Below, piece after piece: positions 1 to 64,000 of a stretch of DNA of 64,000 bases (within the stretch, counting starts at the first letter, position 1; every line of letters starts with the position of its first letter). The notes beneath the pieces were generated by a model. The model worked only from the letters and a program-made list of their open reading frames with translations. It searched no databases and was not told the origin of the DNA. Source of the stretch: Podarcis tiliguerta (lineage: Eukaryota); NCBI GenBank assembly GCA_965153285.1, contig OZ229115.1; one strand, given 5' to 3'. Position numbers and translations under genes: made by a program.

Positions 1-1461
1 TCCGTAATGCCACCTACAACAGTAGGTTCTCTCAACTCTTTTGTCACCTGTCTCATTGTCTTTCTCTCTCTCTCTCTTTCTTTCTCTCTCTCTCTCCCCC
101 CCCCCCCATCCTCCATTCCTTCCTTCCGTCCTTCTAAAGCAGCTCCATTTTCTCACCATGAAGCATTAGGGTCTTCTGAACTCTACACAGAATGCTACTC
201 AACACCTTTGGCATTTTTTCAAATATTTTAAAAAGAACAACACACACCCAAGAGTGGGAGATATAAACCCATCGATGTATACAATGGAAGCCTATATGCC
301 ATTCTTTCTCAGCACTTGTCACATTCAAACAGTGCCACTAATTACCCAATGGATGGCACACAAAAAACCCTAATGAATCAGAGAGCCAGAGATTAAGAGT
401 TGTACTTTTGCCCATACCTAGAAAAGCACAATTAGAACTACTTAAAAGAAATTTGAGAACTAGCCTGCACTTGAATTTTAGGAATGAAGTTCATGTCACA
501 GTTAAGATAATGCAGTGCCTCATTCCTTCAGGGTTCTAAACTCTAGTATCTGTTGGCTCTCTGAAATAGTATACATTATCTATGTGGCTTTTTCTGAAAA
601 GATATGGAAAACATTCCACCCCATTTGGTTTGGCCAAGGCATTGTATACCTGTCTGGCTTCCCAAATATGTTGGCAACTTTTCAGTATAATCAAAAAGTC
701 TCAGCCAATTTTTGTGTGTGTGGAAGGCATTGAGAGGCACCTAGCCCATTTATGGGTTATAGCATTGGCACCACAGATGGACATTTTTGTGATGTTACTT
801 ACGTAAACCCACTCTCTGCAGAGAAAACAATTGGTTCCCCTCACCCCATTAAGGCAGTTTTGAGCTGCAAAACTGCTACTCTGCCAAAATAAAGCATTAC
901 AAAAACAATTAACTATGCACTAAGCTCTTGTTTTTCTTAATGTCTAATCTATCTGATTACAGGGCAACCATAGCCAGTTTGGGTGGGTATCTATCTTTTT
1001 GGTCCAGGTTATCTCAATTCTTTGTCATCTGCTGTCAAGTTTTTCCTAAAGAATACCTTTGCCATATGTCAGGCCTTTTAGAGAAGCATGAAATCCAACA
1101 CTAATGTGAATATAATTATTTGTTGGGGATTTAAAAAATGTTCCTCCAAGTGCACTTCATACCCCATGGTTTCTGAATAAATTCTTATGATAATGGTTTG
1201 GATTTAGCTGGCTTTTTTCCAAATAGGATCTGTGGCTATCCACTGGAAGCTCGAAGTGCCTTCAAACGAACTGTACTCAAACTTAATAGCACACAACTAT
1301 CTGGTATTATTGTTGCTCAGTCAAGAAATAGAACAGTCATCAGAAACAGTTCATGTGGCACACAAAACTTGTGTTTTATTTCATGTACAAAACTGCATTC
1401 TTTAGCATGAGATTTTATGCTTTTCTTCCCATTGTTCCCCACCCCTCTTTTTCTGAATTAG

Positions 1462-1673
1462 ACACAAAAGACTCCAAGGAAAAGAATAAAATGGAAATCC
1501 TCTATATATTGGTGCCAAGTGTTACAATTCCCCTGGCTATTGCCTTACTATTTTTCTTCATCTGTATTTGCCGCAACAACCAGAAGTCTTCTTCCCCTCC
1601 AGTGCAAAGGCAGCCTAAGCATGTCAGAGGACAGAACGTAGAGATGTCTATGCTGAATGCATATAAACCAAAG
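1462..1673 (+). CDS. ROR1: ROR1 penultimate coding exon (transmembrane and juxtamembrane region)
   Basis: Translates (D)TKDSKEKNKMEILYILVPSVTIPLAIALLFFFICICRNNQKSS...MLNAYKPK, nearly identical to recalled human ROR1. Flanked by acceptor ttctgaattag and donor AAG|gtattg. 212 nt, phase 1 to phase 0. Confidence 0.96.
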
Positions 1674-3097
1674 GTATTGTTGGTGAAATCCACTTTATAT
1701 GCCTATGTCATAAAAGAGAAATGTTTCCACTTAGTATTCTAGTTCAAAGAACCTTTGCTATTTTGGTCTCTTCCAGCTCTTTTGGGTGCAATAGTTTTCC
1801 TAATGATGTGTCAATCCCAGCTGACTGCATTTCACAAATACTAGTAGGACAATATTACAATTGTTTCCACTCCATAAAATATTCTTTCTTCTGTGAATAT
1901 AAAATTGTATTGAGTTTGGACATATGCTAACTGATTCAATAAAAACAAGAAATAAACCAAATTCCCAGTTTTGTACATGAGACTTAGGCTTTGTACATGA
2001 GACTAAATCCTGTACTCATTTACTTAAAGCTTACTCCTATTGGACTCGGTGAGACTTGCATGTGAGTGGCTATGTGTAAGATTGCACTGTTAGGCTGCCA
2101 TCCTAAGCACATTTACTACAGAGTAATCCCTAACTCAAGGCACTTGCTACATGCTTAGTATAATATCATAAATTGTGTCCGCTCTTGTCATTCATTTAAT
2201 AGAAGCAACTGATAGAGATAAAGTGTCCCCTGACAAATTTCCTTTGTACTTGGTTTATGTTGGCATAGTGCCTCATATGTGTTTTACACTTCTTTGCATT
2301 TTGTACACCACCATATGACAAATACCTGTCAAACAAAAACTAAGCAGATTTATAACTGCTTAACTTAAAATGAACCCCTTTCCTGCCAAAACTTTATGAC
2401 TTCATTTTCTTTCATACTTTTCCACTAGGTTGGTTAAAACAGACAATCCTGCATGAGGTCAGACAGAGGTCATTTCACTTTCATTACTAAAATATAATTT
2501 ACAATATGCCAGACCTAAACAAGTTTTAGCCTAAAGGATTTGTATAATATAAACCATCTGTGTCTCAACAATACAGCTAATTTCCTGCCATCACTGCACA
2601 GTCAACTGGCTGCTTGTTTAAATGCCTCTGCAATATATTAATTCACACAGTATTTATCTAAAATTTGTAAATGGTTAGGAAAATTAGAATTCAGTCCTGA
2701 GTGTCACTTTCAAATGATAATAAAGTGCATTGGGGCTTTCTGCTCCTCCCCTTTTCTTTTTCTTCTTTTGTTTGCAATACTGCTTTGGCAAAATTGGAGT
2801 GAGAGTAGCAAGGATCTTAAGTAAAGGAAAACTTAATTTCCGAAAGGTCCTGAACATTGAGTTCCCCACTCAATTACTGTCACCTACTTCATGAATGGAA
2901 ACATTGAAGTTCACATGCTTTATGACGGAATTATTTTTAACTCTGTATCTATAAAGTAAAGAAATGGGAAGGGGTGTCTTGAAAACCACTGCAGCACCAC
3001 TCTTGTTATAGTATCCTCCTACAGTATCAGACATATGGCACTGAGATTTTAGCCATCATCCAAATTAATTGTTGACATGTCGTCTTCTTTCTAACAG

Positions 3098-4522
3098 AGC
3101 AAAGCCAAAGAGCTGCCTCTATCTGCTGTCCGTTTTATGGAAGAGTTGGGTGAATGTGCCTTTGGCAAAATCTACAAGGGACACCTTTATCTACCAGGCA
3201 TGGACCATGCTCAGCTGGTTGCAATTAAGACCCTAAAGGACTGCAACAATCCACAACAGTGGGCAGAGTTCCAGCAGGAAGCCTCTCTGATGGCAGAACT
3301 GCATCATCCCAACATCGTTTGCCTTCTTGGCGTTGTGACTCAGGAGCAGCCAGTCTGCATGCTTTTTGAGTACATGAATCAAGGGGACCTGCATGAATTT
3401 CTTATAATGCGATCACCACATTCAGATGTTGGGTGCAGCAGTGATGAGGATGGTACTGTAAAATCTAGCTTAGATCATGGAGATTTTCTGCATGTAGCAG
3501 TTCAGATTGCAGCAGGGATGGAATACTTATCAAGTCATTTTTTTGTTCACAAGGATCTAGCTGCTCGAAATATTTTAATTGGAGAACAACTTCATGTGAA
3601 GATTTCTGATTTGGGACTGTCAAGAGAAATCTACTCTGCAGATTATTTCAGAGTTCAAAACAAGTCCCTCTTACCCATTCGTTGGATGCCCCCAGAGGCA
3701 ATTCTGTATGGCAAATTCTCTTCCGATTCAGACATCTGGTCCTTTGGTGTTGTCCTGTGGGAGATTTTCAGCTTTGGTCTCCAGCCCTATTATGGATTTA
3801 GTAACCAAGAGGTCATAGAAATGGTTAGGAAGCGACAACTTTTGCCATGCTCTGAAGACTGCCCTCCCAGAATGTACAGCTTAATGACCGAATGTTGGCA
3901 TGAGCTGCCATCTCGGAGACCAAGGTTTAAAGATATCCATGCCAGGCTGCGTTCTTGGGAGGGGCTGTCAAGTCACACTAGTTCTACTACTCCTTCTGGT
4001 GGAAATGCTACCACTCAGACAACTTCTCTCAGTGCAAGCCCAGTTAGCAACCTGAGTAACCCTAGGTACCCTAACTACATGTTTCCAGCACAGGGTATAC
4101 CACAAGGCCAAATTGCTGGATTTATTGGCCCACCAATACCTCAAAACCAGCGATTTATTCCTTTAAATGGATATCCAATTCCTCCTGGATATGCTGCTTT
4201 CCCAGCTGCTCACTACCAGCCTGCAGGCCCACCCAGAGTAATTCAGCACTGTCCTCCACCAAAGAGTCGTTCGCCAAGTAGTGCAAGTGGATCAACCAGT
4301 ACCGGCCACGTGACTAGCTTACCCTCTTCAGGATCTAATCAGGATGCAAATATTCCTTTGCTGTCTCATATGTCTATGCAGAGTCATCCAAGTGGGATTA
4401 GTATAACCGTTTTTGGAAACAAAACTCAAAAACCCTACAAAATTGACTCCAAACAGACATCTCTATTAGGAGATTCCAGTATTCATGGACATAATGAGAC
4501 CGTGATTTCAGCAGAGATGTAA
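3098..4522 (+). CDS. ROR1: ROR1 last coding exon: tyrosine pseudokinase domain plus Ser/Thr-rich and Pro-rich tail
   Basis: Acceptor ctttctaacag|AGC gives [13 protein letters not shown] in frame with ORF 3137-4522. Motifs [18 protein letters not shown] and DLG are the ROR1 pseudokinase signature. Ends ISAEM-stop. Confidence 0.98.
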
Positions 4523-6200
4523 ATAAACAAGACTTTTGTAAATAAACCTATTTACAATATGGAATATAGAACGTTTTTAGAGGAGATTTATATTCAAATA
4601 TTTTATTGGAGATTCTTCTGGCTGTATAAAGAGATATTTGCAATAAGTATCTTCTGTGAAGTTTATTTGTGCTTAACAGGATAAAGAGGTGCCAACCGTA
4701 TTTTTCAAAAATGGAGTTTACACTCAATATCTTGGGTGAACCCTTATTTTACAGCTACCAAGGAGAAAGAAATTTGTGTGTGAGAGAGTGAGTGAAAAAG
4801 AAACTTAACTGTGATATGTTTTATTTAATCACAGTTCCTTAAACCAAGTAATTTCTGTCTCAGCAATCTTATTATTCTAAACCCATTTTAATATTGGTCA
4901 CTTTTATGAATGAACGTGGTTAAGACAAATGTTGAGGACGATTAAGTACACTCCTGTAGAATGGAAGTTGTACTCTTTTTTGGTCTAATGTGGTTTGAGG
5001 GCACCACAAGACACAAGTACCTGATCCAGTGATAGGGTGAAACCAAACACAGTGATAAATTTGCTTGTATTTCATTCTAATGGCACACATTGGGCATTGA
5101 CTTTTATTATTTCCCCCCCTTTAAACAGCATCCACAAATCAGAAGTGTAGTGGATGTGCAATATATTATCAAAACGACAATTCCTTTTTATACAAGAATT
5201 TTGTTCAGACATATTCAGTTTTGAGTATGTAAACAGTTTCTGTCTAGTGATACATCTAAGCTCATGCATAAACTAGGACAAGCAATAGAACCCTCTTGGA
5301 ACTGCATACGATAAGTGAGTGAAAATTATACTTCTTGACGTTATATCTGTAGTTGCAATAGAATTTTTGTATCCCTTTGTTGCTATGCAACCCTTTAATT
5401 AAAGAAAACTCTAAATTCTTATTTTATAACAGACAATCAGTTTTCCCAAGAATATTTATTACTTCAAGTAAAATAAATAGCTTTTGTAGTGATAACCCTG
5501 AAATGGGAAGCCTACATTCCATCAGTTGTACACAACAATTTTTTAGAAATTTTCTATGATAACTTTTGTATGTCATTTCAAATAATGTGAATTAGAATTA
5601 ACTTTTTACTAGAAAATTGCATTTTTATTACTGAATTTTATTCAGGTGTAATCAATCTGGATTATTTTGAAACCACTGTAATGTTTGAAAAAATACTGTG
5701 TAAATTACAACCTCTCAGACTTTTTTATTAAAATAATTTTTGTATGGATTATATACACAAATCTTTCAGACACTTGACAGTACTTTTTTTCAAAATCTTT
5801 TGCACAAAAATGTTGTCTTTGTATAGCAGAAGTGAAAAATACATCCTGCTTTTTATTTCTTGTCTGTTTCTCATTTTTTAACTACGTGGATATGCCTTTA
5901 AAATATACAAGGTGACATTTAGACAATGTTTTAATACATATTTTGTTTTCATTGCATGCATTTGATTACTGTATTACTTTATTAATCTACTCATTGAGGA
6001 TGTTGCACTAAGGTAAGCATGTAAACGTAGCAACACAGACTACTTTATGCAGAAGCTAAGTGCATTTTTGTATTTCAGACACAACCAGAGTGATATTAAA
6101 CTCTGATTATTATATGCTGCTGGATATTAAAACATGGTATTAAAGAAGAACATGCATATTTTCGGAATGATAATCAATGTTCTGAAAATCTCAGATGAAT
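4523..6200 (+). other. ROR1: Probable ROR1 3' UTR (end uncertain)
   Basis: AT/U-rich stretch with no recognised repeats after the stop, containing several AATAAA/ATTAAA hexamers. The true polyA site cannot be determined from sequence. Confidence 0.45.
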
Positions 6201-7589
6201 TAAGCGCCACATCCTGCTAGCCTTCCTTATACAATAAGTCAATTGAGACTATTGTTATTAGTCATTTGAGACTATTGTTAACCATCATCCATCGCCAAAC
6301 TGTCCCCAGATCAATCTCACAAAGTGGGCTATTTTATGTTTTTCTGTGTACTGCTTACTTTCTACAAACTGCTTTTGAAAATTTCCCCTTCATTTTACAG
6401 AGTTATTTGCCGTGCAATGAAGTAAAGAGACAACTGTCTGAGGAAAAACAATTCAAAAGCCCCTCCCCCGGGCTCTTCTATTACTATTATTATTACTATT
6501 CTAGTCACTATTGCTAAAGAGATCAAAAGTTCTCATGAGATGTATTCTGAATGACAAGCCAAATTGCATATATTTTAATTTGTGGATGCTTTAAGCATCT
6601 TCAAAATACAAGCCAATTGTGTGTCTGTTAAATATAGAATATTGGCAGTGAAAACCATGCACTGAGGAAAAACTGAGCCAGTTGTCTTGCGCAATAGAAA
6701 AAATCGTTAATGCCAACTATCAAATCTTTTTCTTCTTGCACAAGGTACAGGTTGTGTGCTTTTTTTTAAAAAACCCACTTAAATAGGAACAGGAATTCAC
6801 AAAGGAGCTAATGAAGACAAGAAAGCAGTTCAACACTATCAATTGGATAATATGGGTGAAGCTTGAGAGATGCAAATGTAAGTTCAGAAAAACAGCAATA
6901 TTAAAGGACAAAATCCTGTCTAATCCTGCTAACAGAAAAAAGCACCTAATTTAAAGGTTACCTCACACAGTTTAATAGTTTCATTACCTTTCACAAAGAT
7001 TCAATAGAGGGGCACTTTTACAAAGCAAGCATCACAGCTGGAACTGGGAATTGCCCTGCAGTGAGTTAAGGACTGAAGATAAATATATGACAATGAACGT
7101 GACAGGTCTGAATACTGCATGGTTCTTGGATCTGACAAACCAGCAAAATAGGATTTTATTTTTGAAATACATGCAAGAAGACTTGTACACTTACTGACCA
7201 AATCTCTTGCTGGACCTGGAGCCATACTTGTACCCAGTTCTGCATTCATGCATTCAATGGGGTAAACAAGGACGGGGCATCTGTGGGTGTAGCTTGACAT
7301 CAACTCCCATCACTGTTCACCATGGTCATGCTGGCTGGTGGGAGCTGGACTCTAGCAACGTGAGGGCCACAAGTTAGTTACAATTATGAGTTCTCACATA
7401 TGTTGTTAGTTGCTCAAGAAAAGAATTCATGCAGTGAGTAGAATTAAGTTTGGATGGTCAACCATGAAGCTAACTGGGTGACCTTTCACAAGTCACTATA
7501 TTATCAGCCCAGTCACTATACGATGCAGTTGTGCCCCAAGGAACAATGAGGCTGCTAGCAATAAAATTGAGGACACTATGGCCACATTC

Positions 7590-7950
7590 AGGTGCAACAC
7601 GGAGCCATAGGCTATGGCTAAGCAAATTATGCTGTGTACAAGCTATGTGCTGGGGCTTGCAGCTCAAAGTCTCCCACATTGCACTTCTTTTCCTCCAGTG
7701 AGCAAACAAACCACAGAGTGGCTAGTGTTAACTACCTCTGACCCAACACTTGTGGTTTGTTTAGCTCCAAGCAAACCACAATCTAAAGCCAAATCTCAAT
7801 TGTAACTTGTTTGGGAGAAACAATTCCTGGGCCAGCCACTAATGCTAAGCCAGCCACTACATGGTTTGTTTGCTCACTGGAGGAATGAACAAAATGGAAG
7901 CTGTATGCACAGGCTCTTTTGCTTAATCAGGGCTTATGGCTTGATGTTAC
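7590..7950. mobile_element. Old palindromic MITE
   Basis: CCTCCAGTGAGCAAACAAACCA (about 7692-7713) recurs inverted as TGGTTTGTTTGCTCACTGGAGG (about 7862-7883). Outer arms are degenerate. Confidence 0.55.
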
Positions 7951-10900
7951 ATACACAGTGAAACAGTGCATTCCAAAACTCATGGGTATGTGTGAACAGC
8001 ATGCTCACTAGTAACAACTTCACTAACTGCACATTTATTTTGGCAGGCTGTTTCTTCACATAGCTCAGCTGGATCACCGCACTGACTAACCAACTAACAC
8101 ATGAACCAGAAAGTCATTGAGAGTGTGGACTTCAGCCTAGAGCAGGGATAGCCAGTATTGTTGGGCTGTAACTCCCAACATCCCTGACCATTGACCATAT
8201 TGGCTAAGACTGGCTGAGGTGAATTTGACGATTTCCAGAGTGTACTATGTGGGTTGTGCAAATACTATTAATTGTTTGGCTCAGTGGTATTCCACTTTTA
8301 TCAACCATTTCAGCTTTGCAAGCTGGTTAAGGAAACTCTTCAAGAAAGTGTCAGAAACAATGAACAAATACAATACTTAAAGAGCCTATTTAGAACATAC
8401 GTGTGATGCCCAGAGCAAGAAAAAATAATAAAACACTGTGTGCACATTTACCCACCCCCCCTTTCCAAATACGGTATTTCCCTCCATCAACAGGAAATAA
8501 AGCAGTCACATTCTCTTACATTACACATGCAAAGCACTGCTACAGCATAAAGATTTAATGATATTGGAGACTGATTATGCAGCTCTTACTCATAAAACCA
8601 CATCCATCGATTCTCAGAAAAGGTCTGTCTTCTGGCTGGATCTTCAATCGCTAAGGATCATCACTCACCAAAACACCAGTCTCTCTGTGGGCCTACAAAC
8701 CCTTTGACTTCACAATGGGGCAGCTGCAACTTTCTGCAATAATTTTTATAACCATATTTTTATGAGGGTAGATGATTCATTCAGCCGATATACCCCAATC
8801 ATATTCTTGTTTGAGCTTGAAAAAGTAAGAACATTTATATTGCTGAGGTAGTATATAATGCTGAAAACACAAGACACTACATATTGAGACTATGTATTGA
8901 ATTGGTCTCTGTGAAGAACAACCTTGAATCATCAAAATAATCTTTATGTCCGCAGTGGGACAACTGATTTCAAACCAATTTCATTTCTGAGTGGAATTGT
9001 CCATTTTATTCCAGTAGTGCTAAATATGCATGTGTTTAGAAGCAGGATTTCAACTGTTCTGACAGATTACAGTTGAATTGCATCTAGGGGTGTGCATATG
9101 TTTTGTGATGAATGGAAAACTAAACAACTAGTGGTCCAGTTCACATTTATCCCAATGCTCAGAGGATGAAACATGGAAGAATGGAAGCACTGTTAAAGGT
9201 TTTCAGTGGGTGGGGATTACATGTTTTTGCTGGCAGCAGAGCAGAAAAGCAGTAGCTGCTCTTGGCAGCCACCCATCTCCCCAGAAGCTTCCAACACAGG
9301 GTAATTCTGGGATACCTGGGAAGATAAAGTGGCATCAGCTGCAGCAACTATCACATTTTCCATTGGTAGCTACTAATTTTTGCTGAAAATGCAACGGAAT
9401 GATGTTGCATGATGACATCTGAGGGGTTAGGTGGTGGCTTCCAATATCTGCTCGAGTGTAGCAATGGACAAAATAAATAGATAAATAAAAAAAAGGGGGA
9501 AGGGGAAATTTCAATGGAGATTTGAAACTATACTGAATAACAAAATGAGCACATGAAGGAAACGCAAAACAAATGCAATTTCAATGAAAGAAATGTGAGA
9601 TGAAGAAAGCTTTTACATACAAAATCAAATGCAATCCCCCCAAACAAACACAAGAGCTGTTGCACACACAGCTGTGCTAAGGGTTGGTGAGATAAAATAT
9701 AATCTTTACATGAATCTGGATGTGAATTAACAAGGGACCTTTAAAGTAGAGGAATCCAGCAGAACAATTTATGTTCCTGTTTGAATCCTGAGAGAGTCCT
9801 CTGAACAGCAACTGCAGAATATTTGAAATATTAGGTGTCCAGAAAAAAGTCTGAATTCATTTTCATTTCTCCATCTTTGCTTTTCAAAAAAGCTTGTCTA
9901 CCACAGAACAGCATGCAGGATCTTGCCACTGATGTGGGAGTATAACCACCATGAGATATAGAGGATATAGATATATACTAGATCTATAAAAGCAAGCTCA
10001 TGCAGGTGGGGATATCTGCAAAATAAGTCTGTTGCAAAATTAATCCCAGGAGTTTTATATTTGCTTAGGCCCTGTGACAACATCTTGTTTTTTGAATTGT
10101 TGGCCTCTTCCCCACCCCCACCCTGTGTAGTTGTACTCTGTCCATACCTCTCCCCAAAGTATTTTATATCCAGAATCTGGCTGTTATATGATTTAGCTTC
10201 AGAATTTGGATCCTTTTCCTTATCTGGAAATTGCATCCAGATTTCATCACAGCCCCATGGAAATAAAGCATCCGCGTTCTGGTGCTGCATTTGCAAAAAA
10301 TGCTTTTAAAGCAGAAAGGCCGTGGTGTTGAGAACATAGTTTTGCAAATGTTACTGGCACATACCGACTTTAATTACTTTAATTAATGGCCAGTAGAATG
10401 ATTTAAAGAAGCAAGTCTTACAGGAGTAGTTTTATCTTGTTTTATGACTAATACTACATCCCCTTTAGGGTAGAGATGACACACTTGTATCCAAACATTT
10501 CATTCAACATTAGCTTACAACAAAAACTACAATAAACTGCTAAGCGAGGGAAATCATAGCAAGGATGAAATGTGAAAGCTTTTGAAAACTGGGGGAAGGC
10601 CACAAGTTATAAACTTTAAATTGGCCAGTGGCCCATACCAAAAATGCAGTTGTGCATGCTTTGACACTCTGTCACAACACAGGTATAAATATTTTACCTT
10701 ACACCAATACATGTGCTTGTATTCTCTCAGGTGTGTTTTTAATCAGCTCAAGGCTCAAACGCACAACACAAGTACTCTCACGCACACACAACACGCACAC
10801 ACACTTCCATGTTCAACAAGGCGCAACAGAGTGGAGATGAAAGTTTCTATTCCTCGACTACAGATGTGCAAAAATACCCCAGAAAGCATAGAGCATCTTG

Positions 10901-11068
10901 CCCATCTCTTCCTCGGGTCATCTATGTGTGGGAAAGCCATGGTGAGTCAGTTGCACTTTTGCCTCCTCTGCCATTTTGCCCTCGTGTGTTGATTTCCACC
11001 ATGAAGCTCTGGACCAGATTTAAGTTTGCTGAGGCCCTAAGCTACTGAAGGTAATGGGGCCCTTTATA

Positions 11069-11310
11069 CAATGGTACCTCGGGTTAAGCACTTAATTCGT
11101 TCCGGAGGCCTGTTCTTAACCTGAAACTGTTCTTAACCTGAAGCACCACTTTAGCTAATGGGGCCTCCTGCTGTTGCCGGACTGCCAGAGCACAATTTCT
11201 GTTCTCATCCTGAAGCAACGTTCTTAACCTGAGGTACTATTTCTGGGTTAGTGGAGTCTGTAACCTGAAGCCTATGTAACCTGAAGCATATGTTACTGAA
11301 GGTACCACTG
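11069..11310. mobile_element. Tc1/mariner (Tigger/pogo-like) MITE nested in an older non-autonomous DNA element (about 11009-11684)
   Basis: TIR CA(G/A)TGGTACCT and TA TSD. The host element, with GGGGCCC motifs and end TAAATCCAGCACTG, continues on both sides. Confidence 0.85.
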
Positions 11311-11768
11311 TATGTCCAGCTGTCCTTTGTCAACAACAAATTGTCGCTGTTTTTTGTGTTGAATATATGCTATATGGTAATTTATGGACCTAATAGGTAT
11401 CTAAAGCCATTTGCACATGGAGAATGTAGGCACCCTATATACAGAAACGAGCAAACCAGTTTTATATTAGGCAGCATGCTAGCAGGAGGGGCCCATGACT
11501 TACATCATAGGCGCCTACACAACACAAAAAAACACTGTTGCTGTATGTAGGTTTTATTTTGTTTTTTATCTTATATTTTGGAAATGTACGTCCAGGTTTT
11601 TCCCCCTTTAATTTTTTTGGGGGGGCCCAAGAGAATGGGGCCCTAAGATATAGCTTGTTTAGCTTATACATAAATCCAGCACTGACTTCCAGACAAACCC
11701 ACACCTGGGAACTGTACCAGGACTTGCTCTGAGGCACCAAGCCTGCTCTTGATGAGCTGGACCTTAAC

Positions 11769-11903
11769 CATAGAATCATAGAGTTGGAAGAGACCACAAG
11801 GGCCATCGAGTCCAACCCCCTGCCAAGCAGGAAACACCATCAGAGCACTCCTATAGAATCAGAGAATCATAGAGTTGGAAGAGACCACAAGGGCCAACCC
11901 CCT
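11769..11903 (-). mobile_element. Two tandem very short CR1 3' ends
   Basis: CATAGAGTTGGAAGAGACCACAAGGGCCA occurs twice, each preceded by ATAGAATC-type repeats. Same family as the 40218 copy. Confidence 0.85.
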
Positions 11904-12163
11904 TGGCTCCTCCTCCTGCAATCTGTGCTTCAGCCCCACAGCAGGCGTCTGAGGGATGTGGCCAAGGGGGTTGGTAAGGGAATGGCATGGGCTGCTTAGC
12001 CCCTTCGTTTTGCCTCCACGCCCCATAGCATTTTTAAGCACTTGCTTCCCCGCCCTTACTTTTTTGAACACTTGCTGCGTTTGGAGAGCCTCCCCGCTTC
12101 TGTAATCTGATCCCAGCAGAAGTTGAAGAACTGTAGTTTCAAGGTCTGGATGAAAGCCTTCTT

Positions 12164-12272
12164 CTGATTGGAGGTAGGACAAAAGAGCAAACAAAGGCTT
12201 GTCCTGATTGGTTGGGCGAGGGAAAACTAATGAACCAAGCCGAGGGAAGGCACGCTGCTGTTGCTAGGTTAC
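12164..12272 (+). promoter_or_regulatory. Putative UBE2U promoter: two reverse CCAAT boxes plus an RFX X-box
   Basis: CTGATTGG at 12164-12171 and 12204-12211. GTTGCTAGGTTAC at 12260-12272 (reverse complement GTAACCTAGCAAC). Local CpG enrichment, about 350 bp upstream of the UBE2U ATG. Confidence 0.55.
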
Positions 12273-12614
12273 ACTCCGTACACAGAGTATGGCCTAGTTC
12301 TTGCTCTGCCTTTGTAGTTTCCCCTGCCTATGGGTGCTATCTATGCCAGTAGCTGACCTTATATCTAAGAATAAGAAATGGATCAGGGTTGACTTCTTTG
12401 CTCTGCTGTCTGTCTGTCTTAAAAAAAAAATTAAAAAAATTAAAAAATTGCCGCTTAAAAGCTCTTCTATATCAGGATTGCTCTGCCAGGGTAACTTTGT
12501 GTTGGCAAATCACAGCTCAATTCAATTCAACAGTTTGAAAAGGCAAAATGTTCTAACCTTTTATTTTTGTGGTCTTTAGGACAGATTCTGTGGGAGAACA
12601 TGAGTACTATGAAT

Positions 12615-12680
12615 ATGCACTCGAGAGCTTACTTGTTGCTGGAAAGAGAGTTTATAGAACATGAAGAAGCCAAGATCTTT
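12615..12680 (+). CDS. UBE2U: UBE2U coding exon 1 (MHSRAYLLLEREFIEHEEAKIF)
   Basis: Matches recalled human UBE2U N-terminus MHGRAYLLLHRDF. Donor TTT|gtgagt. In-frame upstream ATGs at 12600 and 12609 could extend it. Acceptor-like tttag at 12575-12579 upstream. Confidence 0.88.
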
Positions 12681-13867
12681 GTGAGTACAGCTGGATTCCC
12701 AGCCCCCACCCCCTACAACTTTGTTTACAGTGGTCAAGATCAAGACTGAAGTATAACACTGTATCCATCATCATTATAACCCTCCTCATCATTAATAAAG
12801 GATGTAATGTCTCCTCTCTACTGTTCCATAAATCAAGATGATGATGATGATGATGATTATTATTTTAATGTTACACATGGTAAGTGATGTTGAAGAGCCT
12901 AACTGGATGAAGTGGGCTAGAAATATTCTAAATAAAAAACAGAGGTGGGGCAGTTTATTATGATTCTTTTTTAAAATGAATTGTGCATTGATTTTGTAAC
13001 CAAATGATGAAAAATGCTTCTGACTCGGATCCTAACTGATCCTCTGCGTATAGAGGATTCTTCCATTTGTAGAGGTGAGAAGGATCTAGTAGACATTCCC
13101 ACTGATAACATCTTTTTGCCAATTTCTCCTTCCTATACTGCCACATATGGTGGTTCAAAGAGTCCTCCAATTCCCTAGAACAGTTTTTTGAGGGGCAAAG
13201 GGGCTCCAGGGAGAAGAAATGAGGTCAATTAAAGTCACCTCCTCATTTCTGCTGGCTCACAGGATGCTCCTACCTGCAGAACTTGAGCTTCTGACCCATC
13301 TCCCCCTTTGCTCTGAAAAAGACCTAACTTTCTTCCTCATACTTCTTGAAATGCTGGGAATTAGTTTACTACCATCTCAAAGCTTCTCTGCTAAAGTGCT
13401 TAGGATGGTGCATAATAGACCAGCCCTTCCTTCCCCATTTCCTAAGAATAAGGTTGCCATCTTAAAAAACTTCACGACAGGCAGAAACCTTACCGGTACA
13501 GCCTTTTGCAGCACAGCAGTGGGATGGTGAGGAATGTTTTGCCTGTTGATCCTCTGCACTGTGGTCACTCAGCAGTTAAAAACACAGGAGAGCTAACCTG
13601 TGCCAACCCCAAGTGAAAAAGCCATAGAGTGACCCTTCTGCCATGTAGAGGTTTTCCAGCAATGCCAGAGCAGTAGCAGCCACCTAGCCTTCCTTTGTGT
13701 GGGGACAACTTACAATACAGGGACAACTAACCTTTCTCAGCTTAAGGGCTGCATTTCCAGGGGGTTCATGTCAGTGGTAAGAGGAGACAGAGGCAAAAGT
13801 GTACAGAATACACCTCTCCCTCCTTCCCTCCACCTCTCTCCTCCAGGCAAGCAAGAGGCATTATTAC

Positions 13868-14077
13868 AGTGTAAGTGTGGTGGTTAGTGTGTTGGGCTTG
13901 ACTGGGGAGCCCCGTGTTCAAATCCCCACTCAGGCATAAGGTTCCTTGAGCCAGTCTCTCTCAGCCTAGCCTACTTGATGGATGTTATAAAGAAAAAAAA
14001 TGGGGAAGGGGACAACTGTATGTGTACCACTTTGAGTCCTTCTAGGAGGCAAAATAGAATAGAAATGCAATAAAAAA
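13868..14077 (+). mobile_element. Old tRNA-derived SINE (MIR/Squam2-like)
   Basis: A-box-like GTGGTTAGTG, B-box GTTCAAATCCCC, CTCTCAGCCTAGCCTAC core, A-rich tail. Confidence 0.5.
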
Positions 14078-14249
14078 TAGTAATTTTTAAAAACCTAACC
14101 AGAGAAAAACACTTGAAGGTCACAGAGCTGGACCATTGTGGGATGATGTCAAGGAAGGGGACATGACCAGCTGAAAGTCCCAAGAGCCAAATTGAGGGTC
14201 CTCAAGGGCCACAGTCAGTCCCTGGGCCTGAGGTTCTGCAATCTTTTCT

Positions 14250-14655
14250 AGATGATATCTGTCTCAAGAGACAATGGAGTGCACCTCTGGGGGTGAAGTC
14301 AAACCATTGCATTAGCAGCTCTGAAGGCACTTCTCCGGCTTGCAAGCCTGGGCTGCTTGTATGGAGGTCCTTTGCTGCCCAGATGATAAGACCTCCTCTT
14401 GCCCTCACTCACTGATGTGGTCCAAAGGAAAGCAGATCAATACATTTGGCACCAGCTTGGCTGCTAGAGTCGCCAGAAGGAGGCATACAAGGTGTCATCC
14501 AACCGCCTCAGGGACTCTACTCTGGATTTGTGTAGGGTTTATTATTTAGCCTTTTCTTTTCTCAGAGATATCCCATAAGGCAGCAGGGGCCTAGGATCAG
14601 AGTTTTCCTTCTCCTAGATGGGCTACATTTCCAGGTTGATGAACCCCATCTTCCC
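14250..14655 (-). mobile_element. Probable RTE-clade LINE 5'-region fragment
   Basis: GGTCCAAAGGAAAGCAG...TTTGGCACCAGCTTGGCTGC and TTCTCCTAGATGGGCTAC resemble recalled reptile RTE 5' sequence. Not verified. Confidence 0.4.
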
Positions 14656-15310
14656 CCAGTAGTAGCCAAGCAATTATTATTTCCTTAGAACAAGGTAATG
14701 GTATATGTTATACTACTTCTCAATGTAGGGATGGGTTTTTATTATATATCCCTTTTAGTTTTTTCGGGGGGGCAGGGGGAGTAAGAACGTTGTATTGAGA
14801 AGATGATTTACATACCTATCCTAAAAGCAATAAATTTAGAATAAGGACTGGACTGTGGAACAATCTGGAGTTAAGATGAACACAGAGGAATGAACCAAAT
14901 ACAGTATGTGAGTTGTGTTGATGAGTTGTTTTGCTTGAGTAGGAATGAAGGGTAATGGTGGGAGAATGCATAGTGTGAAATTTTATTTTATCTAAAACAT
15001 CTGTCCATAGAAAGAATGGATCTTGCAAAGAATGTGGATTCCATCCTTTCCTTAGTAGGAGGCAAATCAAGATGTACATGATAGGAGACTTTTAAAATAT
15101 TGTAAACACCCTTTGCCTGCAGGGGAGCATGCCCTATCAACTCAAATGAATCTATAAATAATAACTAATTTCACGAGTGATTTAGGTGAATTTATGTGTG
15201 CATAAAACAAGGTATGATGATAGATAAAAACTGCAATAAAACAACTTACAGACATACTTTGAGTGAAAATGTACAAAGTAACATGATTCAGATACACCAG
15301 GAAACCATGT

Positions 15311-15311
15311 T

Positions 15312-15361
<50 letters not shown>

Positions 15362-15363
15362 AC
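15311..15363. repeat. Compound (TC)n(AC)n microsatellite
   Basis: Seen directly. Confidence 0.95.
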
Positions 15364-15824
15364 TATATATCCAGGTAATGTACAGCCGTATAAAAATTAA
15401 TAGCAATACAAAACAATTATTAAAGTGACCATTACATAGGCTATCAGCATTCTGTCTGTGTGAATGGAGCCTGTCCAAATGCTGGATTTGCGCACTCCCA
15501 CCCCAATCTCTTTCATGTGATGGGGAAGGAGATGGGAAGCTTCTGCTTCTAATTTTAGACTAACTGTATCTGAACCCAAGGAAATGGGGTTAGTTTAAGT
15601 TAAGGTTACTGAGAATAAGCCAGAATTAAACTGTGGTTTCAGATCCTAGTTTGTTGCCACTAGTCATAATCTGATCAATCCACAGTTCACCAAGTTCAAA
15701 CATCACAGGGAACTGTGGTTATTTTAAAACCAGAAGCTTATGATCTCCTCTAGCACATGAAAGGAGAAGTAAAGTGATAGTCCCATCAAGTCTGAATTGG
15801 GCTGCTTTCATTTTCTTTTCTCAG

Positions 15825-15906
15825 GGCATTACTGTTGCTCCTGTGGGAGACAGCTTGATGGAATGGGTAGCTGAAATTGAAGGCCTGAAGGATACCTTAT
15901 GGGAAG
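15825..15906 (+). CDS. UBE2U: UBE2U coding exon 2 (GITVAPVGDSLMEWVAEIEGLKDTLWE-G)
   Basis: ttttctcag|GGC ... GAAG|gtagcc. 82 nt. UBC-fold W-x-x-x-I-x-G motif. Confidence 0.92.
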
Positions 15907-17478
15907 GTAGCCATACTGTTTCCTATAAATGTTGTGTTGCACTGTGATATTGCACTGCCAAAACAATTACGAATGCAATGTTTTTAATGTGCCGTTACTA
16001 CTGCTTGCCAAATATATAACCCTTTACATATAAATGCTTTGCAGTCTCTATTGTGTTCTCTCTTCAATTACCTTGCAATATATTGAGGGATTATATTATA
16101 TTGCCCAGTCAGTCTGGAAGTGGAACTTGAATCAATGTCTTCCAGATCTCAGTCCAATACCTTAACAGAAGCATTTCAAGAATAATTTTACTCCTTTCAC
16201 TCTTTACAATCCAATAAAATATCTATTCCTGTTGTAAACATTTGTCTGGTTTTAACACCAATGAACAATTCACACTGGGTTGTGAATACAGTGTATTCTC
16301 AACACAGATTTGAAGCATATATGAGTGTCATTAAGTGTGTGGACAGTCCTTAACTACATGAACAGTGCCAGTGGATTCACTACAGTTAGGTAACATAGGA
16401 ATATAGGAAGCTGCCTTAGATTCAGTTGGACCATTGGTCCCATGTAGCTCAGTATTATCTGCATTGACTGCTAGTAGCTCTCCAGGTTTCAGACAAGGGA
16501 CACTCCCAGCACTACCCAGAGTCTTTCCCATTACGTGGAATGAAGCCCACACGCTCGGTGCAAGTATATATGTGAAAATAACTGCTCCTGTGCTTTCATA
16601 TATTGCATCGTGAGTTCAGTCTTAATTTTTCTAAAACTTTGAAATAATAGGTCACCTCCCTGAAATGTTTTGTGATGTAGAAAAAGATTGAAAGAAGAAG
16701 AAAAAAGATTTCAGTGACCTTTTGAAATGACTACACATGTATTGATAGCATTGCAAATTTTCAAAAGCAGATGTTTTGCAACTATGAAATATCACAGCAT
16801 AGGCATTAATATGTCTATATCTTTATGTAACAAGTGGAATAGCATATAAACTTTAAACACAATGAATTCGAGCTCATTGCTCTATTATTTGCTAATTCAG
16901 AGGTGGCTATCCATACAGCTACCATCCCCAACCTGATGCGGTCTAGTTGTTTGGGTCTGCAGCTGCTATAGTCTTTCACCATTGGCCATGCTGGTTGTGG
17001 CAGAAGAGAGTAGTACATCTGATAGGCACCAGGTTAGAGAAGGCTATCTTAGAGGTATAAATGTGACACTGTATGCATCTCTCTAAATCCCCTGATGCAC
17101 CTTAGGCTCCTTCTGCCCGTTCTCTTTCTGTTCCTGTCATCTGCTTTCCTCTCACACATTTGAAGTCCTCTTCACCACAGCAGGAGAGGGAAGGAGTGGG
17201 CAACAAGACCAGGAAGAGAGTGGGTGGGAGGAGCTGCAGCTGCCTTATCTCCCATTGCTGCATTAGATTAAAAGGTTTGCATCCGGTGTCTGCATTGCAA
17301 AGTAGCAGCCCTAGCTATAAATATTTCTAAAAGTATGTCAATATAAAGCCACAGTCTGTGCAAGCTTACATGCAAGTTAGGCATATTGATGACAGCAGGA
17401 CTTATTTCCAAGTAAATGCATGCAATTTGGGGCTACACGTGCACTTAGATGTTCTGATTTATTTCTTTTTTGTACTAG

Positions 17479-17571
17479 GAGCTGAACTCCAACTATCATT
17501 AAGGTACACTGAAGAGTACAACAGAGTCCCTCCAAGCATCACTTTCAACACTATTCCGTTCCATCCCAATG
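17479..17571 (+). CDS. UBE2U: UBE2U coding exon 3 (AELQLSLRYTEEYNRVPPSITFNTIPFHPN)
   Basis: tttgtactag|GA ... AATG|gtaagg. 93 nt. Contains the E2 HPN motif. Confidence 0.94.
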
Positions 17572-18125
17572 GTAAGGATGGCACTGATGGCGGTGTCCTT
17601 CCCATGGTGGTTGCTTAGCAGCAGAGGCTAGGTGTCCTTGACCCAGTCATACTCCTAGATTTCAGAGCGGTTCTACTTCAAAGTGCTTTTTAGCAGCTAC
17701 ACATAATTCAAATGCTAAAGCCTTTCCTTAAGGATAGGAACCTATTGACTTGCGACATTTCTCTCAGGTCCTTAGAGCTGCATTTTAGCTTCAAAACAAC
17801 GCTATAAAGTGGGCTTGCCAAAACCAACCAAAGCTAGCTGTAGTCATTACACTAGTTACAGCTTTCTAATAATTATCGACTTGATAGTTAAGCTTCTAGT
17901 GTAGAAAAGTGTTGTGAATTTGTACACTAACCAGATGAGGCAGAAACATTGTTGGTTTGTGGACAGTCTGATCCAGATAGAGGTGTACAGGTTGATTCAG
18001 ATGCAGTTACAGCCCTGCTGAAGACTCAGTTTCACAGCTTGGGAGTCGCCATTGATCCTGCACAGTTCTTAGAGTCCAAACTGGCAGTGATGACTAGGAT
18101 TGTCCTTTATGAGCTTCAGCTGGTA

Positions 18126-18483
18126 CAGTGGTGCCCCGCAAGACGAATGCCTCGCAAGACGGAAAACCCGCAAGACGAAAGGGTTTTCCGTTTTCAGAGG
18201 TGCTTCGCAAGACGAATTTCCCTATGGGCTTGCTTCGCAAGACGAAAATGTCTTGCGATTCTTGAGGTTTTTTTCCGCTCCCCAACCCCTTTTTCTAAAG
18301 CGCTAAGCTGCTAATAGCCTTTTAGCAGCTAATCCGCTAATCCCTTAAGCCTTTAATAGCCGTTAATAGCCCTTAAACTGCTAATAGCGCTAATCCACTA
18401 ATGGGCTTGCTTCGCAAGACGAAAAAACCGCAAGACGAAAAGACTCGCGGAACGGATTCTTTTTGTCTTGCGAGGCACCACTG
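18126..18483. mobile_element. Tc1/mariner-type MITE inserted into a decayed L2 fragment
   Basis: TIRs CAGTGGTGCC(C/T)CGCAAGAC, TA TSD, many internal CGCAAGACG repeats. Flanks (about 18000-18125 and 18486-18940) resemble the L2 at 25180. Confidence 0.85.
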
Positions 18484-19324
18484 TACTACAATTCTGCCCT
18501 TTCCTCCAAATCAGACCTGGCCACTATAATTCATGTACTTATAGACTTGACTGCTGCTTCTGTAGTGCACTCTAAATTGTGCTGCTCTTTAAAGACATCT
18601 AGAAATTTCAATTAGTACAAAAAGACACTGCTAGGTCTGTGGTTGTTGCCTGTTTGTTGTCAAGTTCAACTGGAGGTAATGGGTCACATTTTTAAAGCAC
18701 TAAATGGCTTTGGGACCTTGATGCATTAAGTATAGCTTTCTTCCATATGGACTCTTTCATGTACTTTTCAAGTATCTGAGGTCCTGCTCCATTCCAATCC
18801 CAACAAGCTGAAGTTTGCTTACTATGTAGGAGAAGATCCTTTTTTAGCAGTAGAGCAGATTCCATAGAACTGGATCCCCAGGCCAGTATTACTGCCTCCC
18901 TTTAGACCCACAGGTCAGCATATGTCTTTTTAAGGAGGCCATAGGTGCAGTAACTCTGTTGTCTTTCTGCTTTCTGTATAGATTACTTCTGCTGATACAT
19001 TTGCAATCCCTTTCAATTTTTATTTTATTTTATCTCTGGTGTTGTGTACTTTTTTGCCTTTATTATGTTGTTTGTTCATTGCTATGACAGTTTTGTTAGT
19101 CGCTGTGAATTATTTGATAGAAAGCTAGATACAAATTTTAAATGAAAAATAACTCAGTTAGATCTTTAGATATCTGCATACCTTTCTTTTGTTGTCTAGC
19201 TGTAGGGAATAAAACTTATCATAGCCTGTCTAGCATAATTCTGATACAAAGTTTCAACTGTCTTATTGGCATATAAGCGTATGAACCTCCATTCTGAGCA
19301 TTAATGATTTGTCTTCCATGCAAG

Positions 19325-19422
19325 TGGACCCAAAGACTGGAAGACCTTGTCTGGATTTTCTAGATGATCCTACCAAGTGGGACAGCAAACTTACAATGAC
19401 TAGTATCCTACTTTGTATCCAG
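19325..19422 (+). CDS. UBE2U: UBE2U coding exon 4 with catalytic Cys (VDPKTGRPCLDFLDDPTKWDSKLTMTSILLCIQ)
   Basis: catgcaag|TG ... CAG|gtaaag. 98 nt. TGT at 19348-19350 is Cys89 of the joined protein, the same number as the recalled human active-site Cys. Confidence 0.93.
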
Positions 19423-21038
19423 GTAAAGAAAGAACCGTGCAAAAAATAATTTATCTTACTTTTCTTTTGTTATCAGGATAATTGGGGTCTGATGCCAGGA
19501 TCCAAATAGCTTACTTAGGTTCATGTAATAGGTTTCCATGAGTCCAGTGAAGTCCCTGCCACCGTTCACTATTTGAAAATGTGTTCACTCTCCCTCCCAT
19601 AGCACAAACTGTTTATGAAGCTTCCCTCGGTTTTACAAGTTTCAGAATCAGTTTGCTGGTTAGTAGGAGAGAGGACCCATAAGGGGAAAAGTATAGCACA
19701 CATGCACCAGCTTCAAAGAATTGTTTTCTCAGTTTTTTGGATTCTAGTCACAGTATTGATTTCAAACCTAAATTGTATTTGTACGAAGCAGGAACTGTTA
19801 TTCATATATTTGTTTCATTGAACGCCATAGCAGTTTGCTATTGATTTTCATAGTCAAAACATGGAACCCAAAAAGAAAGGAAATCTGTTTCAATCGAGAA
19901 GTAGTTGTTGCTTTGAATGTAATATATCAGCAGTTTTGTACAAACTCATTTCTTTGGCCCCATTTTCCAATTAAGGTATGAAATGTGAAACTCAATTTTG
20001 TTCATCTTTTGTTAATTCACCTCATTTTGCTCATGTGCCTCACTTACTCCTTATTAGCCTTGTCTGAAACAGCTTGGACAAAACTGTTGTGAGAAGCAAT
20101 AAAATAAAAGCAGAAAAAGGCCACCTTTTAAAAGCTGTAGCAGTAACTTCTTAATTTGGATAAGAATTTAATCTGTATGTGAATTATGTTTCAGACAGAA
20201 CTTCAGACAGTTCTAATGGTGAACATGAATAGCCCAGCTGCAGCTTTTACCAGTTCTATCTTTCATATGTTCTTTCTGTCACTCTTTCACAAGCAAACCA
20301 GTGTGGGCAAAGTAATCAACATGGCTAACTTTCCATCATGAATTTTTGAGTGTTCTGGGACAAAATGTGCCTACATTTCTTTGGTGCCGCACGAAGACAC
20401 CAAGCTGAATCTTGTTGGGGAACCCTGATAAAAGCTGTGAGTGAATTCCTATCTTCTGTGTGCAGAGTATTAGACTGCACACGCCCCGTACATTTAAAGC
20501 ACACGCACACACACACCAAAAAAAGAATCATGGGAACTGTAGTGCACCCCTCACAAAGCTGCCCTTAACAAACTACAGTTACCAGGAGTCCATCTGGGGC
20601 TGGATGTGCGTTAAAAGTATGGTGTATGTGCAGCCTAACGCTCTACACACGCAAGATAGGAATTCACCCGTAGATTTTTCTCATGGCGGGACTGGCAGCA
20701 ATCACCTCTGTAAGGAAGTTGAGGCTGCAAAGTCGCTTCCCTGTTAACTGGTTTAGCCACAGAGAGATCTGGCTCACTCCACTGCCCCCCCCCATTACTC
20801 CACGTCTGCCACTCAGCCATGGCAGTCAGGAGTGCCATGGTTGAGGCAAACAGAGCAGAACGGTGGGAGGTGGAGGCTGACCATACTGTTTTCCTTGTAC
20901 ATACACACACACAGCAGGATTTGCCAAAGAAGCAAATGTTTGTATCCTTCTTTACAGTCATGAAATGCTTTTACTTTCTCTGAATTCTGGTGATTCATAA
21001 AGCTTTATAAACTGGTACACCCATGTATCTTCCTGTAG

Positions 21039-21165
21039 GTTTTGCTGTCTATTCCAGTTTTGAAAAATCCAGTGAACTTGGAGGCAGCTCATTTGCTGAG
21101 GAACAATTATCCCCTGTATAGGAAAAAAGTTATACAGTGTGTCAAAACTAGCCAGCACCTAGAAG
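21039..21165 (+). CDS. UBE2U: UBE2U coding exon 5 (VLLSIPVLKNPVNLEAAHLLRNNYPLYRKKVIQCVKTSQHLE)
   Basis: tcctgtag|GTT ... GAAG|gtaata. 127 nt. NPVNLEAA is shared with human UBE2U. Confidence 0.93.
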
Positions 21166-21708
21166 GTAATAAACCTCCATGCTTTATGCTTTTAGTCATA
21201 AATATATTCTTTGAGCACCATGGGGAGTTTTAGAAGAACCCGTTTAAATGGCTTTCTTAAAAAACCACTATTTTACACAAGGCAGTAAATTTTAATTAGT
21301 GTGATTGGCAATGTAACTTGAGTATGGGTTCTCTAGGCAGATCTATGATCTCACAAAGCATATTTGCCAGGCAGTGTTCAGAGGTGATGCAGAGGTCATG
21401 AGCTGGGAAATGAAGCAAGGGCAACACTGGAACAGGAGAAAGTTAGAGTTGTTAGCCAGTGATTTCTTTAGATGCCACATTTACCCTACAGCATGACCCA
21501 CAATGAAAAGTAACCACATAGCAATGCCACTATTTTGCTACTACTTTACATTAAGGTTTGAGCCCAAGTAAATATTGACATTGGAACTGAGATGTATCCT
21601 GCACCTTCCATGTATTCTGATCTCACCTGAGCAGATCAAATATGTAATATAATTCAGACATGTTAAAATATGTGTAACTATAGGCCACATTCACTGGACC
21701 TCCAAGAG

Positions 21709-21995
21709 CAGCCTTTGTCAACCGTGGGTCCCCAGATTTTGTTGGACTACAACCAGGACTTTATTTCAGTGGGAACTCACTGGAACTCAGTTCTGGCACC
21801 TCTCTTGTGGGTTCCAGCACCTCCAGTCATTCTAAGAGAATGAGGGAGGCCTTCATGGTGAGTTCTGGCACCTCTTTTTCTAGAAAAATAGCACTGACTA
21901 CAACTCGCGTCATTTCATTCCAGCATGGCCAGTGGTCAAGGATGATGGGAATTGCAGTTAAAGAACATAGGGGGACCCAAGATTGAAAAAGGCTG
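21709..21995. mobile_element. Palindromic hAT MITE interrupted by a second hAT MITE (21754-21896)
   Basis: Inner element has perfect TSD ACTACAAC (21746-21753 and 21897-21904). Outer ends CAGCCTTT / AAAGGCTG. Confidence 0.8.
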
Positions 21996-22602
21996 AGCAC
22001 AAGGGTGGTTTGGTCTTCATATGGCAAGACCCTATATGAGCATTCTTTCCTTGAGGTTGTGTTTGACTGGAGGATGCGGTTCTCAGCTGGGGTAGTTGTA
22101 GCATTATTACTATACAACAGGCCTCCTGGGTCAAGACATCATTTTTATTCTGCACCTGTGATGTGAATGGGTTTGTTCAGACAAGTTAGAATCCGTTCAG
22201 GTCTTCATTGACCCCATACAATTTCCTATGGGTTGGCACTAAGTATGGGGCAGCCTCAAAAGCCAGACAGGATCAAGTGAGGCACTTGTTGCACATGGTA
22301 TGTAGACAATTTGCCACTGCACTTTGAATGGTCATGGCAGTACTTCTTCAAGCTGCGGTGATTGTGCAAACTGCAGCAGTTGCATGTCCACCTCACACTT
22401 GCAAACACCAATTCACAGAACCATTGCATCCATTGTAGTTTTGGCCAGGTTTTGAGACTACTGACATTCCTGTGCACTGGGTTCAACTGCATCTGAACTA
22501 TGTATTAGTGTGCCCTTTGAGGGGGGGCATGATAGGATTGTAAGTGCCCAGAACATTAAGGATAAGCAAATCACATATTTTTAAAAGTTGCTCTCTTTAT
22601 AG

Positions 22603-22672
22603 CTATCAGTTTGGAAAGATCTCTCAGCACATTCAGGCGTCCCCAGGAAGATGAAGAATATGGCCAAGGAAG
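22603..22672 (+). CDS. UBE2U: UBE2U probable coding exon 6 (AISLERSLSTFRRPQEDEEYGQGR)
   Basis: ctctctttatag|CT ... AAG|gtaata. 70 nt. Phase 1 to 2 bridges exons 5 and 7 exactly. Sequence is poorly conserved, so the call rests on splice sites and phase. Confidence 0.7.
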
Positions 22673-23206
22673 GTAATAAATTATGATTAAGAGGCTGTAA
22701 ATGGGCCACAAAAAGCTTCCAATTTTATAACCATCCAAATTAGGGTAACTGTATAAATTAACTCATTTTGTATATTTCTGGTTGATCAGTTGGTTGGTTA
22801 ATTGGTTAATTAGAAAACTAGCAAGCCACCCTTCAGAAAAATATATATCAGGATAACAATAAAATGATAGAAACAATAAAGATATAAAACCTCTATAAGT
22901 TGAAACAGTGGAAGAAGCATTAGAACAAAACCATAAATATTTAGCAGGACGGATAAAACCATAATAATAATAACTGTTTATTATGGCTGAGTTTGTGTGT
23001 AACAGCTAAACCGTGATTTAGTGTTACATGCATGAGCCTCCGCAAGCCCAAGTGAAGCCATAGGCTGAAATGTTCCCCACTCCCTTCCTCCCATGTGACT
23101 GGGAGAAGGATTGAACTGTGATTCAGTATCACATTCCACAATTCATTGCTTGTCACTACATATTGTTTAGAGCTTTAAACACTAGCGTGAGCATCTTAAA
23201 TTAAGC

Positions 23207-23540
23207 TTAGAAATGAACCGGCAGCCAATGCAGCTGTTTTAGAGGAAGGTTTATACGAATTCTAAAGGCAACCCTATCCAGTAATCTGGTCACTGCACTT
23301 TGAACCAGTTGACGTTTCTGATTTGTCTTCAAGGGCAGCCCCACATAGAATGCATAGCAGTAATCTGGTCTGAAAGTTACCAGAGCGTGGAATACTGTGT
23401 CCAAATCATCTCTGTCCTGAGGCGCCGTTGCCAATAACCAAATGTAGCTAGAAACAGCCAAGCCACTGAGGCCAGCTGGGCCTCAGCTGACAATATTGGT
23501 TCCAGGAGTACCCTCAAGCTACAAACATGCCCCTTCCTGA
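23207..23540 (-). mobile_element. Decayed L2 RT fragment
   Basis: Minus ORF HALVTFRPDYCYAFYVGLPLK...LHWLPV is homologous to the ORF at 25186. Confidence 0.8.
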
Positions 23541-24787
23541 ACTCCATCCATTCCCACCAGAATTTCTGTGGTAGAAAAATATTGGGACAGTTTTATGGGG
23601 CAGGAGAGCAAAAATCTTTAGAGTTGAGGGTACTAGGAAAGTAAAGAGGTGTCAGCCTTGTTATTAGTGGCTGAAGAAGGTTCAGAGTTGAACAGTTTCT
23701 CACAACTTTAAATAAAGAGGGAAGTATAAAGTCTTTGAAGAGCAGCTGCTAACATCTTACAGGACAGCAGAAGCAAAAGCGGAGGAAAGAGCAGGGCAGG
23801 AACATCAAATATACCAAGAATAATGGTGTTCTTTGTGCTCAAGATTCTTGTCATTTTATAAGATACTACGTTGCTGGTCTCCTTCCTCTTGAATTCTTTG
23901 AAGCCTGCTGAAATATCTGTGGTAGTAACACGCCCAGAGGGTTTTTTGGAGCTCCTATACATGGCTCCCTCTGTTTGGCTTATTTATAAAATTATGCTGC
24001 TGCTTTTATTTTTAATTATTCAATTTGGTGATAGGCCTATTTTATTGAAGTATGTCCAACAGTGAATAAGACACAGAACGCCCTAGGCACTAAGCTATAC
24101 AAAGGCTGCATACAACTCTGCCTGCTTTCTCATAGTGTCCCCCTGCCAGAGAGAGAGACCATCATTTTTTTCTTCATTTACACCGGACAGAAAGTCAGGA
24201 AAGAGCCTGCTGCCTAGCTCTCACCTTTGCATCCATGTAGTTTTGGCCACGTTTTGAGATATAGATATTGCCATCCTGCAAAATTTTAAAAATGCTACCA
24301 ATTATTTTTTTTATAAAAAAAGTCTGGATTGCTAGCAGCCTGATTCACATGGAGGTTTGTGAGTTGTGTACAGAGGGAAAAAATTGAGGAAAAAATGGTT
24401 GGTTCATATGTGAACTTACTTTGCTAAACACATCCCTAATATGAATTTTTAGGGCTTATTTCTCTTGATGTTGTCCTAAGCAAGTTATAAGGTCATTTTT
24501 CTTAGTTTTGGGGCAGGAGATTCAAACAAAGGGATTTGGGAAATAACCAATCCAGCTCACTCAAACTGGGTGCAAATATGTAGGCTTGTGTTTTGTTAAA
24601 GTCATACTGTTTGTCTTTGTGTGGAAAGTGAGTAGTAAGAAATGTGGTCCTTTCAAGCCTCCTTTCTTTTTCATTTTCTTGCTGATTCTGTTGCTTTGTA
24701 GAACATTCTGCCAGAAAACCTGTGTCAGATAGCTAATTGCATAATCCTCTCTGAAAACTCATCCGTCTCCCAAATGTATATTTTCAG

Positions 24788-24876
24788 ATATGTTACCTCC
24801 ATATCGTATGAAGAATATTACTGGACATGGTATAAATTGGCCACATCAAAAGCTGCAGAAGAGTTTAAAAGCCCAG
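24788..24876 (+). CDS. UBE2U: UBE2U coding exon 7 (YVTSISYEEYYWTWYKLATSKAAEEFKSP)
   Basis: ttttcag|A ... CAG|gtaagc. 89 nt. Aligns to recalled human SFSDYYQTWSRIATSKA. Confidence 0.9.
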
Positions 24877-25179
24877 GTAAGCTGATGCTTTTGGTTTAGC
24901 AAAAACTAAAGATAGCAAGCCTGATTCTGATCTTGTGCTAGATTTGAGTAAGTGCAAGGGCTCATTCTCATGACCTCCCAGTATGGCAGCTGAAGTTTTA
25001 AGTCAGGCCACACAAACTTTCAGGAGCAATGCCATACACTAAGGAAATTTTTGAATGAAAGCTGGCTCATGACTTTGTGAGATTTTGGCTAGTCTTATTA
25101 AAGGTATTATAACACTGTAGCTTCTGGAGCAGTTGCTTTTTTTTGTAATGGACAAACATAGCTACCTTCTTTTTAAGAT

Positions 25180-26058
25180 GGTTGGATGGCGGCTAACAGA
25201 TTGAGGTTGAATCCTGACAAGACAGAAGTACTGTTCTTGGGGGACAGGAGGCGGGCAGGTGTGGAGGATTCCCTGGTCCTGAATGGGGTAACTGTGCCCC
25301 TGAAGGACCAGGTGCGCAGCCTGGGAGTCATTTTGGACTCGCAGCTGTCCATGGAGGCACAGGTTAAATCTGTGTCCAGGGCAGCTGTTTACCAGCTCCA
25401 TCTGGTACGCAGGCTGAGTCCCTATCTGCCTGCAGACTGTCTTGCCAGAGTGGTGCATGCTCTGGTTATCTCCCGCTTGGACTACTGCAATGCGCTCTAC
25501 GTGGGGCTACCTTTGAAGGTGACCCGGAAACTACAACTAATCCAGAACGCGGCAGCTATACTGGTGACTGGGAGCGGCCGCCAAGACCTCATAATACCGG
25601 TCCTAAACGACCTACATTGGCTCCCAGTACGTTTCCGAGCACAATTCAAAGTATTGGTGCTGACCTTTAAAGCCCTAAACGGCCTCGGTCCAGTATACCT
25701 GAAGGAGCGTCTCCACCCCCATCGTTCTGCCCGGACACTGAGATCCAGCACCGAGGGCCTTCTGGTGGTTCCCTCACTGCGAGAAGCCAAGTTACAGAGA
25801 ACCAGGCACAAGGCCTTCTCGGTAGTGGCGCCCTCCCTGTGGAACGCCCTCCCACCAGATGTCAAAGAGAACAACTACCAGACTTTTAGAAGATATCTGA
25901 AGGCAGCCCTGTTTAGGGAAGCTTTTAATGTTTGATGTATTAGAGGATTTTAATAATTTTTTTGTAAGCCGCCCAGAGTGGCTGGGGAAGCCCAGCCAGA
26001 TGGACGGGGTACAAATAATAAATTCTTCTTCTTCTTCTTCTTCTTCTTATTATTATTT
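25180..26058 (+). mobile_element. 5'-truncated L2-clade LINE (RT C-terminus, 3' UTR, microsatellite tail)
   Basis: ORF 25186-25935 with WMAANRLRLNPDKTE, LGVILD, SRLDYCN and LHWLP motifs. Ends in (CTT)n(ATT)n. Confidence 0.9.
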
Positions 26059-27153
26059 AAAGTTGCATGTATGTGCCAGTACCACATGATTGATATTTTT
26101 CACCCACCGTGTGCTCTTGAAATGCTCAGGTGATATGTAGGAGCAAGACTGGTGCAATACATTGTGTCACCTGAGGCAGACAGTGGCCATCATCCTGCCC
26201 CCCCCCCATTTCCTCTACCTCTGCTGTTGGTTCCCCTCCTCCTTTCCCTTCTGCTGCCACTGTTACCCCTTCCTTGCCTCAACTAGTTACATTAAACTTA
26301 ACTTCAGGAGTGCCAGCTTGGTCCCACGACCATGGATGCCCAGGGCTGTGGGTGCCATGCAGTGTGCATGGCCCTGGCACTGGAATTTGTGGGTGCCCAG
26401 TCCCTTCATAGGGAATTTTGTGGGTCCTTGGACACCCAGGGCCCCAGGGAGTTGGCACCTACGCTTAAGTTTAAACAGAATTTCTAGCTGTTGCTGCCAA
26501 TCAATGGCAGCACAGGCATTCTCCCAGTCACCTTTTTCAAAATGCCTTTGCTCTTCCTCAGTGCATGGCAGGGGGAAGAGGGGGTTGTACTGAAGCTTCT
26601 TGCTGCTCTGATGTAGCAGCAGCAGGGCTGGTGGGTGGGCTGGTAGATAGGGGACCAGTTTGCCATTCCCCCAAACAGAATTTTTGAAAACTAAAAACAT
26701 GTACACAGAACAATTTTAATAATAAGTTAGAATTTAAAATAGCAGCAGTAATAGAGCAAGACATAGAAGCCACTAGTGTCTATGAAAATTGGTTATACCC
26801 TGTCTCCTGAATAATAAAAGGTTGGTGGCTCAGTTACTCACCAAGGAAAGGCATTCTACAAATGGGACACAAACACTGAGAAGGTCATTTTCCTGGTTGC
26901 TGTCTTCCTAATGTCATCTGGCAGAAACACCCATAGAAGAAACCATGAAACATGTCTTAAATTCACTTTTGTATATAGGATTTTATTTAGGGTTCATGTT
27001 GCTCGCTGAAGTTTTCCTTTAGCATTCCTTCAGCTTTCATACTATGCTGAAAGGCATAGTATGTTTAAGGATCAGGCTTGTCCTTCAGACCCTTATTGTT
27101 TCCACTAAACACAATTGTTCTCCTGTTGAAACTGTTGGCAATTCTCTTTCTAG

Positions 27154-27235
27154 TGTTTGAAGACCCAAACTTCATAGGAAACCGCTATGGATGGAGGGCA
27201 GAAAATGTGGACAAAGGACAATGGGATAGTCTTAC
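27154..27235 (+). CDS. UBE2U: UBE2U coding exon 8 (VFEDPNFIGNRYGWRAENVDKGQWDSLT)
   Basis: ctctttctag|TG ... AC|gtaggt. 82 nt. PNFIG-x-x-Y-x-W is shared with human. Confidence 0.88.
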
Positions 27236-27485
27236 GTAGGTATCTTATGAAAATTCAAATTGTGCACATCTAGAAGCAGCAAAATATGGTGCCAAATTTG
27301 GGGTCTTGGTGTTATAGTGATTATATATGCAAAATGTCTTTGTGAGGGTATCCGCAGTAAATCAAAATGTATGCTTTGAATTATGAAGCCACAGGGTCAA
27401 GTAATACAGAATCATGTAGCAATAATAATAATACGGTGTAAAGTCTCCATCACCTGCCTCTTTTGTGAAAGTTTAACAAACAGCT

Positions 27486-27489
<4 letters not shown>

Positions 27490-27534
<45 letters not shown>
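27490..27534. repeat. (GATA)n microsatellite
   Basis: Seen directly. Confidence 0.95.
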
Positions 27535-27535
<1 letters not shown>

Positions 27536-29786
27536 AGAAAGAAACTTCTGGTGTGTTTGAAGCAGGGGTTTTTCAGAATGCAAATTTGTCTCGCTTATAA
27601 TGCTCAGATGTATTATGAATTCAGCATTGTTTGCTTGAGAGGTCTTCTCTGGGTCAAAATATAAAAGGAGATTATGGATATGCATGAGCTGTAAGTTTTT
27701 AACTGCTCTTCAAAATTTCATTTCTATTTTCATCCCAGTCCTAGGTGCTAATTGTTCCAGGGAACTATGCAGTTCTTAAGTTACAGCACATCTCGAGGCA
27801 GCTCCTGAGCCTTGGGAGCAAGGGAGCTCAGCAATCCTTGAACTTGTTTGTCCAAATGAGCAAAACCTTGACAGGGTCTCCTTATAATTTCTTCCCGTAA
27901 ACCCTTTCATTAGTCCATGTCACCCTAGTTAGACTCTTAGGGTAGGGGTTCCTTCGTGTCAAGTGGCTGCTGAAAACTCATTGAAAATATAGGCACCTTT
28001 TGACAATAGTAAAAGCAAAAAGGAAACTGAAATGACATGTTTGACTCAGAATTAGTTTTGGGGACAATTCTCTTTATTATTTTATCCAATGTGTGTGGTT
28101 GCTGCCTCCTAAGTAGATTTAAAATCTTCTCTTCTTCTTTGTGTCTGTTTGGGATTGGGAGAAGAGGCTTGAATTTCCAATATGCCTCTGATACCAGGTA
28201 CTGGGGATATAATGCTCATGTCCTGTTTGTGGTCTCCGTGCATCTGGTTGGCCACCGTGAGAACAGAATGCTGAATTACTTAGGGCTTTGGTCTGATCGG
28301 GCCCTTCTTATGTTCTTAATTATTTGTGGAAGACTATCAAGTTGCAGGAGGCCCATACCTGTCCAAATAATCTTGCCTTTATTTGTTTTTGTGACTCAGT
28401 TCAGTGTTCCTTTAGTCCACTGGCTCTATAGAAAATGGCTTTTGGTGGCACAGAGGACTAAATGGACAGTATTGTTTTGCTGCCTTCAAACAACTGAGTA
28501 TCTGAGAAATAAATTGTCAATAACTCTACCTGTCACCCAGCCTGGCCCTCCTTTGTTACACATAACAGTTACTGCTTCGTTTCTGTCTCTAATCACTGAT
28601 CTTAGTGCCTCTGTATCTCCACAAGGAGCATCATCAGGGTCAGGATGCAGCACTCAACCAAGTAAATTTGCAATATTTCACATTTTGCCTCATTAAGGAG
28701 AGGAGGAGTGGACAAGGAAGTTGACAGCTAGTGGATTCCTCTGATTTTCCCAGTACTGCAACCAGCCCTCCTTTAGCTGCTACTTATTTTTCCCTGTCAT
28801 TTTCAATACTTGCGTATGACAGAATATGCAGAATGGGCTGGTCCTGGGGCTGTGTGGGGAGTGCGTCCTCATCCTTATAAAGGCCAATCATTCCATTTTA
28901 TTTGGAACTTGCTCTGGGGACAGAGAAGCATGTGCACTCCTGTCCCTCTGACCCCAGAGCAAATAATCAGTCAGTCTGATTATAATGTCTAAAGGTTATA
29001 GAATAGATTATACCCATATGGAAGAATCTATTTTATCTGACTTGCACTATGTATTTAATGTGTGTTTTTAAACATGCTGAAGAAGATTGCAACTAATTAT
29101 TTCATATATATGTTTATATATACAGGGCAGGGAAAGGCACTTCACCAGATAGTTTTGCCCACAAACTCGCAGAAACTCTATGAATATCTAATTTGAAGTT
29201 CAAATTGAAGGAAAGCAAACTATGGGACTAAATGAGTTTATTTTTCTTTCTGAAGAAACTCGAGGAATATAGGGTTAATTTTTCTTTGACACAACTTCCT
29301 TGTTTTATTTCCCTTAACAGAAGTTCTTTGTGTTATGCATTTGATAATTGCTTCATTATGTAGCACCACAGCATCCTACGTGACCCAAGAAAACATTCCA
29401 AAAAACTGAGAACGTCCTTTTTGACCCATCTGTCCATTTTTTACTTTTAAAAAAATGCAGCATGAACAGGCTGGAGCTGTTTGAGAAAGCAGCATTTGCT
29501 GTGAATCAGAGCAGCTTTCTCATGTTAACTTCATAGGAACATGAAAGGAACTTGCTATGAACCCCCCACCCGTTTGAATTTGCCTGAGTGAAATGGCCAC
29601 CTCCCACTGCCATCTGGCGGTAGCAGACAGACACTTTCCAAGCCGGTCTCCTTTTTATCTGTTGCTTCGTTTGGTTGGCAAAAAGCTGATTCCCCTAACT
29701 ATTGCATGTCCAGATGAGGACGGCAGCAATCCAGTTTTGCTTATAGTGAAAAAGTTGTCTGCGTGGCTGGCCCTGTTGTGTTACAG

Positions 29787-29978
29787 CAGGGGTGTCAAAC
29801 TCAAATTCATCGGGGGCCGCATCAGCAGTTTGGTCACCCTCAAAGGGCCGGTTGTATCGGCCTAAAATATTTGAGCAGGCTGAGACCCCCAAAGTTGATG
29901 GGCTTTGACATTTAAATGGGATGTGTGTGGCATGTGATAAATTATGTGAGGTTCGAGCTGGTCTTTGACCCGTAATAA

Positions 29979-30017
<39 letters not shown>

Positions 30018-31252
30018 TGAGGTGGGGCCTACCTGCCCCCCTCAATATTTTATTCAGCCTGACACCCCTGTTATGAAAGATTACTAAAGTCTGCCCCTGT
30101 GGTGATGTATCATAACATTGTGCAGGCCCAGTCTGAGGGCACCTTTACTGGACTGCGTCTTGTGGCTGGGGCTTATCTACGCCTTCTCTTCCTTCTCCGC
30201 CTGGTGCTGCCTCCTCCCTGTGCCAGGTGCTGGCGGGGGGGGGGGGGGGAGATGTGCCGGTTGCAACCCAGTTTCTGACGGGGGCCAATGCTGCTTGTTC
30301 TTCCCTCTACTTTTCAACACTGCAATATATCGCTACCGTATCACAACATCACTATCACAATGTTGAAAAGTTGGTATCGTCTGCTTTTAGGGGCTGATGG
30401 GCTTACTCAGTACGGACAGGGGCACTCCTAGGAATTTATTGGATTTCAAATCCCTGGATTTCAAATCCCATTGAGGGGGGGCAGGGGCGGACTTTGGTAA
30501 TATGGCACCCACCCTGAGTGAGGACAAACTTTGGTGCCCCCCCCCCCATAGAATAAATAGGCATCGTTATCATTATTTTGTCCTCCCTTGGCTCGGGGCG
30601 GGTAAGGCGCCCGCACGGCCCCAAATCTGGTGCTGGTGGAGGAAGCACATTTCCACAACGGGCCGAGCTGCCCCTGTGGATCCTGCTGCCTGAGGCAGCC
30701 GCCTCCCTTGCCCTCCGTGGCAAGCCGAGGCTGAGGGGGACGTTCGCTTGCCCAGGCGCCGGGCTTCCGTCCACTTGCTCCGGTGCGCTCGCTGCAGCCC
30801 TGCTGCCAGCTGCCAGCAGCCGTCGGGGAAGGCGGCCGGGCTCCGGGGCTCGGTGGGGCCCGCCGGCAGAGGGCGGCGCTGCGCCTCGCCTGGGCGTGGA
30901 AGCCCTGCTGGCACGTTGTCTCCCACGCCGCGCGTTCGCGTCGCGCTCCCGCCTCCATCTCGGCTCGCTCCCTCCCGTTCTCCGCCTCCGCGCCTCGCCT
31001 GCCAGACTCGCATCCCTGCCCGGCGGCGGCACAGCGGAGGCCGAGCATGGCACCAGCAGCGGCTTCCGGGGCGCGCGGAGGAGCAGCCTCTCTGCTCACC
31101 TCCACCTTCGTGCTGAAAGGCGACGCGGCGCACAACCAGGCGATGGTGCACTGGATGGGCGAGAACAGCAGTGAGAATGGCGGCTACACGGGCCACATGA
31201 CAACGTCTGGCGGGCCGGATTCGGCCCGCGGGCCTTGTGTTTGACACCTGTG
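29787..31252. mobile_element. Non-autonomous hAT-type DNA transposon carrying captured cargo (Pack-TIR-like)
   Basis: Left TIR CAGGGGTGTCAAAC at 29787. Right end GTTTGACACCTGTG ending 31252. Perfect 8-bp TSD TGTTACAG at 29779-29786 and 31253-31260. GGGCCG subterminal motifs at both ends. No transposase ORF. Confidence 0.9.
31020..31172 (+). pseudogene. SORCS2: Captured fragment of SORCS2 exon 1 (end of propeptide, start of Vps10p domain)
   Basis: Reads [51 protein letters not shown]; recalled human SORCS2 is ...[34 protein letters not shown] and GENSS favour SORCS2 over SORCS1/3. No signal peptide and no downstream SORCS exons in the window. Confidence 0.85.
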
Positions 31253-31572
31253 TGTTACAGCATAAAGCCATACCTGAAGGCAGAGATTGGTGTCTGAATG
31301 GTGTAGCAAGGCATCTTAGAATGTTGTCTTTTGCAGGGAGGTGCCAATTGGGTTCAGCCTCAGGCAGGAAATGCCTTGAGGTGGCATTGGCTGCCTGAGG
31401 AGCACTTCAGCATGAGCAGAGATATGTCATAGGCATCTTGAGCTAAGTGCTTAAAAGCAATAATTCAGTACAGGCTTCTAAGTAAGCTCTGCTCAAGGAT
31501 GAAGCACTCAAGCATGTATTTTGAGTGTTTTGCTAGTATATTGACTATATTAAGTTTATACAATGTATTATG

Positions 31573-32257
31573 TGTTATTGTTTAGTCATTTAGTCGTGTC
31601 CGACTCTTCGTGACCCCATGGACCAGAGCACGCCAGGCACTCCTGTCTTCTACTGCCTCCCACAGTTTGGTCAGGCTCATGTTTGTAACTTCGAGAACAC
31701 TGTCCAACTATCTCGTCCTCTGTCGTCCCCTTCTCCTTGTGCCCTCCATCTTTCCCAACGTCAGGGTCTTTTCCAGGGAGTCTTCTCTTCTCATGAGGTG
31801 GCCAAAGTATTGGAGCCTCAGCTTCAGGATCTGTCCTTCCAGAATGGAAGAATGGATGCATTTGATCTTCTTGCAGTCCATGGGACTCTCAAGAGTCTCC
31901 TCCAGCACCATAATTCAAAAGCATCAATTCTTCGGCGATCAGCCTTCTTGATGGTCCAGCTCTCACTTCCATACATCACTACTGGGAAAACCATGGCTTT
32001 AACTATACGGACCTTTGTTGGCAAGGTGATATCTCTGCTTTTTAAGATGCTGTCTAGGTTTGTCATCGCCTTTCTGCCAAGGAGCAGGCGTCTTTTAATT
32101 TCGTGACTGCTGTCTCCATCTGCAGTTATCATGGAGCCCAAGAAAGTAAAATCTCTCACTGCCTCCACTTCTTCCCCTTCTGTTTGCCAGGAGGTGATGG
32201 GCCCAATGGCCATGATCTTGGTTTTTTTGATGTTGAGCTTCAGACCATATTTTGCAC
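31573..32257 (-). mobile_element. 5'-truncated BovB (RTE-clade) LINE
   Basis: Minus-strand GLKLNIKKTKIM, FLGSMITADGD, VMYGSESWT, RIDAFELWCWRRLLRVPWTARRSN and RLQYFGHLMRR. BovB 3' end GGGGTCACGAAGAGTCGGACACGACT. Small deletion/frameshift near 31840. Confidence 0.92.
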
Positions 32258-35200
32258 AGTGATCCATGAAGGGGAATGTATTGTGTATAATGTATATAAT
32301 AAGATATTAGATTTTTATTGTTTTTAGGAACATAAGGCACTCCCCTGACAATTATGATCACATCTTAACATGCAGAAATGGGAATGGGAATTTTCCCAAA
32401 GACATACCCGTGCACGTGGCCCTGGATTTTTGCTGTTTCCTCTGTGCAAGCCAATACACAATAATAATAATATAATATCAAACTTTTATTTATACCCCAC
32501 CCTCCCTGGCCAAAGTTGGGCTCAGGGCGGCTAACATCAGATATATAACATTGGTATAAAATCAAACAACAATTAAATTACCTCCTAAAAACAGGTCGAA
32601 ATCAAATTAAAGTCTAATTAGATGGCTTTCCGCAGGGTTAGGGTTGGGAACAGGAAGTTTGAACATTTGCAGTTTCTCTTTTAACATGTAAATTTGGACA
32701 GGAAGAAAAGAGCAGAGTGACAGTCATAATTTCAGCTCCGCTAAATATACCAGTAATTTTATCTCTGTGATTAAAGCTGAATTCATAAAACATTTTAAAA
32801 CAGCACATAAGTCTGTTTTTATGTAGCATTTGTTCCTACAAACTGTGGTGAGAATGGTCAGCCACCTATTTTGTGGGCACCACTGCAAACTTTGCCTGTA
32901 GCAGCTTGAAGGATGTAAATAAACAGTTGTCTGAAGGCCCTCATTTTCTGGAGGCCCTGTGTGCTTAGCCTTGCCATGGTGGACTTTCCATATCTGTTGG
33001 GCAGGATGAGAATACCATTCAGCTCACTAAATAGTTGGAGCCTATAGATTACTGTCTCTCAGTGCAATTACAGTTGCCTTGCGGGGTAGGGGTGGGTTTA
33101 AGTTGATAAGCACATGTTAAGTGGTCATCGGATTTCACACACTGATACTTCATAAAGTACTTAGGGCAATGCTTATTACAGAACTAGTCTCTCTGCTGCA
33201 GAATGCAAGCTTCTGCTGTGTACAGAGCTCTTCTGAATTCTGCAATTAAAATGAGTTGTTTGAAAATAAAAAGCTTCAAAGCAGTCACTAGCTTCACTTA
33301 CAAAAAGTGCTCTCTTTTTGACATCACATCTCTCATTTTGCTAGACCTAGTAAGCAACATTATCCACCAAAATGCTTCGGAGCCATAGTTAGTGATTGAT
33401 CCTAAACATTTCTTCTTTCTGGGGTATCTCCTGCAATGACTGGGTAACATCCCCAGAACACTTGTGTGTTGTCATGTGTTCTGACATTCTGCAGGTGACA
33501 TTCATGAGCAGCTTTTGCAAGTTTAGAAGGTCCTATGTGAGGCAACTGGACTTTCCGCAAGGAAGTGTATCACATATATAAAAGTCAGTTTCTGTCCCAT
33601 GGTCATAGCGGGAGCAAGAAATGCTGAATAAGGTTTTATAAGGAACTCATTTTTTAATAAGCTCCCATTGAGTACTGTGGGGCAAAGTTAGTTGGCTCCA
33701 ATTGGTGACACTTTGGGGAATAGGTGGTGATTAGGACATTAAACTAAATTCTTTCTTGTTGCAGCGAAGTGAGCCTTAGATTTTGTTTGTTTCCCCTTGA
33801 TTTATCCATATGCACCAGACAATGTAGTTTGTAACTATTTGTATAAAACAGCAGTGGCGAATAATAGCGAGAAAGGTACATATGAAGATGAAATGGTGTT
33901 TTGTTTTGTTTTAATATTGGGAAGGGTGCCTTAAATTCAGTTAACAGATTGAGAGAGAGCACAGGGATTTTACCAGCTTAATGATCATTGAAACACTTTG
34001 AGCATGTAGTACATTTTTAAGAAACTCCCCCTGCAATTCTTTGTGGAAATCTAAGTCATTTATGCCCCCATGTGGCTGAAAGGAGAATTCATTTAACCAA
34101 ATTAAGTTTACATTTAATTGAAAGTCACTCCCCCCCCCCGCCGTTTTGTCAGTGGGAGCAGGAGAATGGATAAATCAAGAGCTTATACAGACTTTTCATT
34201 TTTCAGAAGATCAAGGGGCTCTTGGGTTGATTTCCTTCCAGATTATGCATTGTCAGGAAGTAGAATTTGAGTTATGGTGGCAAGCAAACCACAAATCACA
34301 CCGGACAAAACAAATTTTCTCCCACCAGAAACCACTGAAGCCAAAATATATGAATTTAGTGTATGTGTGTTAACTTTTGTGATTGTCATAGACGTTTAAC
34401 AGTGTCACAAGACTCAATCCCCTCTCTATGCCTGAACAATACTTTTACATTTAAAAAAAATAAGGGAGGAACCTGTAAGACTAATACCACTAAAGCGTTT
34501 ATGTGACCCATTTAAAAGAGTGAAAAATTCAAGGTTAACCCCTCCCCATTGCAGCATTGCTCTGCAAATAATTAAGTTCTTGTTAACTTTTTTAAAAAAA
34601 GTATATTTCCATTGAAAGATCTGTTTGCCCCTCTCTGTAGCACTGGAGAGCATCTAGTAATGTTGTCTAATTTTAAGGAAAGGGTGGACGTGGTTCCAGA
34701 ATTTGGGGGTGGTATTGATTTAAATTTGCTTTCATTGTGGCTGTATTGGTACTCTGAGCAATCCACCCATATGGTTGTGTGGGTAGGCAAAAAAAAAGAA
34801 TGATACTGTAACTGAATAATTCATCGTATCTACTTTTTAAGGACCAAACAACACATGTTGTGGGAGATCTGATTGGATTTCAAAGTGTCATTTTCCATGT
34901 TTTGTCTAGTCTTTTTAATGTTACCACTCTTCTATATTGTTGTGATGTGTAAGGGTACAGCTTTTCTAATATTACAGGGCTGTAATATTTCTTTCCAAGG
35001 TTAGGTCTGTTTTAGCTGCAACAGTCAGCTAAAGGATAGCCAAAATGCCCTACAGATGTTGTAGGTTGCAACTCCCATTGGTCCTGACGATTGTTCATAC
35101 TGGCTGGAGCTGATGTGAGTTGTAGTCCATCTGCAGAGCATCTGGGGGGCACCATGCTGACTACATCTGGTGCATATTTCCCTCTGCCACAGCCAAGGCA

Positions 35201-36310
35201 GATAACTAGAGTTACTCCACTGGAATATATACAGTGCTCAAGTATTCACCTTTACATCGTATGCTGTCCGTTGCTCAGATTCTGGTGTGAACAACTGCAA
35301 TTGGTATAGCAAAAAGCATCTTGTTAATAATGTTTATTGCTCTGAAAACAATGGTGCAAAATGCAAAGAAGAAATATGAACAGAGCATTAAAAATAAATG
35401 AATTCTGGGAATTGTGTTTGCTGTTGTGAGTGAGAGCATGTGAGGTGCTGAGGCACACGCATTCTTGTCCGCAGGAGTCCATAAGTGCATGCTTGGGAAT
35501 GTGGGTTATCCTACTTCAAAGGATCTCTTTCATGCTTAGCAGATAAGAACCTGCTTTGTTATCTTGCTGAAAGTTGGGTAAAGTGCTAAATATCTTGAAG
35601 AGCAAAACCCCAGTCAAGACCTGCCCACACTTTCATGAGGCAAGCTGAAACAATTGCCGCATTCAGCTGGGGGTGGCAAATGGGTGCCCCCAAGACCTCT
35701 GCTTGCTTGCTTGCTTGCTTGCCTTGTGGGTTTAAGTACAACATCTAGGCGCAGTAGCAACGCAGCAGTGGTGGTGCAGGGGCTCTCCCAGTCACCTTGC
35801 CCAGAATGCCTTGCTCTGAGAAAAGACCCCTTGGCCCTTCCTCAGAGCAATGTAGGGAGGAGGTGGAGAGGATGCCAGTGCTTCCACCATTAGCATGGTG
35901 GCGGGGGGAGGAGGAAGAGGATAAAAGGGGGGAGAAGGAAGTGGTGTAGGTGGCCATGTCAGGAGCTAGAGGAAGAAGATAAGGAAAAGGTGGCACTAGT
36001 GGCAAGGAGGAGGAGGAGTTTGGGCAGAGGTGAGGAGGCTGTGGCCACTCATGTGAAGCAATGCAATCTCTTGTACCAGCATTGCCCCCAGCTGTTTTGT
36101 TTTTGTGCATGCTGAAGTATTTTTTCAGATAAGAATTAACCTTGGACTATTCTGGAGCCCTAACCTGAAAGCCATCTGCTGCAGATAAGATTAACTGAAA
36201 AGCAATTAGGTTTCTAAGACTTTACTGTAGCAAACAAGTCCATATTTCTGTTCATGGCCCAAGTTACGTTCAACCGTGCTCATTTCCTTTTTGGTTCTTT
36301 ATCATTTCAG

Positions 36311-36405
36311 GCATCGATTGTTAATCTCTGAGTTTATCAAAAACCAAAAGAGAGAAAGATTGGTAGAAAGCAAGAAAAGTCATCCTCTGCTAAGCCCATC
36401 TCCAG
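36311..36405 (+). CDS. UBE2U: UBE2U probable coding exon 9 (HRLLISEFIKNQKRERLVESKKSHPLLSPSP)
   Basis: Strong acceptor catttcag|G and donor CAG|gtactt. 95 nt. Phase 2 to 1 joins exons 8 and 10 without stops. Weak sequence conservation. Confidence 0.72.
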
Positions 36406-37618
36406 GTACTTCTGAGACTCCAAGATTTTTGTTTTTTACTTTCTTTGAAGCGACACGTGTAGGCGGAAGAAATAGCCAACTTTCCCTGAAGTAATTGGGA
36501 CTGTTGCTTGTGAACTTAGAGCTAAACTGATTTTATAATATACTATATAAAAATATAGCCATCTCTTTTCACGGTTGAAGATCATGTCATTTAGATGAAT
36601 GAAAAGGTGTAGGGGTGTTACACACTTCCTTCTTTGTGAAGAGCTTTTGGGGGGGGAGGTCCTATTAGGACTAGGACAAAATCCTCCTATTTTGCACCAA
36701 ACTACTGCTGCACAAACATGGAGAATGCCATTCCAATTCCTTTCTGGATTGCACCAGGAACCTCAAATGAAGACCTTCCAGGTGGTGGCTTAATGCCTGG
36801 AGGGCTCATAGCCTGGCTTGGAACAGTACGCCATCACAGAGAAGATTGATCTGCCAGATTGAAGATATTTCCCAAAACTTAATGATCCATCCCTGACAAA
36901 CGCTTATCAGTCTTCCCTGTAACACCTCCAGAGGATGATTTCACATTCTCCCTAGGCAATCAGGTCTATGGCCCAGAAATGCAAGACAGAATTCTTTCCA
37001 TAATATGCGGCTTAAATCATTGTTGCCACGCTGCCTCTTGTCCTTGCATGAGTGGCAAAGGTGAACCTCAATCTTCCCTGTGAGTACATTTTCAACATAT
37101 GGAAAATGTTATTGTACTCTCCTTTAATCATATCTTCTGTAGCATAAAGATATCTGGTTTCCTCTTTTGTTCTATCTGCATGGTGGGCAGATTTCTATAA
37201 AATGTGTTAACTTTTTCTGTAAAACCCAACATGTAAACATTTTGAGCATACACTCTACCTGATGGACTTTTGCATAAACAAAACAAATTTTATACCTAAA
37301 ACAATAAATATTAACCCAAATCAAAGGTCCTACCATCTTAAGCCATATTTCCAGACACAAATAATTATATGCATATTATTTCTCAAAATGATCATAAAAA
37401 GTCACTTCAAAGTAACTCCCCTACTCCTAATATACTAAAACACCATTTGAGTTCTTTGAAATATAAGAAAAATTATCTAGCACATATGTTAATATAGTAT
37501 ACCACTTTTTAAAATTTTAAAAAACCACAAATGTTGTGCTCCAATTTACTTACAGTTTTACACACCAAAAAAATCATTTATTCTCTTGTTTCCTTTTGCA
37601 TAATTCCTACTATGAAAG

Positions 37619-37746
37619 CATCTGGATCCCAGAGTACTTCTGGAAGAGAGTCTAAGAACAGGAGCCCGGATGAGGAGCAATGGGAGAAGGAAGCGGAAGA
37701 TCTAGTAATGTGGTCTGCAAGTCTTGAGCACTTGAAATTGGATTAA
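37619..37746 (+). CDS. UBE2U: UBE2U last coding exon (ASGSQSTSGRESKNRSPDEEQWEKEAEDLVMWSASLEHLKLD*)
   Basis: First AG after a long pyrimidine tract (tatgaaag|CA). EAEDLVMW resembles recalled human EVEDLISW. The ten exons total 930 nt, giving 309 aa plus stop. Confidence 0.8.
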
Positions 37747-39224
37747 ACTACGATCACTAATGTAATCAAGGTTGAGAGCAATATTGTTGTTGCAATAGGA
37801 TCAAATGTCCAGCCATTAACCAGACCCCCCTACCCTGTACAGTTTAATACGAGGGAGATCATCTGCATATTAACTGTGCAGTTTAATAAGTGGGTGGCAT
37901 GTTCTCATAGTCAAGGGTCCTCTGCCTGAATTACAGCCCCCAAAGTTCTGTATTATGAGGCTGTGAATACTGACAAATTGATGAGCAGAGATTGATGGTG
38001 GGTCACATAAGCCTTGGTTGGGTTTTTTTAAAGTGTTTCATCATAGATAAAAACTACAAATGAAGTACGCACACTTTAGCACCAATGTGGTGCTGTTGTT
38101 GTTGTGATTTATTTTAATACCTGGGCATATAACTATGTGCAGGATGCTTGATGAAGTGAAGACAGAGAAAGGGGAGGCAAATGAATGCAGAGATAGAAAG
38201 GGGAAGAGCATGGGATTGTTTCAATTGCACGTACTTAAGCTTAGTTAGAATGGAGTATGCTGACTAGGGGGATGTTCCAAAGACTTAAAAGTTTGGAGGA
38301 ACCTAGAACCTCCTCCGGCTTTGAGTACATTAGTCAGTTTTCATCTTCTGCAATCTTTTGCTCCATAGGTGATAAAACATGTAGCACCTGGTCACTTGTG
38401 GCAAACTTCCAACAATACCTTCCAGCCCCTGTGACTCCAACAAAATCCCTATATTTGGTATCAAGTTGTTGGGTTTTACTGACCTGAAGTCAACTTTGGT
38501 GTAAAGCAGTCTAAAATCATGTCAGCCATAGGTCCAGCCTTATTATTTTTATATCATCCATATAAAAATCAACATATATATTAGTGAGCATAAATGAAGG
38601 AGTATTAGCTCACTATATGTGAGAAACAATTTCATCATTGCTACTATTTTTCTTCAGCAGGTCAAGAACATAATTGAGGATATCCATGCTTCTTCCACTG
38701 TACCCTTGTCAACATATTTCCTTATCTAATCATGACTTACTACCTATTCCTGACCATACTATTGGTTAGAAAATATAATTTCTCTTATTATTCCATGTCT
38801 GTTTCTTGTCCTCATATAACCCATGTGCTCTGAGGCACAGCCCTCTTTCTGCTTTCACCTCAAAATCTGATGCCCAGATAACACATTTGGGTACAGCATT
38901 TACCAGCCACACAAACCCCAAACACAGAATATATATCAACCTTTGCATTTGCCACCCATCAGCCAGCTATGATATCAGACTCTTGGTATCCTTTCCCACT
39001 TCTCCATCATATGACAGCCAAGGCAACTTTTTCTGTCCTTAAAGCGTGAGTTGGTGTGCCTGCCTAGCTCACTAGACTGCTCTTAGCCACTCCCATTCAT
39101 TTTGATCAGGTATGTCCAGGTGGCTTGTGCCTTAAGGCTAGTGTCTGAGATCCCAGGGTGATTTGATGAGCACTGGAAAGGAGACAGAAGGGTGAGAGGA
39201 TGACATGCATCACAAGATGGGGAA

Positions 39225-39309
39225 GCTTTTAATGTTTGACGTTTTACTATGTTTTTATATGTGCTGTAAGCTGCCCAGAGTGCCTGGGGAAACCCAACCA
39301 GATGGGTGG

Positions 39310-39352
<43 letters not shown>
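39225..39352 (+). repeat. L2 3'-UTR remnant with (ATT)n tail
   Basis: GCTTTTAATGTTTGA...GCTGCCCAGAGTG...CCAGATGGG matches 25921-26010. A similar remnant lies at about 43808-43922. Confidence 0.8.
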
Positions 39353-39354
<2 letters not shown>

Positions 39355-40217
39355 AGATGCAACATGCCTTTGGGAGTGACAGGCATCCTTCAGTGATCAC
39401 TAGGAGGTCCACTGAATTTCGCTTCTCGCCTCTGGTTCCTAGGGATATGCATAAGCCACTTCTTCCTCATCGTCTTTCTAGTGAGAGAGAAATAAGTCAG
39501 GTTATTCACAGGCAGTTCTGGCCACCCTTGTCTTTCCTGTACGCAGCAGGAATGGCCGTGATTGGACATACATGGTCATAACATCCCCACCCAGTGACTT
39601 GGGTGGTGGAAAGCTTTCCAGTGCTGCTCCCTTCCTATGGGCAGCTATCCTTTGGCAACACACAGTCTGTCTCTCACCATGTGCTTGCGCAGTGCCTAAT
39701 TTGGGTGGGCTGTGATCTCAGCCAGGATTACCAGAAACTACAGCCCTATAAATACATTATATTTTCAGAATAACAGCTTGCTAGGGCCTCTGGTCATCAA
39801 AGTGCTTTGTCCAATGCAAGGCCTGTTTATTGAGTGCATCTTGTGCTGCGATAATTACCTTGAAGTACAGGGCTGATAGTTCCAAATTTAAAAGATAGTA
39901 TTATCACAGATTTCTCAATTCAAAGTACTAGAGACATCGGGAGTTCTTAATCAGAAATAGGCTTTAAGCAAATGATCATTAACTCTGTGAGCAGAACCAG
40001 GCTTTTCCGTTCTGTGCATTTTTATAGGCACTATTTTACTGCAGGCCTTTTTTATGAGTTCTGGGATCGTGAGGCTTAAAGAGGGGACACAGCCAGGATT
40101 TGGACGTGGGAGGAACAAAGTGTCAAGCTGAGCAGGGCTCCACATGCACATCTGGGACCATTTAGAGCATATTCTTTGTGCGTGTGGTTTTTTTTTTTTT
40201 AAGTGCTCCAACCGATT

Positions 40218-40376
40218 ATAGAATCATAGAATCATAGAATCATAGAATCATAGAATCATAGAATCATAGAGTTGGAAGAGACCACAAGGGTCATCGAGTC
40301 CAACCCCCTGCCAAGCAGGAAACACCATCAGAGCACTCCTGACATATGGTTGTCAAGCCTCTGCTTAAAGACCTCA
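40218..40376 (-). mobile_element. CR1 LINE 3' end
   Basis: (ATAGAATC)x6 tail, which is the CR1 (GATTCTAT)n repeat on the minus strand, followed by GAGTTGGAAGAGACCACAAGGG. Minus ORF tail LEVFKQRLDNHMSGVL. Confidence 0.88.
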
Positions 40377-42573
40377 AGGCAAGTAGCAGCTCTGCCGAAT
40401 GAAACCCAGCAATGTGAATGTGAGAAGAGTAAGTCAGTTGAGCTTACCTGACACTCCTGGATACTGTGACTGGCCTCAGCATGGGGACGAACAAACGTGG
40501 TGAAGCATGCTGGTATTTTGCCAATTTCAGCATTCTCATACTCTCCAGTCGATGAAGTTTCATGCCGTAACTTTAACAGCCTGTTCCTAAAAAGAGGCAT
40601 CTGCACAGAATCACACCGTAAGCGATTCACACTGGATCAGTTATATTGACTGGTGCGCTGTTGAGTTTTGACTGCAATGTTTTGTATGTGAAAAGGAGGG
40701 CTGCTATATTGGCAGGTACTATTTGAATGGGGAAATGCCCGCAAATTCACTGCTTTGCAGCAGCTGGCTCTGACAGTGCTGCTACTACATTAAAGGAAAT
40801 GGAGACCATAAGCTGAACCACCACATTTCTGTGACCCATAGAGCAACCTCCCTCCCTCCTATGTGAACTTATAGGAGCAGGCAGCTTAGCCTGGCCTCCT
40901 AAACCCGGCACACTAAAGCATACGTAATTCTGCTTCTCATGCTTAAAAAGAAATGGTGGTTTTAAGTTTCACCATTACTTGGAGAATAGACACCCATACC
41001 TTAGAATAGAGCCCCATAAAATGATCATGTAAAAAAACAAAATTGGTGTGTACTTGGGTGCAATACTATTTATGGATAAAGAATATGAAGAAATCCCTTC
41101 ATGAAGGAAACCAGTGTAAATGCACTGATATCACTTATGGGCTTATATCTTCTTTTGCAGTGAGAACTGGATTGCAGTGTAGTGTTCTTCAGCTCAATGT
41201 CCTCTAGAAGGCGCTATATCACTGTGAAATTCACAGTTTTTTTATTCCTCTTAGGAAATAAGCCATTTGTAATTGCTTGATTTGAAGCCAGTTATCGTTT
41301 TCCTGCTCTTAATTATAAAAGTTTTTTTTAATCATTTTAACACAATTACAGTGCATCTTTTTGTGAGAAAGGATGTTTTGTTCAGTATGATGGAATTTAC
41401 AAGTGAAGGACCGTCTCAAAATGTTTTTTTTTTAAAAAATACAAAAATACATCTAAAGAATATTGTTAAGTGTTGAATCCTGTGAAGGATTATGGCATCT
41501 AAACTTGGTATTTGAAAAGTTATTTAATGTCTTTATTAAATAAAATATTTTTAAAAGCATATACATAATAGGAGAAACACTCTGGAAGTTGCAAGGGAAA
41601 GAAACAGGGTACCCAGGGGTGAAACCAGGCTTTATTTCACCCAGGTGAAAGACCCAATCTGGCACCCACATGTGCATTTGCGTACATACACACATAGGCT
41701 AGGAGGCTTCACCTGAGGCAAAAAATCCTGGCAAGCCCCCCGCCCCATAGCTACGAAGGTACCACAGTGATCAGGACTGTATGAAATCACTGAATGACGT
41801 ACATTTGAGTCAGGTCAATTTCAAGTGATCCAATTTACACTGCTTTGGAACATGTTTTTTTAAAGAGCCTGGCTAGCTTTTCAGATACTTTTTAATTCAA
41901 TAACTTTCTAAAGAAATGCCTGAAGTAACTGATATTATAGTTTGAAATCTTGTTTATTGTGTTATATTTTACTCTAAGAAGACACATTTATCCTAAATAG
42001 CACCCAATAAGGCAGACATGTATGTATGAAATATTTTTTTTAAAATGTGATCCCATTGAGATCCCAAGATGAAATATTGCAGGTAGCTCTTAGAAATATT
42101 AAATAATCAATAAAAAAATTTTGAATTTTTAAACTCATATTAATTTTTTTACCGTAATCACTTGTACTTAAATACTTAAAAATGTGTAACTTAAAGTAAG
42201 TCCATCATGTGACATAGCATATTAAAACCCATGAGGTTCTGAAGAGATTGGTGTTTTTAGTTTTGACGTCTCTCAATTGGATGACATAAGGTAAAAAAGT
42301 TGGATCACTTGATATGGAATGACCCAGTACTGCTGTAACAGGGAACTGCAATAACATTGAAATGCATGTGTCTTGTTAACATAATTCACAGAAAAAGGCA
42401 TTTAGTGTTAAATCTTAGTGGCTCCATTCCCCACCCTTTTAAATGCAGTCCTGACCCCCCACTATAGCCAGTGCTAAAACTTCCCTCTATTTCAGCTCAG
42501 GATTGCACCTTGCACAGCGTATGTCAAAAACAAACTCACATACTAGGGACTTCTCAACAAACCAATCCATGTA

Positions 42574-42788
42574 CAGTAGTACCTTGGTTACATACGCTTC
42601 AGGTTACAGACTCCGCTAACCCAGAAATAGTACCTCGGGTTAAGAACTTTGCTTCAGGATGAGAACAGAAATCGTGCAGCAGCAGCGGGAGGCCCCATTA
42701 GCTAAAGTGGTGCTTCAGGTTAAGAACAGTTTCAGGTTAAGAACAGACCTGCAGAACGAATTAAGTACGTAACCAGAGGTATATACTG
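42574..42788. mobile_element. Tc1/mariner MITE, same family as 11069, opposite orientation
   Basis: Shared body TTCAGGATGAGAACAGAAAT...CCCCATTAGCTAAAGTGGTG. Right TIR damaged. Confidence 0.82.
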
Positions 42789-45700
42789 CTTACTTGCCGA
42801 AATGGTTCTAAGAGGCTTACAAGTATAAAAACCAGTTATGAAAGTATTGGCCCCACATAATTAAAATACACAATAAAACAGTTTCATCAAAACATTAAAA
42901 TAAGCACCCATAAATAAAATGTACAATAAAATGCCATTAAAACAGCACTGCTTAAAACCATAAGGAAAGTTCAAATCCGCGTATCAACCAATAGTCTAAA
43001 GTGCCCCAAGGATGAGGCAGATAAATGGAAAGCTCTTTTACAGAGGAAGAAAACTTCCAAGAAACTGGGGGACAGATTTTGACTCAGCGCTCATTGAAAC
43101 AATATGAGTAACCCTCTTTTAAGATTACCGCAAAGCCCTTCCGAGATCTGACAGACGCAGAGCCTCCTACTCTGCTCTTCCTTCCCCCACTCTACATTTA
43201 TAAGAGTGTTTCTGTTTTGACATGGTAATAATGACCTGATGAGAAGAGGCATACTGTGAGGATTAATAACAACTTGACAAGATGTGACTAATGATGATGG
43301 CAGGTTTGTTGAAGAAAACCCAAGTACCTTGGTCAGATAGTGCTGAGGAATGCAGAGGGTGTTTGAAAGTGCACACATGCAGGGCGATGTAGCAGGCACT
43401 AAGGGGGCTCTGACCTTTAGCTGGCTCACTACTCATCAAAACTAGATTCAGGGCAAGATAAACAGAATAGAAGCAGACTGTGAAGGCACTAAGGGGAAAA
43501 AGAGGGGGAATGCTTGAAAACATATGAAGGAGGAGCTAGCCTGATAAGTTGTGCATCCTTTTGCATGGTTTTGTACGATTTGTTGTAATTTGTGCATTGT
43601 GATTTGCTGTTAGTTTGTTGATTATAGATTAGTGGTTCTTTATTGCAATTGATAAGTGTAAACTGTTCAATTATTATTTGCTGTTTTTTAAATTTGCTGT
43701 TTACTGTTGGATTCTAGTAGAATATTGGATATTTATTTGTTTGTTGTAAGTTGTTTATTTTAAAGTTATTGTGACTTTTTATATAGGATCTGATTGTTAC
43801 TATCAATGTTTGATGTATTATTATTATTATTATTATTATTATTTCTGTTGGAAGCTGCCCAGAGTGGCTGAGGCAATGCAGCTGGATGGGTGGGGTATAA
43901 ATAATAATTTATTATTATTAATATTGCCTAATACATTGCCACTGAATTCATGACCCCATTAAAATGGAACGCAGTTGCCAGTCAAAGAGGTAAAGACAAA
44001 AAGCGAGGCCTCACACACTGGCATATGGATAACTTACACTCTTGCACCTAGTGACTAGCCTGACTCTTCCCAGCCAATCAGAAGATGCCTAGGCTGCAAT
44101 TTTCCTGAGGTGAGAGTGACTCCAGGTGTAAGTGTAACTTCACAGCTGTGGAATTTTTCCCAATTAGCATACTGGCCCTCTTTAGCCTTGAAGCCCTGGT
44201 GCTGACTAAGTAACACAGGTGTAATTAACGAGAGTGAGAGCAACTTGCTGAGAGAAAAACTGCTCTCTCCTGCGCTCACCTCTTTACCCAGAAGTCTGCA
44301 TTCCTCAGAGAACCAATGTTTGTAAACAAGGCCTAATACAAGACCCCTCAGTATCTTGACAACAGAGTTTCCTTCCAGAGGTAAGTCCAATTTCGAGCTG
44401 CGTTCCCTGTGAGGGGGATAGATAGACATGTCGCAGGTTTCGTCTTTCCTCAGGGTTCACCTACTGGTTTGAAAGTGCTTCTCTCAGTTGAATGTACCTC
44501 CATCCCCCTTTAAAAAGCAGAATCAACCAAAAAAGGCTTGAGGGGAAAAATGGGCTGGAGATGTTGTCATCAGTTCTGAGCGGTCAATGCTATGCACAGC
44601 CAGTTTCTACCAAGAGGAAACAAGTTCCCCACATCCTGAAGGTGATGCGTCTGGAGGGAAAGCAGTGAGTGGGCTTCCCCATTCAAAATATGCATGCCGC
44701 TAAAGTGAAAACTGGGCTTGATTTGATGTGACTTCAATTGACTTGAAACACTCTCAGACTGTTTGTTTGCTTTCAACACCTTTCCCTCCTCCTGTATGGT
44801 GTAGTAAATGTTCCCTGTCTTGTGGCAAAGTTTCCAGACAAATCCTTTTGTTTAGAAAAGTTTAGGTGATAAGTTTCCGTAGGTACTAATGGTTAGACAG
44901 TGACTTTTTGATACAGAAGTGTTGCAGAATATTATAAGCAGTGGCTCAGATAATGTGTGTTTGGGAATCTTCTCACCTCCCAGCAGATGTAGTCTGGGGA
45001 TCTTTGTGAGAACAGAGGACGTGGATTATTGGGCTCTGTAAGCTTAACAACATTGCAGAGATGCTGTGTCTCCCCTGAAGATCTGTCTGTAGGAGCAGAA
45101 AGTTTTGGCTGTCTGTCGGAATGATTAAGCGCCTTCACCTTTGTTTAATCCGTATATTACAGAATGCCTACCCCTATATTTGATTGTGTGAACAGGGCAA
45201 AATATGACATTTAGGCTGACCACATATCCTACCATACAGTGGACAGGCCTTTATTTGGAGGAGTGCTATATTTAAAGGGCTGTGCAGTCAAAGTCCAGTT
45301 TAAAGATGAAGAGCCATTAAGAGTGGAGAGCAGAGGTCTTCAAGTTGGCCACTAACAGTTAACACTTGGGCAGCACGCAGGTCACCAGATCTGTGGAATT
45401 TATTTATTTCAATTTATTGTCATTATTTCTGAATTTGCAGCGCTGCGTATGAATCAGCATATGCAAATTTGATACAAATGTTTTCCTCTTCTGCCTTTTT
45501 TTAATAATTCATGGGGATACATAAGTGGCCACCCTAACTGCGTGGTAGGCATGATGAAAAAGGGCACACATTGACCAAGGTACATGTCATAAGTCAATAA
45601 CTGACTTCTAATGGACCTCATACTCTCTTGCTGCTGGTGAAACCTTCACCTAAATTCCACAGCTATCATCTTAGCATCTGTCTGTCTTGTTTTAACAGAC

Positions 45701-48700
45701 ACATTGCTTTAAAAACTATGTGTCTCTGGGCTCCTGGTTTCAGACTGACTTGGAAGTGATACTCCTTCCTTCCTTGGCTGATGTGCTCCTGTGAAAAAGG
45801 ACCAGGTTTTTTTGGAGGGGTGGTGGTTGAGGTTTGCATTCATTATACTTTCCATTCAGATTCATTTTCACTTAATAGCACCTTTCATCACAATGATCTA
45901 AAGTGACTTTTTATATAAGAACTACTATTAAAGGAAAATAGGGCGAGGAGAAAGAGAGAGAGAGAGAAGCCAGCAAATGAGACATTTCTGTGCCACTTCT
46001 TACAGACATTTGATTCAACAAGTAATAAAGGCCAGCTGCTTTGTCTGAAGTGTCACAGCAGGGTGGAAACGAGTGTGGAAGAGGAGAGAGCTGCTGGCAA
46101 AGGAAGAGCTCTGCTGAACTCTGCCAGGGTTATTATTAAATGATTAAGTTTTCACAAGAAGAAGAAAGGCTGTCTGCAGCAGTCCCAATGGCTGCAGGAT
46201 AAACAGCTCAAGCCTTCAGCCAGCAGCAGCAGCAGGAAATGGAAAGGGGGCACTACCAGCCATCCTTAGGAAATGTGAGGTTGAACTCAACTTTTTTTAA
46301 AGGAAAGCTTATCTGGGCTCACCTCTCAGTCCAGACAGAGCCACTTGACTCTACATGTGCCCTGTGGAAGGGAGACACACAGCTCCAAATGTGCTGTGGA
46401 CACTTTAATTGTCATGAAGTGAGTCCAAGTACTGGCTGATGTACACCTCCCTTTCAGCCATTGCGGCAGTAAAGCATGTAAACCTGTTTAGCCAGAGGTG
46501 CAGTGGTAGATTTTGAAGTGCAGGAGCATCTTCAGGATGAACACCTCCAGGGAGAGTTCATAGCCTTTCAAAAAATGCAAGCGGCTGCATTGATCATGTG
46601 TTTGTGTGTGTATGTGAGGGGGTAGGAGATGAATATATAAATTGCACATTTGTGTGCAGCATATATCGTGGTCATCCCCAATCTCATGTTCTGGGCTACA
46701 ATTCCAACATCCCTGCTGGTTTGCCAAAGGAATTTGTGGTCCAACCTTCTCCAATCTGGTATTGATTTAGCCTAATATCCAATTTATTCTGGTCAGCTGG
46801 CAGTCATAAAATGGTAAACCGGCAAAAAAGGACTTTGCATGTTGGACTTTGGCTGGGAAGACCTGGCTGGCCATGAAGTTCACTGGCTGAACTTGGTCCA
46901 GTCTTTGAGACTAGTCTACCTCACAGAGCTCTTATTATGAGGATAAAGTGGGGTGTCCCATACCCATGCATGTCATGCTCAGCTCAAGTGCTCTGGCAAA
47001 TGATCACATCACTTCCACTCTGAAAAAGTGTCCTGCAGTTGCATCACCTCACATTTCTCTTCCATGACTACATTCCCATGGCTTTCCACAGGCTAACATA
47101 TATTAACAGCTATTATCAGTACTGTGATAAGGTAAGGGAATAATCCTACTGTGGTGCACACAGTTCAATTTCTCTGCATAAATCATACAAGGTTATTTGC
47201 CACAGCTTTTATCCATCCCTAGAAAATGTGCATCACTTTTAAATGATTATTATAAATTGGGGGAGTGAGGCTAGGCCCAAGGGGTAATCCTAAATAGTGC
47301 TGAATAATATTGTCAGACATCCCTCATTCTGTATAATGTTTTCATATTCCAGGACAAAGTAGCTCCATAAAGCATCATGGATATTAAATCTGGTTCCACA
47401 GAGCAGATCAAAATGTTCTTTGAAGGGTAATGTTTTGTTTAGCTGCCAATGCAAGATTTGAATTCAGGGCCACAGAACCCCACCCCAGACATAAACAAAT
47501 ACAACTGAGCTTATCCTTTCTGCTTTTCATGTGACCGTAACTGAGACCATCTGTGTTAAGAAACAATGTTTTGCCAGGGCTGAGGAATTTATTACCATTG
47601 TTTTTAAGAATAAATTGTGAAATCCATTGCATATTTTAACCATAACAATATACAGGATGTTGCAAGTCTCTCTCTCTCTCTCATTATTATTATTATTATT
47701 ATTAGTTCTTTCTCCACCCTATCCTAAGGGCTCCAAGAGGATTTACAATAATTTAAAAACCAAAAAAATAGAATTGCATGAGGTTGTTTGTTTGTTTGTT
47801 TAAATCCTCATAATGTTCAAAAAGATTTTTAAAAAGTAATAGCTAAACCTGAATTTACACCCTAGCCACAGTGATAGAAACTGTGGTTTTCTAGTAGTTG
47901 AAGTGAAAGATGGAGGCTGCTATTTTGATAATGGTGACATCTGATGAACAGAATGAAAAACTTGGGTGAATGCACAGCATCAGTTCCGCAATGAACATCC
48001 ATGTGGAACTCATTTCCACTTTTGCAAAGATAGAAAATAATGGATACCAGCAAATGATTGATGCTAAATAGAAACAAATCCTCCTAAAAGCACAAAGTGC
48101 CTAAAGCGCCCTTGTAGCACTGGAAATTGACTCAAATGAGATTTAATGTTGGATAATTATTAAAGACTGTGCACAAAATGTAATCCCATCCTCCCACAGC
48201 TTGAAGTACAAGGATGCAGAATCGCCAGACCTCTTACTTGCACATGCTCAGCAAAATAGATTTCAGAATCATGCTCCCCACTTCAGAATGGTTTTCACGG
48301 TTTTCTCTCGTTCTTGTGGTCCCTCCTCTTTTTTGTATTGTGAAAAAACAACAACAGTAATGCTGTCGCATCATGGGATCACATCCTATCTTCAGCTAGT
48401 GTTCTGGTTCCTATATTGCTTTTACTGGTGCTTCAAAATGCAAGAGTTGCCTGAAAGAGAAGAGTGAGTAGCTGGCTAAAATCCTACTACTATTTGTTTC
48501 TCACCAAGAGGTCAGATTAACAGATGAGGGAAATGAGTAGGGAGGCAGGGTTATGGGAGGGAGGAAATGTGCCCCAGGAAACTATGACACTAGCTGACAT
48601 GCAGGTCAGCGAGGTTCCCCTATAACCCCTTTCTCCTTTCTCACAGTAGCAGGAAGATTCATGAAGACTACTCGGAGGCTAGGGATATCTGGCACTGAGG

Positions 48701-49397
48701 AGCAGTGGCGCTGTGAGGGCAGGGCTTTGGGGCAGACATACAGGACCCCCATTCAGCAGAAGGGCACTCAGGTGCAGCATGCACCAGTTTATCACATTTT
48801 GAAGGGAAGGAATACACTTTATGATCCAGAGAGGACCCTTATTCCCACATAGGACCATTAATTCCAACATTTCATAACTATACTATGACTGAGAATTTGT
48901 ATAGCACATAGTCCGTTACAGGGGGTTGGACTAATGTCCCTTCCATTTTGGTCCCTTCCCACTCTACAAGTGTTGAGGTAGACTAGAAAGAGGAGGCTGT
49001 ATCAGGTCTGAGAATGAGGTAAAGGCACATTTAGAGCTGCCATCTGATTTAATGCAAAGTACGGTAACTATAAGCTTCTCGGCATCCCTCATTGCATCCC
49101 ACGTATATAGTCATGGTTGACATGTGTGGCACTGCTATTGATGAAGATATACTTTGAAAAAGAGCTAATTAATTCCATCTTAATCTATCATAGCTGATGA
49201 ATCTCTCTCTCTTGTTACATCCTGCCTGGTTAAACTGGAAGTGTTTAATGCCTTGGTCAGAGAACAGCATAAGGATGTGGCTGAGAATATTGTCCATGGT
49301 TTCTTAATAAGCAGATGTGCGTAATGTAGCCTAACATGTCCTCAGTTGCCATCCTCATCATGAAACTTGTGAGTCATGGCTTACTTGTGTAATCATA

Positions 49398-49437
49398 CAA
49401 TCTCTGAGTGGTGTGAGCAATCTCTGAGTGGTGTGAG
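49398..49437. repeat. Perfect 20-bp tandem duplication
   Basis: CAATCTCTGAGTGGTGTGAG twice. Confidence 0.95.
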
Positions 49438-51221
49438 ATTCTAGGGGTTCCAGGCACTTACTCAGGGTTCAATTACCACAGCAGAGACAGTGGTGTCTTT
49501 ATGATATATGGTTTATTCACACAGATATACAACCTGGGCCTACAGTGGAGGGGTTCACAGTCTTAACGCCCCAAGAGGACCTTGCTTCTCCCATAGCCAC
49601 AGCTTTATATCTGAGGAGAAATCAGCCCTGTGCCTTCCTAGCTTCTTGCCTTACTTTTAGCTTCTACCTCACATACTCTTTGTCATGGAAGGGAAGGTTC
49701 TTGAGAGAAGAATAAAAAATTGGGACTCCAAACAACCTGTTTATTAGGCATTCATCCTTATTCACTTGCACAAACCTTATGATAGACTTGTTGTTGTTGT
49801 TTACCCACCCTTCACCTTAAGGTCCCGGGACAGGTTACAATAATCTAATAAACAATATTTATAAAATTAAAAAAACTCAAAATAAGAAAGAACACAGTCA
49901 TTAAAGAAAACAGGATGGGTCCTAAAAAGACACAAGTCAAGTGTCTGGTCTTTATTGAGCATTTGTTCAGAATATTCATTCTGAATGCATCCTGATTTGC
50001 TTACATAGTTATAGACCTTCCCATTGATCGATCATCCATTCCATACCATACCATTCCATCCAGTCCCCAAATTGGGACAGTATCCCAATTTCAAAAAGTT
50101 ACTTGGTGTTGTTTTTAAGTGGATTTGTTACATCAGGGCAAGAGAGAGCTTTAATCCACTTTAATTGGGCAAGCCAAAATTTCTGGCATGTGCTTGAATC
50201 CATCCCACAGAATACTGAGAGTCTGGAGGTGACCTAGATTGCACCAAGGTTAAAAAAGAAAGGAGGGTTCTTCCTTCTTCTTCCCATAATTCCAAACACA
50301 GTTTGGTCCTCATTTTCCTTCCTACTTGGCAAGTAGGATGGCCAATGCTTGTATTTTGCTTTAATTAAAACAGCAACAACAACACCACTGGTACCTGGAC
50401 AGATCCTGGAACAGATCAAGAGCTGGCCCAAGAAAAGACCTGGAATGTAGCCTGAGCAGGTTTTGGCAGGCTCAAGTTGCACCCAAGGTGTTGATTAAAA
50501 GCATTTGAATGCCACCTTGTATCCAGAGATACATCCCTGACCATTGGCTATGCTGGCTGTGACTGGCAGGAGCTGGGAGTCCTACATCTGCAGGGCCGCA
50601 GATTCCCCGTTGCTATTCTACAATAAAATAAAGAGTGGCTTCTAGTGGATTCAGAGGCAGTGGCCAGCACAAAATCTTACAGTGTAAACCTGTGCATATC
50701 TACCCCGAAATAAGTCCAATAGAGTTCACTATACCTTACTCTTCCAGGTGTGTGTCTGTGTAATCCAGCTTTATTCTACTAGGTATGGAGCTTTAAGAAT
50801 AAGGACGAAAGGATAAGGAAGAGTGGGGCAAAACAGGGGAGGAAACAGCCACCCTTTGCTTTTCTGCCAGCTGACTGGAAAGCAAAAGAATCCAGCCAGT
50901 CCAATTGTTGTTGTTTTTTTCTGGTTGGTTGGCAGCCATATTGGCAGGACTTGCCAGAAGCAACAGCCCAGGCTGCACTAATTAAAGAAGGATTTCTTTT
51001 TTGTGTTAGTGGGCCCTCCTCTCTCCTTCTGGAGTTCTGGGTGGCCGAGTCTCTGGAGCCAATGGAGCAGCCCCAACAGATTATCTAACAGGGCCAATTC
51101 TGTGAAGGGGAAATTCAGAAACACAGGGGGAACCTGGCAACTAGGAGTTGGGGGCATGTGGCTAATCTCATTGCAGATAAGGCCCAGCATGAATGTAATC
51201 ATTCACCCACTGTCTGCTGGA

Positions 51222-51421
51222 TAGAACATAGGAAGCTGCCTTACATCAAATCAGATCAGTGGTCGTTTTAGATCAGTATTTCTACACTGACTGACTGTAG
51301 CTATCCAAGATCTCTCTGTGCGTGTTTTAGTTACGAGAGTCTCTCCTAGACCTACCTGGAGATGCCAAGGATTGAACTTGGAACCATTTGCATGCAAGGC
51401 ACATGCTCTACTAGTGAACTG
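51222..51421 (-). mobile_element. tRNA-derived SINE with CR1-like tail (Squam3-like)
   Basis: Minus strand has a tRNA-like head (GTAGAGCATGTGCCTTGCATGC...GTTCAATCC) and tail ...GGCAGCTTCCTATGTTCT. A related decayed copy lies near 16391-16520. Confidence 0.65.
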
Positions 51422-51737
51422 TTTCACCTTTGTCACAACTTCATTCAGGGCCGGTGATATAATTGGCCCTCCACACTTGCTCTGCTGCAGTTAAACCATT
51501 TGGGTATAAATATATAACCACTCCACCCAATATGATTTTCCTTGGGCTCTTCACAGCCTCAGTAGCACACTATATTATTTACCCTTGCACATAGCTGAGT
51601 AGAGAATTATACCTCTTTTTTCACTTGTGGAGGGCTAAGGCACAGTCCTTATTCCTCTCTCTTCTATTATTATCATTATTATTAATTCAGTTCCTTCCAT
51701 GGTAAAATGCAGTAAACGAGATAATGATGCTTTAGTG

Positions 51738-51873
51738 CAGGCTTCCTCAACCTCGGCCCTCCAGATGTTTTGGGCCTACAACTCCCATGATCCCTAGCTA
51801 GCAGGACCAGTGGTCAGGGATGATGGGAATTGTAGTCTCAAAACATCTGGAGGGCCAAGGTTGAGGAAGCTTG
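51738..51873. mobile_element. Palindromic hAT MITE, 136 bp
   Basis: Nearly whole-length inverted repeat (CAGGCTTCCTCAACCT.../AGGTTGAGGAAGCTTG). Perfect 8-bp TSD CTTTAGTG. Decayed relatives near 7270, 8145, 16920, 35040 and 50530. Confidence 0.88.
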
Positions 51874-51987
51874 CTTTAGTGTGTGAAAAGCAAAAGCATC
51901 TTCTGGACAGTGAAGACAACTCTGGGAATATTGTACTGCAAAAAGCCTTTACAACATTGGGGTTGGATTTTTGTTTTTGTTTTTTTA

Positions 51988-52325
51988 GTAAAAGTAAAGG
52001 TAAAGGGACCCCTTGACCATTAGGTCCAGTCATGACTGACTCTGGGGTTGCGGTGCTCATCTCGGTTTATTGGCCGAGGGAGCCGGTGTACAGCTTCCGG
52101 GTCATGTGGCCAGCATGACTAAGCCGCTTCTGGCGAACCAGAGCAGCGCACGGAAACGCCGTTTACCTTCCCGCCGGAGCGGTACCTATTTATCTCCTTG
52201 CACTTTGACGTGCTTTCGAACTGCTAGGTTGGCAGGAGCAGGGACCAAGCAACGGGAGCTCACCCTGTTACGGGGATTCGAACCGCCGACCTTCTGATTG
52301 GCAAGTCCTAGGCTCTGTGGTTTAA
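51988..52325 (-). mobile_element. Sauria SINE, slightly 5'-truncated
   Basis: (GTAAAG)n tail at the left, body homologous to the 60899 copy, B-box GGTTCGAATCCC on the minus strand. Confidence 0.9.
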
Positions 52326-53950
52326 TTACCTTAGTCACAGCATGGCAGACCCCTGGCAACCTGAACCTGAAGTGGCTCAGGGAGGCTGGAATTTATCAGT
52401 CATTAGTCATGGCTTGTATACTCTCAAAATGTTTTTCTGTGTTCTAGTAGTCATATTTGAATGCTTTCAAATATATGCTTGCTTGCTTGCTTGCTTAAAT
52501 ATGCTTCTTTATTGGGTTTGTGAGACTAAACATGGGGAGTGTATACCTTGTGATCCTTGGAGGAAAGATGGGATACAAATGTAATAAATAATCTCAGGAG
52601 AGAGGCTACATCAGTGCTCTGTCCTTCCTTTCTGCAGGATGCTCTTTTTATCTGCTCATGAATGATCCTCTAGTGGACGATTAACATCTTCCAGTTTCAA
52701 AGGAGGGTTGAGATATGGATAATTTTCATACCTCTCAACTGGGACATCCTGGTTTCCCCCACAAGAGCATGGCGGCCATTTTGGGCTCCTTGCTCTCGTG
52801 TGATTTCAGGCCAAGATCTCACCCTTAAAAAAAGTGGGGTTTTGGGGTCCTCTCTCTCACTTGACTCACTTAAGTTCACTGATTTCCCTTGGGTCCACTC
52901 TGAGTATGACATAGCTGGATAGAACCTTGTGAGTTTACTTTTAACATGAATTTGCCTGCCTAAAGAAGACTGCGTGTAGAAATCACATTCACTTGGGACA
53001 GTATTTCGAGTTTCAAATGCTGGGTGGCCTGATATTTCATAGTCTGAGACATATCCACGTTTCCTCTCTGCTGATCTCTGGCTGGTTTTTGGAGCAGATC
53101 CTTTTTCGCGTTAGAGCATTGACATATTCTCAAATAATCCCATATTGTCTTGGCAGTAAACTTTGCTTCCTTGTGCAATCTTCTCCTGTAATGCATCTTC
53201 ACACAATGGCCCTAAACAGATGGTTGTGATGTACCTTCCCCACCCCCATTAAGACATAAATGGAGTGGAGATACTCAATTACTTGATCGTAGGTAGACTG
53301 TTGTGGGTCACAGATGAATGGCTCTTTCATTTTGTACTCGTACTTACACCACCCACCTTTTGTCTTTGAGAAAAACCACATTTATATGCCAGTATTGTAC
53401 TCTTTTATTTTCAAAAGACAAAATTCCATCTGAGTTTAATAGGATGTCTCATTACCACATCCTGATTCGTTGCTCATCATGCACACTGAAAAAGAGCCTT
53501 TGTTCGCCTTTGCATCTTTGTGCATCCTTTATTTTTATTTTTTTTAAAGTTGCTAATGTGCATATCAAGAGGAGGCCAGCAGAGGGGGTGCACATCTTCA
53601 TGTCCTCCTCTGCATTCATGTTGCAATTAGTTTAATAAGACTAAGAGCCTTTAAAAAAAATAAATAATTCTTAACTGCCTCTATTGCTTTTCCTTCTTTT
53701 CAGACGAATTAGGTTGCTATTTGTAAGGCTAGGGTAAGATCAGTGCCCTATTAAAGTACATGCCAAACCTTATGCTGGAGGCCAGCACTGCTGTCACTCA
53801 TGCCGTTTTGTACATTCTCTTCTTTGCCTGTGGCAACTCAGACTAGGTTGGCCAATTGCACATTGCCAGAAAGAGAGGGAGAGGGAACGCATCACCCCAA
53901 AAGAGGACACATACTCACAAAAGATTTGCAGATGCTAATATAATTGTACA

Positions 53951-54326
53951 CAGTGGTACCTGGGTTCTCAAACTTAATCCGTTCTGGAAGTCTGTTCCAA
54001 AACCAAAGCATTCCAAAACCAAGGTGCGCTTTCCCATAGAAAGTACAGTGGTACCTCGGGTTACAGATGCTTCAGGTTACAGACGCTTCAGGTTACAGAC
54101 CCCATTAACCCGGAAATAGTACCTCGGGTTAATAACTTTGCTTCAGGATGAGAACAGAAATTGTGTTGCAGTGGCGCTGCGGCAGCAGGAGGCCCCATTA
54201 GCTAAAGTGGCAGCTCAGGTTAAGAACAGTTTCAGGTTAAGAACGGACCTCCAGAATGAATTAGGTTCTTAACCCAAGGTATCACTGTAATGCAAAATGG
54301 ATTAATCCGTTCCAGACCTTTAAAAA
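53951..54326. mobile_element. Nested MITEs: inner copy 54046-54287 inside a related truncated MITE
   Basis: Inner TIRs CAGTG(G/A)TACCT with TA TSD. The outer element starts CAGTGGTACCTGGGTT at 53951 and resumes after 54289. Confidence 0.82.
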
Positions 54327-55101
54327 CTCTCATGCTAGCTCTGTTCTAGCTCTAATCTGCCACAGGTTTCATAGAGTAGTGCCTATTTTCCATTTCTAGT
54401 TAGATGGGAGCAACATGGGTTTTCATTTTTATTAATTCTTGCTTTTTCGAAGAAGAAAAATGGAAGATAATAATACCAATATTGCCATTCTTATGTATTT
54501 ATAATTTTATATTTACAGTGCTGGTTCTTGTGCTTGGGATTCTGCAGTTGTGGGACCCAGTTCTAAGAAAACATTTATTGCCTGTTTGAAAGGAAGGAGT
54601 ACCCAATTCAGAGGTGAGCTACCTCCACCCTATTAATGCAGGAAATCTTAGTCTTAGATTTTTTGTGTGTAGCCCTCAGATTACACTCTAATGTGTAGAA
54701 CACTCGTGCTCAGTTCTTTGAGTACAAGTCAGCCAAAAAAGAACCCAAGAGTAGCTTAATTTATCATTAGGGACCAAATCATTCCAAGTCCAGAGAAATT
54801 TGAATAATAGGAAATGTGGTTCTTGATCATACATAATCTAGAACCTAGAAAACTATGTTTTCTTGTACTGCATGTGCTCAATATCTCTAGAAACTGTATG
54901 TGAAACAAGGAAAGTTGTGTGTGTTTACCGGTAAGTGTCTGAGCCAGTAAAAAAGCACAGACATTGTAAAGACAAATGAGACTACATCAGCTTTTCTATT
55001 TCTAGAAGTTTATAACTTATTTTAATAAAAGCCGGTAGTATGTATGTATGTATGTATGTGTTTGTTTGTTGAATCTGCCATGTGATCAGCAAACATTATT
55101 A

Positions 55102-55301
55102 CAGTGGTACCTTGGGTTACATACGCTTCAGGTTACATACGCTTCAGGTTACAGACTCCGCTAACCCAGAAATATTACCTCGGGTTAAGAACTTTGCTTC
55201 AGGATGAGAACAGAAATCGTGCTCCGACGGCGCTTCTGAACAGTTTCAGGTTAAGAACGGACATCTGGAACGAATTTAGTACTTAACCCGAGGTACCACT
55301 G
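55102..55301. mobile_element. Tc1/mariner MITE, internally deleted
   Basis: TA-CAGTGGTACCT...AGGTACCACTG-TA. Confidence 0.87.
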
Positions 55302-55774
55302 TACAGTATTATTTTTGGTTAAAAGATGTATACTCCTTTAGCATCTTCCATAGGAATGCAATTTTTTAAAGAATGTCAGCTAATTGAAGTGTACAGTATA
55401 TCCCACCTGCCAGATTGGACTGACAAAAGCTTATTATAATATAAAATATCTACCCGTACAGTAATATCACCTAATTTGGGGTGGAACACAGCTGCTGCTT
55501 GACACTCCCATGTCAGTCAACAGCAGTTAATGGCAGCATGTGAAGGAAGAACTCATATGCTGAATGGATCTTTCAGCAGGCATTTCAAGACGCATTAAGC
55601 AAGGAGAATTGCAGTGGTAAATTTTGGTTGGTTAATCAGTGTGGAGAGACCCTATCCTGCTGTTACAGAAGTGCCCCAAGACCTTTAACAGCCTGTGTTG
55701 TCCTGCATCAGTGTTCATCTCATAGAAATATCAAAAGGCAATGTTGCTGGTCATATAAAACAAATCAGAAAATC

Positions 55775-56036
55775 TGTTGGGAAGATGGTGAGTGTTTTGA
55801 AAGGAATACTTATAGAATGTGACCCAGCCACGAAGCAGTTTCTGCTGTACTTAGATGAGTCAAATACCCTAAGGGAGAAGTTCAGCATACAAGACTTTGT
55901 GTTAGCTGAGATGGTTTCCTTCCTGCAGGAGAGAATGGGAGAGTTAATGGACCAGACCTCTTTCCCTATTACACAAAAATAGAAAATGAGACTGAAATTG
56001 TCTGTGTCGAACTGCAATCAATAATGTCTAAAAAAA
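55775..56036 (+). pseudogene. GTF2H5: Processed retrocopy of GTF2H5 (TFIIH p8/TTDA); ORF 55785-55982, 65 aa
   Basis: [27 protein letters not shown]...[18 protein letters not shown] closely matches GTF2H5. Intronless, short A-tract at 56030-56037, candidate TSD AGAAAATC (55767-55774 and 56037-56044), in-frame 6-codon deletion. Confidence 0.9.
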
Positions 56037-56204
56037 AGAAAATCAAGTATTTTGAATCTGCCTTTCATAAACTTCTGATCCATCAAGACAAACAAAATCT
56101 AGCAGCTATCTATGGTGGCTCACTAGGATGCAGTTAACCCGTCTTTTTTCAGTTCCAGCAAAAACAGGAGCTATCAAAAGGTACAGTATTTTTATTTTAT
56201 TTTA

Positions 56205-56431
56205 CAGTGGTATCTCAGGTTAAGAACTTAATTTGTTCTGGAGGTCCGTTCTTAACCTGAAACTGTTCTTAAGCTGAGGTACCACTTTAGTTATGCGGGC
56301 TCCCACCGCTGTGTGATTTCTGTTCTCATCTTGAAGTAAAGTTCTTAACCTGAGGTACTATTTCTGAGTTAGCGGAGTCTGTAACCTGAAGCATCTATAA
56401 CCTGAAGCATCTGTAACCAGAGGTACCACTG
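56205..56431. mobile_element. Tc1/mariner MITE
   Basis: TA-CAGTGGTATCTC...GAGGTACCACTG-TA. Same family. Confidence 0.87.
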
Positions 56432-56745
56432 TATTTGTTTAGTGATTTCTCTCCCACTCATGTAGTGCCAGTGGGCAGCTTACGAAAATTTTAAACCATG
56501 ATGTAATAAAATTCAATAGCCCATCTTGTCCAACATCCTACTGTCATAGCAAGCAGCACCTGAGTTCAACAGTGCTCTCCCTTCTTGCAATTCAAAGTAG
56601 CTGGTATTTAGAGGCCTTCTGCCTCCAGCAGTAGAGGTAGAACATAGCATTGTGGCTAGAAGTCATTGATAGCCTTATCTTCTATAAATTTGTTTAATCC
56701 TTTTTTATTTTATACCATAAAATTACAAAAGAAAATACATATACA

Positions 56746-56986
56746 CAGTGGTACCTCGGGTTAAGTACTTAATCGTTCTGGAGGTCCGTTCTTAACCTGA
56801 AACTGTTCTTAACCTGAAGCACCACTTTAGCTAATGGGGCCTCCCGCTGCCGCCGCGCCACCGGAGCACGATTTCTGTTCTCATCCTGAAGCAAAGTTCT
56901 TAACCCGAGGTACTATTTCTGGGTTAGCGGAGTCTGTAACCTGAGGTGTATGTAACCTGAAGCGTATGTAACCCGAGGTACCACTG
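56746..56986. mobile_element. Tc1/mariner MITE, CpG-rich and young-looking
   Basis: Perfect TIRs CAGTGGTACCTCGGGTTA. Confidence 0.9.
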
Positions 56987-56996
56987 TATATTAAAT

Positions 56997-57142
56997 TAGG
57001 GCTGCCGTATTTCAAAAAGTGAAAATCTGGGTTGCCATACTTCCGGATTTTCGCGGACATTTCAGCAGTTTTCACCCAGACTCTGTTTCCGAGGGCCGAA
57101 TCCTGGCTATGTCTGGGAAATTCAAGCCGCATGGCAGCCCTA
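56997..57142. mobile_element. hAT-type MITE
   Basis: TIRs TAGGGCTGCC / GGCAGCCCTA. 8-bp TSD TATTAAAT / TGTTAAAT with one mismatch. Confidence 0.78.
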
Positions 57143-57659
57143 TGTTAAATACATCTAGGGAGAAATTCCACATCACGCTATTCTGATTGCTTCGTCGGTG
57201 CAAGCATTTCTGCTTGTCAGATGGAACAATCTTCCTCTGTCCTCCCCCATATGCTGCTCTGGAGGTTTTCCTGACCTCCCAGAGCTGATTTTGGGGGGTG
57301 GGCAGGAGGCACGTATGTGGAGGAGAGCGTGTGGATGCTCCATTGTGTAAGTGGGAATCATTGAGCTGGTTCCCACCGGCACAACTATTTAGTTGAATTT
57401 GGCTGATCAGATTGTATCCAATGCTAGTCCTACTCAGAAGAGACCATTGAAATTAATGTATATGACTGTTGTGATTTTCCTCTTAGTTCAATACTTAAAA
57501 TGGATAATCTCTGCCCATTTCTTTATTGCTATTAATGTGTAAGGTTCCGGGACCTACTTTTTATGATTGTAAGTTGTTTTGTTTTAATATTGTGTTCTAA
57601 TGCTATAACATGCCGTGGGACCTTAGGGTGAAGTGTGGATAATAAACAAACAATAACTT

Positions 57660-59200
57660 GGTTTCATTGGTTTTAAAGGAGTTTACTTTGAGTAAGACTA
57701 GCACCAAATACAACCCATAATCTAATCAGATAATATGAGATGTGCATAAATATACCACTCTCTACAATCATAGTTCTGATCTGTTCTTCATAGTTATTTA
57801 TTGCTGCAGCATATCTGTTCAAATGTTCCACTTCCATTGTTCCTATCTGAAATAAGCAAAGTAAACTGCAAACCATCCCCTGCATGATCTCAGTTTACTT
57901 TATTTCTTATCTTCTGTAATGTAACATGCATTTCTTATCTTCTGTAATGTAACATGCTAATCATCACCCAAGTTATATTTTCCATTGACTTTCTTGACTG
58001 TCTGGCTTTCTGCTCCCCCTCCACCCTCAGAAAGTTGTGCAACCAAAATAATAACAGCTGCCAATAAATTACAATACATATTAGTTCTACTTTGTGTTCA
58101 AATCCAAGCTCTTTAACATTAACTAATTCTACTTTTATTTCTATATAAGTCATCTCGCATCTTTTAAAAAATATGTTACCAGTACGAATGACTACTGCAG
58201 CATTGCAACACTAGGATTTTCCTCAATGCTCACAGTATCAATAAGCAAGCACCTTTAAAGTAGTTCTCACTCAGGTTAATAATGCACTGGTGACACCTGC
58301 TTTCCAAATATATTTCCACATACTTCTTGGAAGATTTTTCTTGAGAGTCTGCATTACATTCAACAGTAATAATCTTACTGAAAAGAAAATTCCATGATTA
58401 ATTTTAAATATTTTTATATAACTTATCCCTACTGACTCTGCTGCTCTCTATTTTAACGACTGTTCCTCTTCTCAGTATTTGCTTGTTTGATTTCTGTAGT
58501 GTTCTTTCAGTTCAGTACGTAAAATGGATAATCTCTGTTCATTTTTTATTTCTATTAATTTTCCAAAAGTAAATTAAATTAGTTTTGATTAATGCTGTAG
58601 TCTTCTCAAGTTATACAGCTCCCAGTGATCAACAAATGTACTTCCCATCTCCTCCAACTTATAAGATTCCCATGGATATATTTTAGCTTCTCTTCCAATT
58701 TATTCCAATTAGGGCTGTGCCTTAGAGGTTCATAAACTGCTATCCGCTCCTTTATACTACACTATCCTGCTGCCAGGCAGGAGGTTTGATTTATTCCAAA
58801 CATGCAGATTTACTTTTACTATAACATTACTGTACAATTATATTTTCAGCTCTTTTTCTCTTGCCCAGGGTAAATAGTTCAGGGGCATTTTAATAGTCTG
58901 CTGTTCAAAAGATAATAGTGGTGTTAATTATCTTGTCTGATGCACTCTAGTAAGTCTAATAATTGAGCTGCATAGTAATATAACTATTAAGTTGCAGAAA
59001 AACTAATTGACTCTGCTTATTTTAAAATTGTTTTTCTCCCCTTGAATCATTTGCCATTTTCCATTTTACAAAAATCCACAACCTTTTGCCATTTTCTCAC
59101 CTTACATTCCTGCATTATCATTCAAAAATGTGGAATAAAAGCAGAGGTCTGGAGATTACATGCATTTTCTTTCAATAAATCTTTGCAAACCAATATATCT
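57660..59200 (-). mobile_element. Possible highly decayed L1-like LINE (endonuclease region)
   Basis: A-rich minus strand with peptide remnants (HISYYLIRLWV, ICIVIYW) loosely resembling L1 endonuclease motifs. Many stops. Confidence 0.3.
57902..57957. repeat. Perfect 28-bp tandem duplication
   Basis: ATTTCTTATCTTCTGTAATGTAACATGC twice. Confidence 0.95.
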
Positions 59201-60898
59201 TCCTTCCTTCTGTGTTTCTAGACCTTCCTGAATGTTATTAATCATGGGATTATAATGCATCCCTCCCAATTTATCTCATTCAGAAGAGACACCCAGATGT
59301 CTAATCAGTTGTGTCTTCCACTAGTCAATAAACATTGTTTGTATCTCCTCTCAATGATATGGTGTGACAATTCCCAAAGGAAACACTCAGGGTGTGAAGT
59401 TCCACTGGTGCAACATAATTTATGTTTCCTTTCCTTCCACTGAGTGCCCCCCAAACTTTGCTCTGGAGGGGCCCCCACAACTGTCTGAAGGTGATTTTTT
59501 AAGATGCATGAGCATGTGGGTGTAGCTGGGACAAGAGCAACAGCAGCAGGTCTGTTATGCACATGGAAGTCCTGATGCACAAGCAGAGCTTCAGTGTTGA
59601 ATACAGTCCAATGTTGGATACAGAGACATGAGCAAGTAGAAGATTTTTGTGAAGAATGGAAACATAAAAATTAGCAAGAAAATATCTTTTACACAACCAT
59701 ATTTAACTTATAGTGGTGGGACAATATTGCACAGGGTCCGGAGCTTAAAACTGTAGCTTTATTTACTGTGGCAAATGCACGCACATATTATTTGTTGAAA
59801 ACCTTATGATTGCCTTACCTGCTTCAGTGCTTTCCCCCCACCTATTTCATTCTGCTTTGTGAGGAACTGAGAAAGTATGGCAAGATCATGTAATGAGCCC
59901 TGGCTACATAAGCCTACTTAATTATCCAGTAATATTATGCAACTTCTGAACTGGTTTTTTCTCCTTATCAGTACACAAATGTGTGGCTTGCCATAACAGC
60001 TCCGATACTTGAAGATCTTGGCAGCCTGCTCATTCTCTTAGTCACATCTTCCTGCAAATACTGTAGTACTATTATTTGCCTGGGAAAAAACCATATGTTC
60101 TTGTAATACATGTTGTGATAAGTCTGCTATTCCCCTTCTCCCAGATTATTCAGCTTGGGTTTAAAAACACCCTTCAAACCGTTCTTCACAAAGACAACAT
60201 TAAGAACTTTTAAATGGTATCACAAGATGCAATCAAATGATGATCAGCTGGCTTTTGTGGAAGCAAGACTACTTCTTTACTAGCTATTTTTTTCTAGATT
60301 AGATATAATTTATTCTTTGTTATCACAAAGATTTCAGGCACTGTGTCACTGCCAAACTACTATGTTCTAGGGTTTTCTATCTTACTGCTTAAGTCCTGTG
60401 ATAGTTTTTCTTGAGTATATGCACTTGTAGCATTAGCCTGTCCTGTGTGAATCAGCAAAGATCTCTTTATGCACCTGAGATGATGAGTGGTCTGTGATGC
60501 AGTTTATGATGTGGTGGCTGATGCATTGCTTTGCCTAGGCTTCCCATTTTGTTTTTCCTAGTACAGCAGAAGCAAACCAATACATTCAGGGCTATCAGTG
60601 GCTACTAGACATGATTTGTTCTGCCTTCACTGTCAGAGGCAGTATGCCTCTGAATACCCATTGCTCGGAGCCACAAGTGAGGAGTGTGCTGTTGCCCTCA
60701 GGTCTTGCTTTCAGGCTTCCCAGAAACATCTGGTTTGTCACTGTAAGAACAAGATAATGGGCTAGATGAGCCTTTGGGTTAATTAGGTCCGGCCCTACTA
60801 TTAGACAGACTGGTCACCTCAGTCAGCTGATTTCGGTTGTCATGGAAAGGCAGCAAAAAGTAATGTATTTGTTTGTTGTATTTTAAAACAAAATTCCA

Positions 60899-61260
60899 GG
60901 GACGCGGGTGGCGCTGTGGGTTAAAGCCTCAGCGCCTAGGGCTTGCCAATCGAAAGGTCGACGTTTCGAATCCCCGCGGTGGGGTGCGCTCCCGTTGTTT
61001 GGTCCCAGCGCCTGCCAACCTAGGAGTTCGAAAGCACTCTCGGGTGCAAGTAGATAAATAGGGACCACTTACTAGCGGGAACGTAAACGGCGTTTCTGTG
61101 TGCAGCTCTGGCTCGCCAGAGCAGCGATGTCACGCTGGCCACGTGACCCGGAAGTGTCTTCGGACAGCGCTGGCCCCCGGCCTCTCTGAGTGAGGTGGGC
61201 GCACAACCCTAGAGTCTGTCAAGGCTGGCCTGTACGGGCAGGGGTACCTTTACCTTTACC
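60899..61260 (+). mobile_element. Full-length Sauria SINE
   Basis: Starts GGGACGCGGGTGGCGCTGTGG, tRNA-like head with TTCGAATCC B-box, (ACCTTT)n tail. TSD TTAAAACAAAATTCCA at 60883-60898 and 61261-61276. Confidence 0.93.
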
Positions 61261-62789
61261 TTAAAACAAAATTCCATAGAAGGAAAGGTGTGCTTTCTGT
61301 CTCAGGTGCCAAAATAACTTGAATAGCCTTGTGTACTGTGCACAATTTTAAATTAAAAGCCTATACCAGTTATTCCCCCCCCCCAACCCAGGATGGGAAA
61401 TTAGTTAAACATGGACTATAATAAAAATATTTCCAAATGTTATTTTACTAACTGGTATAGGCTTTTAATTTAAAATTATATTTTGCATTTTTATGGTTAT
61501 GTTCTTTGGTTAATTAATGTGTTGTACTGAGAAATATTAACCGCTGATCATTTAGAACTTTGAAATGGTATTTTTTTAAATAGTGGTGTTGTGTTTTGAT
61601 GATATATATAGTAAGCTGCTTTACAAGAACAATGTGCCCTAAAAATGCAGACTGGAAATGCATTTAATAAATCTGTTTCCAGTTGTTTGTGGTGAATTAG
61701 CACTAAAGGCCCCTGAAGTTGAAAGGACCCAAAACAGAACCAAGGATATATGGCTCTAACATTCAAACTGGAGTTGTGCAGGAGAACTTGTTTTGGAATG
61801 GACCAACCCCGTAGCTGGCAGGGGTGGGAGGGCGTGAATTGTTAGGTATCTATAGAGATCTGTCTGAAGCAAGCCAACAGAACAAGAGATTATCAGTGCA
61901 CATTCTTGTGTTTCTTCCTAGAACATAGAAAATGGAGCATTTCATTTCTGATGGGCCAGGCTATCTTTATAACCTTAAAATACTGCCAAGGTTGTATAAC
62001 TTGCATTGTAGAAAAGCTGGAAAACATTACAGAGGCAACACTGCTGAGGAATAAAATAAAACATCATAGGTTATTGCCGTCCCAGTCCAGATCTAGAAAT
62101 CGTCTGTTGCCTGTCTTGAACTCTTCGTAGTCTCCCTTATCTGTGGAAATACTTTGGACGTCTTTTTATCTGAGCCAGATGGTCCCATAATAGTTTCCTA
62201 TCATCATTCCTTTGCTCTTTTTTATTTCAATCCAAACAATTTCTTCTCTGCTTGCCAAACTATATATTGTATGACATTCTTTCTTCAGACACACTGTGTC
62301 TCAGTCTTGGCATGCTTCCACCTGCCCTGTTGTGTCTTTCGCTTCTATAAACTTTCTGTTTCAGAATTGTGTTATCCCATCTGTTTTTACTTCAGTTCTG
62401 TTCTCTGTTAATCCTATTACATAATATATTGATTAGTCACAAAACAGGAAAAGATGAATTCCATGGATTCCAGTAGAAAAGAATATGAGATGATCTGGAC
62501 TATATTTTCTGTCCTTTTCTCCATAAAATTCTAAAGAATTAATTAGTTTGCAGCTTAGGGTCTTTATATCCCAGGCCTTTATATCCCAAACTGCCATGCT
62601 TTTCACAACCACCTCATTTCATCCTGGAGATAGACCCAGGATCACTAACTAAAGTTTATGCATGAGCAGATATTTTAACCTGAGTCTCCCTGGTCCTAGC
62701 CCAACAAATTAACCACTACAGTATGCAGACTTTCACAAGGTAGGCACATATATTTTGTTTTAATTAATTTTGTCTTATAATGTCTTATT

Positions 62790-62890
62790 CAGTGCTATTT
62801 TTCTAGAAAAAGAGTTGCTAGAACTCACCACAAACACCTCCCTTGGTGTCTTAGAATGGCAATGGCGAGTTCCGGCTGAAGAAAACCCTG
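62790..62890. mobile_element. hAT MITE, same family as 21754-21896, opposite orientation
   Basis: CAGTGCTATTTTTCTAGAAAAAGAG...AAAACCCTG. Perfect 8-bp TSD GTCTTATT. Confidence 0.85.
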
Positions 62891-64000
62891 GTCTTATTAT
62901 AATTTTGTCTTTATTGTATTCATTAAAATTAGGCATATAATCTGCCTTGTAGCTCTGTATTATATGTGTGTTGAATCCAAAAACTGTGTTTTAAAACAAC
63001 AGTATGGTCCACTTTCAGTTACTTAGAAACAAATAATTTAGTTTCCTTTAGTCTTACTGTGTGAATGATTAGTTGTTATCATTTAGTATTTATTTATTTA
63101 AAATAAAATATTTTAAAACAAAATATTTAGTTTTTAAAAATATTTTTATTAGTTTTTAATATGAAACACTTTTACTTTATAACATATGCTGGACAATTTA
63201 TTCATGCCACATCAAAAATATTGTCTCACTTCTCCTTTGTTTTTATTATTAAGTTTACTCTTCTTTACACAACTGAATTGTGGTCAGCATTGCTGGTGGG
63301 ATCTAATGCAGCTTTTTAGAATGCTATGACTGCCCAGTCCTGACCAAACTTTGGTATTCATTCATAAGCCAACCCACTCGAAGCCTTCTCCTCCTGGAGG
63401 AAGTTGCTAAGCAAGTCATTGTTATTGCTGCTAATGCCTTTCTGACCTATGTGGTAGTCTGGCACAGCACCAAGACTAACACTGTAGCTTTGGCTAATAA
63501 TTATTGTTATCTAGAGAAGAACGTGGGAATTTGCGTGTGCCTTTCTTGGTCTTAGTGACACAAATCTGCGGTGCCTCTGTTTTGTATCCAGTACCTTTAT
63601 TCTGTACACCTGATATGTGCAAGCTGCTGGGACTTTCTCCTGCCTGTGTTGATGGTACCAATAGACAATGTGGGGATTTGGAGAAAGTGTGTACTAGTAC
63701 GCATATAATATTAATTTTGTTTTGCTTGTCATTCAACCCAAGTCCTACAGTGTTGCTGGTTTTTTAGGGGGACTTTTTGGTAGCATCCAGGTTGGAATGG
63801 GTATAAAAAGACATGTGGCATACAGTATTTTAAATGATGTGGGGCTTAGAAAATATATAAACAATTTTATATCCCATGAATTTCAGAAAAAGAGTTAAAC
63901 AAGTTTAAACCTCTCCCAATTGAAATCAGTAGGACTTAAGGGAGTTTAACTGTCTGACTTTGATAATATCTTTCAGTACACTCAAAGGTAACTCTATGTC

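Follow-up and report, generated by a model that had tools for sequence, protein, structure and literature searches.

The window (the whole 64-kb stretch of lizard DNA analysed here) contains the ROR1 and UBE2U genes and, about 4.9 kb downstream of the end of the last recognisable UBE2U exon, a transposon of 1466 bp (29787-31252) with two matched ends and no encoded transposase. The element has the same orientation as UBE2U. A preliminary description of this DNA placed it in a UBE2U intron; motif scans detected no UBE2U exon downstream of 31.3 kb, and that placement is not supported. The right third of the element is a CpG island, the sole one in the 64 kb, which carries sequence of the SORCS2 gene. 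SORCS2 is foreign to this locus, as had been proposed, and tblastn detected no other SORCS2 exon in the window, i.e., within ~30 kb on either side. The window contains no N and no gaps. The features are listed in Table 1.

Table 1. Coordinates of the element and its parts in the window
Feature	Position	Strand	Remarks
Left copy of the target site duplication (TSD), TGTTACAG	29779-29786	.	part of a 12-nt exact direct repeat
Left terminal inverted repeat (TIR), CAGGGGTGTCAAACTCAA (29787-29804), and subterminal region	29787-29862	+	GGGCCG motifs at 29814 and 29845
MITE-like unit, 284 bp	29787-30070	+	
Mosaic filler	30071-30676	.	CpG o/e 0.36-0.54; no Pfam, Rfam or tRNA match
GC-rich cargo, CpG island	30677-31178	+	GC 0.73, CpG o/e 0.88; left limit approximate
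SORCS2 exon-1 coding remnant	31047-31172	+	protein and translated searches
GTGAG, putative intron-1 splice-donor remnant	31171-31175	+	overlaps the last Ser codon
Right subterminal region and right TIR (31239-31252)	31179-31252	-	
Right copy of the TSD, TGTTACAG	31253-31260	.	

The left 14-nt end (CAGGGGTGTCAAAC, 29787-29800) and the reverse complement (CACAGGTGTCAAAC) of the right 14-nt end (GTTTGACACCTGTG) are identical at 12/14 positions, or at 15/18 when extended to 18 nt, and the inverted similarity of the two arms extends over ~75 nt. The target duplication is perfect (8/8) and abuts both ends; the exact direct repeat in full is 12 nt long (TGTGTTACAGCA, 29777-29788 and 31251-31262). The 14-mer end, with up to two mismatches allowed, occurs at 3 sites in 64 kb versus 0.53 expected, and all three are within the element. 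GGCCCG/CGGGCC motifs are present in the right subterminal region at 31189, 31211, 31222, and 31229. Pfam analysis of the long ORFs of the element detected no transposase and no family above threshold, and Rfam and tRNA scans gave no match. Ends, duplication and the Pfam result all agree with the block as it was first described, a 1466-bp unit with TIRs, a perfect 8-bp TSD and no transposase.

The MITE-like unit at the left terminates in a third TIR of the right-end type (CAGGGGTGTCAGGC, minus strand, 30057-30070) and includes an (ATG)13 microsatellite (29979-30017). No matching 8-bp repeat was found past 30070 for this internal end. The filler that follows has a 20-nt inverted repeat (30080-30099 and 30482-30501, 18/20) with hAT-like tips CCCCTG/CAGGGG, a G15 run (30235-30249), a C11 run (30537-30547) and a 15-bp tandem duplication (30440-30469); CTGCCCCTGTGG occurs at 30091 and again at 30668. 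A simple model of the element explains neither the internal third end nor a second set of end-like motifs.

We verified SORCS2 homology for 30861-31172 (tblastn with the Naja naja SorCS2 model P0151, E 1.25e-24; BLASTP, E 6e-26). The cargo holds at least 186 bp 5′ of the ATG, then the start codon with 14 codons, then the final 28 codons of exon 1. In between, ~52 codons, which encode the signal peptide and propeptide, are missing; the two coding parts are joined in frame near 31086-31091. The first 14 codons are identical at 12/14 positions to MAPAAAAGARGGAS of Podarcis lilfordi. The 28-aa peptide is encoded at 31089-31172, with 80 bp between it and the right end; it is contained in a 65-codon ORF starting with the ATG at 31047 and matches mouse SorCS2 (PDB 6ffy) with E 7e-10. 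Identity to Podarcis lilfordi SorCS2 is 27/30, with MAPAAA.GARGGA matching in addition at the start. Every named match in the protein searches was SorCS2, confirming the identity first proposed for the peptide. These named matches have the form FVLKGDA...GENSS, and a second group of matches, unnamed by the sources, reads FALTGDS...GHNSS, which we read as SorCS1/3-type. Podarcis lilfordi and Naja naja each have a native SorCS2 whose signal peptide is intact.

Taken together, the searches show the cargo, at the level of sequence, to be copied DNA: the 5′ end of SORCS2 with its CpG island and a shortened exon 1. The preliminary description had recognised its origin as part of exon 1; the extent is larger, with the start codon and sequence 5′ of it included, and ~52 codons are missing. 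The 65-codon ORF lacks a signal peptide and would not be expected to produce a working protein. The CpG content has not decayed, and the island may still behave as unmethylated and promoter-like.

The cargo homology ends at GENSS, while the spliced proteins of lizard, snake and turtle go on with VILILTK, and the endpoint is no further than 8 nt from the boundary between exon 1 and intron 1; no more than 8 nt (31171-31178) of the cargo can be intron-derived. In unspliced ORFs of snakes and another sauropsid NSS continues as VSA, i.e., into a GTGAGC-like sequence. The stop first noted at GENSS was confirmed, and the support from the GTGAG that follows it amounts to 5 nt overlapping the last Ser codon, with a 2-nt gap required. 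As marks of a processed retrocopy we looked for exon 2, an exon-exon junction and a poly-A tail or A-run at the cargo; none was found, and GENSS is followed by GTGAG and the transposon arm. A processed retrocopy was rejected on the absence of both exon 2 and poly-A, in agreement with the preliminary description. The cargo could also have been copied from RNA as a first-exon cDNA, and the stop within 8 nt of an exon/intron border would be striking for random capture of DNA. We consider this origin very improbable, since the same absence of exon 2, poly-A and an exon-exon junction speaks against it, as does the GTGAG after the last codon.

hAT transposons are marked by an 8-bp TSD and short TIRs (~10-25 bp) starting with CAG or TAG, and have the target preference nTnnnnAn. 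Both marks, the 8-bp TSD and the matched TIRs, are present in the element. Ten independent family members, all from metagenome contigs, show homology to its first ~40 nt. A complete relative (L005, 4361-5830) has its own perfect 8-bp TSD (CTCTACAC, 8/8) and matches both ends of the element, with 31206-31246 homologous to its right end. The flanking octamers of 9 relatives have T at position 2 in 7/9 and A at position 7 in 7/9; in the octamer of this copy, positions 2 and 7 are G and A. None of the 9 distinct family left ends in metagenome contigs is adjoined by TA, and the bases adjoining the ends of this copy are AG and TG. The element is most likely a member of the hAT superfamily by its ends, which is favoured by the 8-bp TSDs of the element and L005 and by the absence of TA beside the family ends. 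A reading of the ends with a TA duplication was rejected, since the 12-nt flanking repeat would then require two 5-nt coincidences. No transposase was detected next to family ends by Pfam analysis of the ORFs of three relatives (L003, L006, and L010). A weak zinc finger of the Spin-doc type, which occurs in hAT-Charlie-derived proteins, was detected in L006 at 300-700 bp from the family end (E 4.9e-4, under the Pfam cut-off). L003 carries an unrelated reverse transcriptase. Scans of genome contigs and viral contigs with the family-end pattern gave 0 matches, and a literature text search for the TIR string gave primer coincidences only.

The family TcMar-N15_AC of Anolis carolinensis, with the TIR CASRKGTGTCAAACTCAA, was filed as Tc1/mariner (Novick et al. 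2011, PMC3014272). This old lizard family, likewise non-autonomous, resembles our element in its ends, the TIR consensus fitting the left end at 18/18 and the right end at 17/18 positions. It differs by its TA TSD and its consensus length of 524 bp, in contrast to the 8-bp TSD and no TA here. Either these are two distinct families whose ends are alike, or the superfamily was assigned incorrectly in the publication. The hAT label of the preliminary description fits the 8-bp TSD, and the publication of the same TIR as Tc1/mariner counts against it. The ends could belong to Tc1/mariner, as the fit to all 18 left-end bases and the lack of a hAT transposase beside these ends in any locus examined would suggest, or to another superfamily with an 8-bp TSD. 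Such an assignment appears improbable to us in view of the perfect 8-bp duplications in two complete copies, the tendency of the relatives' octamers towards nTnnnnAn, the flanks without TA and the zinc finger near one family end.

We suggest that the element is a Pack-type (transduplicating), non-autonomous DNA transposon, in which the SORCS2 fragment was captured elsewhere and the loaded unit then transposed to this site; we give this reading a probability of roughly 55%. As in other Pack-TIRs, a gene fragment, here the SORCS2 5′ region, is enclosed in the TIR/TSD frame. The transposon would have acquired the fragment as a DNA-level copy at some other place, by one of two routes. We prefer (60:40) template switching while a broken element was repaired or replicated; the patchwork filler and the missing 52 codons would be explained by the same process. 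Alternatively, end bypass or a two-element composite would have brought a second right end into use, past a short MITE located upstream of SORCS2. A transposase acting in trans would then have excised the loaded unit and inserted it at TGTTACAG downstream of UBE2U. In the survey of Tan et al. 2021 (PMC8277862), GC-rich cargo and a distal parent are the marks of the transposed, multicopy class of Pack-TIRs, and a transposed origin is favoured here because the cargo is GC-rich and the parent is not nearby.

Several results weaken capture followed by transposition. No second copy was found within the window, where blastn of the element gave a microsatellite match only, or among 5.8 billion proteins searched with the 65-aa ORF, a 153-aa sense ORF and a 232-aa antisense ORF across the cargo/end junction, the protein searches being a weak negative. 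The internal third end weakens it as well, as does the second set of end-like motifs, and its hAT part is weakened by the Tc1/mariner filing of the Anolis family with the same TIR and by the lack of a transposase linked to the ends. In an alternative, an empty MITE of this family would have inserted here first and made the TSD, and a later internal break would have been repaired from ectopic templates, other transposon copies first and the SORCS2 5′ region afterwards, so that the cargo never moved. Most single-copy animal Pack-TIRs arise by such repair in place inside a resident transposon, with the TSD kept (PMC8277862), and the earlier argument that an intact TSD means joint movement of cargo and ends fails for this reason. 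The failure to find a second copy fits gap filling in place, and the patchwork interior with its transposon-end fragments and 52-codon gap resembles the product of serial template switches. However, the in-place class is biased to nearby parents (PMC8277862), and no SORCS2 sequence is present within the ~30 kb on either side; the distal parent and the GC-rich cargo belong to the transposed class. We regard gap filling in place as rather unlikely, though it has to be taken seriously. An assembly artefact, a chimeric join or collapse that put SORCS2 exon-1 sequence here, is hardly credible. The block is of a kind that is hard to assemble, with ~75% GC and homopolymers (G15, C11), and the 52-codon gap could be a collapse, but a chimeric join would not sit exactly between matched TIRs and a perfect 8-bp (12-nt) repeat, and the window has no N or gaps.

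Gene-fragment capture by cut-and-paste transposons is known in animals, and we did not find a lizard case reported in the literature. The preliminary description called it sparsely documented in vertebrates, which is out of date: 370 animal Pack-TIRs have been described, of which 208 are hAT (Tan et al. 2021, PMC8277862); none came from anoCar2, the single lizard genome in that survey. Such capture is well studied in plants, while the animal evidence comes mainly from one survey and consists nearly entirely of single in-place copies. The plant Pack-MULEs (rice and others), as the survey summarises them (PMC8277862), are similar in being TIR elements that capture 5′ gene fragments of high GC content from DNA, and they differ by the Mutator superfamily, the 9-10 bp TSD, long TIRs, the plant hosts and thousands of copies. 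The NUBPL-carrying Helitron of bats (Thomas et al. 2014, PMC4224331) is likewise a vertebrate DNA transposon with a promoter-proximal region and first coding exon and shares the bias to 5′ gene ends; it differs in being a rolling-circle element with no TIRs and no TSD that captures by read-through. Amplification to thousands of copies was shown for this Helitron, whereas our element is known from a single copy.

A wider reading is speculative and, in our judgement, unlikely: a hAT family would have repeatedly taken CpG-island promoters and first exons and spread them in a burst in the lizard lineage, and the SORCS2 island here would be unmethylated and provide a new promoter or first exon, transcribed in the direction of UBE2U and relying on the retained ATG and the GTGAG donor. 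If true, this would be the cut-and-paste counterpart to the promoter shuffling by bat Helitrons. As a single copy, probably inert, the element is an instructive example and no new principle by itself. It is a clean case that combines an entire promoter-proximal CpG island with a start codon and a putative splice donor, and loaded hAT elements taken together would offer a tractable system for asking whether such units transpose and amplify in amniotes and whether they seed new promoters or first exons. A close parallel in the survey is Pack-hAT-N8_XT of Xenopus tropicalis (PMC8277862), in which the 5′ UTR of the host gene CAPSL likewise lies within a non-autonomous hAT element flanked by an 8-bp TSD. 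The cargo here is ~500 bp, compared with a median of 224 bp for animal Pack-TIRs (PMC8277862), and takes in the start codon together with the greater part of a CpG island.

The 1466-bp element (29787-31252; 29779-31260 with the flanking duplication) has the layout TGTTACAG / CAGGGGTGTCAAAC ... GTTTGACACCTGTG / TGTTACAG, the inverted repeats at its two ends being identical at 12/14 positions (15/18 across 18 nt). The direct repeat that flanks it matches perfectly for 12 nt (TGTGTTACAGCA), and placing the ends at CA...TG gives a target-site duplication (TSD) of 8 bp within it. The end 14-mer, with up to two mismatches, was detected three times in the 64-kb window (0.53 expected), and all three sites are inside the element: two are its ends and the third is internal (30057-30070). 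No transposase or other Pfam family above threshold was found among the element's ORFs, in agreement with the preliminary description of a unit bounded by terminal inverted repeats (TIRs) and a TSD and devoid of transposase. The window contains no N.

The cargo is derived from SORCS2. Residues 15-42 of a 65-codon ORF with the ATG at 31047 (28 residues, 31089-31172) match mouse SorCS2 in PDB (E 7e-10), and 27/30 residues of this block are identical to SorCS2 of the wall lizard Podarcis lilfordi (CAI5780462.1), confirming the origin proposed for the peptide. All named protein-search matches were SorCS2; a second group, unnamed in the sources, has FALTGDS...GHNSS instead, which we read as putatively SorCS1/3-type. 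The first 14 ORF residues share 12 with the annotated Podarcis N-terminus MAPAAAAGARGGAS. The element has thus kept the genuine start codon, fused in frame to the last part of exon 1; the ~52 codons between them (signal peptide and propeptide) are absent. A cobra gene model (KAG8133092.1), whose ORF reaches upstream through the 5' region, aligned to the element translation 30861-31172 with exactly this gap (tblastn, E 1.25e-24; BLASTP with composition adjustment, E 6e-26); SORCS2-derived sequence therefore also extends 186 bp or more upstream of the ATG. The cargo thus includes part of exon 1, as described before, and exceeds that description by the start codon, 14 residues and at least 186 bp upstream. 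No further SORCS2 exons were found in the window by tblastn.

The block 30677-31185 is the sole CpG island of the 64-kb window (GC 0.73, CpG o/e 0.88, compared with 0.27-0.30 in its flanks and 0.25 for the whole window). This captured block displays no visible CpG decay, yet its coding part differs from lacertid SorCS2 at 3/30 amino acids; it is either young or still unmethylated.

Past the point where the cargo stops on its 3' side, spliced proteins (lizard, snake, turtle) run on as ...NSS/VILILTK and unspliced ORFs (snakes and another sauropsid) as ...NSS/VSA, equal to a GTGAGC-like intron start. The element reads AGC A/GTGAG/AAT after the exon 1 end, followed by the transposon right arm from ~31179. 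Exon 2 and poly-A are missing, which rules out a processed copy of SORCS2 and upholds that part of the earlier preference for DNA-level capture over retrocopying. The splice-donor argument favours DNA-level capture weakly, since no more than 5 nt (GTGAG) point to intron sequence and these need a 2-nt gap.

The ends place the element in a genuine transposon family that is widespread and makes 8-bp duplications. A pattern combining the left end with the subterminal motif GGGGCCRCAT picked out ten metagenome contigs with the family end; their similarity to the element does not extend past the outermost ~40 nt at either end. Contig L005 (MDSP01000491.1) contains a complete copy of 1470 bp (4361-5830) with its own perfect 8-bp TSD (CTCTACAC), a right arm resembling that of the element and an interior unrelated to it. 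TA precedes 0/9 distinct family left ends, and their flanking octamers have T at position 2 in 7/9 and A at position 7 in 7/9; nTnnnnAn is the hAT target pattern. The old Anolis family TcMar-N15_AC (TIR CASRKGTGTCAAACTCAA; Novick et al. 2011, PMC3014272) has a TIR consensus fitting the left end of the element at 18/18 positions. It was classified as Tc1/mariner, with TA as its duplication, whereas the element has an 8-bp TSD and no TA; that published classification may have to be reconsidered.

Pfam analysis of the ORFs of three contigs (L003, L006, L010) found no transposase linked to the family ends. A decayed ORF of L006 (1358-1792, minus strand) lies 300-700 bp from the family TIR, is oriented toward the end and has a weak match, below the Pfam cut-off, to a Spin-doc-type zinc finger (PF18658, E 4.9e-4); it could be what is left of the family's transposase. 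L003, which also has a family end, encodes a reverse transcriptase (46-1434, plus strand; RVT_1, E 7e-24), probably of an unrelated LINE. Judged by the 8-bp TSDs, the lack of TA and the octamer pattern, hAT is the best-supported label for the element, as originally assigned, but falls short of proof.

The element is of an already known kind, Pack-TIR or Pack-hAT. The survey of 100 animal genomes reported 370 Pack-TIRs, 208 of them hAT and none for anoCar2 (Tan et al. 2021, PMC8277862); no paper linking Pack-type capture to squamates was found in the literature searched. Bat Helitrons have the same preference for promoter and first exon (PMC4224331).

The intact TSD had been taken to mean that cargo and ends moved as one unit. 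This step is unsafe, since single-copy Pack-TIRs were argued to be mostly made by repair in place, inside a pre-existing transposon, with transposition inferred for only four multicopy cases (three frog, one alligator; PMC8277862). The SORCS2 fragment could likewise have been filled into a transposon already present; ORF-based protein searches detected no further copies of the element, which is weak evidence of absence. In that survey, the parents of the in-place class tend to lie nearby, and distal parents with GC-rich cargo characterize the transposed class (PMC8277862); here, the cargo has a very high GC content and no parental SORCS2 lies within ~30 kb. Considering the distal parent and the cargo composition, we put transposition of the loaded unit, ends and SORCS2 cargo together (probability roughly 0.55), above filling in place, which would be rather unlikely.

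The ROR1 kinase-domain exon indicates the 3' part of ROR1 at the window start. UBE2U exons were identified singly by reading, with a database search for one exon only. The last of them has both a strong donor (CCAG/GTAAG) and an in-frame stop five codons further, and may end at either, leaving the 3' end of lizard UBE2U ambiguous. No UBE2U exon was recognised in the window beyond 31.3 kb, placing the element ~4.9 kb beyond the last recognisable one; it has the orientation of UBE2U and possibly lies within a UBE2U intron.

Neighbouring exons and interior segments of the element
Feature	Position	Strand	Remarks
ROR1 kinase-domain exon	3215-3403	+	PDB 6tu9, E 4.8e-36 vs ROR2 1.6e-18
UBE2U exon	17475-17570	+	canonical splice sites
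UBE2U exon	19324-19422	+	canonical splice sites; PDB 1yrv, E 1.3e-9
UBE2U exon	21039-21164	+	canonical splice sites
UBE2U exon	~24789-24880	+	canonical splice sites
MITE-like unit	29787-30070		own right-end-type TIR; no 8-bp repeat after it
Filler	30071-30676		also two homopolymer runs and a 15-bp tandem duplication
Inverted repeat, 20 nt (18/20)	30080-30099 / 30482-30501		CCCCTG/CAGGGG hAT-like tips, right-end then left-end order
Exact 12-mer CTGCCCCTGTGG, two copies	30091-30102 and 30668-30679		at junction-like places

The inverted repeat and the two 12-mer copies may represent fragments of another hAT-like family. The patchwork interior fits serial template switching among transposon copies or, alternatively, a composite formed when a MITE sat upstream of SORCS2 and a second right end beyond it was used. 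The left unit contains a perfect (ATG)13 microsatellite (29979-30017), and a similar triplet repeat is located 17 kb upstream (12828-12871).
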